The notes under the pieces: model-generated | Databases searched by the model: none | Seen by the model: only the letters and a program-made list of their open reading frames with translations | Told to the model about the DNA's origin: nothing | Translations under genes and position numbers: made by a program | NCBI GenBank assembly: GCA_014905635.1 | Contig: JABVCE010000016.1 | Coordinates: 372,001-436,000, forward strand | Direction of reading: 5' to 3' | DNA: 64,000 nucleotides | Origin: Scenedesmus sp. PABB004 | Taxonomy: Eukaryota | Shown: positions 1-64,000 of the stretch, in pieces | Layout: every line of letters starts with the position of its first letter | Numbering within the stretch: position 1 is the first letter of the stretch

Positions 1-1018
1 TACCACGGCCTGCCGCCCACCCAGCGGGCGTCGACCGACTACGGCATCCTGCACGCCACGACCGACAGGTCGGGGCGCGTCGTTGACGTCACGCTCTGGC
101 GCGCCGGCTTTGCCGAGGAGCGGGAGGTGCTGGTGAGGCCGCCGCGCCGCGCCGCGGCGGCCGCGCACCCGCACGCCAGCGCGCGCCCGGCGCGCCGAGC
201 CGCCGCCGCGGCGCGCTGTCCCGCCGCCGCTGCCCCGCAGCTGCGGGAGCCGGGCCTGGATGACGTGATCACGCCGCTACACGCCATCACGGAGCAGCCG
301 TTCTGGCAGCCGAGCAAGAGCCTGCAGCTGCGCATGGTCAACCACGCGCATGCGATCATCGAGGTGCTCAACCAGGTGCGGCGCCCGCGGCGCCGGGGCT
401 GGCCGGCGCGCGCCCTCGGCCGCCGCTGTGTGTGCGTGTGCGCATGCGCGCGCGCGCCCGGCCCCCACCGCCTGCACGCGTCGCGTCGCGTCGCCGCGCC
501 GCGTCGCGTCCCCGCGCCCAGGGCGGCAAGTTCCTGGACACCTTGGACGACGTGGCGGCGCCGGGCGTGGTGCTGATCGACGGCATGGCCATCTGGGGGC
601 CGCGCAAGGCGACCGGCCTGCCCGCGCTCAAGCTCTGGCTCGCCGGGTGGCTGCAGCGCTTCGCCGTCACCGCCGCGCCCACCGCGACCGCCGCGACGCC
701 GGGCAGCAACAAGGCGCGCGGCGCGCGGCGCGCGGCGCGCGGCGCGCGGCGCCGCCCGGGAGAGCACGCCGCGCCGCGCCGGCGCCGCGCTGAGACGCCC
801 GCGCCGCGCGCAGGTGTTTGCGTGCTTCCGCCTGCTGCTGGATGCCGGCGGCGGCCGCCCGCCGGACCAGGTGGAGGGCTGCTGGATGATGGTGTTCAGC
901 ATCAACGGCCGCATCACGCACATGGTTGTGTACCGCAACGGGACGCCCCAGGAGGCGGCTGAGCGGTTCATCGGCGGCCGCACCACGCAGCGCCGCAGCG
1001 GCAGCAGCAGCAGTGACC

Positions 1019-1104
<86 letters not shown>

Positions 1105-1185
1105 AGTAGCAGCGGCGGCGGCAGCAGTAGCGGCAGGGGCGCAGCGCCGCGGCGAGGCGGGCCGGCGCTGGCGGAGTCGCGATGA
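1..1185 (+). CDS. 5'-partial hypothetical protein, possible NTF2/SnoaL-like fold, with poly-Gly C-terminal tail
   Basis: Spliced frame 1-132, 241-376, 521-713, 814-1185 reads YHGLPPTQRASTDYGILH...GGKFLDTLDDVAAPGVVLIDG...EGCWMMVFSINGRITHMVVYRN. The ending resembles the terminal strands of SnoaL-like proteins (inference). The third intron has a GC donor. Confidence 0.6.
1021..1104 (+). repeat. (GGC)28 trinucleotide repeat encoding poly-glycine
   Basis: Perfect GGC run inside the last exon of the first gene. Confidence 0.95.
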
Positions 1186-1234
1186 GAGGGCTGTTGCTTT
1201 TCAAGTAACATTACAAGCTCCAGACACCGCGGCG

Positions 1235-2003
1235 TCACCACCAGCGCCACCACGACCCGCCGACGCCATACTGCCGCAGCTCGCGCTTGACGCCTGCGAG
1301 CGCCGCGCGCGTCTCCGGCGTCCGCGGCAGCGCCGCCAGCTCGTCGAGCTGCGCCTGCAGCTCGGCCTGCGCGCGCGGGCCGCGTCGGCGTGTGCGGCGC
1401 GTTTGAGGGCGCGGCACGCGCGGGCGCGGCGGCCCGCGCGTCGCGCCGCGCCGCAGCACCTTGCGCTCCGCGACCAGCTCCGCCAGCGGCCGCGGCGGCG
1501 GCGGCGGCGGCGGCTCCTCGATGTGCCGCAGCGAGCGCGCGGCGGAGGTGATGAACGACCCCACGAAAAACATCGCCACCAGCCCCCCCGCCGCGACGCC
1601 CGTCGCCAGCGCGGCTGCGCCGTGGTGCGGCGCGGCCGCGGCGTCAGCTGGCGGCGGCGCGGCGTGGCTGCCGGGGCTGCGGCGGCGGGCGGCGGCGCGG
1701 CGGCGGCGCTCACTCGACCAGATGAGGTTGCTGGTTGTGAAGAGCATGGACGGCAGCGACTGCTGCAGCTCCTCCTCGGTCAGCTGCTCGGGCCTCTTCA
1801 TCTTGGGCGCGCCTACGAGCGGCCGGGCGGCGCCGAGTCGGAGGCGGCGGCGCCGCGCGGGCGCGCTGGCGCCTGCAGCGCCGCGTAGGCGGCGCCGCAC
1901 CCGGCGGCGCGCCGCTGCACCACCTCCTGCTGAATGCTGCCTGCTGCTGTCCCGGCTGCGCCAGCAGCAGCTGCCGCGCCCGGGCGCCCGCCGTGCGGAG
2001 CAT
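1235..2003 (-). CDS. small single-TM protein with a mitochondrial-type presequence (hypothetical)
   Basis: Four exons: MLRTAGARARQLLLAQPGQQQAAFSRRWCSGAPP|GAPKMKRPEQLTEEELQQSLPSMLFTTSNLIWS|TALATGVAAGGLVAMFFVGSFITSAARSLRH...ERK|AELQAQLDEL...GGSWWRWW*. TGTAA lies on the minus strand at 1211-1215. Confidence 0.7.
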
Positions 2004-2417
2004 GGCGGCGACGCCGCTGCTGCTGCCGCCGCTGCGGGGTGGATGCGGGTCGAAAGCGCAGGCACGGGCGCGAGATGACGAGAGGGTTGATGCGTGGAGG
2101 CGACGGTGGCCAGCAACGAGTGGCAGGGCCGCGTCGCGCGCGGCCTGGGCGCCGCGATGCACCGGGCACCCCAGCAGTCGCGCGCAACAAAACCCGGGCT
2201 ACAACAGTCGTTCTTTGGACACTGGCCCGCCCCATTCTCTTACCCGACAACGTCAGCACGCCGCGGCCGGCGCCGCGGCGGCGGCAGCAGCGCGGAGCAC
2301 CGAGCGCGCGGAGCGGCGCGGCGCGCCGCTGCCGCGTCGCTGCCGTCGCCAGGGACCTTTGCAGGGACCTCTTCAGGAACAGACGCCCCCGCAGCGAGTG
2401 CACGGGAGAGGGAGGAG

Positions 2418-5086
2418 ATGCCGAACACGCGGGGGCTGCTCCAGTTCACGCGTGCGGCGCCGCCACGCAGCTGCCACCGCCGGCCGCGCGGCCGCGCGCG
2501 CTCGCGCCGCCAGCCCCCGCGCCGCGCGCGCCCGGCCGCCGCAGTCAAGTCCGCCGCCGACCTGCACAAGCACGACAAGTTTGGCAAGCAGCAGCCGTAC
2601 TGCCGGGTCGACTGCGGCAAGTTCACCGTGCGCTGCAAGACCGCCAAGGGTGCGCACGACCGGCGCCGCGTGCGCCGGCGGTGTGGCCACGCTGACGCCG
2701 CGCGTTGCCCGCAGATGGCGGCACGAGCCCGGTGTGGGGCGAGACTCTCTTCTTCCAGGTCAGCGATGAGCTGGAGCTGGTCGTCACGGTGCGGGCCGCT
2801 GGCTCGGGAAGCGCGGATGACGCCGGCGCCGCCGAGCCCAGCCCCGCACGCCCGCGCCGCGCGCGGCCGCGGCGCCGCAGGTGTTTGCGGAGCACGCGCT
2901 CAGCCGCGACGCGCTGCTGGGCGTCGCAGTCGTCCCGCTCGGAGAGGTGGGCGGCGCCGCGTGCGGCGGCGCGGCGCGGCGCGGCCCGGCGCGCGCATCA
3001 ACGCGCCGGCGGCGGCGCGTGGCGCAGGTGCGGCAGAGCGGCAGCGAGCTGGTCGCGGTGCCGGTGGAGCTCAAGGGCCGGCAGGCGGGCACGCTGCACG
3101 CGGCGCTGGAGTTGAAGGGGCCAACCGTCACCGCGTTCGGGCAGGTCGGGCAGGTGGGTGCGTCCGCGGCGGCGGCAACGGCGGCGGGCGCAGCTCACTG
3201 ACGCCGCGCCGGCCTGCCCGTGCGGCAGGGCCTGCGGCCGCCGGTGTTTGGCGCGGCCATCCCGGGCGCCGCCACGCCCGGGGCCGGGGGCGGCGGCTCC
3301 AGCCTCATGCTGGCCAGCATGCCGATCCGCCTGCTGCAGCAGCACTCGGGGCAGGCGCTGCTCGCGGCGGCAGCGCAGCAGCAGGCGGTCGCGCAGCAGG
3401 CGCAGCAGGCGCCGTTTCAGCAGCCGCACGCGCAGCCGCCGGCGGCGATGCCGTGCGGCGCGCAGCAGCCGGGCGCGCAGCTGCAGCCAGTGCCGCCGCC
3501 GCTGGCGCAGCAGCAGCACCAGCAGCAGGCGCAACAGGCGCAGCCGCAGCCGCAGCAGCAGCAGCTGCAGCAGCAGCCGCAGCAGCAGCAGCCGCAGGAG
3601 CAGCAGCAGCCGGATGCGGCGGCGGAGGCAGCTGCGGCAGCGGTGGCGGCGGCGGCGGACGCAGAGGCGCGCGCGCTGATCATGCAGCGCCAGCTGTCGG
3701 TGTCCGCGCCCGTCCTGCAGCACGACGCGGCGGCGCTGCAGCAGCTCTACGCGCAGCAGCTGGCGCAGTTCGCGCTGCTGCAGGCGCAGCTGCTCAGCAG
3801 CCTGCCGCCCGAGCTGCGCGCGGCGGCGGCGCAGCAGCACGTGCTCGCGCAGCAGCAGCTGCTGGCGCAGGCGTCGGCGTCGGCGCTGCAGCCGGCGGCG
3901 CAGCGCGGGCCGCAGCCGGGCGACGGCGCGGCGCTGCCGCGCCAGCCGTTACGGACGGCGGCCGACCTGTTCCGCCCAGGCTTGGGCGCGGGCCTCGACC
4001 AGCTGCTGTCGCGGGCAAGCGGCGAGGCGCTGCCGGGCGGCGGACCCCCTGGCGGCGGCGGCGGCGGCGCCGGCGCCGGCGGCCTCGAGCTGCCGCCGCC
4101 GGCGCCGGTCGACGGCATGCTGTCGGTCGGCAGCGCCAGCAGCACGCCGATGAGCTTCGACATGGGCCGCCTGCAGGCCATCATAGCCAAGGTCTATCCT
4201 GAGCGCAGCAGCGCTGGCTGCGCCCCGGAGCAGCACGCGCAGGCGCAGGCGCCGCCGGCGGGCGCGGGCGCGGGCGCGGCGGCCCCGCCCTGGCGGCCGG
4301 CGGCGGCGGCGGGCGCGCTGCCCCCCAACTCGATCGGCGCGTTTGGCGCCGCGACGGCGCTGGCGGCGGCCGCCGCTGGCATCGCGTACGAGCCCGGCAG
4401 CCCGCCCGGCGCGGCGCAGCGGCCGGCCAGCCCCGGCGGCGCGGGCGCGCCGGGCGCGGTTGGCGGCCTGGCGTCCGAGCCGGCGGCGCCGGCGGGGGGC
4501 GCCAGCACGCCCGCACCGTCCAGCGGCTCGTCCGACCTGCCTGTGCCGTCCAGCACGTACTGGGCCGGGGACGCGCCGAGCTCCTCACGCAGCAGCGGGC
4601 CGCCGGTGGGCTCGAGCTCGCTCAGCAGCGGCGGGCCGGCGCGGCTGCTGCTGCCGCCGCCGCTGGCGAGCGCGCTGTCCGCGCCGGCGGCGCCCGGCGC
4701 CGCGCAGCAGCTGCCCGCCGACGTGTCGGCGGTGCTCGCGCGCGAGCTGGCGCGGCTGCGCGAGACGGCGCCCGTGCTCGCCGAGGTGCTGGGCCTCGGC
4801 GCGGCGCCCGCTGCGCCCACGGCGGGGGAGCTGGCGCAGGCCGCGGCAGCCGGCAGCGACGCCGGCGCCGGCGGCGCTGAGCTGCTCGAGGCGCGGCTGG
4901 CCGACGCGGTGGCGCAGTGCGGCGCGCTGGCCGACGCGCTGCGGGTGCGGCGCGGCAAGCGGGCGCTCCACCACTGGCCGTGGCCGTGCTGCGCACCCCG
5001 CCCACCGTCACTCCGCTGCGCCGCAGGCGCGCGACGAGGAGCTCGCGGCGCTGCGGCGGCGCCTGGCCGAGCTCGAGGGCGCGTGA
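2418..5086 (+). CDS. C2-domain protein with long Gln/Ala/Pro-rich region and C-terminal coiled coil
   Basis: Spliced N-terminus GLLQFTLKSAADLHKHDKFGKQQPYCRVDCGKFTVRCKTAKDGGTSPVWGETLFFQV...VFAEHALSRDALLGVAVVPL matches the C2 consensus. Ends ARDEELAALRRRLAELEGA*. Confidence 0.85.
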
Positions 5087-5280
5087 CCTAGGCCCTGGTC
5101 CGGCGGCGCAAGGGGGTGTTTGCCCTGCCGCGCGCCGCCCTCGTGGACGCGGCTCATCCAGCGGCGGCGCACGCCCTGCGGCGCACGTTTCCGGCGGCGA
5201 TCTCGGCCCGCCGCTGCCGCCGCCGCCGCCGTCGCCGGCCGCCTCCGCGCGCTCATTGCCCGCCTCTCATTGCCGGCGCG

Positions 5281-7135
5281 ATGGACGCGGCAGGCGCGGA
5301 CCAGCCTGGCGCGCTGGTGTTCGAGCTGGGCGCGCCGAAGCGGCGGCAGCGGCTGCTCGTCAAGACATCGGCCTCGGCGCGGGCGGCCGTGGCGCACAGC
5401 AGCGGCCGCGCGGCGCGGTCCGGCGCGCCCAGGGGCGGCCGGGGGCCCTGCTTCGCGTCGATGACCTCGGCGAGGCAGGGCGACGGCGGCGGCGGTGCGG
5501 GTGGGCGCGGCGCGCAGCAGCGGCGCGCTGCTGCCGCCGCGGCGGCCGCGTCGCCGCGCCGGTGCCCCGGCCGCCACCACCACGAACCAGCGCTCCTCAC
5601 GCCCCTGTCCGCGCCGCAGGCGCCACGCGGGCGATGCCGCTGTTCATGGTTGCCTCGGCGGCGGAGGCCAAGCCGAGCGCCGCCGCGTCGAGCGCGCCGT
5701 CGTGGCGCCTCGTCGCGGCCAACCTCGCGGCGGGCGCGACCGCCGGCTGCGCCGTGGAGGCAGGTGCGCTGCCGCGCCGCGCCGCGCCGCTCCGCCGGCG
5801 GCCGCACGCTCGCCCGTCGCGGCGGCGGCCCGCCGTCTGGCAGAGAGCTTCACTGCCCGCCCGCGACCACGCGCGCGCGCAGCGCTGTACCCCATCGACA
5901 CCATCAAGACGCGCCTGCAGGCCATGATCGGCGGCGGCGGCATCAAGGCGCTGCTCTCCTCCGGCGGCGGGCGCGGCCTCTACGCCGGCGTGTGGGGCAA
6001 CCTCGCGGGTGGGCCGCCGCCGCGCCGCCCCCGCCGCCGCCGCCGGCGCCCCCGCCGCCGCCGCCGCGCCGCCGCGCCTGCCGCGGCACCCCGACGCGCT
6101 GCACCCCCGCGCCGCCGCCGCGCGCCGCAGGCGTGGCGCCGTCGTCTGCCATCTTCATGGCCGTGTATGAGCCGGTCAAGCACTGGGTCTACCGCAACAG
6201 CGATGCGGAGCAGCACTGGCTCGGGCCCGTGCTTGCCGGCGCGGCCGCGGGCGCGGCGGCGTCGCTCACGCGCGTGCCGACCGAGGTCATCAAGCAGCGC
6301 CTGCAGACGCGCGAGTTTGCGGGCGCGCTCGGCGCGGTGCGGCGCGCTGCAGCGCCACGCGCACACGCACATGCACACGCCCCCGCCGCCGCGCCGCGCC
6401 GCGCCGCGCCGACGGCGCCGCGCCGCGCCGCTTCCGCCGCGCCGCGCCGCTTCCGCCGCGCCGCGCCGCCAGGTGCGCGCGATCCTCGCCCGCGAGGGCG
6501 TGCGCGGGCTGTACGCCGGCTACGGCGCCTTCCTGCTGCGCGACCTGCCGTTTGACGCGATCGAGTTTGTCGCGTACGAGCAGCTGCGCAAGGCGGCCGG
6601 CCGCGTGCTGCGCCGCGACCCCAACCCGCTCGAGGTCTCGCTCGTCGGCGCGGTCGCGGGCGGCTTCACCGGTGCGCCGCGGCCCCCCGCGCCGCGCGCG
6701 CCGCGCGGGCTCCGCTCCGCTCCGCCGCCGGCTCTGCCGCCGCCGCCGCCGCCGACCAGCCCCGGCGCCGCGCCGCGCGCGCCCCCGCGCGCGCGCGCAG
6801 GCATCGTGACGACGCCCCTGGACGTGCTCAAGACGCGGCTGATGACGCAGGGCACGAGCGGGCGCTACACGAGCCTGCTCGACGCGACGCTCACGATCGC
6901 GCGCACGGAGGGCCTCGCCGCGTTCATGTCTGGCTGGCAGCCGCGGCTCATCTGGATCAGCCTCGGCGGCTTCGTTTTCTTCCCCGCGCTCGAGGCCGCG
7001 AAGAAGCTGTACAGCCCCGACGGCGCGGCGATGCACGCGCCGCCGACCGACGCGGCGTTTGTGATCGAGGAGCTCGAGGCCGAGGCCGAGGCGCGGCGCG
7101 GCGCCAAGCGCGGCGGCGGCGGCGGCGGCAAGTGA
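5281..7135 (+). CDS. SAMC1: mitochondrial carrier family protein, S-adenosylmethionine carrier (SAMC1-like)
   Basis: Three carrier signatures (YPIDTIKTRLQ, VPTEVIKQRLQ, TPLDVLKTRLM), plus the LLRDLPFDAIEFVAYEQL motif typical of plant SAM carriers and an N-terminal extension. Confidence 0.88.
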
Positions 7136-7453
7136 GCGCGCGGCGCGCGGCGCCGGCGCGCAGGGCCTGTGTGCACTCGGGGGCCCGCCTGACGCCGGGC
7201 TCGCAACCTCGGTCCCACGAGAGAGGGAGCCCCGCTCGGGAGACCTGCTGACCGCAGGGTCGTTGCTCCTGGGCCCGCGTCGCGAGCGCGCCCGCGCCGC
7301 CCGCCCGGCTGGAGACACGAGCGGAGCAGCCGCGTTCAGCCAGCGACGCACCAGCGCCCCCGACAGCCGCGCCAGCTGGCGCCGCGCAGCGCGCTGCCCC
7401 GCCGCGCCAGCGCGCCGCTGGGCGGCCGGCCCTGAGCGCGGCTCCTGGCCAGG

Positions 7454-8077
7454 ATGCCCCTGTCCGCCTACGAGCTCGCGGCGGGCGGCGGGGGCGACGC
7501 GGCGCGCCTGTGCTGCGCCATCCTGCTGCTCAACAGCGCGGCCTGGCTGCTGCAGCGCAGCCGCGCCGGCTACGCGCAGCAGCACCGCACGCGGCTGCTG
7601 GCGGAGATCGCGGCGCTGCGGAAGCAGGCGGCCGCGCTCAACGCGCCCGCCACCTACGCCAAGGCCGCCAAGGCGCAGCGCCTGGCCAACGCCAAGGAGA
7701 AGGAGCTGGCGGGCCTGGCGAGCTCGCCGCCCCGCGGCGGCGCCGGCGGCGCCGGCGCCGCGGGCGGCCTCGCGGCGCGCGCCGGCCCGGCGCTCGCGGC
7801 GGCCAAGGCCGCGCTCATCGCGCTCGCCGTCGTCGCGTGGTGGGGCCGCGCGCTGCTGCACATCCCGCCGGCCCTCACCTGGCCGTTTGACCGGCTGCTC
7901 GCCTTCCCGCATGCGAGCAACCACCTCGACGTCGGCGCGGTCACGGTGCTGCCGTGGGTCGCGGTCTGCGACCGCGCGAGCCGCGCGCTCGCACGCGCGC
8001 TCTTCCCCCAGCAGCTGCTCGACCTGCGCACGTCGCCGCTGCCGCCGCTCGCGGAGGAGCCGGAGCACGTGCAGTGA
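7454..8077 (+). CDS. GET1: GET1/WRB-like tail-anchored protein insertion receptor (intronless)
   Basis: TM helix followed by the coiled coil EIAALRKQAAALNAPATYAKAAKAQRLANAKEKEL, then hydrophobic segments including WPFDRLLAFP and VTVLPWVAVC. Confidence 0.8.
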   Translation: MPLSAYELAAGGGGDAARLCCAILLLNSAAWLLQRSRAGYAQQHRTRLLAEIAALRKQAAALNAPATYAKAAKAQRLANAKEKELAGLASSPPRGGAGGAGAAGGLAARAGPALAAAKAALIALAVVAWWGRALLHIPPALTWPFDRLLAFPHASNHLDVGAVTVLPWVAVCDRASRALARALFPQQLLDLRTSPLPPLAEEPEHVQ

Positions 8078-8713
8078 GCGAGGGCGCCGCAGCGGCGCTG
8101 CAGCGGCGGCGTCGGGGCGGGCTCGGGGGGTGGGCAGCACTCTAGCCAGGCCACCGCCGCGCATTCGTCGGGGGGCGGGGGGAGGGGGGAGGCGGCGGCA
8201 AGACTTGCGGGCGGCCGCGCCGCGCGCCCCCGTCGGGCGGCGGCGCGGCGCCCTCGTGTGTGTGTGCGCACCGTGATTGTGCAGCGTTCAGGCTGTAGGC
8301 TTGTAGAGACCCTGGCAGCGCACGCAGCCGCGCGCTGCCCCCGCCGCGAGAGAAGAAGACGCCGCGCACTGCTGCCCCGTCCGCGAGCACTGCCGACACC
8401 CGGCTTTTTGGGCGCGCGCGCCGTTACACCTCGCGCACGCGCGCGCGCCGCACTCGCCGCACGCACGCTGCACGACCCCTGACCACCAAGCGAGCGGACC
8501 CCGACCTGACGCACGTGCGCGCCGCCGCGGGGCCACGCGGCGGCGCGCCCGCATCCCCATGATCGATCGACGGACGACGGATGACCGACCCAGGGGAGGG
8601 AGCCAGGAGGGAGGGGATCCGATGCGAGGCAACTTTGCCCGCACGCCGCGCCCGCCCGCGCGCCGCCCGCCCGGCCACACCGCCCGCCCGGCCACACCGG
8701 CCCGCGCGCCAGA

Positions 8714-9255
8714 TCACGCCGCGGCGCCGAAGCCGCGGATGATCTGGCGACAGAACGGGCACAGCGCCGGCCGGAAGTGGTGCAGCGTGCTGAGCTGGCG
8801 GCAGCACGCGACGCACAGCGTGTGCCCGCACGCCGAGAGCGCGACGCGCGCGACCGCGTCAAAGCAGACCTCGCACTCGTCGTCCAGCCCCTCGCTGCCG
8901 GCCTCGTCGCCCTCCAGGATGGCCGCGCCCGGCGGCGCCTGGATGACGGGAAGGTCGCACGCGCCACCGCCACCGCCCGCCGGGCCGTTGCCCGCCAGGC
9001 CGCCGCCCGCCGGGCCGCCGCCCGCCGGGCCGCCGCCCGCCGGGCCGCCGCCCGCCGGGCCGCCGCCCGCCGGGCCGCCGCCCGCCGGGCCGCCGCCCGC
9101 GGGCAGCGCAGCCGCCGCGTCCGCCGAGGACGCGAGCGACGTGCGCTGCGAGAGCGCGAGGTTGCTGCGCGAGCCGCCCGAGAGCAGGCGCCGCAGCGAG
9201 GGCTGCTTGGCGAGCGCGGCGTGGACCGAGCTGCTGCGAAGCCCGCTCGCGCTGC

Positions 9256-9287
<32 letters not shown>

Positions 9288-12200
9288 GCGGGTGCGCCGC
9301 CCGCCGCGCTGCCGCCGTCCGCCGACGCCGCGGAGCTGCCGCCGCCGCCGTCTGCCGCCGCGCCGGCCGCGAGCGCGCTGAAGGGCGTGGCCGCGGCCGT
9401 GGCCGCGGCCGCGCTGCTGCCGGCCGCCTCCACCGCGCCGCCCGGCCTGCCGCTGCTGCTCGCGAGCGAGCCGCGCCGGCTGGCCGCGGCCGTGGCCGAC
9501 GCGCGCCGCACGGCGCCCGCGACCGCGCCGCCGTCGTCGCTGTCCGTGAGCGCGAGCGAGGCGTTGAGCGCGCTGACGGCCGTCTGGAAGCTCACCATGC
9601 CTGCGGGGCGCGGGGCGCGCGTGCGGCGCGGCGGCGGGTGCTCGGCGCGCGCGTCGGGGGTGCGAGGTGCGCGGCGCCGGCGGGCCGCCGCCGCAAGGCG
9701 CGCGGCGCGCTGCGCTGTGGCGCCGCGCTGCGGCGCGGCGCCGCGCACCCGAGGCGAGCTTCATGAGCACCAACTGCTGCCGCATCGCGCCGGCGTCGTC
9801 GCCGATGAAGCTCGCGCGCGCGCCGAGCACCAGCTCCAGCGGGTTGTCCTCCTGCTGCTCTGGCGGCGGCGGCGGCGGCGGCGCGCCGCGGGGCCGAGCC
9901 GGCTCGGCCCGCCGCGCGGCGCCGGCTGCGGCGCCGGCGGCGGCGCCCCCGCGTGGTCGTCGTCGGCCGGCGTCGTGACGGCGGCGCTCGGCGGCAGCGC
10001 GTCGTCGTCGAGCAGCGCCCTGCGGGTGCGGTGCGCACGCGGTGAGCGGCCCTGGCGCGGCCCTGGCGCGGCCCGGTGGCGGCGCCCACTTTTTGCTCGG
10101 CGCGCGCCGGAAGCTCTGCATGCTGCGCCGCCAGCTGCGGCCGCTCGGCGTGCGCTCGTCGGGGCGGTCGAGCGGCTCGCCGGTCGCGCGGCGGGGCGCG
10201 CCGCGCGAGCCCTGCCGGCTGAAGCGGCTGCGCTCGCCGACCGCGCCCACGCTCTGCACGCGGCGGTGGTGCGGCGCGCCGGCGCCGCGGCTGTCGCCGC
10301 TGGCCGTGCTGCCGCCGTGCGCGCCGGTCGTGCTCACGCCGTCCGGCGCGGCGCCCAGCGGCAGGCTGCCGGCGCTCGCGGGCAGCCACAGCAGGACGGC
10401 CTCGTCGCCCGGCTGCCGCCCCGCCGGCGCGCCCTCCGGCACGGTCTGCTGCGTGCTGCTGCTGCCAAAGCTGCCCAGGCGCGGCAGCGCGGCCGCCGCG
10501 CGGCCGCCGCCCCAGCGGCCGGCGACGCCGTCGGGCGGCCCCGCGACGCTGCCGGCGGGCGTGCCAGCGACCGCCGACGTGCTGCCGGGGACGGTGCTGC
10601 TCGCGCCGGCGGTGCTGCTGGGCGCCGCGCTCGCCTCGCTGCCCGCGCCGCCGCTGTGCAGGCGCTGCAGCCGCGCCACGCTGGCGCCCGCCTCGGCCGG
10701 CGCCGCCGGGGCAAAGCCGTGAAAGCTGGACGAGCCCGGGCTCGCGGGGCCCGCGCCGCCGCCGGGTGCCTCTGGCCGCTCGGGCGGCGGCGCGCCGAGC
10801 GAAAAGCTCGGCTCGCCCTCGGCCACCGCCGCTGCGTCCCGCGCCGCGCCCGAGTCGAGGGACGCCACGTCCGCGCTGGACACCGACACCGTCGACGTCG
10901 TCCAGCGCTTGCGTGAGCTAGCCGCAAACGGCGACGCGAGCGGCGGCCCCGCAACCCCGGCGGCGGCCGCCGCCGCAGCCCCGACCGCCGCTGCCGGCGC
11001 GACCGCCGCCTCGCCAGCCGGCGCGGCCGCGCCGTGCGCGGCGGGCGCTCCCGCCGGCGCGCCCGCCGCTGGCTCTGCGGCCGCTGCGCCCGCCGCTGGC
11101 TCCGAGGCGGCTGCACCCGCCGCTGGCTCCGAGGCGGCTGCGCCCGCCAGCTCTGCGGCTGCTGCGGCCGCTGCGCCCACCGCCGGCTCTGCTGCCTCCA
11201 CCGCGCCGAGCTCGTCCGCGAGCTTCTGCTGCAGCGCCTGCGCCGCCAGGACCATCAGGCGCGGCGGCCCAAACATGCGCGCCGCGATGTCTGCGTTTGA
11301 AAACAGGAACGTGTAGCTGCGCGGGCGGGCGGCCGGGCGGGCGCGCGCGCGTGGGCGGCAGTCGGCCGCGGGCGCGGCGTGCGGTGTGCGGCCGCGCGGG
11401 GTGCATGGCGGCGCGCGGTGCGGTGCGCGGGGTGCAGGGCGGCGCCGCGCGCGCGCACGGGATGTCTGGGTGGAGGAGCTCGGCCAGGTGCGTGTGGCCC
11501 TTGGCCAGGGCAATGTGGTACGCCATCAGCCCGCGCCGGTTGCGCACGTGCCGCACGTCGTCTGCGCGCCGCCGGCGCAGCGCCGCGCGCCTGAGCGGCG
11601 CGCGCGGCACTCGGTGAGCGGGGCGCGCGGCCGGCAACCGCGGCCGGCCGCCGCGCCGCGTGCGCGTGCGGCGGCGCGCGCGCGCACCTGCGTGCCGCTC
11701 GCCCCACTGCCCCCGCGCCGCGGACATGACCTCGGTGCCCGCGGACAGCGTCTGCACGTGCGCCGCGAGCAGCAGCCGCACGACGTCGGCGTCGCCGGTG
11801 AACGCGGCGAGATGGAGGGGCGTGTTGCCGCCGCCCACGCGGATCCAGTCAACGTCGTTCGTGGAGTTGACTGCGCGCAGGCTCGCGTCGTACGACACCA
11901 GCGCCTGCCCCGCGGCGCGGTGCGGCGCGGCGCAGCGGCGCGCGTCAGGCCGGCGGCGGGCGGGCCGGCGCGGCCGCTGCCACTGGGCCGCGGCGCGGCG
12001 CGGCGCGGGGCGCGCGCGCGCGCCTGGATCGCGGTGCGGTGTCCGACCCAGACCGCGTAGTGCAGCGGGGTGAAGCCTGCCAGGTTGGCCACGTCTGGCA
12101 GGCGGGTGGCCTCGTCGTTTGGCCACGCGACGTGCGCAGCCCACTCGGGGCGCGGCGGGCCGTCGTGGGCAGCGAGCACGGCACTGATGCAGCCCGCGTG

Positions 12201-13047
12201 GCCCCAGCTGGCCGCGTAGTGGAGGCAGGAGCGGCCCACGCTGTCCTGCGCGGCCGCGGGGTCGGCGGCCGCGGCGCGCGCGGCGCGGCGGCGGGTGTGA
12301 CGCCCCGCTGCGCTGCGCACAGCGCAGCGCAGCGCGGCGCAGCGAGCGCGCCGCACCAGCGCGAAGGGGTTGGCTCCGAGGGCCATGAGCGCCGCGGCCG
12401 CGTCGGCGTGGCCCTTGATGCAGGCAAGATGCAGGGGCGTGAGCTTCTTGGCGTCCTCCTGCCCGACCAGCCGCGCCACGATCGCGTCCGCGCTGCGCCC
12501 AAACCTGCGGTTGGGGGCGGCCGGCGGCGCCCGCCGCTGTGTGGCAGGCCGCCCGGCGCCCGCCGCTGTGTGGCACCCGCCCCGCGCCCCGCGCCGCGCG
12601 TGCCGCGCGTGCCGCGGCCGCAACCGCCGCCTCCGCCGCGCCGCTGCGCCTCACCGCGCGAGCTCGCGCAGCTCGGCGGGCGGCAGGCCGCGCAGCGCGT
12701 CCGCCATCGCGCGCAGCACGCCGGCGTGGCCCTCCTTGGCCGCCACGTGCCACGCGCCCTGGCCGCCGGCGACTGCGGGCGGGCGAGGGGCGCCCGCCGG
12801 CGGCGGCGGGCGAGCCGGCGGGCAGCGGTTGCAAGGAGCAGCCGCCGCCGGCCGAGCGTGCGTGCCGCTCGCGGAGCGGCGCCGTGTCCCTGCAGAACTC
12901 ACTCCAGGACTGCGCCCGCCAGGCGAGGCTGGGCTCCGCCGTGAGCAGGGCAGCAGCGGCGGCGCCGTCGCCGCGCCACGCCGCGTCCAGCAGAGCATCG
13001 GCGGTGGTCCCGCTACAGCCGAAGCAGGCGCTCAGGCATCCAAGCAT
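8714..13047 (-). CDS. ankyrin-repeat C3HC4 RING E3 ubiquitin ligase (XBAT3-like)
   Basis: Ankyrin motifs AWHVAAKEGH, TPLHLACIKGH, SCLHYAASWGH, TPLHYAVWVGH, TPLHLAAFTGD. C-terminal RING CEVCFD...ACGHTLCVAC...CPFCR. TGTAA lies on the minus strand at 8424-8428. One junction (9860-9948) is unresolved. Confidence 0.88.
8999..9104 (-). repeat. 15-bp tandem repeat (about 7 copies) encoding (AGGGP)n
   Basis: cgccgcccgccgggc units lie just upstream of the RING-coding region. Confidence 0.9.
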
Positions 13048-13380
13048 CGTGCCGAGCGCTCGCACGCGATCACGGGGCGGCTCACGGCAGCGGCGGCAGC
13101 AGCAGCGGCGGTGCGGCCATCCGTGCAAGCGGCGACGCTCAGCCGGCGCCGCGGCAGAGCAGGTGGCGTGGCGGCTGTGACCGGGCGGCGGCGGGGTCGA
13201 AGAGTCGGGCGGCGCCCAGGGCACCGGCGGGGGCCCAGGGCACTGCGCGCTCGCAACCGCTCGAGGCGGCCGGCCGCCGGCGATCGCGCGGCGTGCGTGC
13301 TCGGAGAACACGAAACCCTTACAGACCCCACGCTGCAGCCCCGCCGCCCCGCCCGCCCAGCTCGGCCGACGCGCGGCAGC

Positions 13381-14812
<1,432 letters not shown>

Positions 14813-15076
14813 CGCGCCGACCCCGTGGCCAGCAGTCGCCCGGCGCTCCTGGAGTGCGCGGCGCGGCGCGCTGCGGGGGCTGCCGGCTGCGTCGCGTGCC
14901 GTCGTCGGCTCTCAGGTGCGGTCGCGCGCGCGGCGCCAAGCTCGCTGGCCGGGCCGCGGTTCAGGTTCAGCGGATGGCAGGCGGCGGCCGCGGCGCCAAG
15001 GGCGCGCCCTCGCCCGGCGCCCGGCCTCTTCCTGCACCGGGCCGCCTCGAGGGTCGCGTCACGACCGCTCGCCAGG
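14813..15076. promoter_or_regulatory. probable bidirectional promoter between plastid L15 and cytosolic eL6
   Basis: The divergent ATGs at 14812 (-) and 15077 (+) are only 264 bp apart. Confidence 0.6.
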
Positions 15077-16748
15077 ATGGGCAAGGCCACGGAGATTGCG
15101 CGCGGCGTCTTCAAGGAGGGCCGCTCGCGCAAGTACCACACCAAGGGCCTCTGGGCGCTGAAGAAGAAGAACGGCGGCAAGTTCCCCGTCACCGCCAAGA
15201 AGGCGCCCGCGGCGGCGCCGGCGGCGACCAAGGCGCCCCGCTTCTACCCGGCCGATGATGTCCCCAAGCCGCTCGCGCACAACGCCGTGCGCAAGCCCAC
15301 CAAGCTCCGCCCCAGCATCACGCCCGGCACGGTGCTGATCCTGCTGGCGGGACGCTTCAAGGGCAAGCGCGTGGTGTTCCTGCGCCAGCAGGAGAGCGGG
15401 CTGCTGCTGGTCACGGGGCCGTTCAAGCTCAACGGCGTGCCCGTGCGCCGCGTCAACCAGGCCTACGTCATCGCCACCAGCACCAAGGTGCGGCGGCGCG
15501 CCGCGCGCGGCGCGATCGGGGGCGGGCGGGCCGCCGGCGGCCGCCGCAGCGGCGGCGGCAGCGGAAGCAGCGGCGGCGGCGGCAGCGGCGCCGGCGGCCG
15601 CGCGCGCGCGCGCCAGCGCGGCCCCGGGCGCCCGCCGGCGGAGCCGGCAGCGCGCGGGGCGGCCGGCGCGGCGCGGCGAGCGCGGTCGCAGCGGCGGCGG
15701 CGACCGCTGCCGGCGCAGCAGCGGCGGCAGCAGCGCCGGCGGCCAGCCGCCGCCAGCGGCGGCGGCTGGCGGCCGGCGGCGGCAGCCACCCGGCAGCACA
15801 TCGGCAGCGCTGCGAGCGCTGGCCGGCCGCAGGCGGGGCGAGGCAGCCGCCGCTGCACCGCTCAGCTGCTCGGGCGGCGCCGGCGCCGGCGCCGGCGCGC
15901 GCGCGTGCGCGAGCGCTGCGGCGACGCACGGTCGCGCGCATGCACGGCGGCCGCCGCCAGCGGCGCCTGCAGCGGCGGCAGGGCGCGTCAGCCGCCGCGC
16001 ATGCGCGCGCCGCGTGGCGGCGGCGGCGGCAGCGGCGGCAGTGGCAGCGACGACCGCGGCAGCCGCGGCGGTAGCGGGGCGGCAACGGCAGTGGCAGCGA
16101 CGACGGCGGCAGCCGCGGCGGCAGCGGGGCGCCGGGCAGGGCGGCGCCGGCCCGCGCCTGCGCGCCGCGCTCACGCGCGCCCGCCCCGCCCGGCCGCCCG
16201 CCCCGCCCCGCCTGCGTCGCGCGCTGCCGGCCAGGTCGCGCTGCCCAAGCTGAGCCTGGACAAGTTCACGGACAGCTACTTCAAGGCGGCCGAGGACAAG
16301 CAGAAGAAGAAGAAGGGCGAGGAGGAGTTCTTCAAGACCGGTGCGTCGCGCACCCGCGACGGAGCGACAGGGGGGCTGGGCGTGGGGGCGGGCAGCGCGG
16401 GCGGGGGCGGGCAGCGCGGGGGCGACCGCGCGCAGCTGTGCCGCGCCGCGCGGCGGGGGAGCGGCCGGCAGCGGGCGGCGGCCGCGGCGCGGCAGCGGCC
16501 GCCGCCGCCGCCGGGCTGCGGCGGCCGGGGGCGCACCGCGCGCGCGCCGGCGCTCACGCGCGCCTCCCCGCCCGCGCCCGCGCGCCGCGGCAGAGGAGGC
16601 CAAGCAGGCGCTGAGCGCCGAGTACATCGCCAACCAGAAGGAGGTCGACGCGGCGCTGCTCAAGGCGCTGTCCCCGGAGCTCAAGGGCTACCTCAGCACC
16701 CGCTTCTCGCTCAAGTCGGGCGACCGGCCGCACCTCATGAAGTTCTGA
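15077..16748 (+). CDS. RPL6: cytosolic 60S ribosomal protein L6 (eL6)
   Basis: [13 protein letters not shown]...[62 protein letters not shown], ending [22 protein letters not shown]. Two introns. Confidence 0.97.
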
Positions 16749-17052
16749 GGCGGCGGCGGCGGCGGCGGCGCGCCGCCTGCAGCCGCAGGCGGCGGCCCGG
16801 CGCGCGCGGGGCCGGTGGTAACCGAGCCACGTTGGCACCGGGGGCGCGCACTGCGGTGGAGGCCGCCTGGCGCGTGGCTGGCAGCAGCGCGGGTCTCAGC
16901 GCCGCCGCCCGGGCCCTGCTGCACACCCCGCGGCGTCCAGCTCCCCACCCCGGCAGCTCCGCCAGCTCCAGCCGCGACGGCTGCACGCGCACAGCCGCAG
17001 AGCAAGCGATCGGTCCGTTGCTGCCGCCCGGCCGCTGCCGCCGGCGGTGGCC

Positions 17053-17794
17053 ATGGCCTCGATTTGGTTCAAGGCCGCCGGCCTGTGCGGTGCCAGCGGC
17101 GTGGGGCTGGCCGCATACGGCGGTGCGGCGCGGCAGCAGCGCGCGCCGCGGCGGTGCGGCACGCAGCAGCGGACCTCGCCGCCGCCGCCGCCGCCTGAGC
17201 CGCACCGCCGCGCAGCGCACGGCTTCAAGCCCGCGGACGCACACTTTGCGGAGGTCTATCGCCGCGCGAATCAGCAGCAGATGTGAGCCAGCGCACGGGG
17301 CGCTCGGCGCACGCCGCGCCGCCTGCGCGCGGAGCCCGCCGCCCGCGCCCCGCCCGCGATGCCGCGCGCCCGCCGCCCCACCGTCGCGCGCGCAGGTACC
17401 ACGCGGCGCTGCTGGCGGTCGCGCCGCTCACCAGGTCAGTCGGCAGGCGCGCTGTTGGCAGGCGCGCAGCGCGCCGCGCGCTGGGCGGCCGGCGGTGCGG
17501 CGGCGACCGGCACGCGCCGCCCGCCGCGGGCGCCCCCGCGCAGGCGACCACACCTCACGGGCGGCCTGGCGCTGGCGGGAGTGCTGCTCTTCTCGGGGAG
17601 GTGCGCGGCAGCTGCGGGCGCGCGGGCAGCCGAGCTCCGCCGCGTGGCCAGCCGAGCTCCGCCGTGCTGCCAGCCAACCCGCCGCCACGCGCAGCTGCTA
17701 CGCGGCGGCCCTAACGCAGAACCGAACCTACGGCAAGCTTGCCCCATTCGGAGGCATCGCCCTGATTGCTGCGTGGGCGTCCCTGCTGTTGTGA
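17053..17794 (+). CDS. TMEM256: TMEM256/DUF423 family membrane protein
   Basis: Five exons: [27 protein letters not shown]...YHAALL...GVLLFSGSCYAAAL...[19 protein letters not shown]. Confidence 0.9.
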
Positions 17795-17887
17795 GCCCGC
17801 CGGCGTGAGCCTGCCGGCGTCCCTGCTGTTGTGAGCCCGCCGGCGTGAGCCTGCCGGCGTCCCTGCTGTTGTGAGCCCGGCGGCGTG
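17776..17887 (+). repeat. 40-bp tandem repeat (about 2.7 copies) spanning the TMEM256 stop codon
   Basis: Unit ccctgctgttgtgagcccgccggcgtgagcctgccggcgt at 17781 and 17821, with a partial copy at 17861. Confidence 0.92.
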
Positions 17888-18398
17888 CTCGGCGGCCAGC
17901 GCGCGCGACGACTCATCCGCCGCCGGCCGCCGCGCGGCGCGGCGGCGGCGCCGGCGGGCTGGTCGGCGCGCGAATCGGGCTGGGAGGGGCGCGCCGGCGG
18001 CTCGCGACCGCGGCGTCACGGCCGCGCCGCGGCCAGCTGCTCCTCTCCCAGGCGGTAGCAGGCGAGCTGGCGCAGCGCGCCGCGCACGCCCGCGAGCGCG
18101 CCCGGCGCGCCCGGCGGCGCGCTCAGCGCCGCGAGCAGGCGCGCGAGCTCCGCGCCGTCGGCGCTCTGCGCCGGCAGGAGCACGACGCCCGCGCAGTCGC
18201 CTATGCGCGCCTGGCGCTGCGCCGTCCGCCTGCTCCGCCTGCGCGGCTGCTGCTGCTGCTGCTGCTGCTGCTCGAGCGGAGGTGTCGACGTGACATATTA
18301 CGACAGACGCACGACGCACAGCGCGCGCCCGCCTCTCCGCGATAAAGTGGGCGTGCTCCCCGGCCTCGCTACCGCCGTGGGAGCGCCGGCCGGTGGTC

Positions 18399-19427
18399 TC
18401 AACACCGGCGGCTGGGGGGATGGGGGCTGCCGGGGCGCCCCGGGGGGCGCCCCGACGCCGCGGGCGCGCGTGCGCGGCGCTGCCACCGCCGCGCGCGCGC
18501 CGCCGCCGCCAACACCGACCATGGGCATCCTCTGATCGCCGGCCGCCTGAAACAGGCCACAGCGGCGTGAGGCATGACGGTTTGGGACCGGCCCGTCGCG
18601 TCGGCGAGCAGGCGGTCCGCCACGCAGTCGTTGGCCTCGACGCCCCGGGCGCACGCGCCCGACGCGATCACCCGCGCCGCCACGCCCGCGACGGCGGGCG
18701 CCGCCATCGACGTGCCCGAGAGCACCACCGGCGCGGTGCTCGTGTCGCTGAGGTGGGAGAGCGACGGCACGTCGTTCCCCGGCGCGAAGAGCGCGACGCA
18801 CGTGCCGAAGTTCGAAAAGGCCGCGCGCGCGTCGGTGCGCGTCGTCGCGCCCACCGCGAGCGCGCCGCGCGCTCCGGCGGGCGAGGTCCCGCACGCGTCG
18901 GCGCCGTCGTTGCCGGCCGCGGCGACCACCACCGCGCCGGCCAGGTAGGCGGAATACACGGCGGCGTCGAGCGCCTCGCTGCGCGGCCCGCCGAGGCTCA
19001 TCGACAGCACCTTGAGCGCGTTGCTGCCCGGCCGCGGGTCGGACAGCGCCCACGCGATGCCCGCGGCGACGGCGTCGTTCGTGCCGCTGCCGCTGTCGTC
19101 GAGCACCTTGACCGGCACCACAAGAGCGGCCTTGGCCACGCCGTAGGTGCGGCTCGCGGCCGTGCCGGCGACGTGGGTGCCTGCAGGGAGCAGGGCGCGC
19201 GCGGTGGTGGGCCAGCACGCCGCGCGCGATGCGCCGCGCGCGGCGGCCGGCGGCTGGCCCGCTCGGTCGGGGATCGCGCGCCGGCCTGAGCGCCTGGCGC
19301 TGCGACGCACCGTGGCCGTTGAGGTCCAGGTCGCTGTCCACGCCGGGGTAGGGCCAGAACGCGCCGGTGCGGCCGCGGCCGCCAAAGTCGACGCCGGCAA
19401 GCTTCTCGTCCTCACCGCCGAGCCCAC
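18399..19427 (-). pseudogene. truncated proteinase K-like (S8A) subtilase
   Basis: DLNGHG|THVAGTAASRTYGVAK, VLSMSLGG, VAAAGNDGADAC, FSNFGTCVALFAPG and LSGTSMAAPAVAG are present. No catalytic-Asp motif (DTG), prodomain or signal peptide fits before the next gene's ATG at 19556. Confidence 0.7.
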
Positions 19428-19555
19428 GGCGCACTGTCGAGCCAGCGTCGGTGCGCTGAAGCCGGCCAGTCTTGCGTAGTGATTTTGCGATCAGCGCCCG
19501 CCGTCGCGACGCGCCGCTCGTTCGCGGCATGGGCTGACCGGGGCGGCTGACGCGC

Positions 19556-22500
19556 ATGGCGCGCGCGGGCGGCGGGCGCGTGCGCGGCAGCAGCAGCTGG
19601 CGCGCGGCGGGCCTGCTGCTGTGCCTGGTGTTCGCGCCTGGCCGTGAGGCGCGAGGCGCCCAGGCAGTCCCTGGAGCTGTCGCGGGTGGTGCGCCGGCGC
19701 CGCTCGAGACCCCGGCGTGCCCGGACGGCGGTGATTTGGTCGCTGCCCGCTGCGCCTGGGCGCCCGCGCCGGCCGCCCCGGGGACCGTGGCGCTGCAGGG
19801 AGCCTGGCCGCAGCAGCGCTCGGGCGACCTGCCCGTCGTGGCGCTGCCGGCGGGCGGCGGCGACGGGCGCGCCGTCGAAGGCGCGGCACGCCGCGCGCGG
19901 CGCGCGGGCCGTCCCGGCCCCCGCCGCGCTGGGCGCCGCCGCCCACGCCGCAGCTGACGCCGCCGCGCCCGCCGCCCTCGCACAGGCTTCTCGCTGTCGC
20001 TGCGGCGCCTGGTGCTGGAGGGCGCGGCGCTGGCGCCGCCGCCGGCGCCCTGGCCGCTCGGCATGTTTGACGCGCTGGGCGGCAACCTGTCGATGTCGGA
20101 CGTGCGGCTGGTGGTGGGCGCGGCCGACCTGGCGACGTACGCTGACTGGTTCCAGGGCAACGTCGACCCCGTCCACTTCCACACGGTGCGGAGCGCCCGG
20201 CGCTGCGGCGGGCTGCGGCGCGGCCAGCGCGGCGGGCGCCGGCCCCCGCGCGCGCTCACCGCGCCCGCCCCGGCTCCTGCCCGCCCCTCGCAGGACGACG
20301 CGAGCTTCCTGCAGATCGCGGGCTGGCAGGACGGGCGCACGCAGCTGCACTCCGTGACGCTCGTGTCGGGCGCGTGCGCGCCGGGCGGCGGCCGCGGCGG
20401 CGCGGCCGCGGCGCTCGCGGTCGCGGCGCCGGGGTCGCCGCCGCCGCCGGCCGGCTGCAACGTGCGCACCGTCGACAACGCCACGCTCGTGCCGACGCTG
20501 CTGCGCGCGGCCGGCGTGGCCACGCCGGAGCCGCTGCTCATGCTGATTACCAGCAACGCGACCCTCGGGCCGGGGCTCGGCCCGGGCGCGGTGCCGGTGG
20601 CGCGCCCGGTCGTGCTGGCGGGGCTCTACAGCGTGCCCACGTCGGTGGACCTGGGCATGGTCGTCAACCAGCTCAACGTCACCGCGCCGCACAGCAAGGT
20701 CTTCTGGCAGAGGTGCGTGCCGCCGCGTGCGCGCCGCCGACCGCGCCCGGCCGGGCGGCCCCGCGCTTGCCGCCGCGCTCGCGGCACCGCGCCGCCGCGC
20801 TCACCGCGCCGCCGCGGCCGCCGGTCCCGCCGCGTGATCGCAGCCTGCTGCTGGAGAACGCGGGCCCCGGCGACGCGACGAGCAGCGTCATGGCGCCGCC
20901 CTACTCCGCCGCGGTGTCGGCCAACATATACGCCGTCTACTGCAACCGGTGCGCCCGGCGCGGGCCGCGCCGCGCGCCCCGGCGCGCTCGGCCGCGTGGC
21001 CACAGCGCGCGCGCTCGGCCGCGGCCAAACCACGCTCTGTGCGAACCGCGCCTCACGCCCGCCCCGCCCCGCCGCGCCCCACGCGCCGCGCCGCCGCGCC
21101 CGCGCCTGCGCCGCCAGGACGTCCAACTGCCTCAACCTCTACAACACCACCACCGTGCTCGCCTCGCAGGACGAGATGGACTACGTTACGTTCATGTGAG
21201 GCGGGCGCGCCGCGCCGCGCCGCGCCGCGCCGCGCCCGCCGCCGCCCCGCCGCGCCCCGCGCCCCGCGCGCCGCGCCGCCGACTGCGCTGGCGTCACCGC
21301 CGACTGCGCCGGCGCCGGCGCCGCCGCCGCCGCCGCCAGGTACTCCATGTTCAACTCGCCGCTGCCCAACATGCAGAGCCACGCCGACTTTTACCACACC
21401 GAGCTGCGCGTCACCGTCATCGACGTGCGCCGCCGCCGCCGCGCCGCCGCCGCGCCGCTGGCCTGGGCGCCGCCGCCGCGCTCGCCCGCGCGCCGCCGCC
21501 GCCGCGCTGCCGCCGCGCCGCTGGCCCGGGCGCCGCCGCGGCGCTCGCGCACGCGCCGCCGCCGCCGCCGCGACGGCCGACGGCGCGCCGGCCGCCGCTG
21601 CGCGCCGCAGATGGGCCCTGGGCCCAACGGCTACGGCATGACGCTGCACAACATGTCCACGTCGGCTTGGGTCATAGTCGACGGCGTCTTCACAACGCAG
21701 CCCGCCGTGTCGGTCGCGCCGCGGCTGCCCTTCCCCGCGGGCCGCCCCGTCATCCGCACGGCGACGCAGGCCGCGCCCTGGGTGCAGGCGGTCGACAGCT
21801 GCGCGTCGATGCAGGTGCGGCCCGTCGCGCTGCGGCGCGCGGGGAGAGGGGCGCCGCCCCGCGCGCGCCGAGCGCCGCGCCGCGGGCATCGAGCGCCGCG
21901 CCGCCGCGCCCGCCAGTCTGCCATGGTCGTGCCGTCGGAGGAGAACCGGCTGCACGTCTGGATGCTCACAGCCAATGTCTCCCTCGTGCCGCCGAGCGAC
22001 CCGGCCTGCTGGCAGCGGCGCAAGCTGGAGCGCACCACGCAGGTGCGGCGCGCCGCCCGCCCTCCGCGCCCCGGCCCGCGCGCCGCGCCGCGCCGCGCCC
22101 GCGCGCCGGCCGAGCGCCGCGCGCACGGTGCGCCGCAGATCTACGGCGCCGTCGGCACGCGCAGCGCCGACGCCCCCGGCGGCAGCGCGGCCGACGTGGG
22201 CAGCTACGCGCTGTCATGGGGCTTCCTGCCCGGCGCGCTGGAGCTGCCGGCAGGGGCGCAGGACAAGTTCCTGCAGGTGATGGGTGGAGCGGGCGCGGCG
22301 GCGCGGCAGCGCGGCAGCGCGGCGGCACGGCGACGCGGCGACGCGGCGGCGCGGCAGCGCGGCAGCCGACGCCCGCGCGCGCTGCCCCACCCCCGAGCCC
22401 GCCGACCGCCCCGCTGCCGCGCCCTGACCCGCCGCGCCGCGCCGCCGCAGATCCAAAACGTCTCCCTCGCGCAGCTGCCGCAGGGCCCCGGCGCAGCCGC

Positions 22501-25374
22501 GGCGGCGGGCCTGCGCGCGGCCGCGCCCGGCGGCGGCGGCGGCCCGGCGCCGCCCGACGTGTGGACGCTGCTGATGTGGTCGGTCAACCGGTGCGCCGCA
22601 GCCGCAGCGGCAGCGTCGCCGCCGCAGCAGGAGCGCGCCGGCGCAGCAGCAGCGCTGCGCCGCGCACGACCGCGCCGCCGCCGCCGCCGGCGCCGCAGGA
22701 CGATGACGGGAAGCGCGCTCTTCGTGGCCGACGCCGACATACGGCTGCCGGCGCCCGAGCTTGGCGTCCTCGCCGCCGCCGCGCGCGGGGCGAGCAGCTT
22801 TGTGGTGCAGCTCGCCGGTGCGGCGCGCGCGCGCTCGTCCGCGCCGCCGCGCGCCCACGCCGCTGCCCGCACCGCGCTCACGCCCACGCCCACGCTGGCC
22901 GCGCCGCGCTCGCGCCCGCGCTGCCCGCGCGCGCAGGCAGCGTGGGCCTGGCGTTCACCGCGGCGCGCCTGGAGGGCGGCGGCGTGCGCGTGGGCGCGCT
23001 GCAGGGCCCTGGCATGACCGGCTCCAACCTGCTCCTGCTGCCCGACGGCGGCGCGGCCGCCGCGATGCCCGGCGGCTACGCGTGGATCGACGACGTCAGC
23101 GCCGCGCCCACGAGCAGCCGCCTTGAGCCCCCCGGCCCGCGTGGCGGCGCGGCGCGCGTCGCCGCCGTCGTGGGCACCGTCGTGGGCGGCGCCGCGCTGC
23201 TCACGGCGGCCGTGCTCGGCTGCTGGTGGTGGGCGCGCCGCCGTCGCCGCCGCCGCGCCGCGCGCGAGCAGCAGCAGCTCATCACCGCGCTCAAGCGCGG
23301 CTCCGACTGCACGTCGGTCAAGGGCAGCGAGCCGTCGGGCATGCTCTCCAGCAGCAGCGGCGGCGCGGGCGGGGAGCCGCTGGCCGGGTTTGTGGCCGTC
23401 GACGTCGACCGCCTGGCCGACGCCGGCGGCGGCGGCAGCGACTGCCGCGCGACCCCGCGCGGCGGCAAGCCCTCGCCGCGCGGCGGCGGGCCCGCGCCCG
23501 CGGCGTGCGGCGACGGCACCGCCGGCAGCGCGGCGCGCTCGCAGGCGGGCAGCCTCGGCAGCGGGCTCGGCGGCGGCTCGCGCTCGGCCGACTCGGACCC
23601 GGGCGACAACACCGTCGCGTCGGGGCTGGCGCGCTGGAAAACGGCGATCAGCGCCACCACCATGCAGCTCATGGAGCGGCGCATGGCGTCGGCGGGCCAG
23701 ACCATGGCCATGGCCGGCTCCGCCTCAAGCGCCGGCAGCGGCAGCCGGCGCAGCCCGCAGGCCGCGGCGCTCGCCGCGGCGGCGGGCGGCGCCGCGGCGC
23801 GCGAGCCGTCGGGCGGCGGCCGCGGCGGGCCGCCGGCGGCGGGCGGCGCGCCTGCGAACAGCCTGCAGCTGCAGGGCCTGCTGGGGCAGGGGAGCTTCGG
23901 CGCCGTCTACCTCGCGACGTGGCACGGCAAGCGCGTCGCGGTCAAGGTCATGCAGCTGCCCGCCACCGCCCTGCTCGTGCCTGCGGCGGCCGCCGACGAC
24001 GGCGCCGACGCGCCGGACGACGGCCTGGGCGCAGAGGCGGCCGCCACACGGCGGCGGCGCGCGCGGCAGCTGGAGCAGAACAGCCCGCCGCACATGGCGA
24101 TCATGGAGACCGTGGTCAGCAGCACGATGAGCCACCCCAACGTCGTCCAGGTCTACACCTACATGCTCAACCCGCTCACCACCGACGCCGCCGCCGGCGG
24201 CAGCGCCGGCGGCGCCCGCGGCCAGCAGCAGCAGGCGGCCGCGCTGGGGCAGGCGGCGGCGCCGGCGGCAGCAGCCGGCGTGAGCTCGGTGTCCGGCTGG
24301 GAGCTCAAGCTGGTCATGGAGCTGTGCGACCAGGTGCGGCGCAGCAGCGGCGCGCCGAGCTGCCGCGCGGGCGCGCCCGCGCGGCGCGCGTGGCTCACGC
24401 CCGCGCGCCGCCCGCCCGCGCTCCGCAGGGCACGCTGCGCGACGCGCTCGACCGCAAGCTGCTGCTGCGCGGCAGCGGCGCGGCGATGCTGCAGCCGGCG
24501 CTGGTGCTGTCCCTCGCGCACGACGTCGCCGCGGCGCTGCTGCACCTGCACAGCGAGGGCGTCGTGCACGGCGACCTCAAGGCCGGCAACGTGATGCTCA
24601 CCAAGGGCGGCGACGACCCCGGCGGCGTGTGGGCGGCCACGGTAGGCTATCGCGTGACGGCCAAGGTCGCCGACTTTGGCCTGGCGCTGCCGCTCGGGCC
24701 CGCCGACACGCACGCGACCATGGCCGCGCGGGTGAGCGCGGCGCGGCGCGCCGCGCGGCGCCGGGCCAGCGCACGCATGCTGCGGCGCGGCGCGCGGAGC
24801 GCGCGCTCACCGCCCCCGCCGCCGCCCCCGCCGCCGGCAGGGCACGCCAACGCACATGTCGCCGGAGCTGTTCATGGCGGGGCACGTGAGCAAGGCGAGC
24901 GACGTGTACGCGTACGGCGTGCTGCTGTATGAGATCATGACCGGGCAGCGCGCGTACGCGGGCGTGCCCATCCCGCTGCTGCCGCACGAGGTCGCGCGGC
25001 AGGGCCTGCGCCCGACGTGGCCGCCCGGCATGCCGTCCGGCTGCCGCGACCTGCGGCGCCTCGCCGAGGCGTGCTGGGCGCAGCAGCCGCAGGACCGGCC
25101 GCCGCTGCAGGTGATCTTCAACTTTTTGGAGGCCTGCCAGGACGGGCGGGCGCCGCCGGAGCTGGCGGCGTGCGCGGACGGCCAGCAGCAGCAGCAGCAG
25201 CAGCAGCCCCAGGCTGCACCGCCTGGCGTGACCACGCCGCCAGCTGCCGCGCCAGGCGGCGCCGGCGCTGCCAGAGGCGAGGGCCAGGGCGGCCTGTCGT
25301 GGAGTGAAGTGACCTATGGCAGCCTGAAGAAGCTGGCGAGCAGCGAGCAGCCGCCGCAGCCGCCGCCGCCGTAG
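19556..25374 (+). CDS. single-pass receptor-like Ser/Thr kinase (TKL group, non-RD), paralog 1
   Basis: Signal peptide (AAGLLLCLVFA), long ectodomain, TM VAAVVGTVVGGAALLTAAVLGCWWW followed by poly-Arg, then kinase motifs GQGSFGAVY, VAVK, HGDLKAGNV, ADFG, GTPTHMSPE, SDVYAYGV. 14 exons, all joined in frame. Confidence 0.9.
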
Positions 25375-26307
25375 CGGCCGGCGTTGACGTGGCACGCCAC
25401 GCGTGCGGTCGCCGGGAGAATGCGTCCGCGGCGGGCCGGGGCCAGGGGCCGGCAGATGGTTTAGGATGGGCTCTGCGGGCGTCTAACTGCTCACGCCGAC
25501 TGGCTTGTGCGTCGGCCAGGCCGGCGCTGGGCCGCGTGCGAAACTACCGGGCAGTTGCACGATTGGTGTGCCGCTGCCGGGCTGCGTGTGCGGGGGTGCT
25601 TGCTCCGGATGTCGTTCAGATGTTGATCGCGAGGGGTGGTCGGTCGCGCTCGGCGCGCGTGCAGCACTGCAGCGCCCTCCCTTCTGCGTGCGCCCGTCCT
25701 CGGTTTTGCTGCGCCCGCCGCCGCACGGCACGGCGCGCGGCGGCGCGTCAGCGCGGGGCGTCCCGCGTGCCCCGCCCCGCCGATGTCCACACACACATCC
25801 TGCCCCGGGGCGTTCTGATGATCCAACTGTCGATGGAACGCGTCGTCGGGCCATGACGTCGGCACGGCCGGAAATGTCTGTGTCGCCCAGGCTTCACTGG
25901 GCGGGCTTCATTGATTGATTGATCGGGAGAGCGCGCGGCGAACACGCGCGGGTGTAAGCTGCTGGCGGCGAGGGCGCGCGCCGCAAACGTTGGAGCGCCG
26001 CGCCGGGTGGCCGCGGGCGCGTGCGCGGCGCGTGGCAGCGCCCCAGAGCCACCCAGGCCTCGCCCCGCGACGAGCGCCGGCCCGCCCCAGGGCCGCGAGG
26101 CGGCGGCGCTGGCGGCGGCGGCGCAGCTGCACCGCAGCGGCGCGGCAGGCCCTGCAGCGGAGAGCGCGCCTGCCCGCGGCCGCATGCCGGCACTGCTCCC
26201 GCACGATCGGTGCGTCCGCAGCGCTCTGGGCCGGCGGAGGGAGCCGGAGGGAGCCGTGCCGTGATGGGCGCCGCGGGAGCTGCGCGCTCGGGCTGAGCGT
26301 CGCCGTC

Positions 26308-28901
26308 ATGCCCGCCGTGGCGTTGGCGGTGGCGCTGCTGGCGGTGGCGTCCGCGGCGCGCGTCTTCGGCGCGCCCGCCCCGCTGGCGTGCGCGCCGGGG
26401 CCCGGCGGCGCCGTGAGCGGGCCGTCCTGCACGTGGACGGCGCCGCTGGGGGCATCCAGCGGCGCCGTCGCCCTGGAGGGCGCCCTGGGCGCCGGGGTCG
26501 AGAGCGCGACGCCCATCGTCTTTGCGGCACCCGGCCTGGCGCCGGCAGGCGGCGACGAGGCCCGACCAGGTGACCGGGCGGGGCGCCGGGCCTGCCGGGC
26601 CAGCGGGCGCAGCCGGGCGGGCGACGCCGCGATCGCGCGCCGGCCACGCGTGCGCAGCAGCGGCGGCGGCGCCGGCGCGGGCCTGACCCCGCTCGCCCCG
26701 CCGCGCCGGGCGCAGGCATGACGCTCTCCCTGGAGCGGCTGGTGCTGGTGGGCTTTGAGCACGCCCCCGTCGGCCCCGGCAGCGAGGGCCTGCCGGCGCT
26801 CTGGCCGCGCGGCCTGCTGAGCGCCGGCGGCGCCGCGCTGCGGCTCACCGACGTGCGGCTCGTGACGAGCAGCCCGGAGGTGTTCCAGGGCTGGCTGCAG
26901 GCCTTTGCCGGCGACAGCCGCGTCGTGCAGTGGACGGTGAGCGAGCGCGGGGCGGGGCAGCAGCGGGCAGCGCGGTCGCCGCCATCCGCCGCCCGCAGCG
27001 GCAGCGGCGCCGCGCCGCCCCGACCCCTGCGCCGCCGCCGCCGCCGCCGCCGCCGCGCGCAGGACAACGCCACGTTTGTGCACGTCGTCCAGTGGGCGGA
27101 CGAGCGCACGGCGGTCAGCTCGGTCGGGTTCCTGCTGCAGGCGGCCCAGCCGGCACCGGGCGTGCCCGTGCCGCCGCCGCTGGGGCCGCTGGCGCTGCCG
27201 CCGCCGCACGTGCGCGGCGCCGTCGTCGCGGCGACCAACGCGAGCCTCGTGCCGGCGCTGCTCGCGTACGCGCCGCTCGCCACGCCCGCGCCGCTGCTCG
27301 TCTACGTCACGGCCAACGTCAGCCTCGGCGCGCGCCCGCCGCTGCCGCCCGGCGGCGTGCCGGTCAACCGCCCCGTCGTGTTTGTTGGCCTCGCGTCGGC
27401 GGTGACGTCGGTCGACTTCCAGATGGTGGTCAACCAGCTCAACGAGACCGGCAGCCGGCACAGCAACGTCACGTTTGTGGGGCTCACGCTCGAAAACGTC
27501 GCGCCCGGCGACGCCGTCACGAGCGGCATCGCGGCGCCGTTCTCCATCGCCATCGCCAACAACGTCTGGGCGGCCTTCTACAACCGGTGCGGCCCGCCGC
27601 CGGGCAGGGGGGCGGGGCGCAGCGCTGCGCCGCTGCGCCGCGCCGCCGGCGCTGGCGCTGCTGGCGGCCGACCGCGCGTGCGCGCCCGCGCCCGCCCCGC
27701 GCCCCGCGCCCGCGCCCGCGCGCGCAGGACCGCGGCCAACGAAGTGCGCCTGGCGCTGTTCAACGTGACGATGGTGCTGCCGCAGGAGTCCGAGATGGCC
27801 TACGTGACGTGCGTCGCACGCGCGCGCGCGCGCGCCGCGCGCCCTCTTGCCACAGCACGCGCTCGCGCCCCTGCGCCGCCGACGTTGCTCGCCGCCGCCG
27901 ACGCCGTGGGCCCGCGCGCCGACCTCGCTGCCGCCGCCCGCAGGTACATGTTCACGCTCTTCACGTCCTCCCTGCCCTACCTGCGCCAGCAGACGAGCTT
28001 CTACACTGACGTGCTGCACATCTCGGTGCTGCAGTTTGCGCCCGGCCCGGGCAGCAACGCCATCACCGTGAACCGCCTGGTCTCCTGGTACCACTGGTGG
28101 CGCAACGTGGTGCTCACCACAAAGCCCGCCGTCGCGCCGGCGCTGCCGCTGCCGCCGCGGCAGCTCGTGCTGTCGACGACGACGCGCACGTCGCCGCTCG
28201 TGCAGGCGGTGCACAGCGCGGACGACCTGCGGGTGCGGCGCGCGCCCGCGGCCGCGCGCGCGCGCCGGCGCGCGCTCGCGGCCGCGCTCACCGGCGGCGC
28301 CCGCGCGCGTGGTTGCGCGCCGCCGCAGCTGGCGGCCGAGAGCGAGGTGCTGGGCGACCGCGCGCACATCCTGCTGCTGCTGGCCAACATCACCCTCCCG
28401 CTCAGCGCCGACGGCGCGGAGCCGCCCAACGGCAGCGCCATCACGCTGCGCACGCCGATGAGCTGGATCGGCACCTCGCCCGAGCAGGAGGCGAGCAGCG
28501 AGGCGTGGCCGCCCGTGGCGGCGCAGCGCGGCGCCGCGGCGCTGTCGGGGCCGCAGGTGCACCTGGGCCTGGGCTACAGCCCCGGCAGCGTCGTGCTGCC
28601 GCGCGGCGCGGACGACGACGCGCTGCAGCTGCAGCAGCTCGTGCTCGGCCAGCTGCCGCAGGGCCGGGGCGTCGCCGCCGCGCTCCGCCGCGACGGCGAG
28701 CGCATCCCCATGGAGCTGTGGACGGTGCTGCTGTGGGCGTTCAAGCGGTGCGCGGCGCAGGCCCCCGCGGGGCGGGCGGGGCGGGCGGCGCCGGCGCTCG
28801 CTCGCCCGCGGCGGCGCGGGGCGTCGGCGGCGGCGGCGCCGCGCCGCCGGGCCTGCCGGCCTGCGCGCCTGCGCCGCCGCACCGCGCTCACACCCACCCA
28901 C

Positions 28902-28933
<32 letters not shown>

Positions 28934-31900
28934 AGGCCGATGAAGGGCCGGCCGCTGAGCCTGAACGGCGTGGCGCTGCAGCTGCCGGGGCGCGAGCTCG
29001 AGAGCGTGCAGTCCGCGGCGGCGCGGTCACGGGACTTTGTCATTGAGCTCGCGGGTGCGGGGCGGCCCCGCGCCTGCGCGCGGCCCCAGGGGAGGGCCTC
29101 GGGGCGCTCGCTGCTCCGCCGCAGCGGGGCAGGCGGGGGAGCGCGGCGCGCGCCGGCTCGGCCGCCGACGCCCTCCGCGCCGCGCCGACCCCGCCGCCGC
29201 GCGCCGCCCCCGCCGCCGCGCGCCGCCGCCCCGCCGCCGCGCCAGGCGACGGCGTGAGCGCGCTGACGTTCCAGGGCGTGTCGCAGGACGACGGCGCCGT
29301 GCACGTGTCGAGCCTGACGGGGCCCGGCCTCGTGGCGACAAACCTCACGCTGCTGCTCGACCCAGCGGCCGCGTCGGCGATGCCCGGCGGGTACGTGTGG
29401 CCCGACCCCGGCCGCTTGCCCGTGCCCGTGCTGCTGCGCGGCGGGCTGCCGGCGTGGGCGACCGCGCTCATAGTGGTCGGCGCGGTCGCGGCGGCGGCGC
29501 TCGCCGCGCTCGCCGGCGCCGTGTGGCTGCGCCGGCGGCGCGGCCGCGCGCCCGCGCTGCCCTGCGCCGACTGCAGCAAGCTGCTGGATTCGCCGGCGCC
29601 GCACGGCCGCGCCGGCAGCGCCGGCGGCGACAACTCGGGGTCGGGCAGCTGCGCGCGGCACTCCCTGGCCTCCAGCAGGCAGCGCGCCGCGTGCGCGAGC
29701 CCCGGCGGCGGCGGGCCGCTCGGCGGCACGCGCAGCTCGGTGGGCAGCGACGCGAGGCGCTCGAGCGGCGACACGCAGACGCGACGGGACGTGCTTGTGC
29801 CCGTGGCCGTGCCGCCCGGCGGCGGCGGCGGCGCTGCCGCCAAGGACGCTGACGAGGCGGCCGCCGCGGCGTCGAGCGCGTCGCACGGCGTGGACGTGAG
29901 CGCGCTCTGCGACGCGCCGGTGCCGGTGCACGTGGCCGACAGCCTCGCCGACAGCGTGGCGGCGGGCATGCAGCGCTGGCGCGCGGCGGTGAGCAGCACC
30001 ACCATGCTGCTCATGGAGCGGCGCATGGACGCGGCGCACCAGGGGGCGTCGGCCACGGGCGCGGGCTCGTGCGCCGGCAGCGGCAGCTGGCACGGCATGG
30101 CGCGCGGCGCCGGCGGCGGCAGCAGCGGCGGCTGCGGCGAGGGCGAGCCGGGCGGCGGCGACGTGGAGGGCGGCGGCGGCGCGCGCGGCGGCGGCGCGCT
30201 GGGCGCCGCGACCGGCGCCGACGCGCTGGCGGCCGCGGCCGCGGGCGCCGCCGCGGCCGGCGCGGCGGCGGGGCAGCAGCTGCAGCTGCAGGAGCTGCTG
30301 GGGCAGGGCAGCTGCGGCTGCGTCTACCTGGCGACGTGGCGCGGCAAGCGCGTCGCGGTCAAGGTCATGCAGCTGCCCGCCAACGCGCTGCTGGGCCCGC
30401 AGAGCGGCGGCCTGTGCGAGGCCGAGGCGGCGAGCAGCAGCGGCGGCGGCGACGGCGGCGCCGACGCGCTGCAGCGGCGGCGGCGCGCGCGGCAGCTACG
30501 CTGCAGCCCGCCGCACATGGCGATCATGGAGGCGGTGCTGAGCAGCACGATGAGCCACCCCAACGTCGTCCAGGTCTACACCTACATGCTCAACCCGCTC
30601 ACCACCGACGCCGCCGGCGGCAGCGCCAGCGGCGCCGGCGGCGGCCGCGCGCGCGCCGCGCCCGCGGTGTCGAGCGGGCAGGACGTGAGCGGCTGGGAGC
30701 TGCGCCTGGTGATGGAGTACTGCAGCGAGGTGCGGCGCGCGGGGGCGCGTGCACGCACGGCGGCGCCGTGCGAGCGGCGGCGCAGGTCGCGCCGCGCGCG
30801 GGGCGCGCGCCCACGCCGCGCCGCGTCCGGGCCGCCGCCTCTGCCGCCGCCGGCGCGCGCGCAGGGCTCGCTGCGCGACGCGCTCGACTGCGGGCTGCTG
30901 TGCAAGCCAGGGTCGTGCATGGCGCCGAGCGCGGTGCTCACGCTCGCGCACGACGTCGCCGCGGCGATGCTGCACCTGCACAGCGAGGGCATCGTGCACG
31001 GCGACCTCAAGGCCGGCAACGTGATGCTCACCACGAGCAACGACGACAGCGGCAGCTCCCTCGTCGGCGGCGGCGCGCGCGGCTGGGGCGGCGGCTCGGG
31101 CGGGCGGCCACTCACGGCCAAGGTCGCCGACTTTGGCCTGGCGATGCCGCTCGGGCCGGCCGACACGCACGCCACGCTCTGCGCCCGGGTGAGCGCGGCG
31201 GGGAGCCACGGCGCTCGGCCAGCGCGCGCTGCGCGGCGCGTGCTGCGGCGCGGCGCGCCGGCGCGCGCGCTCACGGCCCCCGCCGCCGCCCCCGCCGCGG
31301 CGCCGGCAGGGCACGCCAACGCACATGTCGCCGGAGCTGTTCATGGCGGGGCACGTGAGCAAGGCGAGCGACGTGTACGCGTACGGCGTGCTGCTGTATG
31401 AGATCATGACTGGGCAGCGCGCGTACGCGGGCGTGCCCATCCCGCTGCTGCCGCACGAGGTCGCGCGGCAGGGCCTGCGCCCGACGTGGCCGCCCGGCAT
31501 GCCGTCCGGCTGCCGCGACCTGCGGCGCCTCGCCGAGGCGTGCTGGGCACAGCAGCCGCAGGACCGGCCGTCGTTCGCTGAGATCCTGCGCACGCTCGAC
31601 CTGTGGGCGGCGGGCTGCCACGGCTGGCCCCCTGCGCAGCCGCCGGCGCCGGCGTTCGGCGCAGCGGTCGCCGCGCCCGCAGGGCCCGCGGCGCAGCAGC
31701 AGCAGCAGCAGGCGCGGCCAGCCGCGGCGAAGGCGCTGCAGCTGCAGGTGCCGCTGCCGCCCCGGGAGCCGGAGCTCGTCGACGCGTGCACGCCGGTGCC
31801 GCCCGTGGGCGCAAGCTCGCCGGGGCGGGTGCGCTGCCGTCGCCCGGCGCGCCTCCGGGCCCTGCCGCGCAGGCGTCGGCGGCGGCCGGGCGCAACAGGC

Positions 31901-31941
31901 GCATGGACTGGAGCGAGGTGGGCGGATACAACGGCTCGTGA
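26308..31941 (+). CDS. single-pass receptor-like Ser/Thr kinase (TKL group, non-RD), paralog 2
   Basis: Signal peptide MPAVALAVALLAVASA, ectodomain homologous to paralog 1, TM WATALIVVGAVAAAALAALAGAVWL followed by RRRR, and the same kinase motifs with G-loop GQGSCGCVY. The last exon ending MDWSEVGGYNGS* is inferred from the WSEV motif shared with paralog 1. Confidence 0.88.
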
Positions 31942-32873
31942 GATTCCACCCAGCGGGCCGCCCGCCGGCGCCGCAGCTGCGGGGCCGGCGGTGCGCCGCG
32001 AGGCGAGCGGGGGGCGGGCTCGGGGATTGCGTCAGCCGGGGGCTTTAACAACGAGTGCAGCACGCTGCTGGTGGTCCCAGCGGCGGCGACGGGCGCGCCT
32101 TGGGCAGCGGGCGCCTTGGGCAAGCGCGGCCCAGCCCCCAGAACTGGGCCGCCGCGGCGCGGGGGTTGTCGGGCTCGCCTGACCCACCGCCTTGATCTGA
32201 GTACTCAGTCCCACAGCTTGTCTGACGGTGCTGGGTTTGCGCTCGAGCCTGGCGTGCGGCGCCCACACTGCACCCCCTGTGGCGTGTCGGCGCGCACCCT
32301 CCACTCCACTTCCGGGCGACCCCGCCTGTGGCGCGGGTCGAGAGCGCGCGGCGCGCGCACGCCGGGCCCGTGCGGCCGGGCGTGCTCTGCGCCGCGCCGC
32401 CTCCCACTTGCTTGCTCCACACGCACTTCCCGTTGCCTGCGCAAACACCATTGTGCGCGCCCAATCAATGCTGCTTGAGGGGCGAGCTCCTCGGGGCGAC
32501 GCCTCGGGGCGCTCCTCTCGGCCCGCACACGGCCGAACGCCACTGCTGGTCTCTGCTGGTCTCGCCGCCGCCGTGGGCACCGCGCGCGCTGATCCTAGAA
32601 CTGCGCGCCGATCCGTCCGTGCGTGCCAACGCCAGCGCGTGTGGAGAGGACTGCTCATTCGGCGGGAGGGCGGCGCGAGCGGCGGCCGGCGCGTGCGCGC
32701 CAGGTTTTAACGTGTGCGTCGGGCGTCTTCGCGGCGCCTTCCTGCCACAGCCAACGGGCCCCAAAGCGCGCTGGGCGCTCCCCCGCAGCTAGCAGCCCAG
32801 CGCGGCGCGAGCCGCGCGCCGTGGCTTGTCAGCAGCGGCGCCGCTGCTGACGCCGGCGCCCGGAGCGGCGGCG

Positions 32874-35534
32874 ATGGACGACGCGGCCGCGCAGGCGCTG
32901 GTCCTCCGCTCTGCGCTCGGACTTGACAAGCACAGCCCGCAGGGCTGGGGGCAGCTCGACCGGCTGCTGCGCTTCCTTGGCCACGGCGCGCCGCCGGGCA
33001 ATGACGGCCAGCCCTCCGTGTCCATCGGCGTGATGGGGGCCTCCAAGGCGCGTGCAGGCGGGGCAAGCACGGCCAGCTGGAGCTGCGCGCGCCGCCGCAG
33101 CAGGGGCAGCGCGCCCCGCAGCAGAGCCGTTGCCGATGACCTAAGAAAAGCCCATAAACACAGGTCGCAACCTACGCTCTCATCTTCCCCGCCAAGCTGC
33201 TGCCCAACGTGACCGTCGCCGCGATCGCCGCGCGCGACGCGGACCGCGCCGCGGCCTGGGCAGCGCGCTTCGGGATCCCGCGCAGCTACGGCTCCTGGGA
33301 GGAGCTGGTGGCAGACGAGAGCCTCGCCGCGATCTACGTCGCCACGCCAAACGGCTGGCACGGCGCCTGCACGCGCGCGGCGCTCGACGCGGGTGCGCGC
33401 CGCGGGTGCGCGTGCCGCGCCGCGTGCTGCGTGCCGCGCTGCGTGCTGCGTGCCGCGCCGCGTGCCGCGCCGCGTCGCCGCGCCGCGGAGCCGGCCGGCC
33501 GCGCTGCCCGCCGGCAGGCAAGCACGTTCTGTGCGAAAAGCCGTTTGCGGCCAACGCGGTGGAGGCGCGCGCGGTGCAGCGCGCCGCGTCGGCGCGCGGG
33601 CTGCTCTGCCGCGAGGCGTTCCACTACAGGGAGGCGCCAGCAAACAAGGCCGTGGCGGGGCTGCTACAGGCGCGGTGGCGGAGAGCTGCCGCCCGCCGCG
33701 GCTGCTGCTCCCGCGCGGGGCGGCGGCACGCGCGCTCGTCCGGCGCGGGCGGCGCCCACGCGCCCGCGCCCGCGCCGGCGCGGGCGCGCAGGGCGGCGCG
33801 ATCGGCGAGCTGCGCTCGTTCGACGTCGAGGTCCGCATCCCCAGCTGGGCGTTCGGGCGGGGCGACATCCGCTTCGCTGCGGCGCTCGCGGGCGGCACGA
33901 TGATGGACGCCGGTGCGGCGCCGCCCCGGGCCCGCCGCCGGCCTGTGCGCGGCCTGCACGCTTGCGCGCAGCGAGTGCGGCCCGCGGAGGGGCGCGCTGG
34001 CCGCCGCCGCCCCACGCCGCGCCCGCCGCGCCCGCTGCCCCCTCGCCCGCCGCCGCCGCCAGGCTGCTACTGCGCGCACGTGCGCGGAGGGCTGCCGCCG
34101 CGCGCGCACGCTGGGCGCGGCCACGCGCTGCACTCGCCGCCGCCGCCCGCCGCCGCCAGGCTCTTCGCTTCTTCCCGGGCTGCTCCCGCCCCACCGTGAC
34201 CGCCGCTCAGGCCAGCAAGCTCATGGACGGCGGGCTGGTGAGCGCCTCGGCGCGGCGGCGGCGCAGTGGCGGCGCGCCGCGCCTGGCCGCGGCCGCGCGG
34301 CCGCGCGCGCGCGTCGCCCCCGGGCACGGGCTTGCCGACGCCCGGCGCGCGCCGTGCAGGTGGATGGGGCCATGGCGGCGACGCTGGCCTACCCCAGGCC
34401 CCGCCGCGGCGGCGGCGGCGCGCTCGGCGCGGGCGCGGTGGGGCGGCTCGAGGCGGACCTGCGGCACCCCGGGCTGTGGCCGCGCACGCGCTTCGTCGCG
34501 CGCGGCACCAAGTGCGCGCGCGCGCTCGCGCGCCGCGCGGGCTCGAGCCCGGGCCCGGGGCCCGCCCGCCGGCGCTCTGCGCGCGCGTGCCCTCACGCGC
34601 GCCGCCGCCGCGGCCGCTGCTTGGCGCGTGCTGTGCTGTGCCTTGTGCCGGCCGTCATCCACCTGCAGGGGCCGCCTGGAGATGGACAACTTCATCATGG
34701 TGACCTTCAGAGGGGTTTAGGGCCAGGGCAAGGGCACTAAACCTCATGCGTGTCACGAGTCAGGGTTCACAGCAGTGCTGTGTGAACCCTGACAAGGGCT
34801 CGCAGAGTGCCTGCCCCGCAGGGCCGAGCGGAGCGGGCCCGCCAGGCGGGGCTGCGACGGCCAGCCGCCGCCTGCACCGCCAGCCCCGCGCTCTGCGTGG
34901 GCCACCGCGCTCGCTGCGCCGCTCACCGCCGCCGCCGCCGCCGCCGCCCGGCCCGGCCGCCAGCCGTTTCTGGGCCACACGCTCACGCTCACGCGCGCGC
35001 CGGCCGACCCCGCCGACCCGCGCGACCGCGGCGGCGCCGGCGGTGGCGCGCGCGAGGTCGTGACCAAGCTGGCGGTCTACGGCTCGGGAGAGTCCAACTA
35101 TTACAACCAGTGAGCGCTTGCGGCAGGGCAGGCGCCACGCGGCTGCGGCGCGGTGCGCACCGTGCGGCCGCGAGGCGCCCCGCGCCCGCCGCGCCGCCTC
35201 GCCGCCGCCACCGCCCAGGCTGCAGCGCTTCGTGAGCGACCTCCGCGTGCTGCGCGACCCGGCCTCGCCCAAGGAGTGAGCGCAGCCACGCGTGCCGCGC
35301 CGGCCGCCGCCGCGCGGCCGCGCGGCGCGCGCCCCCGACCGGCCCGCTGACCGCCGCGCGCGCCGTGCGCGGCGCGCGCGCAGGGCGGTCGCGGCCGTGC
35401 GGCGCGCGCAGGCGGCCGACGCGGCGGACGCGGTGGACAACATGGCGCTCATCGATCAGATCTACGCCGCCGCCGGCCTGCCGCGCCGGCGGCCGGCTGA
35501 CCGCGCCGCGCGCGGCGGCGCCGCGCGGGGCTGA
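32874..35534 (+). CDS. Gfo/Idh/MocA family NAD(P)-dependent oxidoreductase (dihydrodiol/xylose dehydrogenase-like)
   Basis: IGVMGASK|VA, VAAIAARD, YGSWEELVAD, IYVATPNGWH, G|KHVLCEKPFAAN, EAFHYR, LAGGTMMDAG|CY. About 11 exons, including a 17-nt micro-exon at 34063-34079. Confidence 0.92.
34700..34800. other. structured low-GC element in an oxidoreductase intron (two hairpins, telomere-like and G4 motif)
   Basis: Perfect 12-bp inverted repeat gtcagggttcac (34759-34770) / gtgaaccctgac (34782-34793). GGGGTTTAGGGCCAGGGCAAGGG at 34712-34734 is partly complementary to ctaaacctc at 34737-34745. Confidence 0.55.
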
Positions 35535-35990
35535 ACGCGTTCGTGTTTGGCTCGAATAACGCGGCCGCCCTGCGTGGCCGCGCGCGCGTGAGTTGATTGG
35601 CGCCGCGGCGGCGAAGGCAGGCGGGCGGGCGGCGGCTCCGTCGCGCGGCGGCTCCGTCGTCGGGCGGGCTGCGGCGCCGGCGCGCGCCGCACACACCCAC
35701 CCATCCACGCCTGCAACGCGCCCCCCTCTCGCCGGCCCCCGCACGCGCCCACATCGCACGCCGCACACAGGAAAAAAAGTGCTGCTCTCGCGCGCCGCAC
35801 GCAGCGCAGCCGGCTGCGCGCCTGACGCGAGGCGCGGTCCGTTCGGGCGTCGCGCGTCGCGCGCCGCAGAAGCTGATGGAGGGCAGCTGACGGCGCGCGG
35901 CAGCAGCTAGGGCGAGAGGGGCGGCATCAGCCGGTCTCGCGCGCCTCGGGCCGGTCGCAGCGCGCAGCCGGTCGCGGTGTGGCGGGAAGA

Positions 35991-38933
35991 ATGAAGGCGC
36001 ACGGCACCGAGTACGTGCGGCTGGGCTCGGCGGACGTGGAGTCGCCGTTCGCCGCCGCGGGCGGCAGCGGCGCCGCCGACAGCGGCGCCGGCAGCGGCGC
36101 GCACCACCAGGCGCGCAAGAAGCCGCTCACGCTGCTGCCCCTGATCGCGCTCATCTTCTTCGAGGTCTCCGGCGGGCCCTTCGGCACCGAGGCGCGCCGC
36201 CGCCGCTGCGACTGCCGCGCGCCGCCCGCTGCCGTGCGCCGCCGCGCCTGGCCGCCGCGACGGCAGCCGCCGCCCGCCCGACCGCCGCCGCGCGCCGCGG
36301 CCCGACCGCCGCCGCCGGCGCGCGCAGGACGCCGTCGCGGCGGGCGGGCCGCTGCTCGTGCTCGCGGGGTTCGTCATCTTCCCGCTCCTCTGGTCGGTCC
36401 CCGAGGCGCTCATCACCGCGGAGCTCGCGACCGCGTTCCCCGAGAACAGCGGCTACGTCGCGTGGGTCACCGCCGCGTTTGGCCCGTTCTGGGGCTTCCA
36501 GGAGGGCTTCTGGAGCTGGCTCAGCGGCGTGACCGACAACTCCATCTACCCCGTGATGTTTGCAGACAACCTCCGCATCTTTGTGCCCGCGCTCAACGGC
36601 GGCTGGCCGCGGTGCGCGCGCCGCGCCGCGCCGTGCACGCCGCGCCGCGCCCGCGCCGCGCCCGGGCCGCTCACCCGCGCCGCTCACCCGCGCCGCTCAC
36701 CCGCGCCCCTCACCCGCGCACGCGCCGCTCACCTCGCCCGCGGCGCCCGCCGGCCGCGCAGCATGGCGTTCCTGGTCGGCGTGAGCGTGGGGCTGACGTA
36801 CCTCAACTACCGGGGCCTCAGCGTCGTCGGCCACACCGCGCTGACGACGACCGCTTTCATCATCACGCCCTTCCTCCTCCTCTGCGCGCTCGCCGCGCCG
36901 CAGGCGACGCCCGCCAACTGGCTGCAGGCGCGCGCGGCGCATACGCGGGCACGCACGCGCGGTGGCGGCGCACGCGCGGGCGGCGCGGCGACGCGGCGTC
37001 GCGCGCCCGCGGCGCGGCCGCAGGTTGACTGGGGTGCCGTGCGGTGGGGCACCTTCCTGAACATCATGTTCTGGAATCTCAACGTGAACGCGGCGGCGGC
37101 CGGGGCGGCCGGGACGGCCGGGCCTGCCGGGCGCGCGCGGCACCGCCGCAGGCGCGCCGCCGCCGAGCCCACGCGCCCCCGCCCCCGCCGCGCTCGCCCT
37201 CGCCGCCGCGGCCGCCGCGGCCGCCGCGGCCCGCAGTACTGGGACAGCATCTCCTGCCTCGCGGGCGAGGTGGACGACCCCAGCCGCACGTTCCCGCGCG
37301 CGCTGCTCTGGGCGGTGCTGCTCGTGGTGCTGTCCTACCTCCTGCCCACCGCCGCCGCGCTCGGCGTGAGCGTCGACACCTCCGACTGGACGCTCGGCTA
37401 CTACGGCCGCGTCGCGCAAAAGGTGCGCGTGTGTGTGTGCACGCGTGCGCAAAGAGCGCGCCCTGCAGCTCGCCGCGCGCGCTTTCCCGCCGCGCGCGCG
37501 CGTCCGCCGCCGACGCCCTCGCGTCGCGCGCCCGCGTCGCAGGTCGGCGGCAACTGGCTCGCCTGGTGGGTCGTGCTCGCCGCGGCGGCGAGCCAGGTGG
37601 GCCAGTTCCAGGCGGAGATGTCGAGCGACTCGTACCAGCTGCAGGGCATGGCCGAGCGCGGCTTCCTCCCGCGCGCGCTCGCGCGGCGCAGCCGCCACGG
37701 CACGCCGACCGCGGGCATCCTGCTCAGCAGCGTCGGCGTCGTCGCGCTCGCGTCGTTCTCGTTCGTCGACATCGTGGAGCTGCTCAACGCGGGTGTGTGG
37801 CACCGCGCGCAGCGCAGCGCAGGCGCAGCGCTGCAGCAGCGCGCGGCGCGGCGCCGCACGGACGACGCCCCCGCCTGGGCGCCCGCACGCGATCGGCGCC
37901 GGCAGCGCGCGCGTGCGCTCACCCCGCGGCCGCCGCCCCGGCGCCGCCAGTGTACTGCCTGGCCGAGCTGCTCGAGTTTGCGGCGTTTGTGTGGCTGCGC
38001 GTGCGCGCGCCCGCGCTGCCGCGGCCCTACAAGTGAGCGCCCGCCGCACACGCCCGCGCGCCCCCCACCGCCGCGCCCCGCTGCGCGCCCCTCACCGCCG
38101 CCGCGCGCGCGGCCTCTGCCGCGCGCAGGGTGCCGCTGCCGACGTGGGGCGTCGTCGCGATGCTGGCGCCCGCGACGCTGCTGCTGCTGGCCATCCTCGT
38201 CATCCCCATCTACGAGCGCAACGCCACGACCATGGCCGCGACGGGCGGCGCGATGCTGGCGGGCTTTGTGCTGTACCCGCTGCTCGGGCTCGCGCGCGAG
38301 CGCGGGTGGTGCGGCTTCTCCGACCTCGCGTTTGACTACGCGCACGCGCTCTCGCCCGAGCCGGGCGGCGGCGGCGGGCACGGGCGGAGCTACACGATCC
38401 ACGCGACCGGCGCGATCGACGGCCACGCGGGCGACGACGCCGCCGACGGCGGCGGCCCCGACGGCGGCGACGGCGGCTCGGACCGCAGCGGCGGCTGCGG
38501 CGGCGGCACCTACTACGCCGCGCCGTACGTGCGCGACGTCGTGCACGACGGCGCGACCGGCGTGCGCACGACGTCGTCGATGGACCTCGGCAGCCGCGGC
38601 GGCAGCGCGAGCGCGGGCTCGCCGGGCGGGCGCTCGCCGCGGAGCCCGCTGCTGGCGGCGGCGCGCGGCGGGCGGTCGCGGTCGCGGTCGGGGTCGGCCG
38701 GCGCGCCTGCGGCGCCGGCGCTCGGCGGCGGGCTCGCGCCGTCTGCGGCGGCGATCTCAGCCGCCGTCGCGGCGGCGGCGGCCCCGGCCGCGGCGCGGAG
38801 CAGGCTGCGCGATGTTGCGAGCTTCCGCGTGCGCCTGAGCGGCGAGTGGTCGGCGGACGGCGCCGCCGACGCGGACGAGGGCGGGGCGCCCGCCAGCAGC
38901 GGCGGCGGCGGCACGCTGATCGACATCAGCTAG
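35991..38933 (+). CDS. APC-superfamily polyamine transporter (PUT/LAT/RMV1-like)
   Basis: LTLLPLIALIFFEVSGGPFGTE|DAV, WSVPEALITAELATAFPENSGYVAWV, FWNLN|YWDSISCLAGEVDDPSRTFP, FQAEMSSDSYQLQGMAERGFLP, LLEFAAFVWLR. Confidence 0.93.
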
Positions 38934-39140
38934 CGGCGCGCTCGCAATTGCTGCGCGGTGGCTGCATCTGCGCTCTCTTGTTCGTTCGCCGTGGGCGAGA
39001 GTGTATCATCCGCACGAAGCTGGGCTCGCGTGTGCTTTGTTAGCTGCAGGCAGGAGGGGTTCGGGGGAGAAGGGGGGGGGGGGGCTGCCGGCAGCGGCCG
39101 CGGCGGCGGCGACGACGCAATTGCGGGCGCCCGCCGCGCA

Positions 39141-39158
39141 TGTAAGGGGGTTTTTACA
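39141..39158. terminator. paired TGTAA polyadenylation signals on opposite strands
   Basis: TGTAA (+) at 39141-39145 and TTACA (TGTAA on -) at 39154-39158, between the convergent transporter and RPS28 genes. Confidence 0.65.
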
Positions 39159-39464
39159 CCCACACCGTCGCCGCTGTGCGCAGCTGCCGCCACAGCCTCC
39201 TGGGCCCCGCCCGGCACCTCCTCCACGCACGCCGCCCTGCTCCTCCGCGGCAGCAGCGGCGCGGCCGCCGGCCCGCCGCCGCCCGCGGCTGCTCCGCGGA
39301 GCGCCGGCGGCGCGGGGCGCCCGGCACACGTCGCGCGCCTGCGCCTGCCGCCTCCGGCCGCCCGCCGGGTCCGGCCGCTGCTGCCGCCGGCAGCGAGGCC
39401 CCGCGGCCGCCCGCGCCGCCCCCCGGGGGGCCGGCGCGGGCGCCGCGGCGCGCTCGCTGCCGGC

Positions 39465-40416
39465 TTACCGGAGGCGCCTGGCCTCGCGCTCAGACTCCAG
39501 CAGCGTCAGAATGTCGCCTGCGCGGCGCGGCGGCGCGGCGGCGCGCGGTCGGCGGCGGCGCGGCAGGGGGGGCGCGCACGGCGCACGCGCGGGGGCGGCT
39601 GCGGCCGTGCCGCTGCTGCCTCGTGCTGCTGCAACCACTGCAGGAACTGCAGCTGCTGCTGCTTCTGCAGCTGCTGCTGCTGCCTCCAGCTGTGGTGCCT
39701 GCTGCTGCCTCCAGCTGTGGTGCCTGCTGCTGCCTCCAGCTGTGGCGCCTGCTGCTTTTCAGCTCCGCCGCAGGTGCAGCCCGGCCGCCTCCGGCAGCTG
39801 CGCGCCGACGCCGTTTCTGGCCGCCCGCCGCCGCCCGCGCTCACCCTCGCGCACGGGGCCCTTGACGTTGCGCATGATCAGGCGATTCTGGTCGTCCAGG
39901 AACTTCACGCGCACCTGGGTGACCTGCGCAGGTGGGCGGGCGCGCGGGCGCGCGGGCGCGCGGCGGCGGTCGGCTGCTGCTGCCGCCGCCGGCCGTGCGC
40001 GCGCCGCTGCCCGCTGCGCGCGCCGCCGCGGTCCCCAGCCCGGGCCCCAGCGCAGCAGGGGGCGCCCCGCCAGCCCCGGCCGTCGGCTGCCGCGAGGCCG
40101 ACGGCCGCGCCCGCTGCCATCAGCGGCTGCCGGTGCTGCCGCGCCGCGCCGGGGCGTCCCCGCGCCGCGCCGCCGCACCTGGCCGCGAGAGCCGGTGCGG
40201 CCGATGACCTTCATCACGATGGCGAGCTTCGCGGGCTGATCCTGCGGGCGGGAGGGGGCGCGCATCGCGAGCGCGTGAGCGGCGGCGCGCCCAGCGGGGC
40301 ATGGCGCCGGCCCGGGCGCTCCAGGACGCTCTCCGCCGCTCCCCGGCGCGCCGCGGCGGCCCGCCGGCGCGGCGCCCGCCGGCGGCCCCCTCGCCGCTGC
40401 TGCCGCGCCGCACCAT
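39465..40416 (-). CDS. RPS28: cytosolic 40S ribosomal protein S28 (eS28)
   Basis: [65 protein letters not shown]. The first coding exon is the ATG alone. Confidence 0.97.
39681..39755. repeat. 25-bp tandem repeat x3 in the last RPS28 intron
   Basis: tgcctccagctgtggtgcctgctgc three times (third copy has one mismatch), flanked by CTG runs. Confidence 0.88.
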
Positions 40417-40872
40417 CTTGGCCTGCTGCCGCTGCCGCGCTGGATCGCTCCTGCGTCAGAACGAAAGAGGACGCGCTGCGGGCGGGCGGCGGGCTTGACG
40501 CGCGGAGCTGCTGCTGCTGGCCCGCAGAACCGCGGCCACCGTGCTCCTCAAACGCGGGCGTGGGCGCCGCGACGAGGCCAGGGACCGCCCCTGCTTTCAC
40601 CCCGGCGAGCGCGGCCGCGCCGCCGCAGCGGCCGCCGCCGCGGGGCGGGCGCCGCTGCCGCTCCGTGCGCGCGGCCGGTGCCGGCGCTGGCGGCGGCCAC
40701 GCCACGCCGGTGGGGTGTGGAGGGGACGCGCACGCGGCGTGCGGTGGGCGCGCCGCCGGCGCCGCCAAAACGTCGCGCGCGCACTCGTGTGTTGCTCGCG
40801 CGCGCCGCCTCCGCCCAGCGCGCGCGCCGCCTCGCTGCGCCCCCGCCCCCGCCCCGCGCCGCCGCTGGCCCG

Positions 40873-43800
40873 CTACCAGCCGCGCTGCTGCTGCTGCCCC
40901 GGCGGCGGCTGGCCGTAGCCGCCGTAGCCGCCGCCCTGCGGCGCCTGCTGCTGCGGTCCCGGCGGCGCCGCCTGGCCGTACGGCGCGTAGGGGTTGGGCG
41001 CCGCGGGCTGCTGCTGCGTGTGCGCCGGCGGGGGCTGCTGCTGCCCGTGGTACGCGCCGTGGTAGGGCTGCTGCACCGCGGGGCCGCCGCCGCCGGCGCT
41101 GCCGTACGGCGGGTACGCCGGCGGCGGCTGCGCGTAGCCGCCCGGGGCGGGGCCGCCGTAGCCGCCGCCGCCGCCCGCGTGGTGCGCCGGCGGCGGGGGC
41201 GCGCCGCCGTAGCTCATGTGCGCCGGCGGCTGCGGGCCCGGCGGCGGCGCCGCCGCGTGCGGCGTCTGCAGCGGGTGCGGCGGGTAGGTCGGCCCCGGCG
41301 GCGCCGCGGGCGAGAGGTGCATGTAGGCCATCTGCTGCTGCGCCGCCGCGGCGGCTGCGGCCTTGGCCTCGCGGCCCTCGCGCCGGCGGCGCTCGAGCTC
41401 CTGCTTCAGGTCGTCGCGCTGACGCGGCGGCGGCGCCGGCGGCGGCGGCGGCGGCGGCGTGCGTTGGCCCGCGGGCGCGCAGGCGCTGGGGGCTCTCGCT
41501 GGGGCGGGGCGAGCCGCGCCGCGCGCCGCCCCACCTGCAGCGCGCGCGTGTACGCGTAGTCGCTGCACTGCTGCTGGTGCTGCTTCACCGCCTCCTGCGC
41601 GGCGCGCGCACGCGGCGCGGCGCCGGCCGTGAGCGCGCACCCCCGGGCCGGCGAGCTCGTCGCCGCCGCCGCGGGCGCGCGTGCGCCCCCCGGGCTCTCG
41701 GGTCAAGCCCCAAAACCCCAAAGCCCCTGCGCCCCACCTGCAGGCTCATGTAGAAGCGCAGGCCCTCGCTGAGGTGGTCCAGCACCTCCCGGTACGTCTT
41801 GAGCGTGCCGCGGATGCCGCCCGCCGCCGCCTCGGCGCCCGCGCGCCACGCGGCAACCTCAAATACGGAGCGGAACGCCTGCAGGCGGCGCGGCGCGCGG
41901 CGCAGGCGTGTGTGTGGCAGGGGCAGGCGCGCAGCCGCCCCTCGCCACACCCAAAAAACCCTCCCACCCACACCCACAAACCCTACCACCCACGCGCGCG
42001 CCCACGCGCGCAGCACACCTGTGCGTCGCGTGCAATCGCGCCGAGCAGCTCGTCGTTGCGCGCCACGTTGGCGTCGACGTCGGCGCGCAGCGGGCCGTAC
42101 TTGGCGAGCTCGCGCTCAAACAGCGCGTCGGTCGCGGCGCTGCCGGCGGCCATGAGCTTGGGCAGGATGTTGTCCCGCGCCTTGGCGTCCTTCAACGCCT
42201 CCTCCAGGCCTGCGCGCGCCAGCGGCGGAGCACGCGGTGGCGGCGGGGGCGCGGGCGCGTGAGCTCTGGAGACGGCCCGCCGCGGCGGATGAGCGGCCGG
42301 CCGAGCGGGCGGCGGGCGGCGAGCGACACAGAACGCCACGCGCAGCCGCGTCCGCCGCGCACCCGCGCGCTCGTTGGAGAGCTGGTTGAGGGCCTCCATG
42401 TTGCGCCGCAGGCTCGCGACCACGACCGCGGGGTCGGCGGGGCCCGTCACGACCATCGGCGCCTGCGCACGTGCGCGGCGCGCGCGCGCGCGCGCACGGT
42501 GCGTGCGGCGCTGCGCGCGGGCGGCGGGCGGCGGGCGGCGCGCGGCGGGCCGGCGCGGCGGGCCGGCCGCACCTGCAGGCGCGGCAGCTGCGCCGCCGCG
42601 GCGTCGGGCGTGAGCGCGGCGAACGCGGCCTCGTTGGCGTTGAGGCGCTGAATGACCTTGCCGTCGCTCTCGCCCGCCTGGGCCATCGTGGAGCTGCGCG
42701 GCGCGGGCGCCGCGACGGCGCGCGGCGGCGTCGGGCGCGGACCATCGGGCGCCGCGCGCGCGTGGGCGCTGGCGCGCGGGCGCTGGCACTGCCAGCGGCG
42801 CGGCGCCCCACGCGCGCACCGGTAGCTGTGCAGCTTCTCCCACAGGTGCTTGGCGAGCGTGGCGCTCTGACGGGCGCGCGCGGCGGGGCGCGGTGAGCCG
42901 CCGGGCGCCGCCGCCGGCGCGCGCCGGCCGAGAACCGGCCGCGCACGACGGCGCGCAGCGCCCAGGCCGCCGCGGGCAGCGCGGCGCACCTGCGGCACGC
43001 GCCACTCGTCGCCGTAGGCGCTCCGCGCCGCCGCGTCGGCCTGCGCCTCCTCGTCCAGCGCCGCCTGGCAGGCCGCGAGGTCGGCGTCGACGTGGCGGCG
43101 CAGCTCCCCCATCTCCTGCAGGATCTGCGCGGCGCGCGGCGCGGCACCGGGCGCGGCGTCGGCCGTCACATCGCAGCGCAGCCGGCGGGCGCGCGGGCCG
43201 GCGTGCGCGCAGGCGCACGCGCGGGTCGCGCGGCGCGTGCCTCGCGCAGGTGCTGGGTGCCGCCGATGCTCGACACCTCCTCCATGTCCCGCAGCAACCC
43301 CTCCGGCACGCTCGCCGCGGCGGAGCCGTCGAGGGCCTCAAGCAGGTCGGGCAGCTCCGCCTGGCGGCGCGACGCGCGGCACGGCGCGGCGTGCTATCGT
43401 GGTGCGGGCGCGGCGGTGGCCGCAAGACGAGCGGCGCGGCGGCCGACGCGGCGCGGCGGCCGACGCGGCGCGGCGGCTGCAGGCGCGCGCGCGCGCCTGC
43501 TTGAGCGCGAGGCGCGCCGCGTCGGTGGCGCCGGCGAGCTTGCCGAGCAGCTCGCGGCCGACGCCGTCGACCATGTCGGTGTACTTTGACAGCGCCTTGG
43601 CGCTGCGCCGGCAACACGGCCGGGCGGCCGGGCGGGCGGGCGGGCGGGCGCGTGTGGGGCGTGCGGGCGTGCGAGCGGCCGGGCGGGGCGGGCGAGGGCG
43701 GGGGCGCGGCGCGCCGCACGACAGGCTGCCCGCGCGCCCGCCGCCCGCGTGCTCGCTCGCGGCCGCGGCCGTCGCGCCGACCTGCTGTCCGGGATGAGCC

Positions 43801-45918
43801 CGGCAAAGAGGTTCTCCCCCGACGCGTCGAGGCTCGCCGGCGGCACCGCCTTGACGAGCACCGCGCCGACGATGGGCGGCACGTCTGCGCGGCGCGGCGG
43901 CGGGCGCGCGCGTGCGGTCGCGCACGCGCACGCAGCGCACGCACACACGGCAGCAACAAACACACGCGCGAGCGCGCGCACAACGCACCAGCAAACGCGG
44001 GGACGCGCTCCAGGTAGACTGTGTTGTTGTCCTTCTGAGCCTTGGTCAGCGCGAGGGAGAGCACCTCCTCGGTGCCCTTCAGGCTCTCCGCCATCTCCTT
44101 GCCCACCGCCTTGGCCAGGGCCTTGACGCTCTGCATGCGCGTGAACGCCTCCTGCGCCGCGGCGCCGCGGCGCGGGCGCGGCGGGCGGTGGTGATGCAGC
44201 GGGTGGACGCAGCGGGTGGGCCCCCGGCGGCGAGCGCGCAGAGAGGGCAGGGGCGGGCGAGAGGGCGGGCGTGCTCACCGAGAGCGTGGCGACCTCGAGG
44301 GCGATCTTGGTGTCGCCGTTGTACTGCCGCCCCTGCTCCATGAGCGCGTTGACCTCGTACAGCGCGGCCTGCCCGCGGCACGCACAGCACGCACAGCACG
44401 CCGGTGGGTCGGCCAGCAGCGGCGGCGCCCGCGGCGGCGTGCGGCAGCCGCGGCGCGCGGCGGGGTCGGAGTTTAGGCGCGGCGCAGCCGCGCCTTCATC
44501 TGCGTGTGCGCGACCCAGCTGCGCTCAAAGTGCTGCATGATGCTCGGCTGGTTGAGCGCGCCCGCGACCTCAGCGTACATGCCCGCCGCCTGCTTGGCGA
44601 GGCGCGCGAGCGTGCCGGGCGACTTTTTGTCCATCACGGCCTTGTGATACACGCACTCCTGGGGTGGTGCGTGTGTGGGCGGGCGGGAGCGGGCGGGAGC
44701 GGGCGAGAGTGGGCGAGCGCGGGCGGGTAGGGGTCGGCGTGGGCGTGCGGCGGCGCGCAGAGCAGGGGCCGGCGTCAGGCGGCGCCGCTGGCTCCCTGCG
44801 CCGCTGGCTCCCCGCACGCGGCCGGGCGGCCCGGGCGCCGCCGCACCTGTGCCTGGGCGAGCATGAGCTTGTCCATCACGGTGAGGCACTCGGGGCTGAG
44901 GTCCACGGGGCGCGGGCTGTCCACCTTGCTCGCCTCGCCCTCCTTGAGGTGCGCAAACATGCCCGACGCCTCCTGCGCGGCGGCGGCGGCGCACGCGCAG
45001 GGTGGGCACGGGGGCGGGCGCGCTGCTGCCGGGCGCTGCGCAGCGCGGCGCGGCGCCGGGGGCGCGCTGCGGCGCCGCCGCCGCGCCTGGAAGAGCTTGC
45101 AGGCCTGCGTGACGCCCTCGGGCGTGCCGCGCTCGACCTGCAGCGCCTGCTGGCTGAGCACGGCGGCGACGTTGAAGAGCACGGCGGCCTTCTCAAAGTG
45201 GATGTTGGCCTGACCGGCGGGACGCCGGGCGGCGCGCGGGGGCGGGTCGGCGGTGCGCGGGGTCGGCGGGGGCGCCGCCGTGCAAGGCCAGTCGCTGACG
45301 CTGCCGCCCGGCCGCTGCCGCGGCGCGCCGCGTGCGGCGCCCTGTTGATTCTCCCCGCACCTGGCTGGTCTTCTTGGAGGGCCGGAACGCGTCGCTCCAG
45401 GGGAAGCTGAGCTTGACGTTGCCCTTCTCGTTGCTGATGGGGAAGCGCGTCTCGATGGACGTGAGGCACTTGAAGTATCTGCGTGCCGCGGGGCAGCGGC
45501 GGCGGCGGCGGCGCGTGGGCCGCGGCGGCGCGCCGCTCTCGCTGCAGCGCCCGGCGCGGCCGCGCGTGCGCGACGCCCCCGGCCCCGGAGGACCAGGCAC
45601 ACGCAGAGGCCCGCGGGGCGGGCCGGCCCCCGCGCCCGGGCGTCCATGCGCGGCGCGGCGCGCCAGCTGCTGCTGCCGCGCCCGGCGGCGCCGCGGCGCG
45701 CACTTGATGTACGAGTCCTTGGCGCCCATCTGGGAGCCGGTCTGGGCGTTGACGAGCTCGTTGCGCAGGTTCTGGATGGCGGCGAGGTCGTCCAGCGCGT
45801 CCTCGGCGTCGCGGTCGCCATACTGCTCCCGAATGTAGGACATGATCGGGTTCTTCAGCTCCAGCGCCTCCGTGCGCTTGACGTGGATCGCCAGCATGAC
45901 ATGCTGCGCGGACGGCAT
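40873..45918 (-). CDS. BRO1: BRO1/ALIX ESCRT-associated protein (Bro1 domain, V domain, proline-rich tail)
   Basis: MLAIHVKRT, YFKCLTSIETRFPIS, FPWSDAF, FEKAAVLFN, KDNNTVYLERVP, EGLRFYMSLQ, and a Pro/Gln/Tyr-rich C-terminus. Confidence 0.95.
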
Positions 45919-46236
45919 CCCGCCGCGAGCCCGCACGGGGGCAGCAGGCGAGATGGCGGTCCTGACGCGGCCCTGCCGGCCGCCCGAGCGCCCTGAACGG
46001 CCCGTTGAGAGTGAAGAGGCGTGTACCACCACACTGCGCCTCTGGGCCGCGCAGATCGCTGCCCGGGCAGCGCAGCGGCGCGCGGCGCGACGCGCAGCAG
46101 AAGCGCACAACCGCCGCCGCGCCCGCTTGATTCCCTCTCCCGGCTGTGTTGCCGGCCCACACACAGTGCTGCCCGCGCGCTCTCCACTGCGCTCGCCGCG
46201 CACACACGCACACGACCACTCCGCGCAGACGGCGCC

Positions 46237-47270
46237 ATGGCGACCGCCGGGGCAGCCGCGTCGGCGCTGCCCGACTGGGCGGGCCTGAAGGACCAGGTCT
46301 GGCAGGAGGTGCGCGCCGCCGTGGCCGCGTCAAAGCACAGCCAGGACTTCTGGGACGAGCTGCAGGCCTTCGCGCACGCCGTCGACTGGCGGGTGCGTGC
46401 GCAGCCGCGACGGCGCCCGCAGCAGCGCCAGCGCCGGCGCCGACGGCGGCGGCCGCGCGGCGCAGGAGCGCTGGATCCAGGGCCTTGTCGCGGCGCACGT
46501 GGCGGTGCTGGTGTCGGTGCTGCTCGCGCGCCGCAACATGACGTGGCTCACGGCCGTCTTCCTAGCGCTGGGTGCGCTGCCCAGCCCGGACGCAGGGCGC
46601 GGCGCGCGCCACACGGCGGCATGGCGGCGGGCTGATGAACCGGGCTGCGCCGCGGCTGCGAGCGCCGCCGCGGCTGCGGCGCCGGCACGCAGCGCCGGCG
46701 CGCGCGGCGCCGCCGCCAGGCGTGGGCAGGGGCGCCAGCCCGCGCGGCCGCGCCGGCCCGCGCCCCTCGCCGCCGACCCGCCGGCCCGCCGCCTCTGCCG
46801 CCGCCGCGGCCGCGCGGCGGCCAGGCTCGGTCGTGTACTTTGGCGAGCGCATCAACGCGCTCGCGGGCCGGCACTGGCCGGCGTTTGCGGGGCAGGACTA
46901 CTTTGACCGCCGGGGCGTGTTTTATTGCGTCATGGTCTCCGGCCCCGCGGTCGTCAACCTGCTGATCGTGCTGGTGCGGCGCGCGCGGCGCGGACGGCGC
47001 ACGCGCGGGCGCGGCGCGCGCGCGAGAGGCGGCGGGCGCGCGCGAGGCGGCGGGCGCGCGACGGGCACGGGGGCGAGGGCGCCGGGCGAGGGCGCGACGC
47101 GGGCGCACGAGCCAATCAATCAGGCGCGCCGTGCCGGCCGGCCGCAGGTGCTGTACCTGCTGCAGGTGGCGCAGCTCATGGTGAGCGTGAAGCGGCGCGA
47201 GCTGGTGCACCAGGCGCGCGCGCGCGCGGCGGCCGGCGGCGGCGCGGCGGGCGGCAAGAAGCAACGATGA
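46237..47270 (+). CDS. TMEM18: transmembrane protein 18 homolog
   Basis: FAHAVDWR|ERWIQGLVAAH, VYFGERINALAGRHWPAFAGQDYFDRRGVF, LMVSVKRREL. Head-to-head with BRO1 (318 bp between ATGs). Confidence 0.9.
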
Positions 47271-47873
47271 GACGAGACGTGTCATTGTCGGCGGCCTCCG
47301 TGAGACGCGCTCGCGGCCGCGGCACAGGGTGAGCGGCGTGCGTCACTCACTTCGCGACCTTCCGCCGTCGTTCGCGCACTTCGCCGCCAGCTCCAAGCGG
47401 CAGCTTGGCACGAACAGTTATCGGCCAGGCTTCATCCGATAAAGCTGCTCCGGCAGCTTGAACGCCCCCTCCGCTTGCAGGCGGCCGCGCGCGAGCTGCT
47501 TCTGCTCGACCTCCAGCACCCGGACCAATCGCCGCCAACGCGCTGTCGGCCCCGCCGCTCGAGGTCTCCGAAGCCTCACTGATCGTCTCGTGGCGCCCGG
47601 CAACAGGTGCGCGGAGGTGCCGTGCGTGAAGAGTGCGCCCGACGCGCGGCGCCCAGGCGCCTCGCGCGGCTCCCCGACACTCGGATCCCGTCTCGACTCG
47701 CCTCAGCTCGTCGCTGGGCGCGACGCCGCGCGGCGCCTGCGGCCGCGGCCCCATCTCACCCGCTTGTGTGGCCGCCGCCGCTGCTGCTGCCGCTCCCGCG
47801 GCGCCGGCAGGCGCACGCACCCGCCCACACCAGCCAGGAGCACACCCACACACAGACACCCGCACCAGCAGCC

Positions 47874-50702
47874 ATGGGCGCAGCGCGGACGGCGCTGCTG
47901 GCGCTCTGTGTGCTGCAGCTCGCGGCCGCCGGCCTGGCGACAAACTGGGCGGGCGACGGGGACGCCACGCCGGCGGAGGCAGCGGCGACCACCGCGGCCG
48001 CGGCCGTGAAGCCGCCGAGCTCGCTGGTGGTGGAGTACGCGCCCGGGCAGCGCGCCGCGGTGCTGGCGAGCATCCGCGCGCGCGGGTGGCGCGTGCTGCG
48101 CGAGCACCGCGACTTTCAGCGCTTCGTCGTCGCCACGCCGGCGCCCGCGTCGGGCGGCAGCGGCGCGGCCACGGCCGCGGCGGCGGCGGCTGCCGCCACC
48201 GCCGCGCGCGCGCAGGCGGCGGCGATCGCGTCCGCGCCCGGCGTGCTGGGCGTGGAGCCCAACACGGTGCTGTCGATCATCCCCCCAGTGCCCGAGTACC
48301 TGCTCCACTCGGGCTCGGCGCTCGCCGACACGTGCTCAGCCGGCCCGACGCCCCTTAACCCCGACGCTGACCTCGGGCGCACCTCGGAGGGCGTGCCGTA
48401 CGGCCTGGCGATGACCGAGGTGGATGGGCCTGAGATGCGGGCGATCGCGGCGGAGCGCGGCGCCAACGTGATGTGGTGCGTCATCGACACCGGGCTCGAC
48501 ATCACCAACCACGAGTTCAACCCCAACAGTGAGCGCGCGCGGGCAGGGAGGCTGCCGCCCGCGCGGGGCGGCGCGCGGCGCGCCCCGCGGCCGCGTGCGG
48601 CGCCCCTGACCGCCCCGCCGCGCGCGCGCGCGCGCGCGCAGCGACGTCGGGCTGCTCCCCTGGCCTCCCCAACGACAACGCCGCTGAGGACGCAGTCGTT
48701 TGCGACCCCTGGAACAGCGACGCAGTGGGCCACGGTGCGCCGCGCCGCGCCCCTCGCAGCGTGCGCGCGCTTGCCCAACCCTGCGCTGTCCTCACCGCCG
48801 CCGCCGTACCGCCCCGCGCAGGCACGCACACGTCTGGGACGATCGCGGCGCTGCGCAACGGCAAGGGCGTCGTGGGCGTGAGCGACGGCGGCGCGCAGCT
48901 GTACCATTACAACCTGCTGCCCAACGGCAACGGCGCGGGCGACACAGAGGTACGCCGGCGGCGCCCGCCGAGCGCGCGCAGCGGCGCGCGCCGCGCGGCC
49001 GTGCGCGCTGCGCCGGCCCGCCGCCCACGCGCCGCGCGCGCCGCCCGCCAGGTCGCCGCGTGGCAGAGCTGCCTTGCCGAGCTCGACCGCCGCAAGGCCG
49101 CGACCGCCAACCCCAACCTGCGCATGGTCATCTCCATGAGCTACGGCTCCACTGACACGACGACGCTGAACAAGCAGGCGATCGCGCAACTCGGGAAGCG
49201 CTCCGACGTGCTCTGGGTCGCCGCCGCGGGCAACAGCGGCGACGGCACGGTCGGCTTCCCGGCCGCCTATCCCGAGGTCATCAGCGTCGCGTCGGTCGAC
49301 GCGCTCGGCAACGTGTCGGCCTTCTCCACGCGCAACGCGTTTGTCGAGCTCGCCGGCCCCGGCGAGAACGTGCTGTCGACCATTCCGCTCGCGCAGACGC
49401 CGACGAGTGACTACTACCTTAGCCTGCTGAAGGACATGGTCACCGTCAGCCCGCCGCTGCCGGAGCAGGCCGCCGACGCCGAGTTTTTCAACACGCCCCA
49501 GCCCGGCGTCATTGAGGGCGCGGCCAGGAACGAGACGACCGCGCGCGTCGTCGACTGCGGGCTCGGCAACGCGACGTGCGCGGGCGCGGCGGGCGCGATC
49601 TGCCTCATCCAGCGCGGCGGCAGCACGTTCTGCGACAAGGGCCTCAGCTGCCTCGCCGGCGGCGGCATCGGAGTCCTGTTCTACAACCGCGCGGGTGGGC
49701 GGCGCGGCGGCGGGGCGGCGGAGCGGCGGCGGCGCGCCCGCGCCCACGCGCGCCCCCGCCGCCGCCACGCGCCGCGCTCACTCCGCCGCGCCGCGCCGCG
49801 CCCGCAGACCTGCCCGACTGCGAGCGCCTGGACGGCGTGACCGTGGGCACCCCGACCGCGCCGACCTGCGCCGGCGGGCTCGGGGTGCAGTTCCCGCCGA
49901 TGCGCGGCCTCGCGCGCCGCCAGGGCGAGGCCATCGCGGCGGCGCTCGCGCGCGGCGAGCAGGTCACCGCGACGCTGCGCTTCCCTGACGCGCCGCTGCA
50001 GACGGACATCGGCCTCAACTTCCTCAGCGGCACCAGCATGGCGTGAGTGCCCCGCCGCCGGGCGCCGCGCCAGCGGCAGCGCGGCGCGCCCGCCCGCCCG
50101 CCCGCCTGGGGCAACGCGGTCGAGGCTCACCCCCGCGCGCCGCCGCCGCCCCCCGCAGCACGCCGAACGTCGCGGGCGCGCTCGGCCTGGTCTGGAGCGC
50201 GCACCCGGAGTGCAGCGCGGCCGAGGTGCGCGCCGCGGCGGCCGCAACCGCGGCGCTGCCGGCCGGCGCGGGCGACAACGGGTCCGACCCGGCGCGGCCG
50301 CGCACCGACGAGTACGGATACGGCATTGCCAAGGGCTTGGCGATGCACAAATATCTGAACGCCAACCCCTGCACGGCCAAGCAGGCGCTGCGCGTCACGG
50401 TCGCCACGGGCCCCTCCAACGCGGCCCAGCTCGCGCTCGGGTCGGTGGTGCAGCTGCGCACGCGCGTCGTCGACGCGGCGACCGGCTTTGCCGCCGCGGG
50501 GCAGCGCGTGGCGCTCTCGTTCAGCCCGCCCGGGCTGATCCGGTGCAAGGCGACGTCGCTCGTCGTCGCGGCCAAGCCCCCGCCCAGCACGCGCTGCACG
50601 CTGGTCAAGGCCGGCAACCTGACCATCACCGCGACCGTGGCCGCGAGCGCCGGCTCGCAGCGCGCCGTGGCCACCAAGACCCTGCTCATCACGCGCAAGT
50701 GA
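47874..50702 (+). CDS. secreted S8 subtilisin-like serine protease with PA-domain insertion and C-terminal beta-rich domain
   Basis: Signal peptide and prodomain, catalytic triad VIDTG / GHG|THTSGTI / SGTSMA|TP, oxyanion AAAGN, PA insert VDCGLG...ICLIQRGGSTFCDKGLSC, and YGYG. Confidence 0.93.
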
Positions 50703-51326
50703 GCGCTAACGCGGGGGCGCGAATCGGAGGAGGGGCGGCGGCGCCCTTCCCCGCTTCAACGAGCAAGCTTCTGTCAATTGGTGGGGGAACTTTGTGACCC
50801 TGTCGGAGAGCCCTTCTAGCAACCAGCCAAAGCAGGCAGGCAGCACGCCGGGCCTGGGCGGCGCGCATGCACTGATTAGGGTGGCGCGGGCGCGCTGACA
50901 TTGCCAGTCCTTCTTCTTTGGTCGCGCGGGGCGCGGGGCGGTGCGTCGGCGCGCAGTGAGGTAAACCGGCCTGGAACGGCGTCACCAGCAGCGGCGGTCG
51001 CGGACGCGGCTGCGGCGGTCGCGCATTCGGCGCCGCCGGTCGCGCAGCCAGCGGCGTCAGCGGGCCGCCCGCCAGTCGGATGATCGGGCCGGCCGGGCCA
51101 GCAGCGCGGCGGCGGGGCTCAGCGGCGCTTCTGCTCGAGCGGCGCTGGTTGCGCGAGCCGGTCCCACCGCCGCACGCCCGCCAGTTGGCTCGCTCACGGC
51201 ACGTCCCGCCGCAGCCGCGCCGAGCGCCTTCCGACCGGGCGAGCACAGAGCAGTTGGTCGCGCGGCCCCGTCCATGCAGGCCGCCTGAGCGCGCGGCCGG
51301 CCCTGCGTCGTCGCCCCATCGTCGTC

Positions 51327-52763
51327 ATGGCTCGCTCCGGGCGCCTGGCGCGCGCCAGCGGCGCGGCGGCGACAGCGGCGCCGACAGCAGCGCCGACAGC
51401 AGCGCCGCGCAGCGGCCGCGGGCTGGTCGGGCCGCTGGGCGCGGCGGCAGCGCTGGCGCTGGCCGTCGCCGGCGCACCGCTCGCTGCCGGGCAGCTCGAG
51501 CAGGAGGACTGGCTGGAGCCGGCCCGCACCTCGGCGTCGCCGGAGACGCGCGCCGCGAGCGTGGTGACCAACCTCTGGCTCGCCGTGATCGCGGTCACCT
51601 CCTTCATGTTTGCCCTGCTCGGCGGCGTCGTCGCGCTGCAGTGGCCCAACCCGCGTGTGCTCTGCTACAAGACGAGCTACAGCGACGCCCCGAGCGCGCG
51701 CGGGCGGCAATGCGGGAGCCTCTACAACCTCAACCTCGGCTTCGCCGTGCTCTGGCTGTGAGGCGCCGCGCGCGCGCGCGCGCCGCCCGCCGCCCGCCGA
51801 CCCCGCCGCCGCCCGCGCCGCGCGCGCGCTCACGCCGCACCCGCGCCCGCGCGGCGCCGGCAGGCTGGTGCTGGCCATCATGGTCGTCGCGCGCGACGTC
51901 GTGCGCATCATCGTCTGCCTCTCCCTCTGCCTCGTCCATGCGGCCGTCGTCGTCGCGCTGCGCATACGCTTCAAGCGCTTCGGCCGCCCCGAGCGCTACG
52001 CGCCGAGCGCCGCCGAGCTCATGGCGGTGCGGCGCGCGGCGGGCGCGCGGCGGCCCGCGGCGCCCCCGCCTCCGCCGCCGCCGCCTGGCCTCACGACGAC
52101 GCCGCCGCCGCCGCCGCGCAGCAGCAGCAGATGCCGCCCGGCCCGCTGCCAGGCCCGGGCGTCGACTACTATGGCGCCGGGGCGGCGGCGGCGGCGCCGC
52201 CGCGCCAGGCGGCTGTGATGGGTATCCCTATTTATCACATCCCCCTGCAGACGGTCGTCATCGGCGCGCCCGACGGCGCCTCCGCGCGCCAGCAGCAGCA
52301 GCAGCAGCCGCAGCAGCACGGCGGCGGCGCCGCCGCGGCGGCGCCCGGCACGGCGGGCGGCTGGGACGCGGCGGCGGCGGCGGCGTGCGCGCCGCCGTAC
52401 GGCGAGCAGCCGGCGCCGGGCGGCAGCGCCGCGGCCGGCGCGGCGGGGCCCTACCCGGGCTGGGCGGGCGGCGCGCCGGCGTACCCGCCGCAGCAGGCGG
52501 CGGCCGTGGCGCTGCAGCAGCCGCCGCAGCAGCAGGCCTACCCTTACGCTGGCAGCCCCTACCCGCAGCCGCTCGTGGCTGCCGGGCAGCCCGCGGTGGG
52601 CGTGCCCGCGGCGGCGGCCGGCGCCACCGGCGGCGCGGCGCCAGCAGTGGGCGGCGCGGCCGCGGCGGTGGCCGGGGCCCAGCAGGGCGGCGCGGGCGGA
52701 GCGGGCGGCGCGGCGGCCGGCGCCGCGGCGGCGGCGGGCGCGGCGCCGCCGCCGCAGCACTAG
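51327..52763 (+). CDS. hypothetical multi-pass membrane protein with Pro/Tyr/Gln-rich cytosolic tail
   Basis: Three exons with hydrophobic segments LWLAVIAVTSFMFALLGGVVAL, LGFAVLWL|LVLAIMVV and IIVCLSLCLVHAAVVVAL. The tail contains APPY, GPYP, PAYPP, YPYA and SPYP. Confidence 0.7.
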
Positions 52764-53260
52764 GCGCGCGCGCGGGCGAGCAGCGGCGGAGCACTGGGAA
52801 CCGGTGCCACAGCTCGAGGCCAGGCGCGGCGCGTTTGTGTGTGGTGGGCGGCGGCGGCGGCGAACCGGGCGCATCGGCACGAGGCGTCTCGCCGGCGTGC
52901 GCTGCCGGCGTGACGGCGCCGCCGCCCGCGCAGTGCAGCGCGCGAGCGACCGCGGGCTGAGCCCCATCTCCTTCCTTCTTTTGTTCGTGAACGTGCCTTC
53001 GTTCGTACGTCTTGCCGGCGCGCTCGAGCGAGAGCTCGCGGTCGCGATGTTACGCAAGTGCTCTGCCCCCCAGACGCCCCGCCGAGACAGCGACGGCGCC
53101 CGCCCCGCCCGGTCCGCTGCCGCGGCAGCAGCTGCTGCCGCCCCGCCCCGCCCGCCGTCAGCGTGCGCCCGCTGCTGGCCGCGCCCCCACGAGCCCGGCG
53201 GGCTCGCGCGGCCGCGCGGCGGCCGTGTGTGCCGCGCGTCACCCAGGTCGCCGTGGCGCG

Positions 53261-54651
53261 TCACTCGACGACCACGAGGCCGAGGCTGCGCGCGGTGCCC
53301 TCGACCATCTTGCACGCGCTCTCGAGCTGGGTCGCGTTGGTGTCGGGCAGCTTGCGCTTGGCGATCTCCTGCGGGGGCCGGGGCGGCGCGCGCGCGTGGG
53401 CGTGGGCGTGGGCGCGCCCGCGCGGCGGGCCCGGCCCCGCCCCGGACCGGGCCAGCGCGCGCGCACGCAAGGCCGGCCGGCGGACGCTCACCTCGACCTG
53501 CGCCTTCGTGACCTTGCCGACCTTCTCGGTCTTCGGCTTGCCGGAGCCGCTCTCGATGCCTGCGGCGCGCGGGCGCGCGGGCGGGCGAGGCGGCGGCGCG
53601 CGCGGCGGTCAGCGCGCGGGCGCGCGAGCCAGCGGGCTCGTCCGCGGCCGGCGCGGCGGCGCGCAAGGGGCCAGGGCAGCGGGCGGGCGGGCGGGCGGGC
53701 GGTGTCGCGGCGCACCGGCCGCCTTCTTGAGCAGCACCGCGGTCGGCGGCGTCTTGAGGATGAAGGTGAAGCTCCGGTCCTGCAAGCGCCGCGCGCGCGG
53801 GCGCGCAGCGGGCGCGCGCTCAGCGCGGCGCGCGCGGCGCGGGCGGCGCGCGCGCGGGCGGGCGGCGCGCGCGCGGGCGGGCGGCGCGCGCGCGGGCGGG
53901 CGCGCGCGCGCGGGCGGGCGGCGCGCGCGCGCGGGGCGCGGGGCGGGCGCGGGGGCGCGGCGCCGGCGCACGCGGCCGCGCCGCGCCGGCGCCGCGCACC
54001 TCAAACACGGTGATCTCCACCGGCACGACCTCGCCCGCCATCTTGGCGGTCTGCGCGTTGTACTCCTTGCAGAAGGCCATGATGTTCACGCCCTGGGCGG
54101 ACACACAGCGGCGGCGCGCGGCGCGGCGGCGGCGTCGGTACACGGCGTGGCCGCGCGCGCGGCGCGGCCGCCGCGGCCGCTGCGGCCGCTGCGCCACCCG
54201 GCACTGCCTCTGCCTCGCGCAGGGCTCTGCCTCGCTGCCGGCGCTGCTGGCGCGGCCGCGGGCGCCGCCCGCAGCCGCGGGCGGCCGCCGCACCTTGGCG
54301 CCGAGCGCGGGGCCGACCGGCGGGCTGGGGTTGGCCTTGCCCGCCACCAGCTCCAGCTTGATCTTGCCCGTGACTGCGGGCGCGCCGGGGCGCCGGTGGG
54401 CGCGCGAGCGGCGCGGGCCGGGCCGGGCGCCGGCCGGCGACAATTGCGCGCGCCGCCGCCCGCCGCGCCGGCCGCCCCGCGCCCGCGCGGTCCCGCGGCG
54501 CCCCAATCCGATGCGGCGTTCCACCGCGCCGGTCCCCGGGCGCACCCTTGGCGGCCATGGTGCACACCACTCGCCGCGGCGCGCTGCTGCTGCTGCCGAA
54601 GGCCGCGCGCCCGCGGAAGGCGGTGCGGCTGCCCATGCACGAGGCCGCCAT
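53261..54651 (-). CDS. RPL11: plastid 50S ribosomal protein L11
   Basis: Transit peptide [14 protein letters not shown]..., then [39 protein letters not shown]...|[12 protein letters not shown]...[15 protein letters not shown]. Confidence 0.96.
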
Positions 54652-55599
54652 TGCGCTGGCTGCGCGCGCCGGGCGCGCGGGCGGGCTCGCGGGACGCGGC
54701 GTGCGGTGGCGGCCGCCCGGCCTTGTGGCTGGCGGAGCGCGGCGCGGGGGCACGGCGCGAGCGCGCGGGAGGCGGCGGCAACGAGAGTGGGCAAGCAGGG
54801 GAGGGCGCGCGCGCCGCGCGGTGGCCGCCCGGCAGCAACGCGCGAGCCCGAGGGGCGGGCTCCGGCCTCGGGGCCCAGCGCAGCCCTCTCGCGCCGGGGC
54901 GGATCGGCTGGAGCACCTGCCAGCGCGCGGAAAGCGGGCTGCGCGCGCCGCCGAGCTGGCCGCGCACGGGGCCGCCGCCACGTTGCCCGCGGCGCGCGGC
55001 CGGCCACCCGCTCGACCTGCCCTGCTGCCCCAACCCTCTCCCACCCCACCCCGGCCCCGGTGCCCCAGGCGGGCGTGCGCGCCGCCGCGCGTTCAGCGGC
55101 CGTCGCGCCCTCGTTCCGCGCCCGCCCAGCGATCACGCGGTGCGCCGCCGCCGTGGCGGCGCACCGCCCCTGCTGCAACTTGACCGGTCAGCATGCCCAC
55201 CAGCGACAACACCACACACACACCGAGTCAGGCCTGCGCTGCTGCTTCAACCCCCGTCCAGTTCCGCGAAGCGCCCGCCGGCGCTCGAGCGGCCCCCAAG
55301 ACCCAGCTCGCTCCCCGGCCAGCCGGCGCCGCGCCGCCGCAATCATCGCGCAGCCCGCCCGCCGCGCGCCGTCGCGGCGACTACACAGTCGTGGGTTGTA
55401 CAGGCGCCGCTGCCGCCGCCGCAGCGCCGCGCGCCCGGCTGCCGCCGCGCGCCCGGCTGCCGCCGCGTTGCCGCGGCGAGCTGCCGCCGCCGTGGCGCCG
55501 CGCCCGCCGCTGCCGCCACGCCCAGCCGCTGCCGCCGCGTCCAGCTGCGCAGCTGCTCCGGCGGCTGCTCCGCGGCCGCCGCGGCCGCCGCGGCCGCGC

Positions 55600-55809
55600 T
55601 CACGTGCAGATGCAGCGCGTCATCGAGGCGCTCATGAGCCCCAGCAGCAGCAGCACCAGCGTGATCGCGGCGGTGTACATGTCCGAGCCGAAGAGGTCGA
55701 CCAGCTCCTGCCGCCCGCCCGCGCCGCCGCCGCGCTGGCCCGCGCCGCCGTCGCCCTTGCCAGGCGGGGCGCCGCCGCCCGGTGGCTGGTTGGGCGGCAG
55801 GGCGTCCAT
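55600..55809 (-). CDS. small single-TM peptide (about 69 aa, or longer if spliced at 55603)
   Basis: MDALPPNQPPGG...RQELVDLFGSDMYTAAITLVLLLLGLMSASMTRCICT with coding-like GC3. The stop overlaps a GTGAGC donor-like site. Confidence 0.5.
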   Translation of the reverse strand: MDALPPNQPPGGGAPPGKGDGGAGQRGGGAGGRQELVDLFGSDMYTAAITLVLLLLGLMSASMTRCICT

Positions 55810-56517
55810 CGCTGCCGCTGAGGCCGCCGCACGCGCCTGGGAGGTGGGGGCGGGGCGGAGAGGCGTGAGCGGGGAGCGGGGAGGCAGAGATGCGAGCGAG
55901 TGCTGCCCCGCCCCCAATGCCCCCCCGCCCGGCGCCGCCCGGCCCGCGGCGCCCCTCCCCGCCCTCGGCGGCGTCTCAGCGGCGCCGGTTCGCGCGCCGG
56001 GACGCCGCGGCGCTGGCAGCCGGGGCGCTGCGGGGCCGGGAACGCGCCGATGCTGCCGGCGACCGTCGGGCGCACCCCGCGCCCCCCGAGCGCGTCGCGA
56101 CGCCCACAGGCGCTGCGCGCCGCGCCGCCGCTGCTGCCAGCCCTGGCGGGGCCCCGGGGGCTCGCGTGTCCAGCTGCGCCGAGCGTCGCCCCGCCGAGCA
56201 GGCCGCGAGCCCCCCGCCCGTGCGCCGACCTGCCCACCGCCCCCCCCCCCCCCCGCGCTCTCCCAGGCCCGGCCGGCGCGGCAGCAGCGGCGCAGCAGCA
56301 CCCGCGGGCGCACCTCTGGACTCGGCGTGCGCCTCTGGCTGCTGCCGACTGCCTGGAGGGTGTGTGCAGCTCTAGAACGTCTGGCGGCGCCGCGCGGGGC
56401 GGGGGAGGCCAAGGCGGCGCGCGGCGGTGGCGGCAGCGGCGCAGGGGCTCTGCGGGGCGCGGGCGTCTCGGGCGCGTCTCGGGCGCGTTCAAGCTCCGAC
56501 CCTCGCCCTCTCAAACC

Positions 56518-59500
56518 TCAGCCCGCGACCAGCCCGCGCCCCGAGGGCCGCCGCCGCGCGAGCCCGGCGGCCCGCGCGGCGCCGCCGTCGCTCGCGCCGC
56601 CGCCGCCCGCGCCGCCGTCCGTGGCGCCCGCCAGCGCCGCCGCCAGCGCGCCGGCGTCTGCGCCACCGCCGCCGCCGCTGCCGCCGCTGCCCGCCGCTCC
56701 GGGCGCGCGCCCCGCCTCGCTCGGGCGCGCGCTCGCGGCGAGCGCGGCCGCGCAGCGCGCGTCGCCGCCGGGCGCCACGCCCGGGGCCGCCGGCGCGCCG
56801 CCGCCGGGCGTGGGCCCGGGCGCAACCAGCGGCACGCGCGGGTCGCAGAGGCGCTGCACGCCCCGGATGCGATCCAGCACACCGCGCATGCTCGGCCGGC
56901 CGTCGGGGTCGAACGCGGTGCAGTCGCGCACGAGCTCCTGCAGCCCCGCCAGCACGCGCCGCTCGCGCTCGCCTGCGGCGCGCGCGTCGACGCGGCTCAG
57001 CGGCCGCGCCGCCGCCGCCCTTCCAGCCGCGCCGCGCTGCGCGGCGCGCGGCTCACCCGCGGCGTCGGGCACGCTGAGCGGCGGCAGCGCCATCGCGCCC
57101 GGGTCGGCGATCCAGCGCGCGCAGATCTGCATGCCGTCCAGCCCGGCAAACGGCCGCGCGCGCTCGACCATCTCCCACAGCATCACGCCCAGGGAGTAGA
57201 CGTCCGCCTGCGCGCGCGGCGGCGGCGGCGGCACGGCGGCGGCGGCGGCGCGGGCCACGTGGCCCCTCGCGCGCGCGGCGCGTGCCAGCGCGCGCCAGCC
57301 CGCCCTCGCCCACACAGTGTGGCCCGCGCCCGCGCCCCGCTGGCACCCTCCCCTGGCTCGGCGCCCCGGCTCGGCCCACCTTGAGCACGCGCTCGACCGT
57401 CGCGCCCGGCGCCTGCAGGCTCTCGTCCAGCAGCTCGGGCGCGCAGTATGCGATCGTGCCGACCACGCCCGGCGTGAGCGTGCGCGCCGGCGCGCCGCGC
57501 GGCAACGGGCCCGGGCCCGGCGCGCCGCGCGGCGACGCGGGCGCGCCGCGCGGCGACGGCGGCGCGCCGCCGCCGCTCGCCGGCGCCGGCGCCGCGCCGT
57601 CGGCGTCGGCGGGCGGCGGCAGGACGTGGCGGGACTGGCCGAGGTCGCCGACCTTCATGACCATTCCCGCGCCGACAAAGATGTTGGCCGGCTTGACGTC
57701 GCGGTGCAGAATCGCGGGCCGCCGGGTGTGCAGGTGCAGCAGCCCGCGCGCGACGCCACGCATGAGCGGGAGCAGCTTGACCAGGTCCGGCCGCGCCAGC
57801 GCGACCGCCGCCGCGCCGGCGCCGGCTGCGTGCGGCGCGGCCGCGGGCGTGGGCGCGGCGCCGCCGCCGGCTCCGCCGCCGCCGCCAGCTCCGCCGCCGC
57901 CGGCGCTGGCGCGCGAGCCGGGCGCGCTCGCGCGCGCGGGCCGCGCCGCGCGCGGCAGCGGCGACGCGCTGTGATGGAGCAGCGTGTCGAGCGTGCCGCG
58001 GCACCACTCGAGCACAAGGCAGAGGCTGCCGTCGTCCTTTGTCGCGAGGCCGCGCAGGCCGACGAGGTTGTCGTGCGCGCCGGCGGCGAGGTGCAGCTCG
58101 ATCTCGCCCAGCCCGGGCCCCTCCTTGATGGCGACCGGCGCGTCGAGGTGCCGCGCCTCGTACACGCTGCCCTCGGCGCCGCGGCCGATGCGGCGGCCGA
58201 GCGCGAGCGCGCGCCACTCGATGAGCTCGACCGACACCTGCGGCGGACCGCCGCGCCGCAGGCCGCCGCCGCCGACGCCGCCGCCCGCGCCGCCACCCGC
58301 GCCGGCGCTGCTCCACGCGGAGCGGCCGAGGCTGCTCGAGCTGCTCAGCGCGAGGCTGCCCCAGCCGCTCGCGCCGCCGCGCCACGTGAGCGGCGCGCCG
58401 TCAAACGGCAGCGAGCCGTGGCTGAGGTGGCTGGGGAAGGAGGCGAGGCTCCCGGGCGAGTGCACGGCGTAGCCGTCCTCGTGCGCCGCCGCCGAGCCAG
58501 CGCCCACGAGGACCCAGCCCGGCGCGCCCGCGCCGCCGGGCAGGCGCACGGTGAGCGCGCGCGCGCGCGCGCGGGCTGTCCAGCGGCCAGGCCTCGTGCG
58601 GCGGCGGCGCGCCCGCGCCGGGCGGCGGCGGGCCGCAGGCGGGCAGCCCCGGCGGCGCCGCGCGGCGCGCGTCGTGCACGCGCCACGACGGCGAGCGCGG
58701 CGAGCCGCCGCCGCCGTCCCGCCCCGCGCCGGCGGTGGCCAGCTGGTATGCCGACTGCAGCGTGACGACCGGCTGCAGCGGCTGCGGCGGGCGGGCCGCG
58801 CCGCCGCGCTGCTCCGCCCCGCCCGCCGCCGCTGCCTCCGCCGCTGCCGGCGGCTGCGGCTGTGGCTGCGGCTGTTCCGGCAGCACCGCGAGCGCGGTGA
58901 ACGAGACCGAGCCCGCGCGCGCCAGGCCGGGAGGCGCGCTGGCGGTGGCCGCCGCCGCCGCCGCGAGCGCGGCGGTCGAGAACGGCGACGGCAGCTGGCG
59001 GCACTGCCCGCCGGCGTCTGCCCGCCCGTGGCTCGCCTCGGGGCTCGCCCCGGGGCCGCCCGCCGCTGCCTGCTGGCGAGCGGCGCCGTGCACCGCCCCG
59101 GCAATGGATGCCAGCATGTGCTGGAACGGCGCCCGCCAGCCGCCGCCGTCTGTCGAGGCGGTGCGGCGGCGCTGCGCCGCCGCGCCCGGCTCCGCGGGCG
59201 CGCCCGGGCCCGCGGGCGCGGCCGCCGCGCAGGCGGCTGCCGCGTCGGGCGCCCCGCCGTCGCCGGGCTCGCTGCCGCTGCCGCTGCTCCTGCTGAGGCG
59301 CGCGCCGGAGGTCGACCCCGCCGCGGCGACTAGCGAGGTTGCGCGGCTGTCGCCGAGGCTGCTGCCGGCCGTGTCGTCGGTGCTCGCCCAGCCCGGCGGC
59401 GCCGCAGGCGCGGGCGCGCAGCGCTCCTCCGGCTCCAGCGCCTGCCCGTGGCAGCACAGCGACGGCCGCGGCGTGGGGCTGCCGCTGCTGAGCCGCCCGG

Positions 59501-62500
59501 CCTGGGCGGCAAACACGAACGAGTCGGCTGTCGAGCGCTTGCTGCTGCCCGCGCTGCTGCTCCCGCTGCTGGCAAGCGCCGCCGGCGCCGCGGGCGGCTG
59601 CTCCGGCACCGGCGCGCCAGCGCCGCAGCCGCCCCCGGCCCCCGGCCCGGCCGAGCCCCACACCGCCCCGATGCCCGTGCCACGCTCCGCGCTGGGCGCG
59701 GCCGCCAACTCCTGCTTTGCGTGCTTGCCGCTGCCGCCGCCGGCTGTCGCCAGGAGCGCGCCGAGGTCACCAAAGCTGGCCGCCGCCAGCTCGGCGTGGC
59801 GGGCGGGCTGCTCGCCCTCTGGCAGCGAGCTCGCCCGCTGCAGCGCCGCCAGCGCCGGCGGCGGCGCCTGGTCCGCGAGCAGCGCGGTGAAGCAGCCGTG
59901 CTGCGCCTGCTGCTGCGCCTGCCGCTCGCCCACGCCAGCGCCGGGGGAGATGAAGCCGCACCGCTCCTGGGCCGCGCCGAGCCGCGCCGGGCCACCGCTG
60001 CTGGCCGTGCCAAGGCTGCCGCTCGGCGTGCTGCTGAGCCGGCGGCCGGCCAGGAACGCCGCCGCGAGCGCGGCGCTGCCGCCGCCGCCCGCCCCGCCGC
60101 TGCTGGCGCCCCCGCTGCTGCTGCTGCTGCTGCTCGACCGGCGCCACGCGCCGCGCGCGGCGGGCTGGCCCGCCGTCGCCGCCTGCTGCATGTGCAGCAG
60201 CAGGCCGCGCGGGGTCCGAAAGGGGCCGAGCCCAGGCGGGCAGTCCAGCGCAGCGCCGCTGCCGTCGCCGCGGCCCAGCTGCGCCGCCGAGCCAGGTGCG
60301 GGCTGTGGCTGCTGGTGGCTCACCAGCTGGTGCGGCGCCAGGTGCCGCTCGCGCGCCTCCTCCGCCAGCATCTCGCCTCGCACCGGGCTGCCCGCGCCGC
60401 GCAGCACCGCCGCCGCGGCCGCAGCCGCCGCGGGGCTCACGCCGCCGGCGTCGCACTGCGCTGCACGCCGCGCGGGCTCGCCGCCGGCCGGCGCGGGCCG
60501 GCCAGGGCCAGGGCTGGCAGGCTGGCGCTGTGCCCGCGCAGGTGCTGCGACATGAGCTCCACCAGCGACTGCGCCTGCCGCAGCCGCAGCGCCGCGGGGT
60601 CGTTCAGGCTGCTGCGCCTGCGGCGGCGGCGTGGCAGTGCACGTCTCAGCAGGGCCGAGGCGGCGGCGGGGGCGCGGCGCCGCGCGCGCGGCCCAGCCGG
60701 CCCGGCCCCCGGCCCTGGCGCTCAGGCCCACCTCGACGACCGCAGCAGGCCGGCGCGGCCGCTGCTGCCGCTGCGCTTCAGCGAGCGGGCCGCGCCGTCG
60801 GCGCCGGGCTCCAGCCCCAGCTGCATGTTGAGCGCAGCGATGACCAGCGAGTGCTGCGACGGCCCGCCCAGCTGCGCCGCCGCGTCGGCGCCCGGCTCGT
60901 CCCACGCGGCGCCGCCGCCGCCGTCGGCGGGGTACTGGCCGACGCCGATCGCGCCGCCGCCGCCGGCGCCGCCGCCGCCGTGCCCGGGCGGCGCGCCGCC
61001 CGTGAGCAGTGTGAGGAGCAGCGTGAGCCCGCTCTCCCACTGGTCAAAGGTGCGGGGGTCGTCAAACGCGAGGCTGAGGTCGGGGTCGAGCAGCGTGTGC
61101 AGCGTGATGGTCAGCCGGTCCGCGTCGGCGGTCAGCGAGTCGACGTAGTAGAGCAGCACGTACTTGTTCCAGCTCCAACGCAGCGTCGTGAGGTCGACCG
61201 AGAGCTGGAAGTACCGCCACCGCCGCGCGCCGCCGCGGCGCAGGCAGCGCAGCGCGGCCGCCGCCGCGGCCGCGCGCCAGCCGTCGCCCGCGGCGGCGGA
61301 CGCGAGGCTCGCGGCCGCGCTCGGCGCGCGGCGGATCGAGGCCTGGCGGCTGTGCGGCGCGCTGCCGGGCCCGCCCGGCGCCGCGACGCCGCCGCCAAAG
61401 GAGCTGCCGCTCGGCACCGGCGGCGTGAGCACATAGCTGGGCTTGAGCTGCGTCATTTGGTTGGCGGGCGGCGCGCGGCGTGAGCGGGCGCACCGCGCCG
61501 GCGGGCGCCCAGGCCCTGGCGGCGCCGCGGCGCCCCCGGGGCGAGCGCACCCACCAGCCAGGCGCCGCGCAGCAGGGGCTGCAGCTGCTCCGGCACATGC
61601 TCCCCGTGCCCGGCCTCGGGCGGGGCGCCGCCGGCGTCGTCCAAGCAGTCCGCCAGCATCTCACCGAGGTGAGGCGACCTGCGGCGGACGCACGCAGCCC
61701 GGTCGCCCGCCGACGCCGCGCCCGCCCGCACGCACGGCGCGGCGCGGCGCGCCGGGACGCGGCGCTCATACGGATGGCTGGCCCGCGGCGCGCGCGCGCA
61801 CACCTGAACTGCCGCATCACCGCGCGCATGCTCGCCCACGTCGCGACCGCGAGCGCGAGCCAGGCCGCCACGGGCAGCCCCAGCAGCACAAGGCGCGTGG
61901 CGAGGCCCTCGGGCCAGTAGTGCTGCGGCGCAAACAGCCAGAAGACGGGAAAACCCTGCAACCCGCAGCGCGGCGCGGCGGCGTGAGTGCTCGCTCGCGC
62001 ACCGCACCCCGCCGCCGCACCAGCGCGGCCGGCAGACGGGCTGGCAGCCGGCGCGCGCCGGCCGCGCCCACCGGCGGCCGCGCACCGGCAGCACCAGCAG
62101 CAGCGACATCGCGCCCGTGGCGGCCTGCTCCAGGCCCTTGCTGTTGCGCGCCACGGCGCAGTGGACCAGCGCCAGCCACGCGGCGGGCAGGCCCCACAGC
62201 CCCGCGGCCGCGAGGAGGCCGGTGACCGCGGGGCTGCTGCCCAGCGCCGCCAGGCCGGGCCCGCCCGCCGCGTCCGCCGCGCCCGGCGCCGCACGGCGCA
62301 GCGGCACGCCTGGCTGCTCCACGCGCGCGGCCGCGCCCGCCGCGAGAAGCTGGCGCGTCGCCAGCGCCAGGACGAGGCAGTTGGCCGCGTTCACGAGCAC
62401 CACGTGGCAGCCCACGCGCAGGTGGGTCTTGAACCTGCGCGCGTGTGGGCACGAGGCACGGCGCGAGGCGGCCGCTCTCAGCGCGCTGGTGGCGCTGCTC

Positions 62501-63388
62501 CCGCCGGCGACCCGCCCACCCGCCGCTGGCGCGGTTGTCGCGCGGTTGTCGCGCCGCTGCCGCGCCGCTGCCCCGCGCCGCGCGCCTGTTGATGAGGAAA
62601 TAGAGGTGCTGCTTCTCCTCCGCGTGCTTGCGCCGGTAGTCGCACCCCAGGCGCGAGTGCACGCGCCAGCCAAACTGCGCGTGCGTGCGCCACGCGAGCC
62701 ACGCGTGCGCGGCGCCGGCGAGCGCAAAGCCCGCGACGAGGCCGCCGCGCCACGCGGGCGGCCGCGCGTCGATGACCGCCTGTGCGTGTGTGTGTGGGGC
62801 GTTGCACGCGCGGGTGAGGCCAGGGCACGCCGCCAACGCGCTGCCGTCGCACCGCCAGCACCCGGCGCGCGCGCGCACCACGAAGATCAGCCAGAGCGCG
62901 GCCGAGCCGAGCGCGAGCAGCGTGGACACGCGCAGCTGGTAGTCGTTCTCCTCGCGTATGGCGTCGAGCGTGAGGTATGCGAGCGTGAGCTGCGCGACCA
63001 CGGTGGTGACCAACACCTGGCGCTGCTCAGCGCTGCAGAGCCGCCAGGGCGGCCCGGCGCCGCCGCCGCAGTCCGCCTGGGCGTGGGAGTGGGGGGAGGG
63101 GACAAGGGCCGGGCGGTCGGCGCGCGTGCGGGTGCGGCGCTGCCGGCGGCGGCCGTCGCCGACGGTGCAGCAGCAGCGGCGGCGTACTGCCGCGCGCACC
63201 TCGTCGCCGGGTCGCAGCGCCGCGCAGAGCAGGCCCCCCCAGGTGCCAGCAGACGCCAGCACCAGCGTCACCAGCAGCTTGGAGGCAAGCGGCAGGCTTT
63301 GCCACAGCGAGGATGGAGCTGTTTTGCTGGTCGATGCGGCGAACGCGGCGTAGGGAGCGCCATTGCGCAGTTTCGTGCCCTTGGCCAT
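56518..63388 (-). CDS. multi-pass (about 8 TM) membrane protein + PH domain + Raf-like (TKL) kinase
   Basis: TM exons at 63388-61803. PH-like LQPLLRGAWL|LKPSY...WRYFQLSVDLTTLRWSW...LSLAFDDPRTFDQWESGLTLL. Kinase IGRGAEGSVY, VAIK, HRDVKPANI, KVGDLG, GTIAYCAPE, ADVYSLGVMLWE, DPDGRPSM. Two frame discontinuities lie in the linker (about 60445 and 58560). Confidence 0.75.
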
Positions 63389-64000
63389 GGCTGCTCACTC
63401 GAGGGCAGCACGCCGGACCTCGCCGCGCCTCAGGGCGCTGCCGCGGGCTCCCGCGCGCTCGCAGTCGGGGACATCGCGCACGGGCCGGCGCGCAGGGCGC
63501 GGGCGCGCTGGTGGGTTGAAGTCAGTGCGATGATGGACCGGCCGGCGGAGGGGCTGGCGGCGGGCAGGGGTTTGTCGGCGGGGCGCGGCCCCAGGCGCCG
63601 GACGCCGCCGCTGGCTCGGAGGGTGCGGCGCGGCGCCCGGCGCACCGGGTGGCGACCGCTGTCGCGTCTCGTGCTCGTACCCATCAGCCTCTCTCGCGCG
63701 CAGCGCGGCAGGGAGCTCACGGCAGCTGCGCCGGGCGCGGGGCGGCGGCGGGGAAGTGGGCGGTCACGTCTCGCCGCCGCCGCCGCGAGTGAGGCCTCGC
63801 GCCCCTCGCCCGCCAGCCACTCCCGGTCCGCTTTCGGGCGGCCGACAACCACGACCTGCGCAGCTCCAGGCGACGCGCAGCAGCACCGCGACCACCAGAC
63901 CACAGCCACGCTGGTGCTACAGCTGCTGGCGCCGGGCGTGCGAGACCCAGCCGATGGAATGAACTCCTCCTCTCTCGGAGGCCAGCGCCGGGCGCTGGCG

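Follow-up and report, generated by a model that had tools for sequence, protein, structure and literature searches.

Two adjacent genes in a 64,000-nucleotide stretch of the Scenedesmus sp. PABB004 genome (contig JABVCE010000016.1, positions 372,001 to 436,000 of the forward strand; hereafter the window, whose numbering is used throughout) are, with a probability that we put at roughly 0.7, anciently duplicated type-I single-pass receptor kinases in which a glycan-binding β-helix ectodomain would signal through a non-RD kinase. The two paralogues, g1 (19556-25374) and g2 (26308-31941), are intron-rich and both lie on the plus strand. A preliminary description had presented them as a tandem pair of type-I receptor-like kinases with a non-RD loop, and this held up, as both have a transmembrane (TM) helix with a run of Arg residues behind it, an HGDLK motif and matches to kinase families in Pfam.

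Spliced models were derived from coordinates and base composition only, giving a predicted 15-exon model of 1286 aa for g1, the divergent paralogue type, and a predicted 11-exon model of 1401 aa for g2, the canonical type. The outer ends of the models, the ATG at 19556 and the stop at 31941, are those of the preliminary description, and a consensus of CAG ahead of the splice boundary and GTG[AC]G behind it fits most introns of both. Splice choices in g1 are backed by the Tetradesmus obliquus orthologue (P0157), and the C-terminal MDWSEV stretch of g2 agrees with the orthologue P0008. The corresponding NCBI models are chimeric: P0159 (‘RPL6’, 1810 aa) fuses g1 to upstream genes, and P0001 (‘D-xylose 1-dehydrogenase’, 1823 aa) fuses g2 to a downstream oxidoreductase gene. 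These were the only members from strain PABB004 in our protein searches, which were restricted by a length window and a word filter. Because the DNA here is 80% GC, a three-frame tblastn comparison of g1 with g2 was dominated by low-complexity matches, and it was left unused. An alternative first exon of g1, extending to 19880 and using a GC donor, would add an N-terminal C-x-C-x-W module to the predicted protein; this module is present in the g1-type orthologue of Scenedesmus NREL 46B-D3 as given in Table S1 of PMC12757656.

Both proteins carry one TM helix between ectodomain and kinase. The predicted signal peptide and ectodomain of g1 are encoded, introns included, by 19556-23157, and the TM helix (23158-23232) and an Arg-rich stop-transfer sequence, ARRRRRRR (23233-23256), follow directly. 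The corresponding region of g2 (29455-29550) comprises a TM helix at 29455-29526 and the basic stop-transfer sequence LRRRRGRA at 29527-29550. Further along, a juxtamembrane motif, G-L/M-x-R-W-R/K-x-A-V/I-S-x-T-T-M-x-L-M-E-R-R-M, is found at 23623-23685 in g1 and 29965-30027 in g2, and is kept in 9/9 family members examined. A Kyte-Doolittle scan placed an N-terminal hydrophobic stretch at residues 17-35 of g1 and 1-24 of g2, and Table S1 of PMC12757656 gives DeepTMHMM signal peptides for orthologues. The same survey defines receptor-like kinases (RLKs) by a signal peptide, a single TM helix and a kinase; judged from their sequences, g1 and g2 have the helix and the kinase together with an N-terminal hydrophobic stretch that may be a signal peptide.

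The two ectodomains, each of about 640-700 aa, are homologous, with 40% identity over 598 positions and a BLASTP E value of 2e-23 for one pair of exons. The motifs cited for them previously all lie on the plus strand at paired positions: VDLGMVVNQLN in g1 (20645-20677) with VDFQMVVNQLN in g2 (27411-27443), LENAGPGDA (20851-20877) with LENVAPGDA (27489-27515), WTLLMW (22562-22579) with WTVLLW (28719-28736), and AMPGGYAW (23062-23085) with AMPGGYVW (29377-29400). The many N-x-S/T sequons ascribed to the ectodomains were likewise borne out, there being 9 in g1 and 10 in g2 against about 2.7 expected from their Asn and Ser/Thr content. The cytoplasmic parts have 0 and 1, respectively, and five sequon columns are common to 8-9 of 9 family members. 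Sequon enrichment and conservation are confined to the part N-terminal of the TM helix, which supports an extracellular ectodomain.

The preliminary description had left the ectodomain unassigned. Structure prediction instead points to a long right-handed β-helix, or β-solenoid, of the pectin-lyase-like fold class, a label that a published survey already applies to regions of a Tetradesmus orthologue (discussed below). An AF2 model of an orthologous ectodomain (P0005, residues 34-704), built from a 49-row alignment, reached a pLDDT of 86.0 and a pTM of 0.77. Aligned with VIA-align against 48,161 chains, it matched 27 at Z of at least 5, on a scale where values below 8 may, by the tool’s own caution, mean merely a common arrangement; only one re-aligned row lay above 8. 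This best match was the binding region of the Lactobacillus reuteri adhesin SRRP (5nxk_A; Z 9.6, rmsd 3.2 Å, 125 aligned residues, model positions 412-650). Pectate and alginate lyases, pectin methylesterases and tailspikes followed at Z 5-7 over 130-160 residues in model segments 163-408 and 409-671, and polysaccharide lyases, pectin methylesterases, galacturonases or tailspikes accounted for 32 of the 50 listed titles, among which the PfbA adhesin also appeared. A re-check on Foldseek’s own ranking agreed, with Z of at least 5 for 35 of 760 chains. The most conserved ectodomain block, exon 3 of g2 (27063-27586, 174 aa), drew 159 library matches at E ≤ 1e-3 and, folded alone (27063-27584), reached a pLDDT of 87.3; in VIA-align SRRP again ranked first at Z 5.5, ahead of a pectin methylesterase at 4.8 and an alginate lyase at 4.7, with leucine-rich repeat (LRR) proteins also present at Z of about 3-4. 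The middling Z values confine the assignment to the level of fold class. With neither model did a Foldseek match in the PDB reach E ≤ 0.001, the top row being a PL6 alginate lyase (8bwk_A, E 2.8e-3), and ESM Atlas scores were 0.80-0.83, a level often reached by shuffled proteins. Over the ectodomain exons of the window, Pfam yielded no family at E ≤ 0.1, only the kinase being found, and 0/49 members matched its β-helix families (Beta_helix, Pectate_lyase, NosD and others) at E ≤ 1. Set against the refuting condition of the preliminary description, a characterised domain of known function, the ectodomain matches a characterised fold class but no specific family whose function is known.

Exon 3 of g2 also carries a series of polar positions (N, R-P, D and L-E-N). 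Conservation is at least 90% for N85, R103 and D118 across 110 sequences, and for N209, R227, D242, E268 and N269 (P0005 ectodomain numbering) across 49 sequences. From their spacing relative to DSSP strands, these residues may form one surface site. These strongly conserved N, R, D and E-N residues lie, as modelled, on successive coils in an arrangement that we take to recall the Ca2+ and base sites of lyases, which raises the prospect that the membrane-tethered ectodomain is itself an active polysaccharide lyase, hydrolase or epimerase, with the kinase reporting or regulating wall remodelling. Enzymes that act on polysaccharides (PL1, PL6 and PL9 lyases, pectin methylesterases and GH28) dominate the fold class in both structural rankings, and the top Foldseek row is one of them. 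However, no lyase or hydrolase family of Pfam is matched by any of the 49 members, the ectodomain is 5-13% identical to the enzymes, and the closest structural match is a non-enzymatic adhesin, so we consider an enzymatic ectodomain unlikely. Glycan binding without catalysis in that adhesin supports the glycan-binding reading, and the ligand of g1 and g2 is probably a glycan or cell-wall polymer.

The kinase domain of g1 spans 23863-25101 (introns 24334-24428 and 24732-24840) and that of g2 30280-31570 (introns 30730-30864 and 31189-31309). Three exons per gene match PF07714 and PF00069 above the curated cut-offs. Shared motifs comprise GQGS[FC]G (GQGSFG in g1), VAVKVM, HGDLKAGN (24567-24590 in g1, 30997-31020 in g2, with HGDLK at 24567-24581 and 30997-31011), KVADFG (DFG at 24672-24680 and 31129-31137) and HMSPE. 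The catalytic motifs are complete in all eight members that cover the domain, with HGD in the loop of six and HAD in two. By its motifs the kinase is catalytically complete and non-RD (HGD), and it appears to belong to the tyrosine-kinase-like group. A sequence search of the PDB matched the kinase alone; with P0157 as the phmmer query, MLK4 ranked best (1.3e-22), followed by Src, MLK1, CTR1 and DLK. The best 60 of 1235 matches included no chain from IRAK or a plant RLK. The kinase thus appears closest to MLK, Raf/CTR1 and Src rather than to IRAK or plant RLKs.

Across their length the g1 and g2 proteins are 51% identical over 1215 positions, and their ectodomains have diverged more than their kinases. 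The ectodomain tree separates g1-type from g2-type sequences at 100 SH-aLRT, and ectodomain identity is 60% between orthologues against 37-40% between paralogues. On this evidence both paralogue types are older than the split between Scenedesmus and Tetradesmus. The ratio dN/dS between g1 and g2 outside the C-lobe, 0.74-1.39, is uninformative, since the paralogues are ancient and their GC3 of about 97% compresses synonymous sites.

The stronger divergence of the ectodomains, and a non-RD loop in 8/8 members, would suit a pattern-recognition receptor pair that senses microbial or grazer-derived molecules, the role that the preliminary description raised in connection with the non-RD state. According to PMC8463890, non-RD kinases and innate immune signalling go together across kingdoms, but that association was drawn for the IRAK/RLK-Pelle group, and the best solved relatives here are MLK4, Src, MLK1, CTR1 and DLK, so the step from non-RD to immune receptor probably does not transfer to this pair. 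Both types are moreover retained one-to-one between genera, with ectodomains about 60% identical, unlike the rapid turnover typical of immune receptors, and we regard an immune role as quite improbable.

Every named source of the family belongs to the Sphaeropleales (Scenedesmus, Tetradesmus, Enallax, Flechtneria and Monoraphidium), in keeping with the lineage-specific family proposed previously; the family looks lineage-restricted, with named members so far only in that order. Its range bears on whether the β-solenoid could serve chiefly as an adhesin, joining sister cells of a coenobium or attaching to surfaces, with the kinase secondary. The structure closest to the model, at Z 9.6, is that of SRRP-BR, an adhesin on the bacterial surface (PMC5866549). 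PfbA, another adhesin, is also among the listed matches, and the named sources are four Scenedesmaceae genera plus Monoraphidium. The presence of the family in Monoraphidium, which is usually solitary, speaks against adhesion, as do the fully conserved catalytic motifs of the kinase, which argue for signalling; we hold this role to be very unlikely. That g1 is a decaying duplicate without function is barely credible: its 5′ end is difficult to model and its annotated protein is chimeric, but it retains an open spliced frame of 1286 aa with every kinase motif and has orthologues in T. obliquus (P0157, 60% ectodomain identity) and Scenedesmus NREL 46B-D3.

At the 3′ ends of the two genes, a tract covering an intron end and the C-lobe exon of g1 (24812-25105) is 92-100% identical in DNA to 31276-31575 in g2. 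The C-lobe exon is homogenised within species, in two species, although the paralogue types predate the Scenedesmus/Tetradesmus split, which indicates gene conversion. A tree of a longer kinase region, from about 60 columns before HGD through the end of the C-lobe, groups sequences by paralogue type (98 SH-aLRT), limiting the conversion to the C-lobe exon. Conversion across the whole kinase is ruled out by the same tree. Old paralogues with a C-lobe exon homogenised in each species are what is new here.

We propose that a signal peptide would direct the ectodomain, probably glycosylated and about 640-700 aa long, to the cell exterior. There the β-helix would bind an extended glycan, in all likelihood a polymer from the alga’s own wall or matrix, or else an external polysaccharide. 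The likely binding site would be the conserved polar ladder formed by the N of N-V-S, R-P, the D of T-S-x-D and the E-N of L-E-N. Ligand binding may then alter the receptor’s oligomeric state or its conformation, and the kinase would signal, possibly with regulation by the conserved juxtamembrane helix. The divergence of the paralogous ectodomains suggests different ligands or specificities, and the C-lobe, which gene conversion has kept identical, suggests that their downstream partners are the same. A bolder proposal, to which we give little credence, is an enzyme-coupled or heteromeric wall sensor, in which the N/R/D/E-N ladder would be a working (Ca2+-dependent) polysaccharide-cleaving or processing site wired to the kinase, and the paralogues would function jointly, their C-lobes staying identical through repeated conversion because of a single shared dimer interface or substrate.

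To our knowledge, few surface receptors have been characterised in green algae outside the land-plant lineage, and we know of no ligand for a β-helix receptor kinase. The pair changes no general view. What it provides is predicted, conserved gene models by which two chimeric database entries can be corrected, a structural model, a handful of conserved ectodomain residues suited to mutation and, in its diverged ectodomains and identical C-lobes in two species, a natural experiment. Together these make it a reasonable entry point to the question of whether chlorophytes sense wall or matrix polysaccharides through β-helix receptors.

Receptors of this kind were already known. A 2026 survey (PMC12757656) catalogued 736 Chlorophyta RLKs from 34 species, and its Table S1 contains orthologues of both genes (A0A7J7PQV1 and A0A383VT84, g2-type; A0A7J7PW29, g1-type) together with a third type (A0A7J7PR76). 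In its Table S2, five ectodomain regions of A0A383VT84, from T. obliquus, are labelled ‘Pectin lyase-like’ on the basis of pLM-BLAST/Foldseek, and no annotated region was found there for the NREL 46B-D3 members. Chlorophyta RLKs with pectin-lyase-like ectodomains and the present pair appear to fall under the same architecture definition. Strain PABB004 was not found among the surveyed proteomes in the species table or Table S1, and the survey assigns no function to these RLKs; the term ‘non-RD’ occurs 0 times in its text, which discusses neither the non-RD state nor gene conversion.

The closest structural match to the orthologous ectodomain model, L. reuteri SRRP-BR (PDB 5NXK), is a non-enzymatic β-solenoid that binds polygalacturonic acid, rhamnogalacturonan I and chondroitin sulfate A (PMC5866549). 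Unlike g1 and g2, it belongs to a bacterial cell-wall-anchored adhesin without TM helix or kinase, and at 14-16% identity it covers part of the algal ectodomain. The β-helix enzymes (PL1 and PL6 lyases, pectin methylesterases and GH28) and phage tailspikes have the fold class in common with the ectodomain, but the enzymes give no sequence-profile match, and the algal domain is fused to a kinase. In plants, FLS2, EFR and XA21 are non-RD kinases of the RLK/Pelle family that act as pattern-recognition receptors. They resemble g1 and g2 in their type-I layout and in having a residue other than Arg before the catalytic Asp, whereas the ectodomain of g1 and g2 is not an LRR and their kinase, among solved structures, appears nearer to MLK, Src and CTR1 than to IRAK or RLKs. 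The wall-associated kinases (WAKs) and CrRLK1L/FERONIA are pectin-sensing wall receptor kinases of plants. Their ectodomains, EGF/GUB or malectin-like, are unrelated in fold to the β-helix predicted here, and their kinase family is also different. The roles of CrRLK1L kinases are treated in PMC5002434; the pectin lyase-like genes that appear there are not relevant to g1 and g2, being only downstream targets in Arabidopsis. For all these differences, WAKs and CrRLK1L/FERONIA may work in a way like that proposed for g1 and g2, as surface kinases that monitor wall polysaccharide.

At a G+C content of about 80% across the whole window, open reading frames were uninformative, so spliced models came instead from a small dynamic-programming gene finder, trained only on windows with strong third-position G+C periodicity. 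The divergent member of the receptor-kinase pair, g1, was modelled at 19556–25374 on the plus strand (15 exons, 1286 amino acids) and the canonical member, g2, at 26308–31941 on the same strand (11 exons, 1401 amino acids); the limits proposed in a preliminary description of the locus are exactly the modelled g1 start and g2 stop. A CAG acceptor and a GTG[A/C]G donor were consistent in most introns of both genes, and the weak junctions are g1 exon 1, donor 21823, acceptor 22714 and the last g1 intron (modelled with a GC donor), together with the exon 1 donor of g2. If exon 1 of g1 instead runs up to a GC donor at 19881 (...AVEG/FSLSL...), it retains a C-x-C-x-W module that is present in the g1-type orthologue of Scenedesmus sp. 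NREL 46B-D3.

The g2 ectodomain exon at 27063–27584 (174 amino acids) is 100% identical to the PABB004 NCBI protein P0001, a 1823-residue entry annotated as ‘D-xylose 1-dehydrogenase NADP(+) 2’ that fuses g2 to a downstream Gfo/Idh/MocA gene. Similarly, P0159 (1810 residues, ‘RPL6’) joins ribosomal protein L6e, a DUF423 protein and g1. Both public models are thus chimeras with adjacent genes in which Arg/Ala-rich introns are kept as coding sequence. The orthologues support our splice choices over these annotations: a 13-residue stretch of P0001 and the Arg-rich insert of P0159 occur in none of them, and the modelled g2 C-terminus, MDWSEV, corresponds to MAWSEV in the NREL 46B-D3 orthologue. 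A W-S-E-V motif ends both g1 (25282–25374) and g2 (31899–31941), and is also found in that orthologue. A subtilase gene fragment lies on the minus strand at 18399–19490 (Peptidase_S8, E 6.9e-27), its end 66 bases away from the start codon of g1. In P0159, this interval appears to be translated from the plus strand within the RPL6-DUF423-g1 fusion.

The two proteins share an order of N-terminal hydrophobic stretch, long N-terminal domain, one strongly hydrophobic helix, basic run (ARRRRRRR in g1, LRRRRGRA in g2), juxtamembrane region and kinase. Every motif cited in the preliminary description was found, in two co-linear plus-strand sets about 6.8 kb apart, and its outline of two paralogous genes with a transmembrane helix and basic run, sequons and an HGD kinase is confirmed. 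The ectodomains carry 9 (g1) and 10 (g2) sequons where about 2.7 would be expected, the halves on the cytoplasmic side carry 0 and 1, and five sequon columns are common to 8–9 of 9 family members; this distribution and conservation support an extracellular or luminal ectodomain. The juxtamembrane region, 200–250 residues between basic run and kinase in both proteins, is a low-complexity linker except for a 21-residue motif (G-M/L-x-R-W-R/K-x-A-V/I-S-x-T-T-M-x-L-M-E-R-R-M) at 23623–23685 (g1) and 29965–30027 (g2), plus strand, that aligns in 9/9 members and is probably a regulatory or dimerisation helix.

In a search of 1.84 billion cluster representatives with the g2 exon, 159 matched at E≤1e-3 (94 at E≤1e-10), most of them fragments. 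Full-length relatives come from Tetradesmus obliquus, NREL 46B-D3, Monoraphidium minutum and, as a transcriptome sequence, Enallax costatus, and a Flechtneria rotunda relative is a 398-residue transcript open reading frame; these transcript-derived members show expression of homologues in a relative. All named genera are Sphaeropleales, in agreement with the lineage-restricted family first proposed. The g1 and g2 ectodomains share 40% identity over 598 positions; with its own T. obliquus orthologue each shares about 60%, g1 with P0157 (OEZ85_001840) and g2 with P0005 (OEZ85_001831), and a nine-row ectodomain tree (no row dropped) separates g1-type and g2-type clades at 100 SH-aLRT. The duplication is therefore older than the Scenedesmus/Tetradesmus split. 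As the P0157 and P0005 records give an identical length of 6,180,925 bases for the longest contig, the T. obliquus copies are probably on one contig, and the pair has probably remained linked. A third paralogue type occurs in T. obliquus and NREL 46B-D3 (P0158, P0164) and was not found for PABB004 in protein searches filtered by length and word.

One exon departs from this history. For the 87-residue kinase C-lobe exon, identity reaches 100% between g1 and g2 and 93% between the T. obliquus paralogues, but just 85–89% between orthologues. Its four-taxon informative sites group 8 by species and 0 by paralogue type, as compared to 6 and 102 in the ectodomain, and at synonymous sites g1 and g2 differ by 0.03 in the C-lobe, as against 0.25–0.42 elsewhere. 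DNA identity is 92–100% over the exon together with the last part of the intron before it (24812–25105 in g1, 31276–31575 in g2, plus strand) and 45–80% in the flanking coding sequence. A tree of the longer stretch that starts about 60 columns upstream of HGD and finishes with the C-lobe keeps the grouping by type, so the tract is short and coincident with one exon. On these sequence comparisons, the homogenisation of the C-lobe by species in PABB004 and T. obliquus indicates exon-limited gene conversion between old paralogues. The N-lobe coding sequence holds a second block of 60 bases at 100% DNA identity (24122–24181 in g1, 30545–30604 in g2), which could reflect either another short patch of conversion or strong constraint.

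The preliminary description had left the ectodomain unassigned, and a Pfam search matched no family in any g1 or g2 ectodomain exon, nor did Pfam beta-helix models match any of 49 family members at E≤1. We modelled residues 34–704 of P0005 from a 49-row alignment (pLDDT 86.0, pTM 0.77) and the window’s own g2 exon 3 from 110 rows (pLDDT 87.3, pTM 0.79). Foldseek matched neither to the PDB at E≤0.001, and with the whole ectodomain its highest, though weak, rows were PL6 alginate lyases, GH55, GH110, polygalacturonases and tailspikes. With that same model, VIA-align reached Z≥5 for 27 of 48,161 representative chains, values that by the tool’s own caution indicate fold class and not family. The best re-aligned row was 5nxk_A, the binding region of a Lactobacillus reuteri serine-rich repeat protein (SRRP) adhesin (Z 9.6, rmsd 3.2 Å, 125 residues), followed at Z 5–7 by alginate lyases, pectate/pectin lyases, pectin methylesterases and tailspikes; titles of the latter kinds make up 32 of the 50 listed rows. 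Segment 409–671 of the P0005 model is best covered, 163–408 resembles IgA1-protease beta-helix domains and a pectate lyase (Z about 5), and 7–163 shows weak likeness to LRR and SV2 luminal solenoids (Z 4.4–4.9). The exon-3 model shows the same kinds of match with smaller Z values (SRRP 5.5, pectin methylesterase 4.8, alginate lyase 4.7), with LRR proteins at about 3–4. Named ESM Atlas neighbours were all beta-helix families, at scores (0.80–0.83) often reached by chance. The ectodomain is thus predicted to be a beta-solenoid of known fold class. Independent support comes from a 2026 survey of Chlorophyta receptor-like kinases (PMC12757656), which labels five ectodomain regions of the T. obliquus orthologue ‘Pectin lyase-like’ by pLM-BLAST and Foldseek. 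The many lyase and esterase titles might suggest a catalytically active ectodomain; with a non-enzymatic adhesin as the best match, we consider this improbable, if the strongest of the alternatives.

Pfam matched the kinase alone, PF07714 outscoring PF00069 on the C-lobe exons, and all catalytic motifs were found (GQGS[F/C]G, VAVK, HGDLKAGN, DFG, SPE). Of the 8 members that span this position, 6 have Gly and 2 have Ala immediately before the catalytic Asp, so the non-RD state is a fixed family trait. That state had been associated with pattern-recognition receptors, and non-RD kinases are linked to innate immunity in PMC8463890. Against solved structures, only the kinase part of P0157 matched, best to MLK4 (1.3e-22), then Src-family kinases, MLK1, CTR1 and DLK, with no IRAK or plant RLK chain in the best 60 of 1235 matches; by these matches the kinase looks tyrosine-kinase-like (MLK/Raf-type) rather than of the RLK/Pelle lineage. 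The immunity link was reportedly drawn for the RLK/Pelle-IRAK group and should not be transferred here, making an immune-type receptor slightly less probable still than an active enzyme. Another kinase fragment at about 57557–57856, minus strand, has a canonical HRDVK loop (Pkinase, E 5.6e-09) and is positionally unrelated to the pair.

In beta-helix proteins, a groove typically binds an extended polysaccharide. Conservation in the ectodomain is highest at polar positions: the N of N-V-S, R-P and the D of T-S-x-D are conserved at ≥90% in 110 sequences, and the E-N of L-E-N at ≥90% in 49. In the model’s DSSP string they follow consecutive strands at comparable spacing, and so could stack into one putative site. 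We propose that the g1 and g2 proteins are glycan-sensing receptor kinases that would detect either the alga’s own wall, as wall-integrity sensors, or an external polysaccharide, two ectodomain specificities perhaps feeding one signalling output. An adhesion role, suggested by the SRRP likeness, seems remote for proteins whose catalytic kinase motifs are fully conserved, and decay of one copy is very improbable, g1 having an open spliced frame with all kinase motifs as well as orthologues of its own type.

Orthologues of both genes are already catalogued as algal receptor-like kinases; in the survey, those from NREL 46B-D3 and T. obliquus carry signal peptides predicted by DeepTMHMM and one transmembrane helix each. 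The earlier interpretation was therefore partly right, with the ectodomain and these orthologues placing the pair in known territory. Added here are corrected gene models, a confident ectodomain model, residues that are candidates for function and, between old paralogues, a clean example of gene conversion limited to one exon. Among known systems, the L. reuteri SRRP binding region is the best structural match to the algal ectodomain, and SRRP itself is a non-enzymatic adhesin with affinity for polygalacturonic acid, rhamnogalacturonan I and chondroitin sulfate A (PMC5866549).

Follow-up and report, generated by a model that had tools for sequence, protein, structure and literature searches.

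We identified a single fused gene on the minus strand of the window (the whole 64,000-nt stretch of DNA that was analysed), which runs from a start codon ATG at 63388 to a stop codon TGA at 56518-56520 and encodes, in this order, about eight transmembrane (TM) helices, then a PH domain, a linker of low complexity (about 850 aa in our gene model) and a complete TKL kinase. Judged from its sequence, 63388..56518 (-) represents a single nuclear gene from a chlorophycean green alga with very high GC content, and by the same kind of evidence it belongs to a conserved chlorophyte family composed of an eight-helix domain, a PH domain directly after TM8, a variable disordered linker and a TKL kinase. 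The best explanation overall, to which we assign a probability of roughly 0.7, is that this one conserved fused gene specifies a membrane-resident signalling kinase made up of the TM bundle, a PLC-delta-like PH domain and the TKL kinase.

The spliced gene has about 1,920 codons in multiple exons, and its start codon is preceded by an in-frame stop two codons upstream. Between about 63330 and about 56700 the minus strand shows an unbroken third-position GC periodicity, and the frame shifts in the coding signal sit where GT..AG introns fit. Since this codon-position signal is continuous on a single strand, since homologues reproduce the splice junctions, since a conserved motif crosses the exon 7/8 junction and thus bypasses the stop at 60722, and since the ORF listing shows no ATG in frame f1 ahead of the kinase, we considered the whole to be one gene. 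Within the TM part, the Tetradesmus obliquus model P0001 and other homologues show the same five splice junctions, in agreement with the original prediction that in-frame splicing joins about eight hydrophobic helices to a PH-like module. Its statement that no intergenic gap separates the modules is right as far as the coding signal goes, but the reading frame does not simply run through, because the stop at 60722 is bypassed by an intron and frames f0 and f1 are separated by a break; likewise, the linker is indeed of low complexity, but in our model is longer than the 700 aa or so that had been claimed.

All the exons lie on the minus strand. Exon 1 (63200..63388) encodes the N-terminal cytosolic tail, a conserved LWQSLPLASKLL motif that aligns with FWxSLPxxSKLF in all homologues, and TM1, and is followed by a GTGCGC donor at 63199. 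Exon 2 (62879..63076), preceded by a polypyrimidine tract and a CAG acceptor, encodes lumenal or extracellular loop 1 with two Cys, TM2, the DAIREEN motif (62965-62945) and TM3, and the junction LWLIFV|AVID is the same in P0001 and others. Exon 3 (62520..62779) harbors TM4 and the conserved basic cytosolic loop QFGWRVHS..GCDYRRKH..YFLINR (62677-62585). It may end either at a GC donor (intron from 62585) or at a GT donor (intron from 62519), the latter option adding 22 low-complexity residues; we favour the GC-AG intron, since all eight aligned homologues read ..R|F(K/R/T)TL.. without an insert. Exon 4 (62086..62434), placed by the coding signal in frame f2 and by alignment to homologues, encodes TM5, a low-complexity loop, TM6, the CAVARNS motif (62160-62140) and the start of TM7, and exon 5 (61804..61955), placed by the coding signal in frame f0 and with the same junctions in P0001, encodes the remainder of TM7, TM8 and MRAVMRQF (61829-61806).

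The PH domain is divided between two exons. Exon 6 (61555..61678) encodes a juxtamembrane segment and PH strand beta-1 (EQLQPLLRGAWL, 61590-61555), which aligns with NPDLLPLLKGAWL of the homologues and with PLC-delta1, and exon 7 (60732..61447) encodes a low-complexity insert of about 65 aa in the beta1-beta2 loop, the PH core RRWRYFQLS..TLRWSWNKY..FDQWESGLTLLLTLL (61225-61004) and the start of the linker. Intron 7 (60618..60731), with a GTGGGC donor and a CAG acceptor, takes out the in-frame TGA at 60722-60724, and its splice product SRRSSLNDP matches, across the junction, the conserved (K/S)RRS(T/S)..DP of P0043 and P0044. Exon 8 (60441..60617), which shows coding signal in frame f1 and was aligned to trebouxiophyte orthologues, carries the linker motif RSSLNDPAALRLRQAQSLVELMSQHL. 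A 53-nt intron (60440-60388) is tentatively placed before the f0 linker exon (58574..60387), which is A/G/P/S-rich and of low complexity, lies inside the open frame 61043..58401, has a third-position GC of 0.90-1.00 throughout, and has no family match in the Pfam scan of the window ORFs.

The TM-PH-kinase order is found in single proteins of Bryopsis, Caulerpa (two paralogues), [Myrmecia] bisecta and Symbiochloris, the fused proteins being P0034 (Bryopsis, 944 aa), P0038, P0039, P0040, P0041 and P0042 (both Caulerpa), P0043 ([Myrmecia] bisecta) and P0044 (Symbiochloris). The original prediction had called for a search for the same architecture in other chlorophyte proteomes, and the architecture was recovered in two ways: eight of the ten database relatives found by a TM-PH profile search carry the kinase, and TM, PH and kinase follow one another on one strand in five of 15 metagenome loci, these five being all that have enough downstream DNA. 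In one 3.2-kb metagenome contig (L001) the entire fusion is a single uninterrupted 931-aa ORF, while the intron-bearing loci L003, L005, L006 and L011 have their exons collinear on one strand. The window modules match the fused proteins with E-values of 1e-15 to 4e-20 (TM), 6e-19 to 2e-23 (PH) and 1e-55 to 2e-78 (kinase; 38-42% identity to five fused homologues). The family spans three chlorophyte classes, and its members are already in databases as hypothetical proteins; no paper on a TM-PH-kinase family was found in the literature. The two closest TM-PH gene models, P0001 of T. obliquus (624 aa) and P0019 of Ostreobium (594 aa), end before the kinase.

The linker and the kinase lie in different frames as assembled (f0 and f1, respectively), and the assembled linker frame meets a stop at 58401, ahead of the kinase. 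The coding signal switches from f0 to f1, in an apparent frameshift, at a (CG)9 dinucleotide repeat (58555..58573): the codon-position model puts its maximum-likelihood change point at 58576, and by frame arithmetic one additional CG unit would bring the two frames into register. No canonical intron with good signals joining f0 to f1 was found in the window sequence. Since the switch falls exactly at the repeat, either a 2-nt repeat-length error or a real frameshift is suggested, and an error of the assembly is most likely, rather than a recent frameshift. If the frame change were real, the TM-PH-linker protein would stop at 58401, and the kinase exons would either make up a gene of their own, its 5' exon not being seen, or be a remnant in decay. 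Such a broken fusion would fit the lack of an open frame across 58.6 kb in the assembled sequence, the location of the switch within a slippage-prone repeat, and the models of T. obliquus and Ostreobium that are without a kinase. However, in the kinase exons the codon-position signal is still strong, the catalytic motifs are all present and the phase-0 intron is conserved; no ATG precedes these exons in frame f1, and all eight full-length relatives are fused. Moreover, the T. obliquus model ends exactly at the intron 7 donor, which trebouxiophyte orthologues read across, and therefore looks truncated by annotation. We thus consider a break of the fusion in this organism improbable.

Seven clear hydrophobic peaks are seen in the Kyte-Doolittle profile of the window protein, and a weaker eighth one (GLVAGFALAGAAHAWLAW) corresponds in the alignment to helix 4 in the AlphaFold model of the orthologue P0019, which has eight long helices with pLDDT mostly 70-90, in line with the expected number of about eight. 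Each four-helix half of this model aligns to generic four-helix bundles in structure comparison, and no specific solved fold was found for the TM part. A 2x4 internal duplication, which had also been proposed, was not confirmed, as no similarity between the halves is detectable in sequence (hhalign probability 1.5%, E 0.033, 18 columns); the two halves are visible in the model only. The first four helices of the family's membrane domain appear to correspond to Pfam DUF7789 (PF25044), judging by marginal hits in orthologues: P0039 (26.5 bits) and P0044 (27.3 bits) score above the cut-off of 25, and P0042 (24.9), P0040 (21.9), P0041 (20.8) and P0043 (16.5) below it. P0038 and P0045, among the eight proteins P0038-P0045 scanned, have no match, nor do P0034 and P0019; P0001 has none at E <= 10, and the window TM exons have no Pfam match at E <= 0.1. 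Membership of the window protein in DUF7789 would thus follow from the homology of its TM part to the marginally matching orthologues. Among the Atlas clusters, the closest neighbours consist of DUF7789 proteins, about 285-330 aa long, of Chordata, Microsporidia and Mucoromycota, and P0032 is a TM-only relative; the module therefore also stands alone in other eukaryotes, as had been anticipated. The fungal UPF0658 Golgi membrane family, whose likeness to the TM part the original prediction pointed out, may be a relative, the Pfam family found being DUF7789.

The PH module (61590-61004) is 45-78% identical to its homologues, and the window PH domain matches seven of them with E-values of 1e-19 to 2e-37, that of P0019 at 49% identity. 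The P0019 model has seven strands (375-438) and a C-terminal helix (442-460) here, with a pLDDT of only 43-70. When the orthologue PH domain was used as a Foldseek query, PH domains filled the list, with PLC-gamma2 and PLC-delta1 on top at an E-value of only 3e-3, and the PH domains of ELMO1, GRK2 and Akt were also among the fold matches. The PLC-delta1 PH domain (1mai) gave Z 11.5 and rmsd 2.6 over 96 residues at 28% identity (Foldseek TM-score by target 0.65), and 1mai is the sole PDB sequence match of the PH profile (E 0.0089). Pfam PH_12 matches weakly in seven of nine PH segments (best E 2.3e-4; 18.9 bits in member 1), and none of the nine reaches the gathering score of 27 bits. HMMER aligns LLKGAWLxK....(K/R)RFF of the family to PLC-delta1, the window counterparts of this basic stretch being WLLK and RRWRYF; we take the beta1 Lys and the beta2 R-x-R to be the counterparts of the K30/R40 region with which PLC-delta1 binds inositol phosphate. 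The fold matches to PLC-delta1, PLC-gamma and ELMO1 and the weak PH_12 matches support the earlier assignment to the PLC/ELMO type, with PLC-delta1 probably the closest.

The f1 exon upstream of the kinase intron (57380..58554) encodes a Ser/Gly-rich segment and then kinase subdomains I-VIII with two low-complexity inserts. The splice product of the kinase intron (57208..57379; GTGGGC...CAG, phase 0), ERVLK|ADVYSLGVMLWE, matches (R/K)xLKADVYSFGV..WE in all orthologues, and the last exon (56518..57207) encodes subdomains IX-XI (DVYSLG 57204, DPDGRPS 56910), a Gly/Ala-rich tail and the stop codon. The kinase frame 57053-59329 matches Pkinase with 54.5 bits (cut-off 31.7) and PK_Tyr_Ser-Thr with 42.4 bits (cut-off 23.1), and the last exon has a further PK_Tyr_Ser-Thr match of 23.1 bits. 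Following VSVELIEW (58237), the catalytic set is present, comprising GRGAEG (58186-58169), VAIK (58135) with its Lys, the alphaC Glu (EIELH), HRDVKPAN including the catalytic Asn (HRD 57706), and CAPE (APE 57445), with DLG (57646-57638) in place of DFG. The complete RD kinase, its GRGAEG loop and its DLG were therefore all located as described. For the kinase of the orthologue P0034 the closest solved structures are ZAK, DLK and CTR1 (E 3e-29 to 2e-21), and the best PDB matches of the window's own kinase exon are B-Raf and TAK1 (E 5e-10); no CRIB, leucine-zipper, SAM or Ras-binding domains were found. These nearest solved sequences support a kinase of the TKL group, probably of the Raf/MLK-like MAP3K type, in agreement with the Raf-like label originally given.

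All six kinase-bearing homologues aligned have DFG, so DLG is specific to this organism, and three low-complexity inserts of about 25-55 aa interrupt the domain behind the hinge, within the activation loop and within the C-lobe. Since the Mg-binding motif and the loops are altered in this way, the kinase of this species might be a pseudokinase or a scaffold. However, the Asp of D-x-G is retained along with the VAIK Lys, the alphaC Glu, HRD, the catalytic-loop Asn and APE, the change from Phe to Leu is conservative, and the inserts are confined to loops; some active kinases carry DLG. We consider loss of activity very improbable.

Both termini are predicted to be cytosolic from the even number of helices and the K/R-rich TM4-TM5 loop, and the membrane domain would thus keep PH domain and kinase together on the cytosolic side of a single membrane. 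The likeliest mechanism is that of a membrane-resident signalling kinase whose activity or reach may depend on phosphoinositide binding by the PH domain, on the state of the DUF7789 bundle, or on both, and which would phosphorylate downstream targets, MAP2K-like or other, on Ser/Thr. A receptor or lipid-sensing role, as in the original prediction, is conjectural, the extracytosolic loops being short and the most conserved TM residues (EN, FGWR..S..ACD.R.K) being located on the predicted cytosolic face. The same features are in keeping with a tethered MAP3K-type kinase that is no receptor, in which the membrane domain is a passive anchor, for instance in the Golgi or another endomembrane, and the PH domain is a targeting or auto-inhibitory element: loop 1 is entirely absent in P0043 and P0044, the TM halves resemble generic four-helix bundles only, and fungal UPF0658, which is a candidate relative of DUF7789 only, is glossed as a Golgi apparatus membrane protein in a passage of PMC10406608. 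Yet conserved polar and charged residues in or beside the bundle (EN, FGWR, CD.R.K) exceed the needs of an anchor, and the module is kept across three chlorophyte classes. Passive anchoring is accordingly a tentative alternative, with the odds against it but worth keeping in view beside the regulated signalling kinase.

A more specific version of the signalling kinase is that the DUF7789 eight-helix bundle senses membrane lipid or membrane state and gates the MAP3K-type kinase via the juxtamembrane PLC-delta-like PH domain, this receptor-kinase class having arisen in green algae independently of plant RLKs and GPCR-TKL fusions. We regard this as unlikely; if true, the fusion would serve as a 'Rosetta stone' and offer the first clue to the function of the DUF7789/UPF0658-like stand-alone proteins of fungi, microsporidia and chordates, namely phosphoinositide-linked signalling at an endomembrane.

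Single-pass receptor kinases dominate land-plant signalling, and very few are present in green algae, where to our knowledge the coupling of membranes to kinase cascades is poorly known. The present family, in which a polytopic membrane domain and a PLC-type PH domain are built into one chain with a Raf/MLK-like kinase, provides a testable entry point to algal membrane-to-kinase signalling, and the domain fusion hints at what the DUF7789 membrane domain, which is pan-eukaryotic, may do. The family is also of use for annotation, since the closest public models (Tetradesmus, Ostreobium) appear truncated, and since extreme GC content and repeat-length errors hide such genes, as the window shows.

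By analogy of architecture, the closest known counterparts of the algal fusion are the GPCR-TKL fusions of oomycetes and choanoflagellates. Passages of PMC6033456, PMC12716839 and PMC3019232 describe fusions of multi-pass TM domains with TKL kinases in oomycetes, amoebozoans and choanoflagellates, and their authors consider a repeated origin of such fusions; the term 'new receptor class' used in the original prediction is therefore overstated. According to an eLife passage among these, the 7TM-kinase fusion had not been found outside oomycetes and amoebozoans before choanoflagellates. Like the GPCR-TKL and GPCR-TKL/K bigrams of oomycetes, amoebozoans and acanthoecid choanoflagellates, which are functionally uncharacterised in the accounts cited, the algal protein has an N-terminal polytopic domain and a C-terminal cytosolic TKL kinase, and the multi-TM TKL kinases of Phytophthora infestans in the same accounts likewise fuse a polytopic membrane domain to a TKL kinase. 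In contrast to the bigrams, the algal membrane domain has eight helices and is related to DUF7789 rather than to a 7TM GPCR family, a PH domain lies between membrane part and kinase, and the lineage is Chlorophyta. We rejected membership in the bigrams on the basis of the eight helices and the lack of a GPCR family in any Pfam scan, the likeness being in architecture and logic only. A plant RLK/Pelle receptor kinase was rejected as well, as the protein has about eight TM helices instead of one, no ectodomain and no ectodomain Pfam family.

The individual modules differ from their known counterparts mainly in what they are joined to. Unlike stand-alone DUF7789 proteins, the algal module is extended by four further helices, a PH domain and a kinase. 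The PH domain shares the motif PDL..LLKG..L.K....(K/R)RF(F/Y).L..D..T..W with that of PLC-delta1, but the inositol-phosphate-binding basic set is visibly kept only in part, and the window protein bears the insert of about 65 aa in its beta1-beta2 loop. The MLK/Raf-like MAP3Ks (ZAK/MLT, i.e. MAP3K20; DLK, i.e. MAP3K12; CTR1; B-Raf; TAK1) are the closest solved kinase domains and share the RD type, but are soluble and recruited non-covalently, whereas the tether of the algal kinase is covalent; CTR1 works at the membrane too, bound to a polytopic ethylene receptor. Akt/PKB and GRK2 also combine a PH domain and a kinase in one chain, but they are soluble AGC kinases in which the PH domain gives reversible membrane recruitment; since the algal protein is already membrane-embedded, its PH domain would have to act in cis, through orientation, auto-inhibition or lipid read-out.

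We found that ORF length is worthless as coding evidence in this part of the window, since chance ORFs of great length occur in every frame. This is due to extreme GC richness (0.76-0.85 across the gene region in 1-kb windows, and 0.74-0.85 between 50000 and 64000): all six frames hold long stop-free ORFs, a 9-kb stretch containing 78 of 50 aa or more, and between 50000 and 64000 every frame of both strands has stop-free runs of 300-900 codons. The contrast in GC content between codon positions, with third-position values of 0.9-1.0, was an effective coding indicator in the same interval. On the minus strand this third-position periodicity extends unbroken between about 63330 and about 56700, with a few frame changes, and the family signal in a Pfam scan of the ORFs is confined to that strand.

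The gene model derived from this signal begins with an ATG at 63388, two codons downstream of an in-frame stop, and encodes a conceptual product of about 1,920 aa comprising a membrane domain of about eight helices, a PH domain, a low-complexity linker and a kinase. Its exons, all on the minus strand, are 63388-63200, 63076-62879, 62779-62586 (with a GC donor) or 62779-62520 (with a GT donor), 62434-62086, 61955-61804, 61678-61555, 61447-60732 and 60617-60441, followed by a long linker exon starting at 60387, kinase exons to 57380, and a last exon at 57207-56518. Each frame change within the membrane-PH part coincides with a GTG(C/G/T)G-type donor and a phase-matched (Y)nCAG acceptor, and five junctions are read straight across by the Tetradesmus obliquus protein OEZ86_003781 (P0001, 624 aa), which is 45.8% identical to the window gene over 402 aa of the membrane part and 78% over the PH core. 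The only Pfam result for P0001, DUF4006 (E-value 0.19), was dismissed as a chance match. The 22 residues that the GT donor at 62519 would add are absent from all eight aligned homologues; therefore, the intron at 62519-62585 (minus strand; donor AG|GCGCGC) is probably of the GC-AG type. Since this alternative GT donor, 66 nt downstream of the GC donor, adds its 22 low-complexity residues in frame, two isoforms are possible. Its downstream neighbour, likewise on the minus strand (53820-55187), is intron-split and encodes an organellar-type ribosomal protein L11 (Ribosomal_L11_N, 65.8 bits).

The predicted fusion of the three modules on one strand was borne out by relatives in other organisms. 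An exhaustive HMMER search with membrane exons 2-3 returned 33 proteins at E-values of 0.001 or below (six at 1e-10 or below), most of them short fragments; among 13 that were scanned, only a Bryopsis sp. KO-2023 protein (P0034, 944 aa) contained the membrane domain, the PH domain and a full kinase. A second search, using a profile built from four membrane-PH proteins, found ten proteins, eight of which carry the kinase: P0034, P0038 (956 aa), P0039 (931 aa), P0040 (932 aa), P0041 and P0042 from Caulerpa lentillifera (922 and 918 aa), P0043 from [Myrmecia] bisecta (1118 aa; isoform P0047) and P0044 from Symbiochloris irregularis (1256 aa), so that the same module order, when searched for, recurs in proteins of other chlorophytes. 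The window modules, matched separately to these fused proteins, gave E-values of 1e-15 to 4e-20 for the membrane domain, 6e-19 to 2e-23 for the PH domain and 1e-55 to 2e-78 for the kinase. The entire fusion also lies in one uninterrupted 931-aa ORF on a metagenome contig (L001), one of five out of 15 metagenome loci (with L003, L005, L006 and L011) that carry kinase exons downstream of membrane and/or PH exons in the same orientation; the remaining ten are too short on that side to be informative. One locus, L008, has no kinase match in the 5.06 kb downstream of its PH domain, the PH-kinase spacing in its close relatives L005 and L011 being 5.3-5.6 kb. Judged from these sequence matches, the family spans Ulvophyceae, Trebouxiophyceae and Chlorophyceae. 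A 1906-aa protein with 11 matching stretches on query positions 72-104 (P0012) was discarded, as it matches only translated intron or low-complexity parts of the query. A word-based search with the kinase exon, restricted to proteins of similar length, was no help with orthology, giving three matches only, because low-complexity words crowd the search out.

The two proteins without a kinase in the profile search are an Ostreobium quekettii gene model (P0019, 594 aa) and a fragment (P0045). The public models of P0001 and P0019 both end after the PH domain, and P0001 lacks the beta2 strand (RRFFQ) present in all other members; in both cases an annotation fault, by truncation or mis-splicing, seems likelier than a form that lacks the kinase. 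Several fragmentary 'hypothetical proteins' cover the membrane-PH part piecemeal, namely, P0021 (TM1-6), P0017 (TM4-8 and the start of the PH domain) and P0045 (the PH core), with P0021 and P0045 each listed from a contig of 15,848 nt; they seem to be pieces of a single GC-rich algal gene, split by gene calling that takes no account of introns.

Four observations support our conclusion that the kinase belongs to the same gene as the membrane-PH part. First, the in-frame stop at 60722 sits within the intron 60731-60618, whose splicing yields SRRSSLNDP, aligning with a motif, (K/S)RRS(T/S)..DP(EN), that is conserved in the proteins of [Myrmecia] bisecta and Symbiochloris; P0001 terminates exactly at the donor of this intron, after exon 7, so its model is probably truncated. 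Second, third-position GC remains at 0.90-1.00 in one frame along the 2-kb linker. Third, no ATG precedes the kinase domain in its reading frame. Fourth, the fused form is the rule in the relatives. The continuity originally claimed from membrane domain to kinase thus stands for the coding signal, which is uninterrupted on one strand, but not for the frame: the linker is read in one frame, which as assembled stops at 58401, and the kinase in another. A codon-position likelihood model places the switch at 58576, at a (CG)9 repeat (58555-58573), where one additional CG unit would bring the two frames into register. No good intron joins them among all GT/GC..AG pairs in 58950-58380; the one pair of reasonable appearance, from GTGGCG at 58686 to CTCCTTCCCCAG at 58431, was rejected in favor of an indel at the repeat, because it would excise 256 nt with a clear coding signal. 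The break is probably due to a wrong repeat length in the assembly; a recent frameshift at the same repeat is less likely. The 18-base pattern of this microsatellite occurs at only two other sites in the window (42478-42495 and 48620-48639), compared with 0.17 expected by chance, and a coding (CG)9 repeat at a frame shift may mark a class of such assembly errors in this GC-rich genome.

In the AlphaFold model of P0019, computed from a 10-sequence alignment (mean pLDDT 59, membrane part mostly 70-90), the membrane domain is predicted to form eight long helices. Pfam DUF7789 covers the first four; its 25-bit cut-off was passed by two of the eight proteins P0038-P0045, with four below it and two without a match, and the Pfam scan found no DUF7789 in P0034 or P0019. 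In the ESM Atlas the domain adjoins DUF7789 clusters of Chordata, Microsporidia and Mucoromycota (scores 0.89-0.90, leads only). Foldseek returned no match for it, and VIA-align gave only generic helical bundles (talin rod with Z 15.4, uroplakin, PRPH2, LCI1 and TTYH3), four-helix ones for each half, which fall within the tool's uninformative range for helical proteins, the domain having been modelled as part of a longer protein; it may share a known fold. A profile comparison of the two halves revealed no similarity (hhalign probability 1.5%), hence the proposed 2x4 duplication is unproven. Apart from this duplication and the unbroken frame, the observations of the original prediction are confirmed. 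Invariant residues are SLP before TM1, EN after TM2 and FGWR..S..ACD.R.K.A after TM4; they would lie on the presumed cytosolic side, given that the helices are even in number, that the kinase is cytosolic and that the TM4-TM5 loop contains 12 K/R.

The PH domain of the P0019 model has seven predicted strands and a C-terminal helix, and its anticipated PLC type was upheld. Its Foldseek matches are dominated by PH domains, with PLC-gamma2 and PLC-delta1 at the top (E-values 3-4e-3, TM-score by target 0.65); VIA-align superposed it on PLC-delta1 with Z 11.5 and 28% identity (rmsd 2.6 across 96 residues); and PLC-delta1 was the only PDB match to a 9-sequence PH profile (E-value 0.0089). The aligned stretch takes in the beta1 Lys and the beta2 R-x-R, and seven of the nine PH segments matched Pfam PH_12 below threshold. 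For the kinase, Pfam recognized Pkinase (54.5 bits) and PK_Tyr_Ser-Thr (42.4 bits) in the frame 57053-59329, with the C-lobe in the frame 56518-57654, and no other families in ORFs of the gene region at E-values of 0.1 or below. All catalytic motifs are present, DFG being replaced by DLG in this species only among the aligned homologues. As the nearest solved kinases are B-Raf and TAK1 for the window's own exon and ZAK/MLT, DLK and CTR1 for an orthologue, 'Raf-like' is acceptable, and 'TKL, MLK/Raf-like MAP3K type' would be the more exact label.

The eight-helix domain would hold the protein in a single membrane, its two termini in the cytosol. Starting 25-40 residues past TM8, the PH domain would have only two surfaces within reach: the cytosolic leaflet of the same membrane and the basic loops conserved in the bundle. 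The linker, disordered and some 170 aa long in Bryopsidales but some 850 aa here, would leave the kinase free to roam. On account of this fixing in the membrane, restricted PH reach and roaming kinase, our preferred explanation is a signalling kinase that resides in the membrane and whose activity or orientation may be set by phosphoinositide binding of the PH domain and/or the state of the DUF7789 bundle. That the membrane domain is a passive anchor is nearly as likely. The original interpretation is partly supported; the lipid-sensing receptor role that it proposes is putative.

The window gene adds a member to a chlorophyte family that has no name as yet and whose members are called hypothetical or 'protein kinase domain-containing' in databases. 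Full-text literature searches returned no description of a DUF7789-PH-kinase protein, and an article on transmembrane kinases in protists (PMC10463195) contained none of six expressions sought in its text that relate to green algae or to kinases with several membrane passes. The architecture is solid, conserved and unstudied, and offers a functional hint for DUF7789, though no new principle: polytopic membrane-TKL fusions are described in part of PMC6033456 as the GPCR-TKL bigrams of oomycetes, a section of PMC3019232 gives P. infestans TKLs one to nine TM segments, and GPCR-TKL/K proteins of acanthoecid choanoflagellates are presented in passages of PMC12716839, whose authors regard the fusion as having arisen more than once and note that no such protein has been characterised in function. 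Unlike these GPCR-TKL fusions, the green-algal family has an eight-helix DUF7789 membrane domain and an intercalated PH domain, and it belongs to a different lineage.
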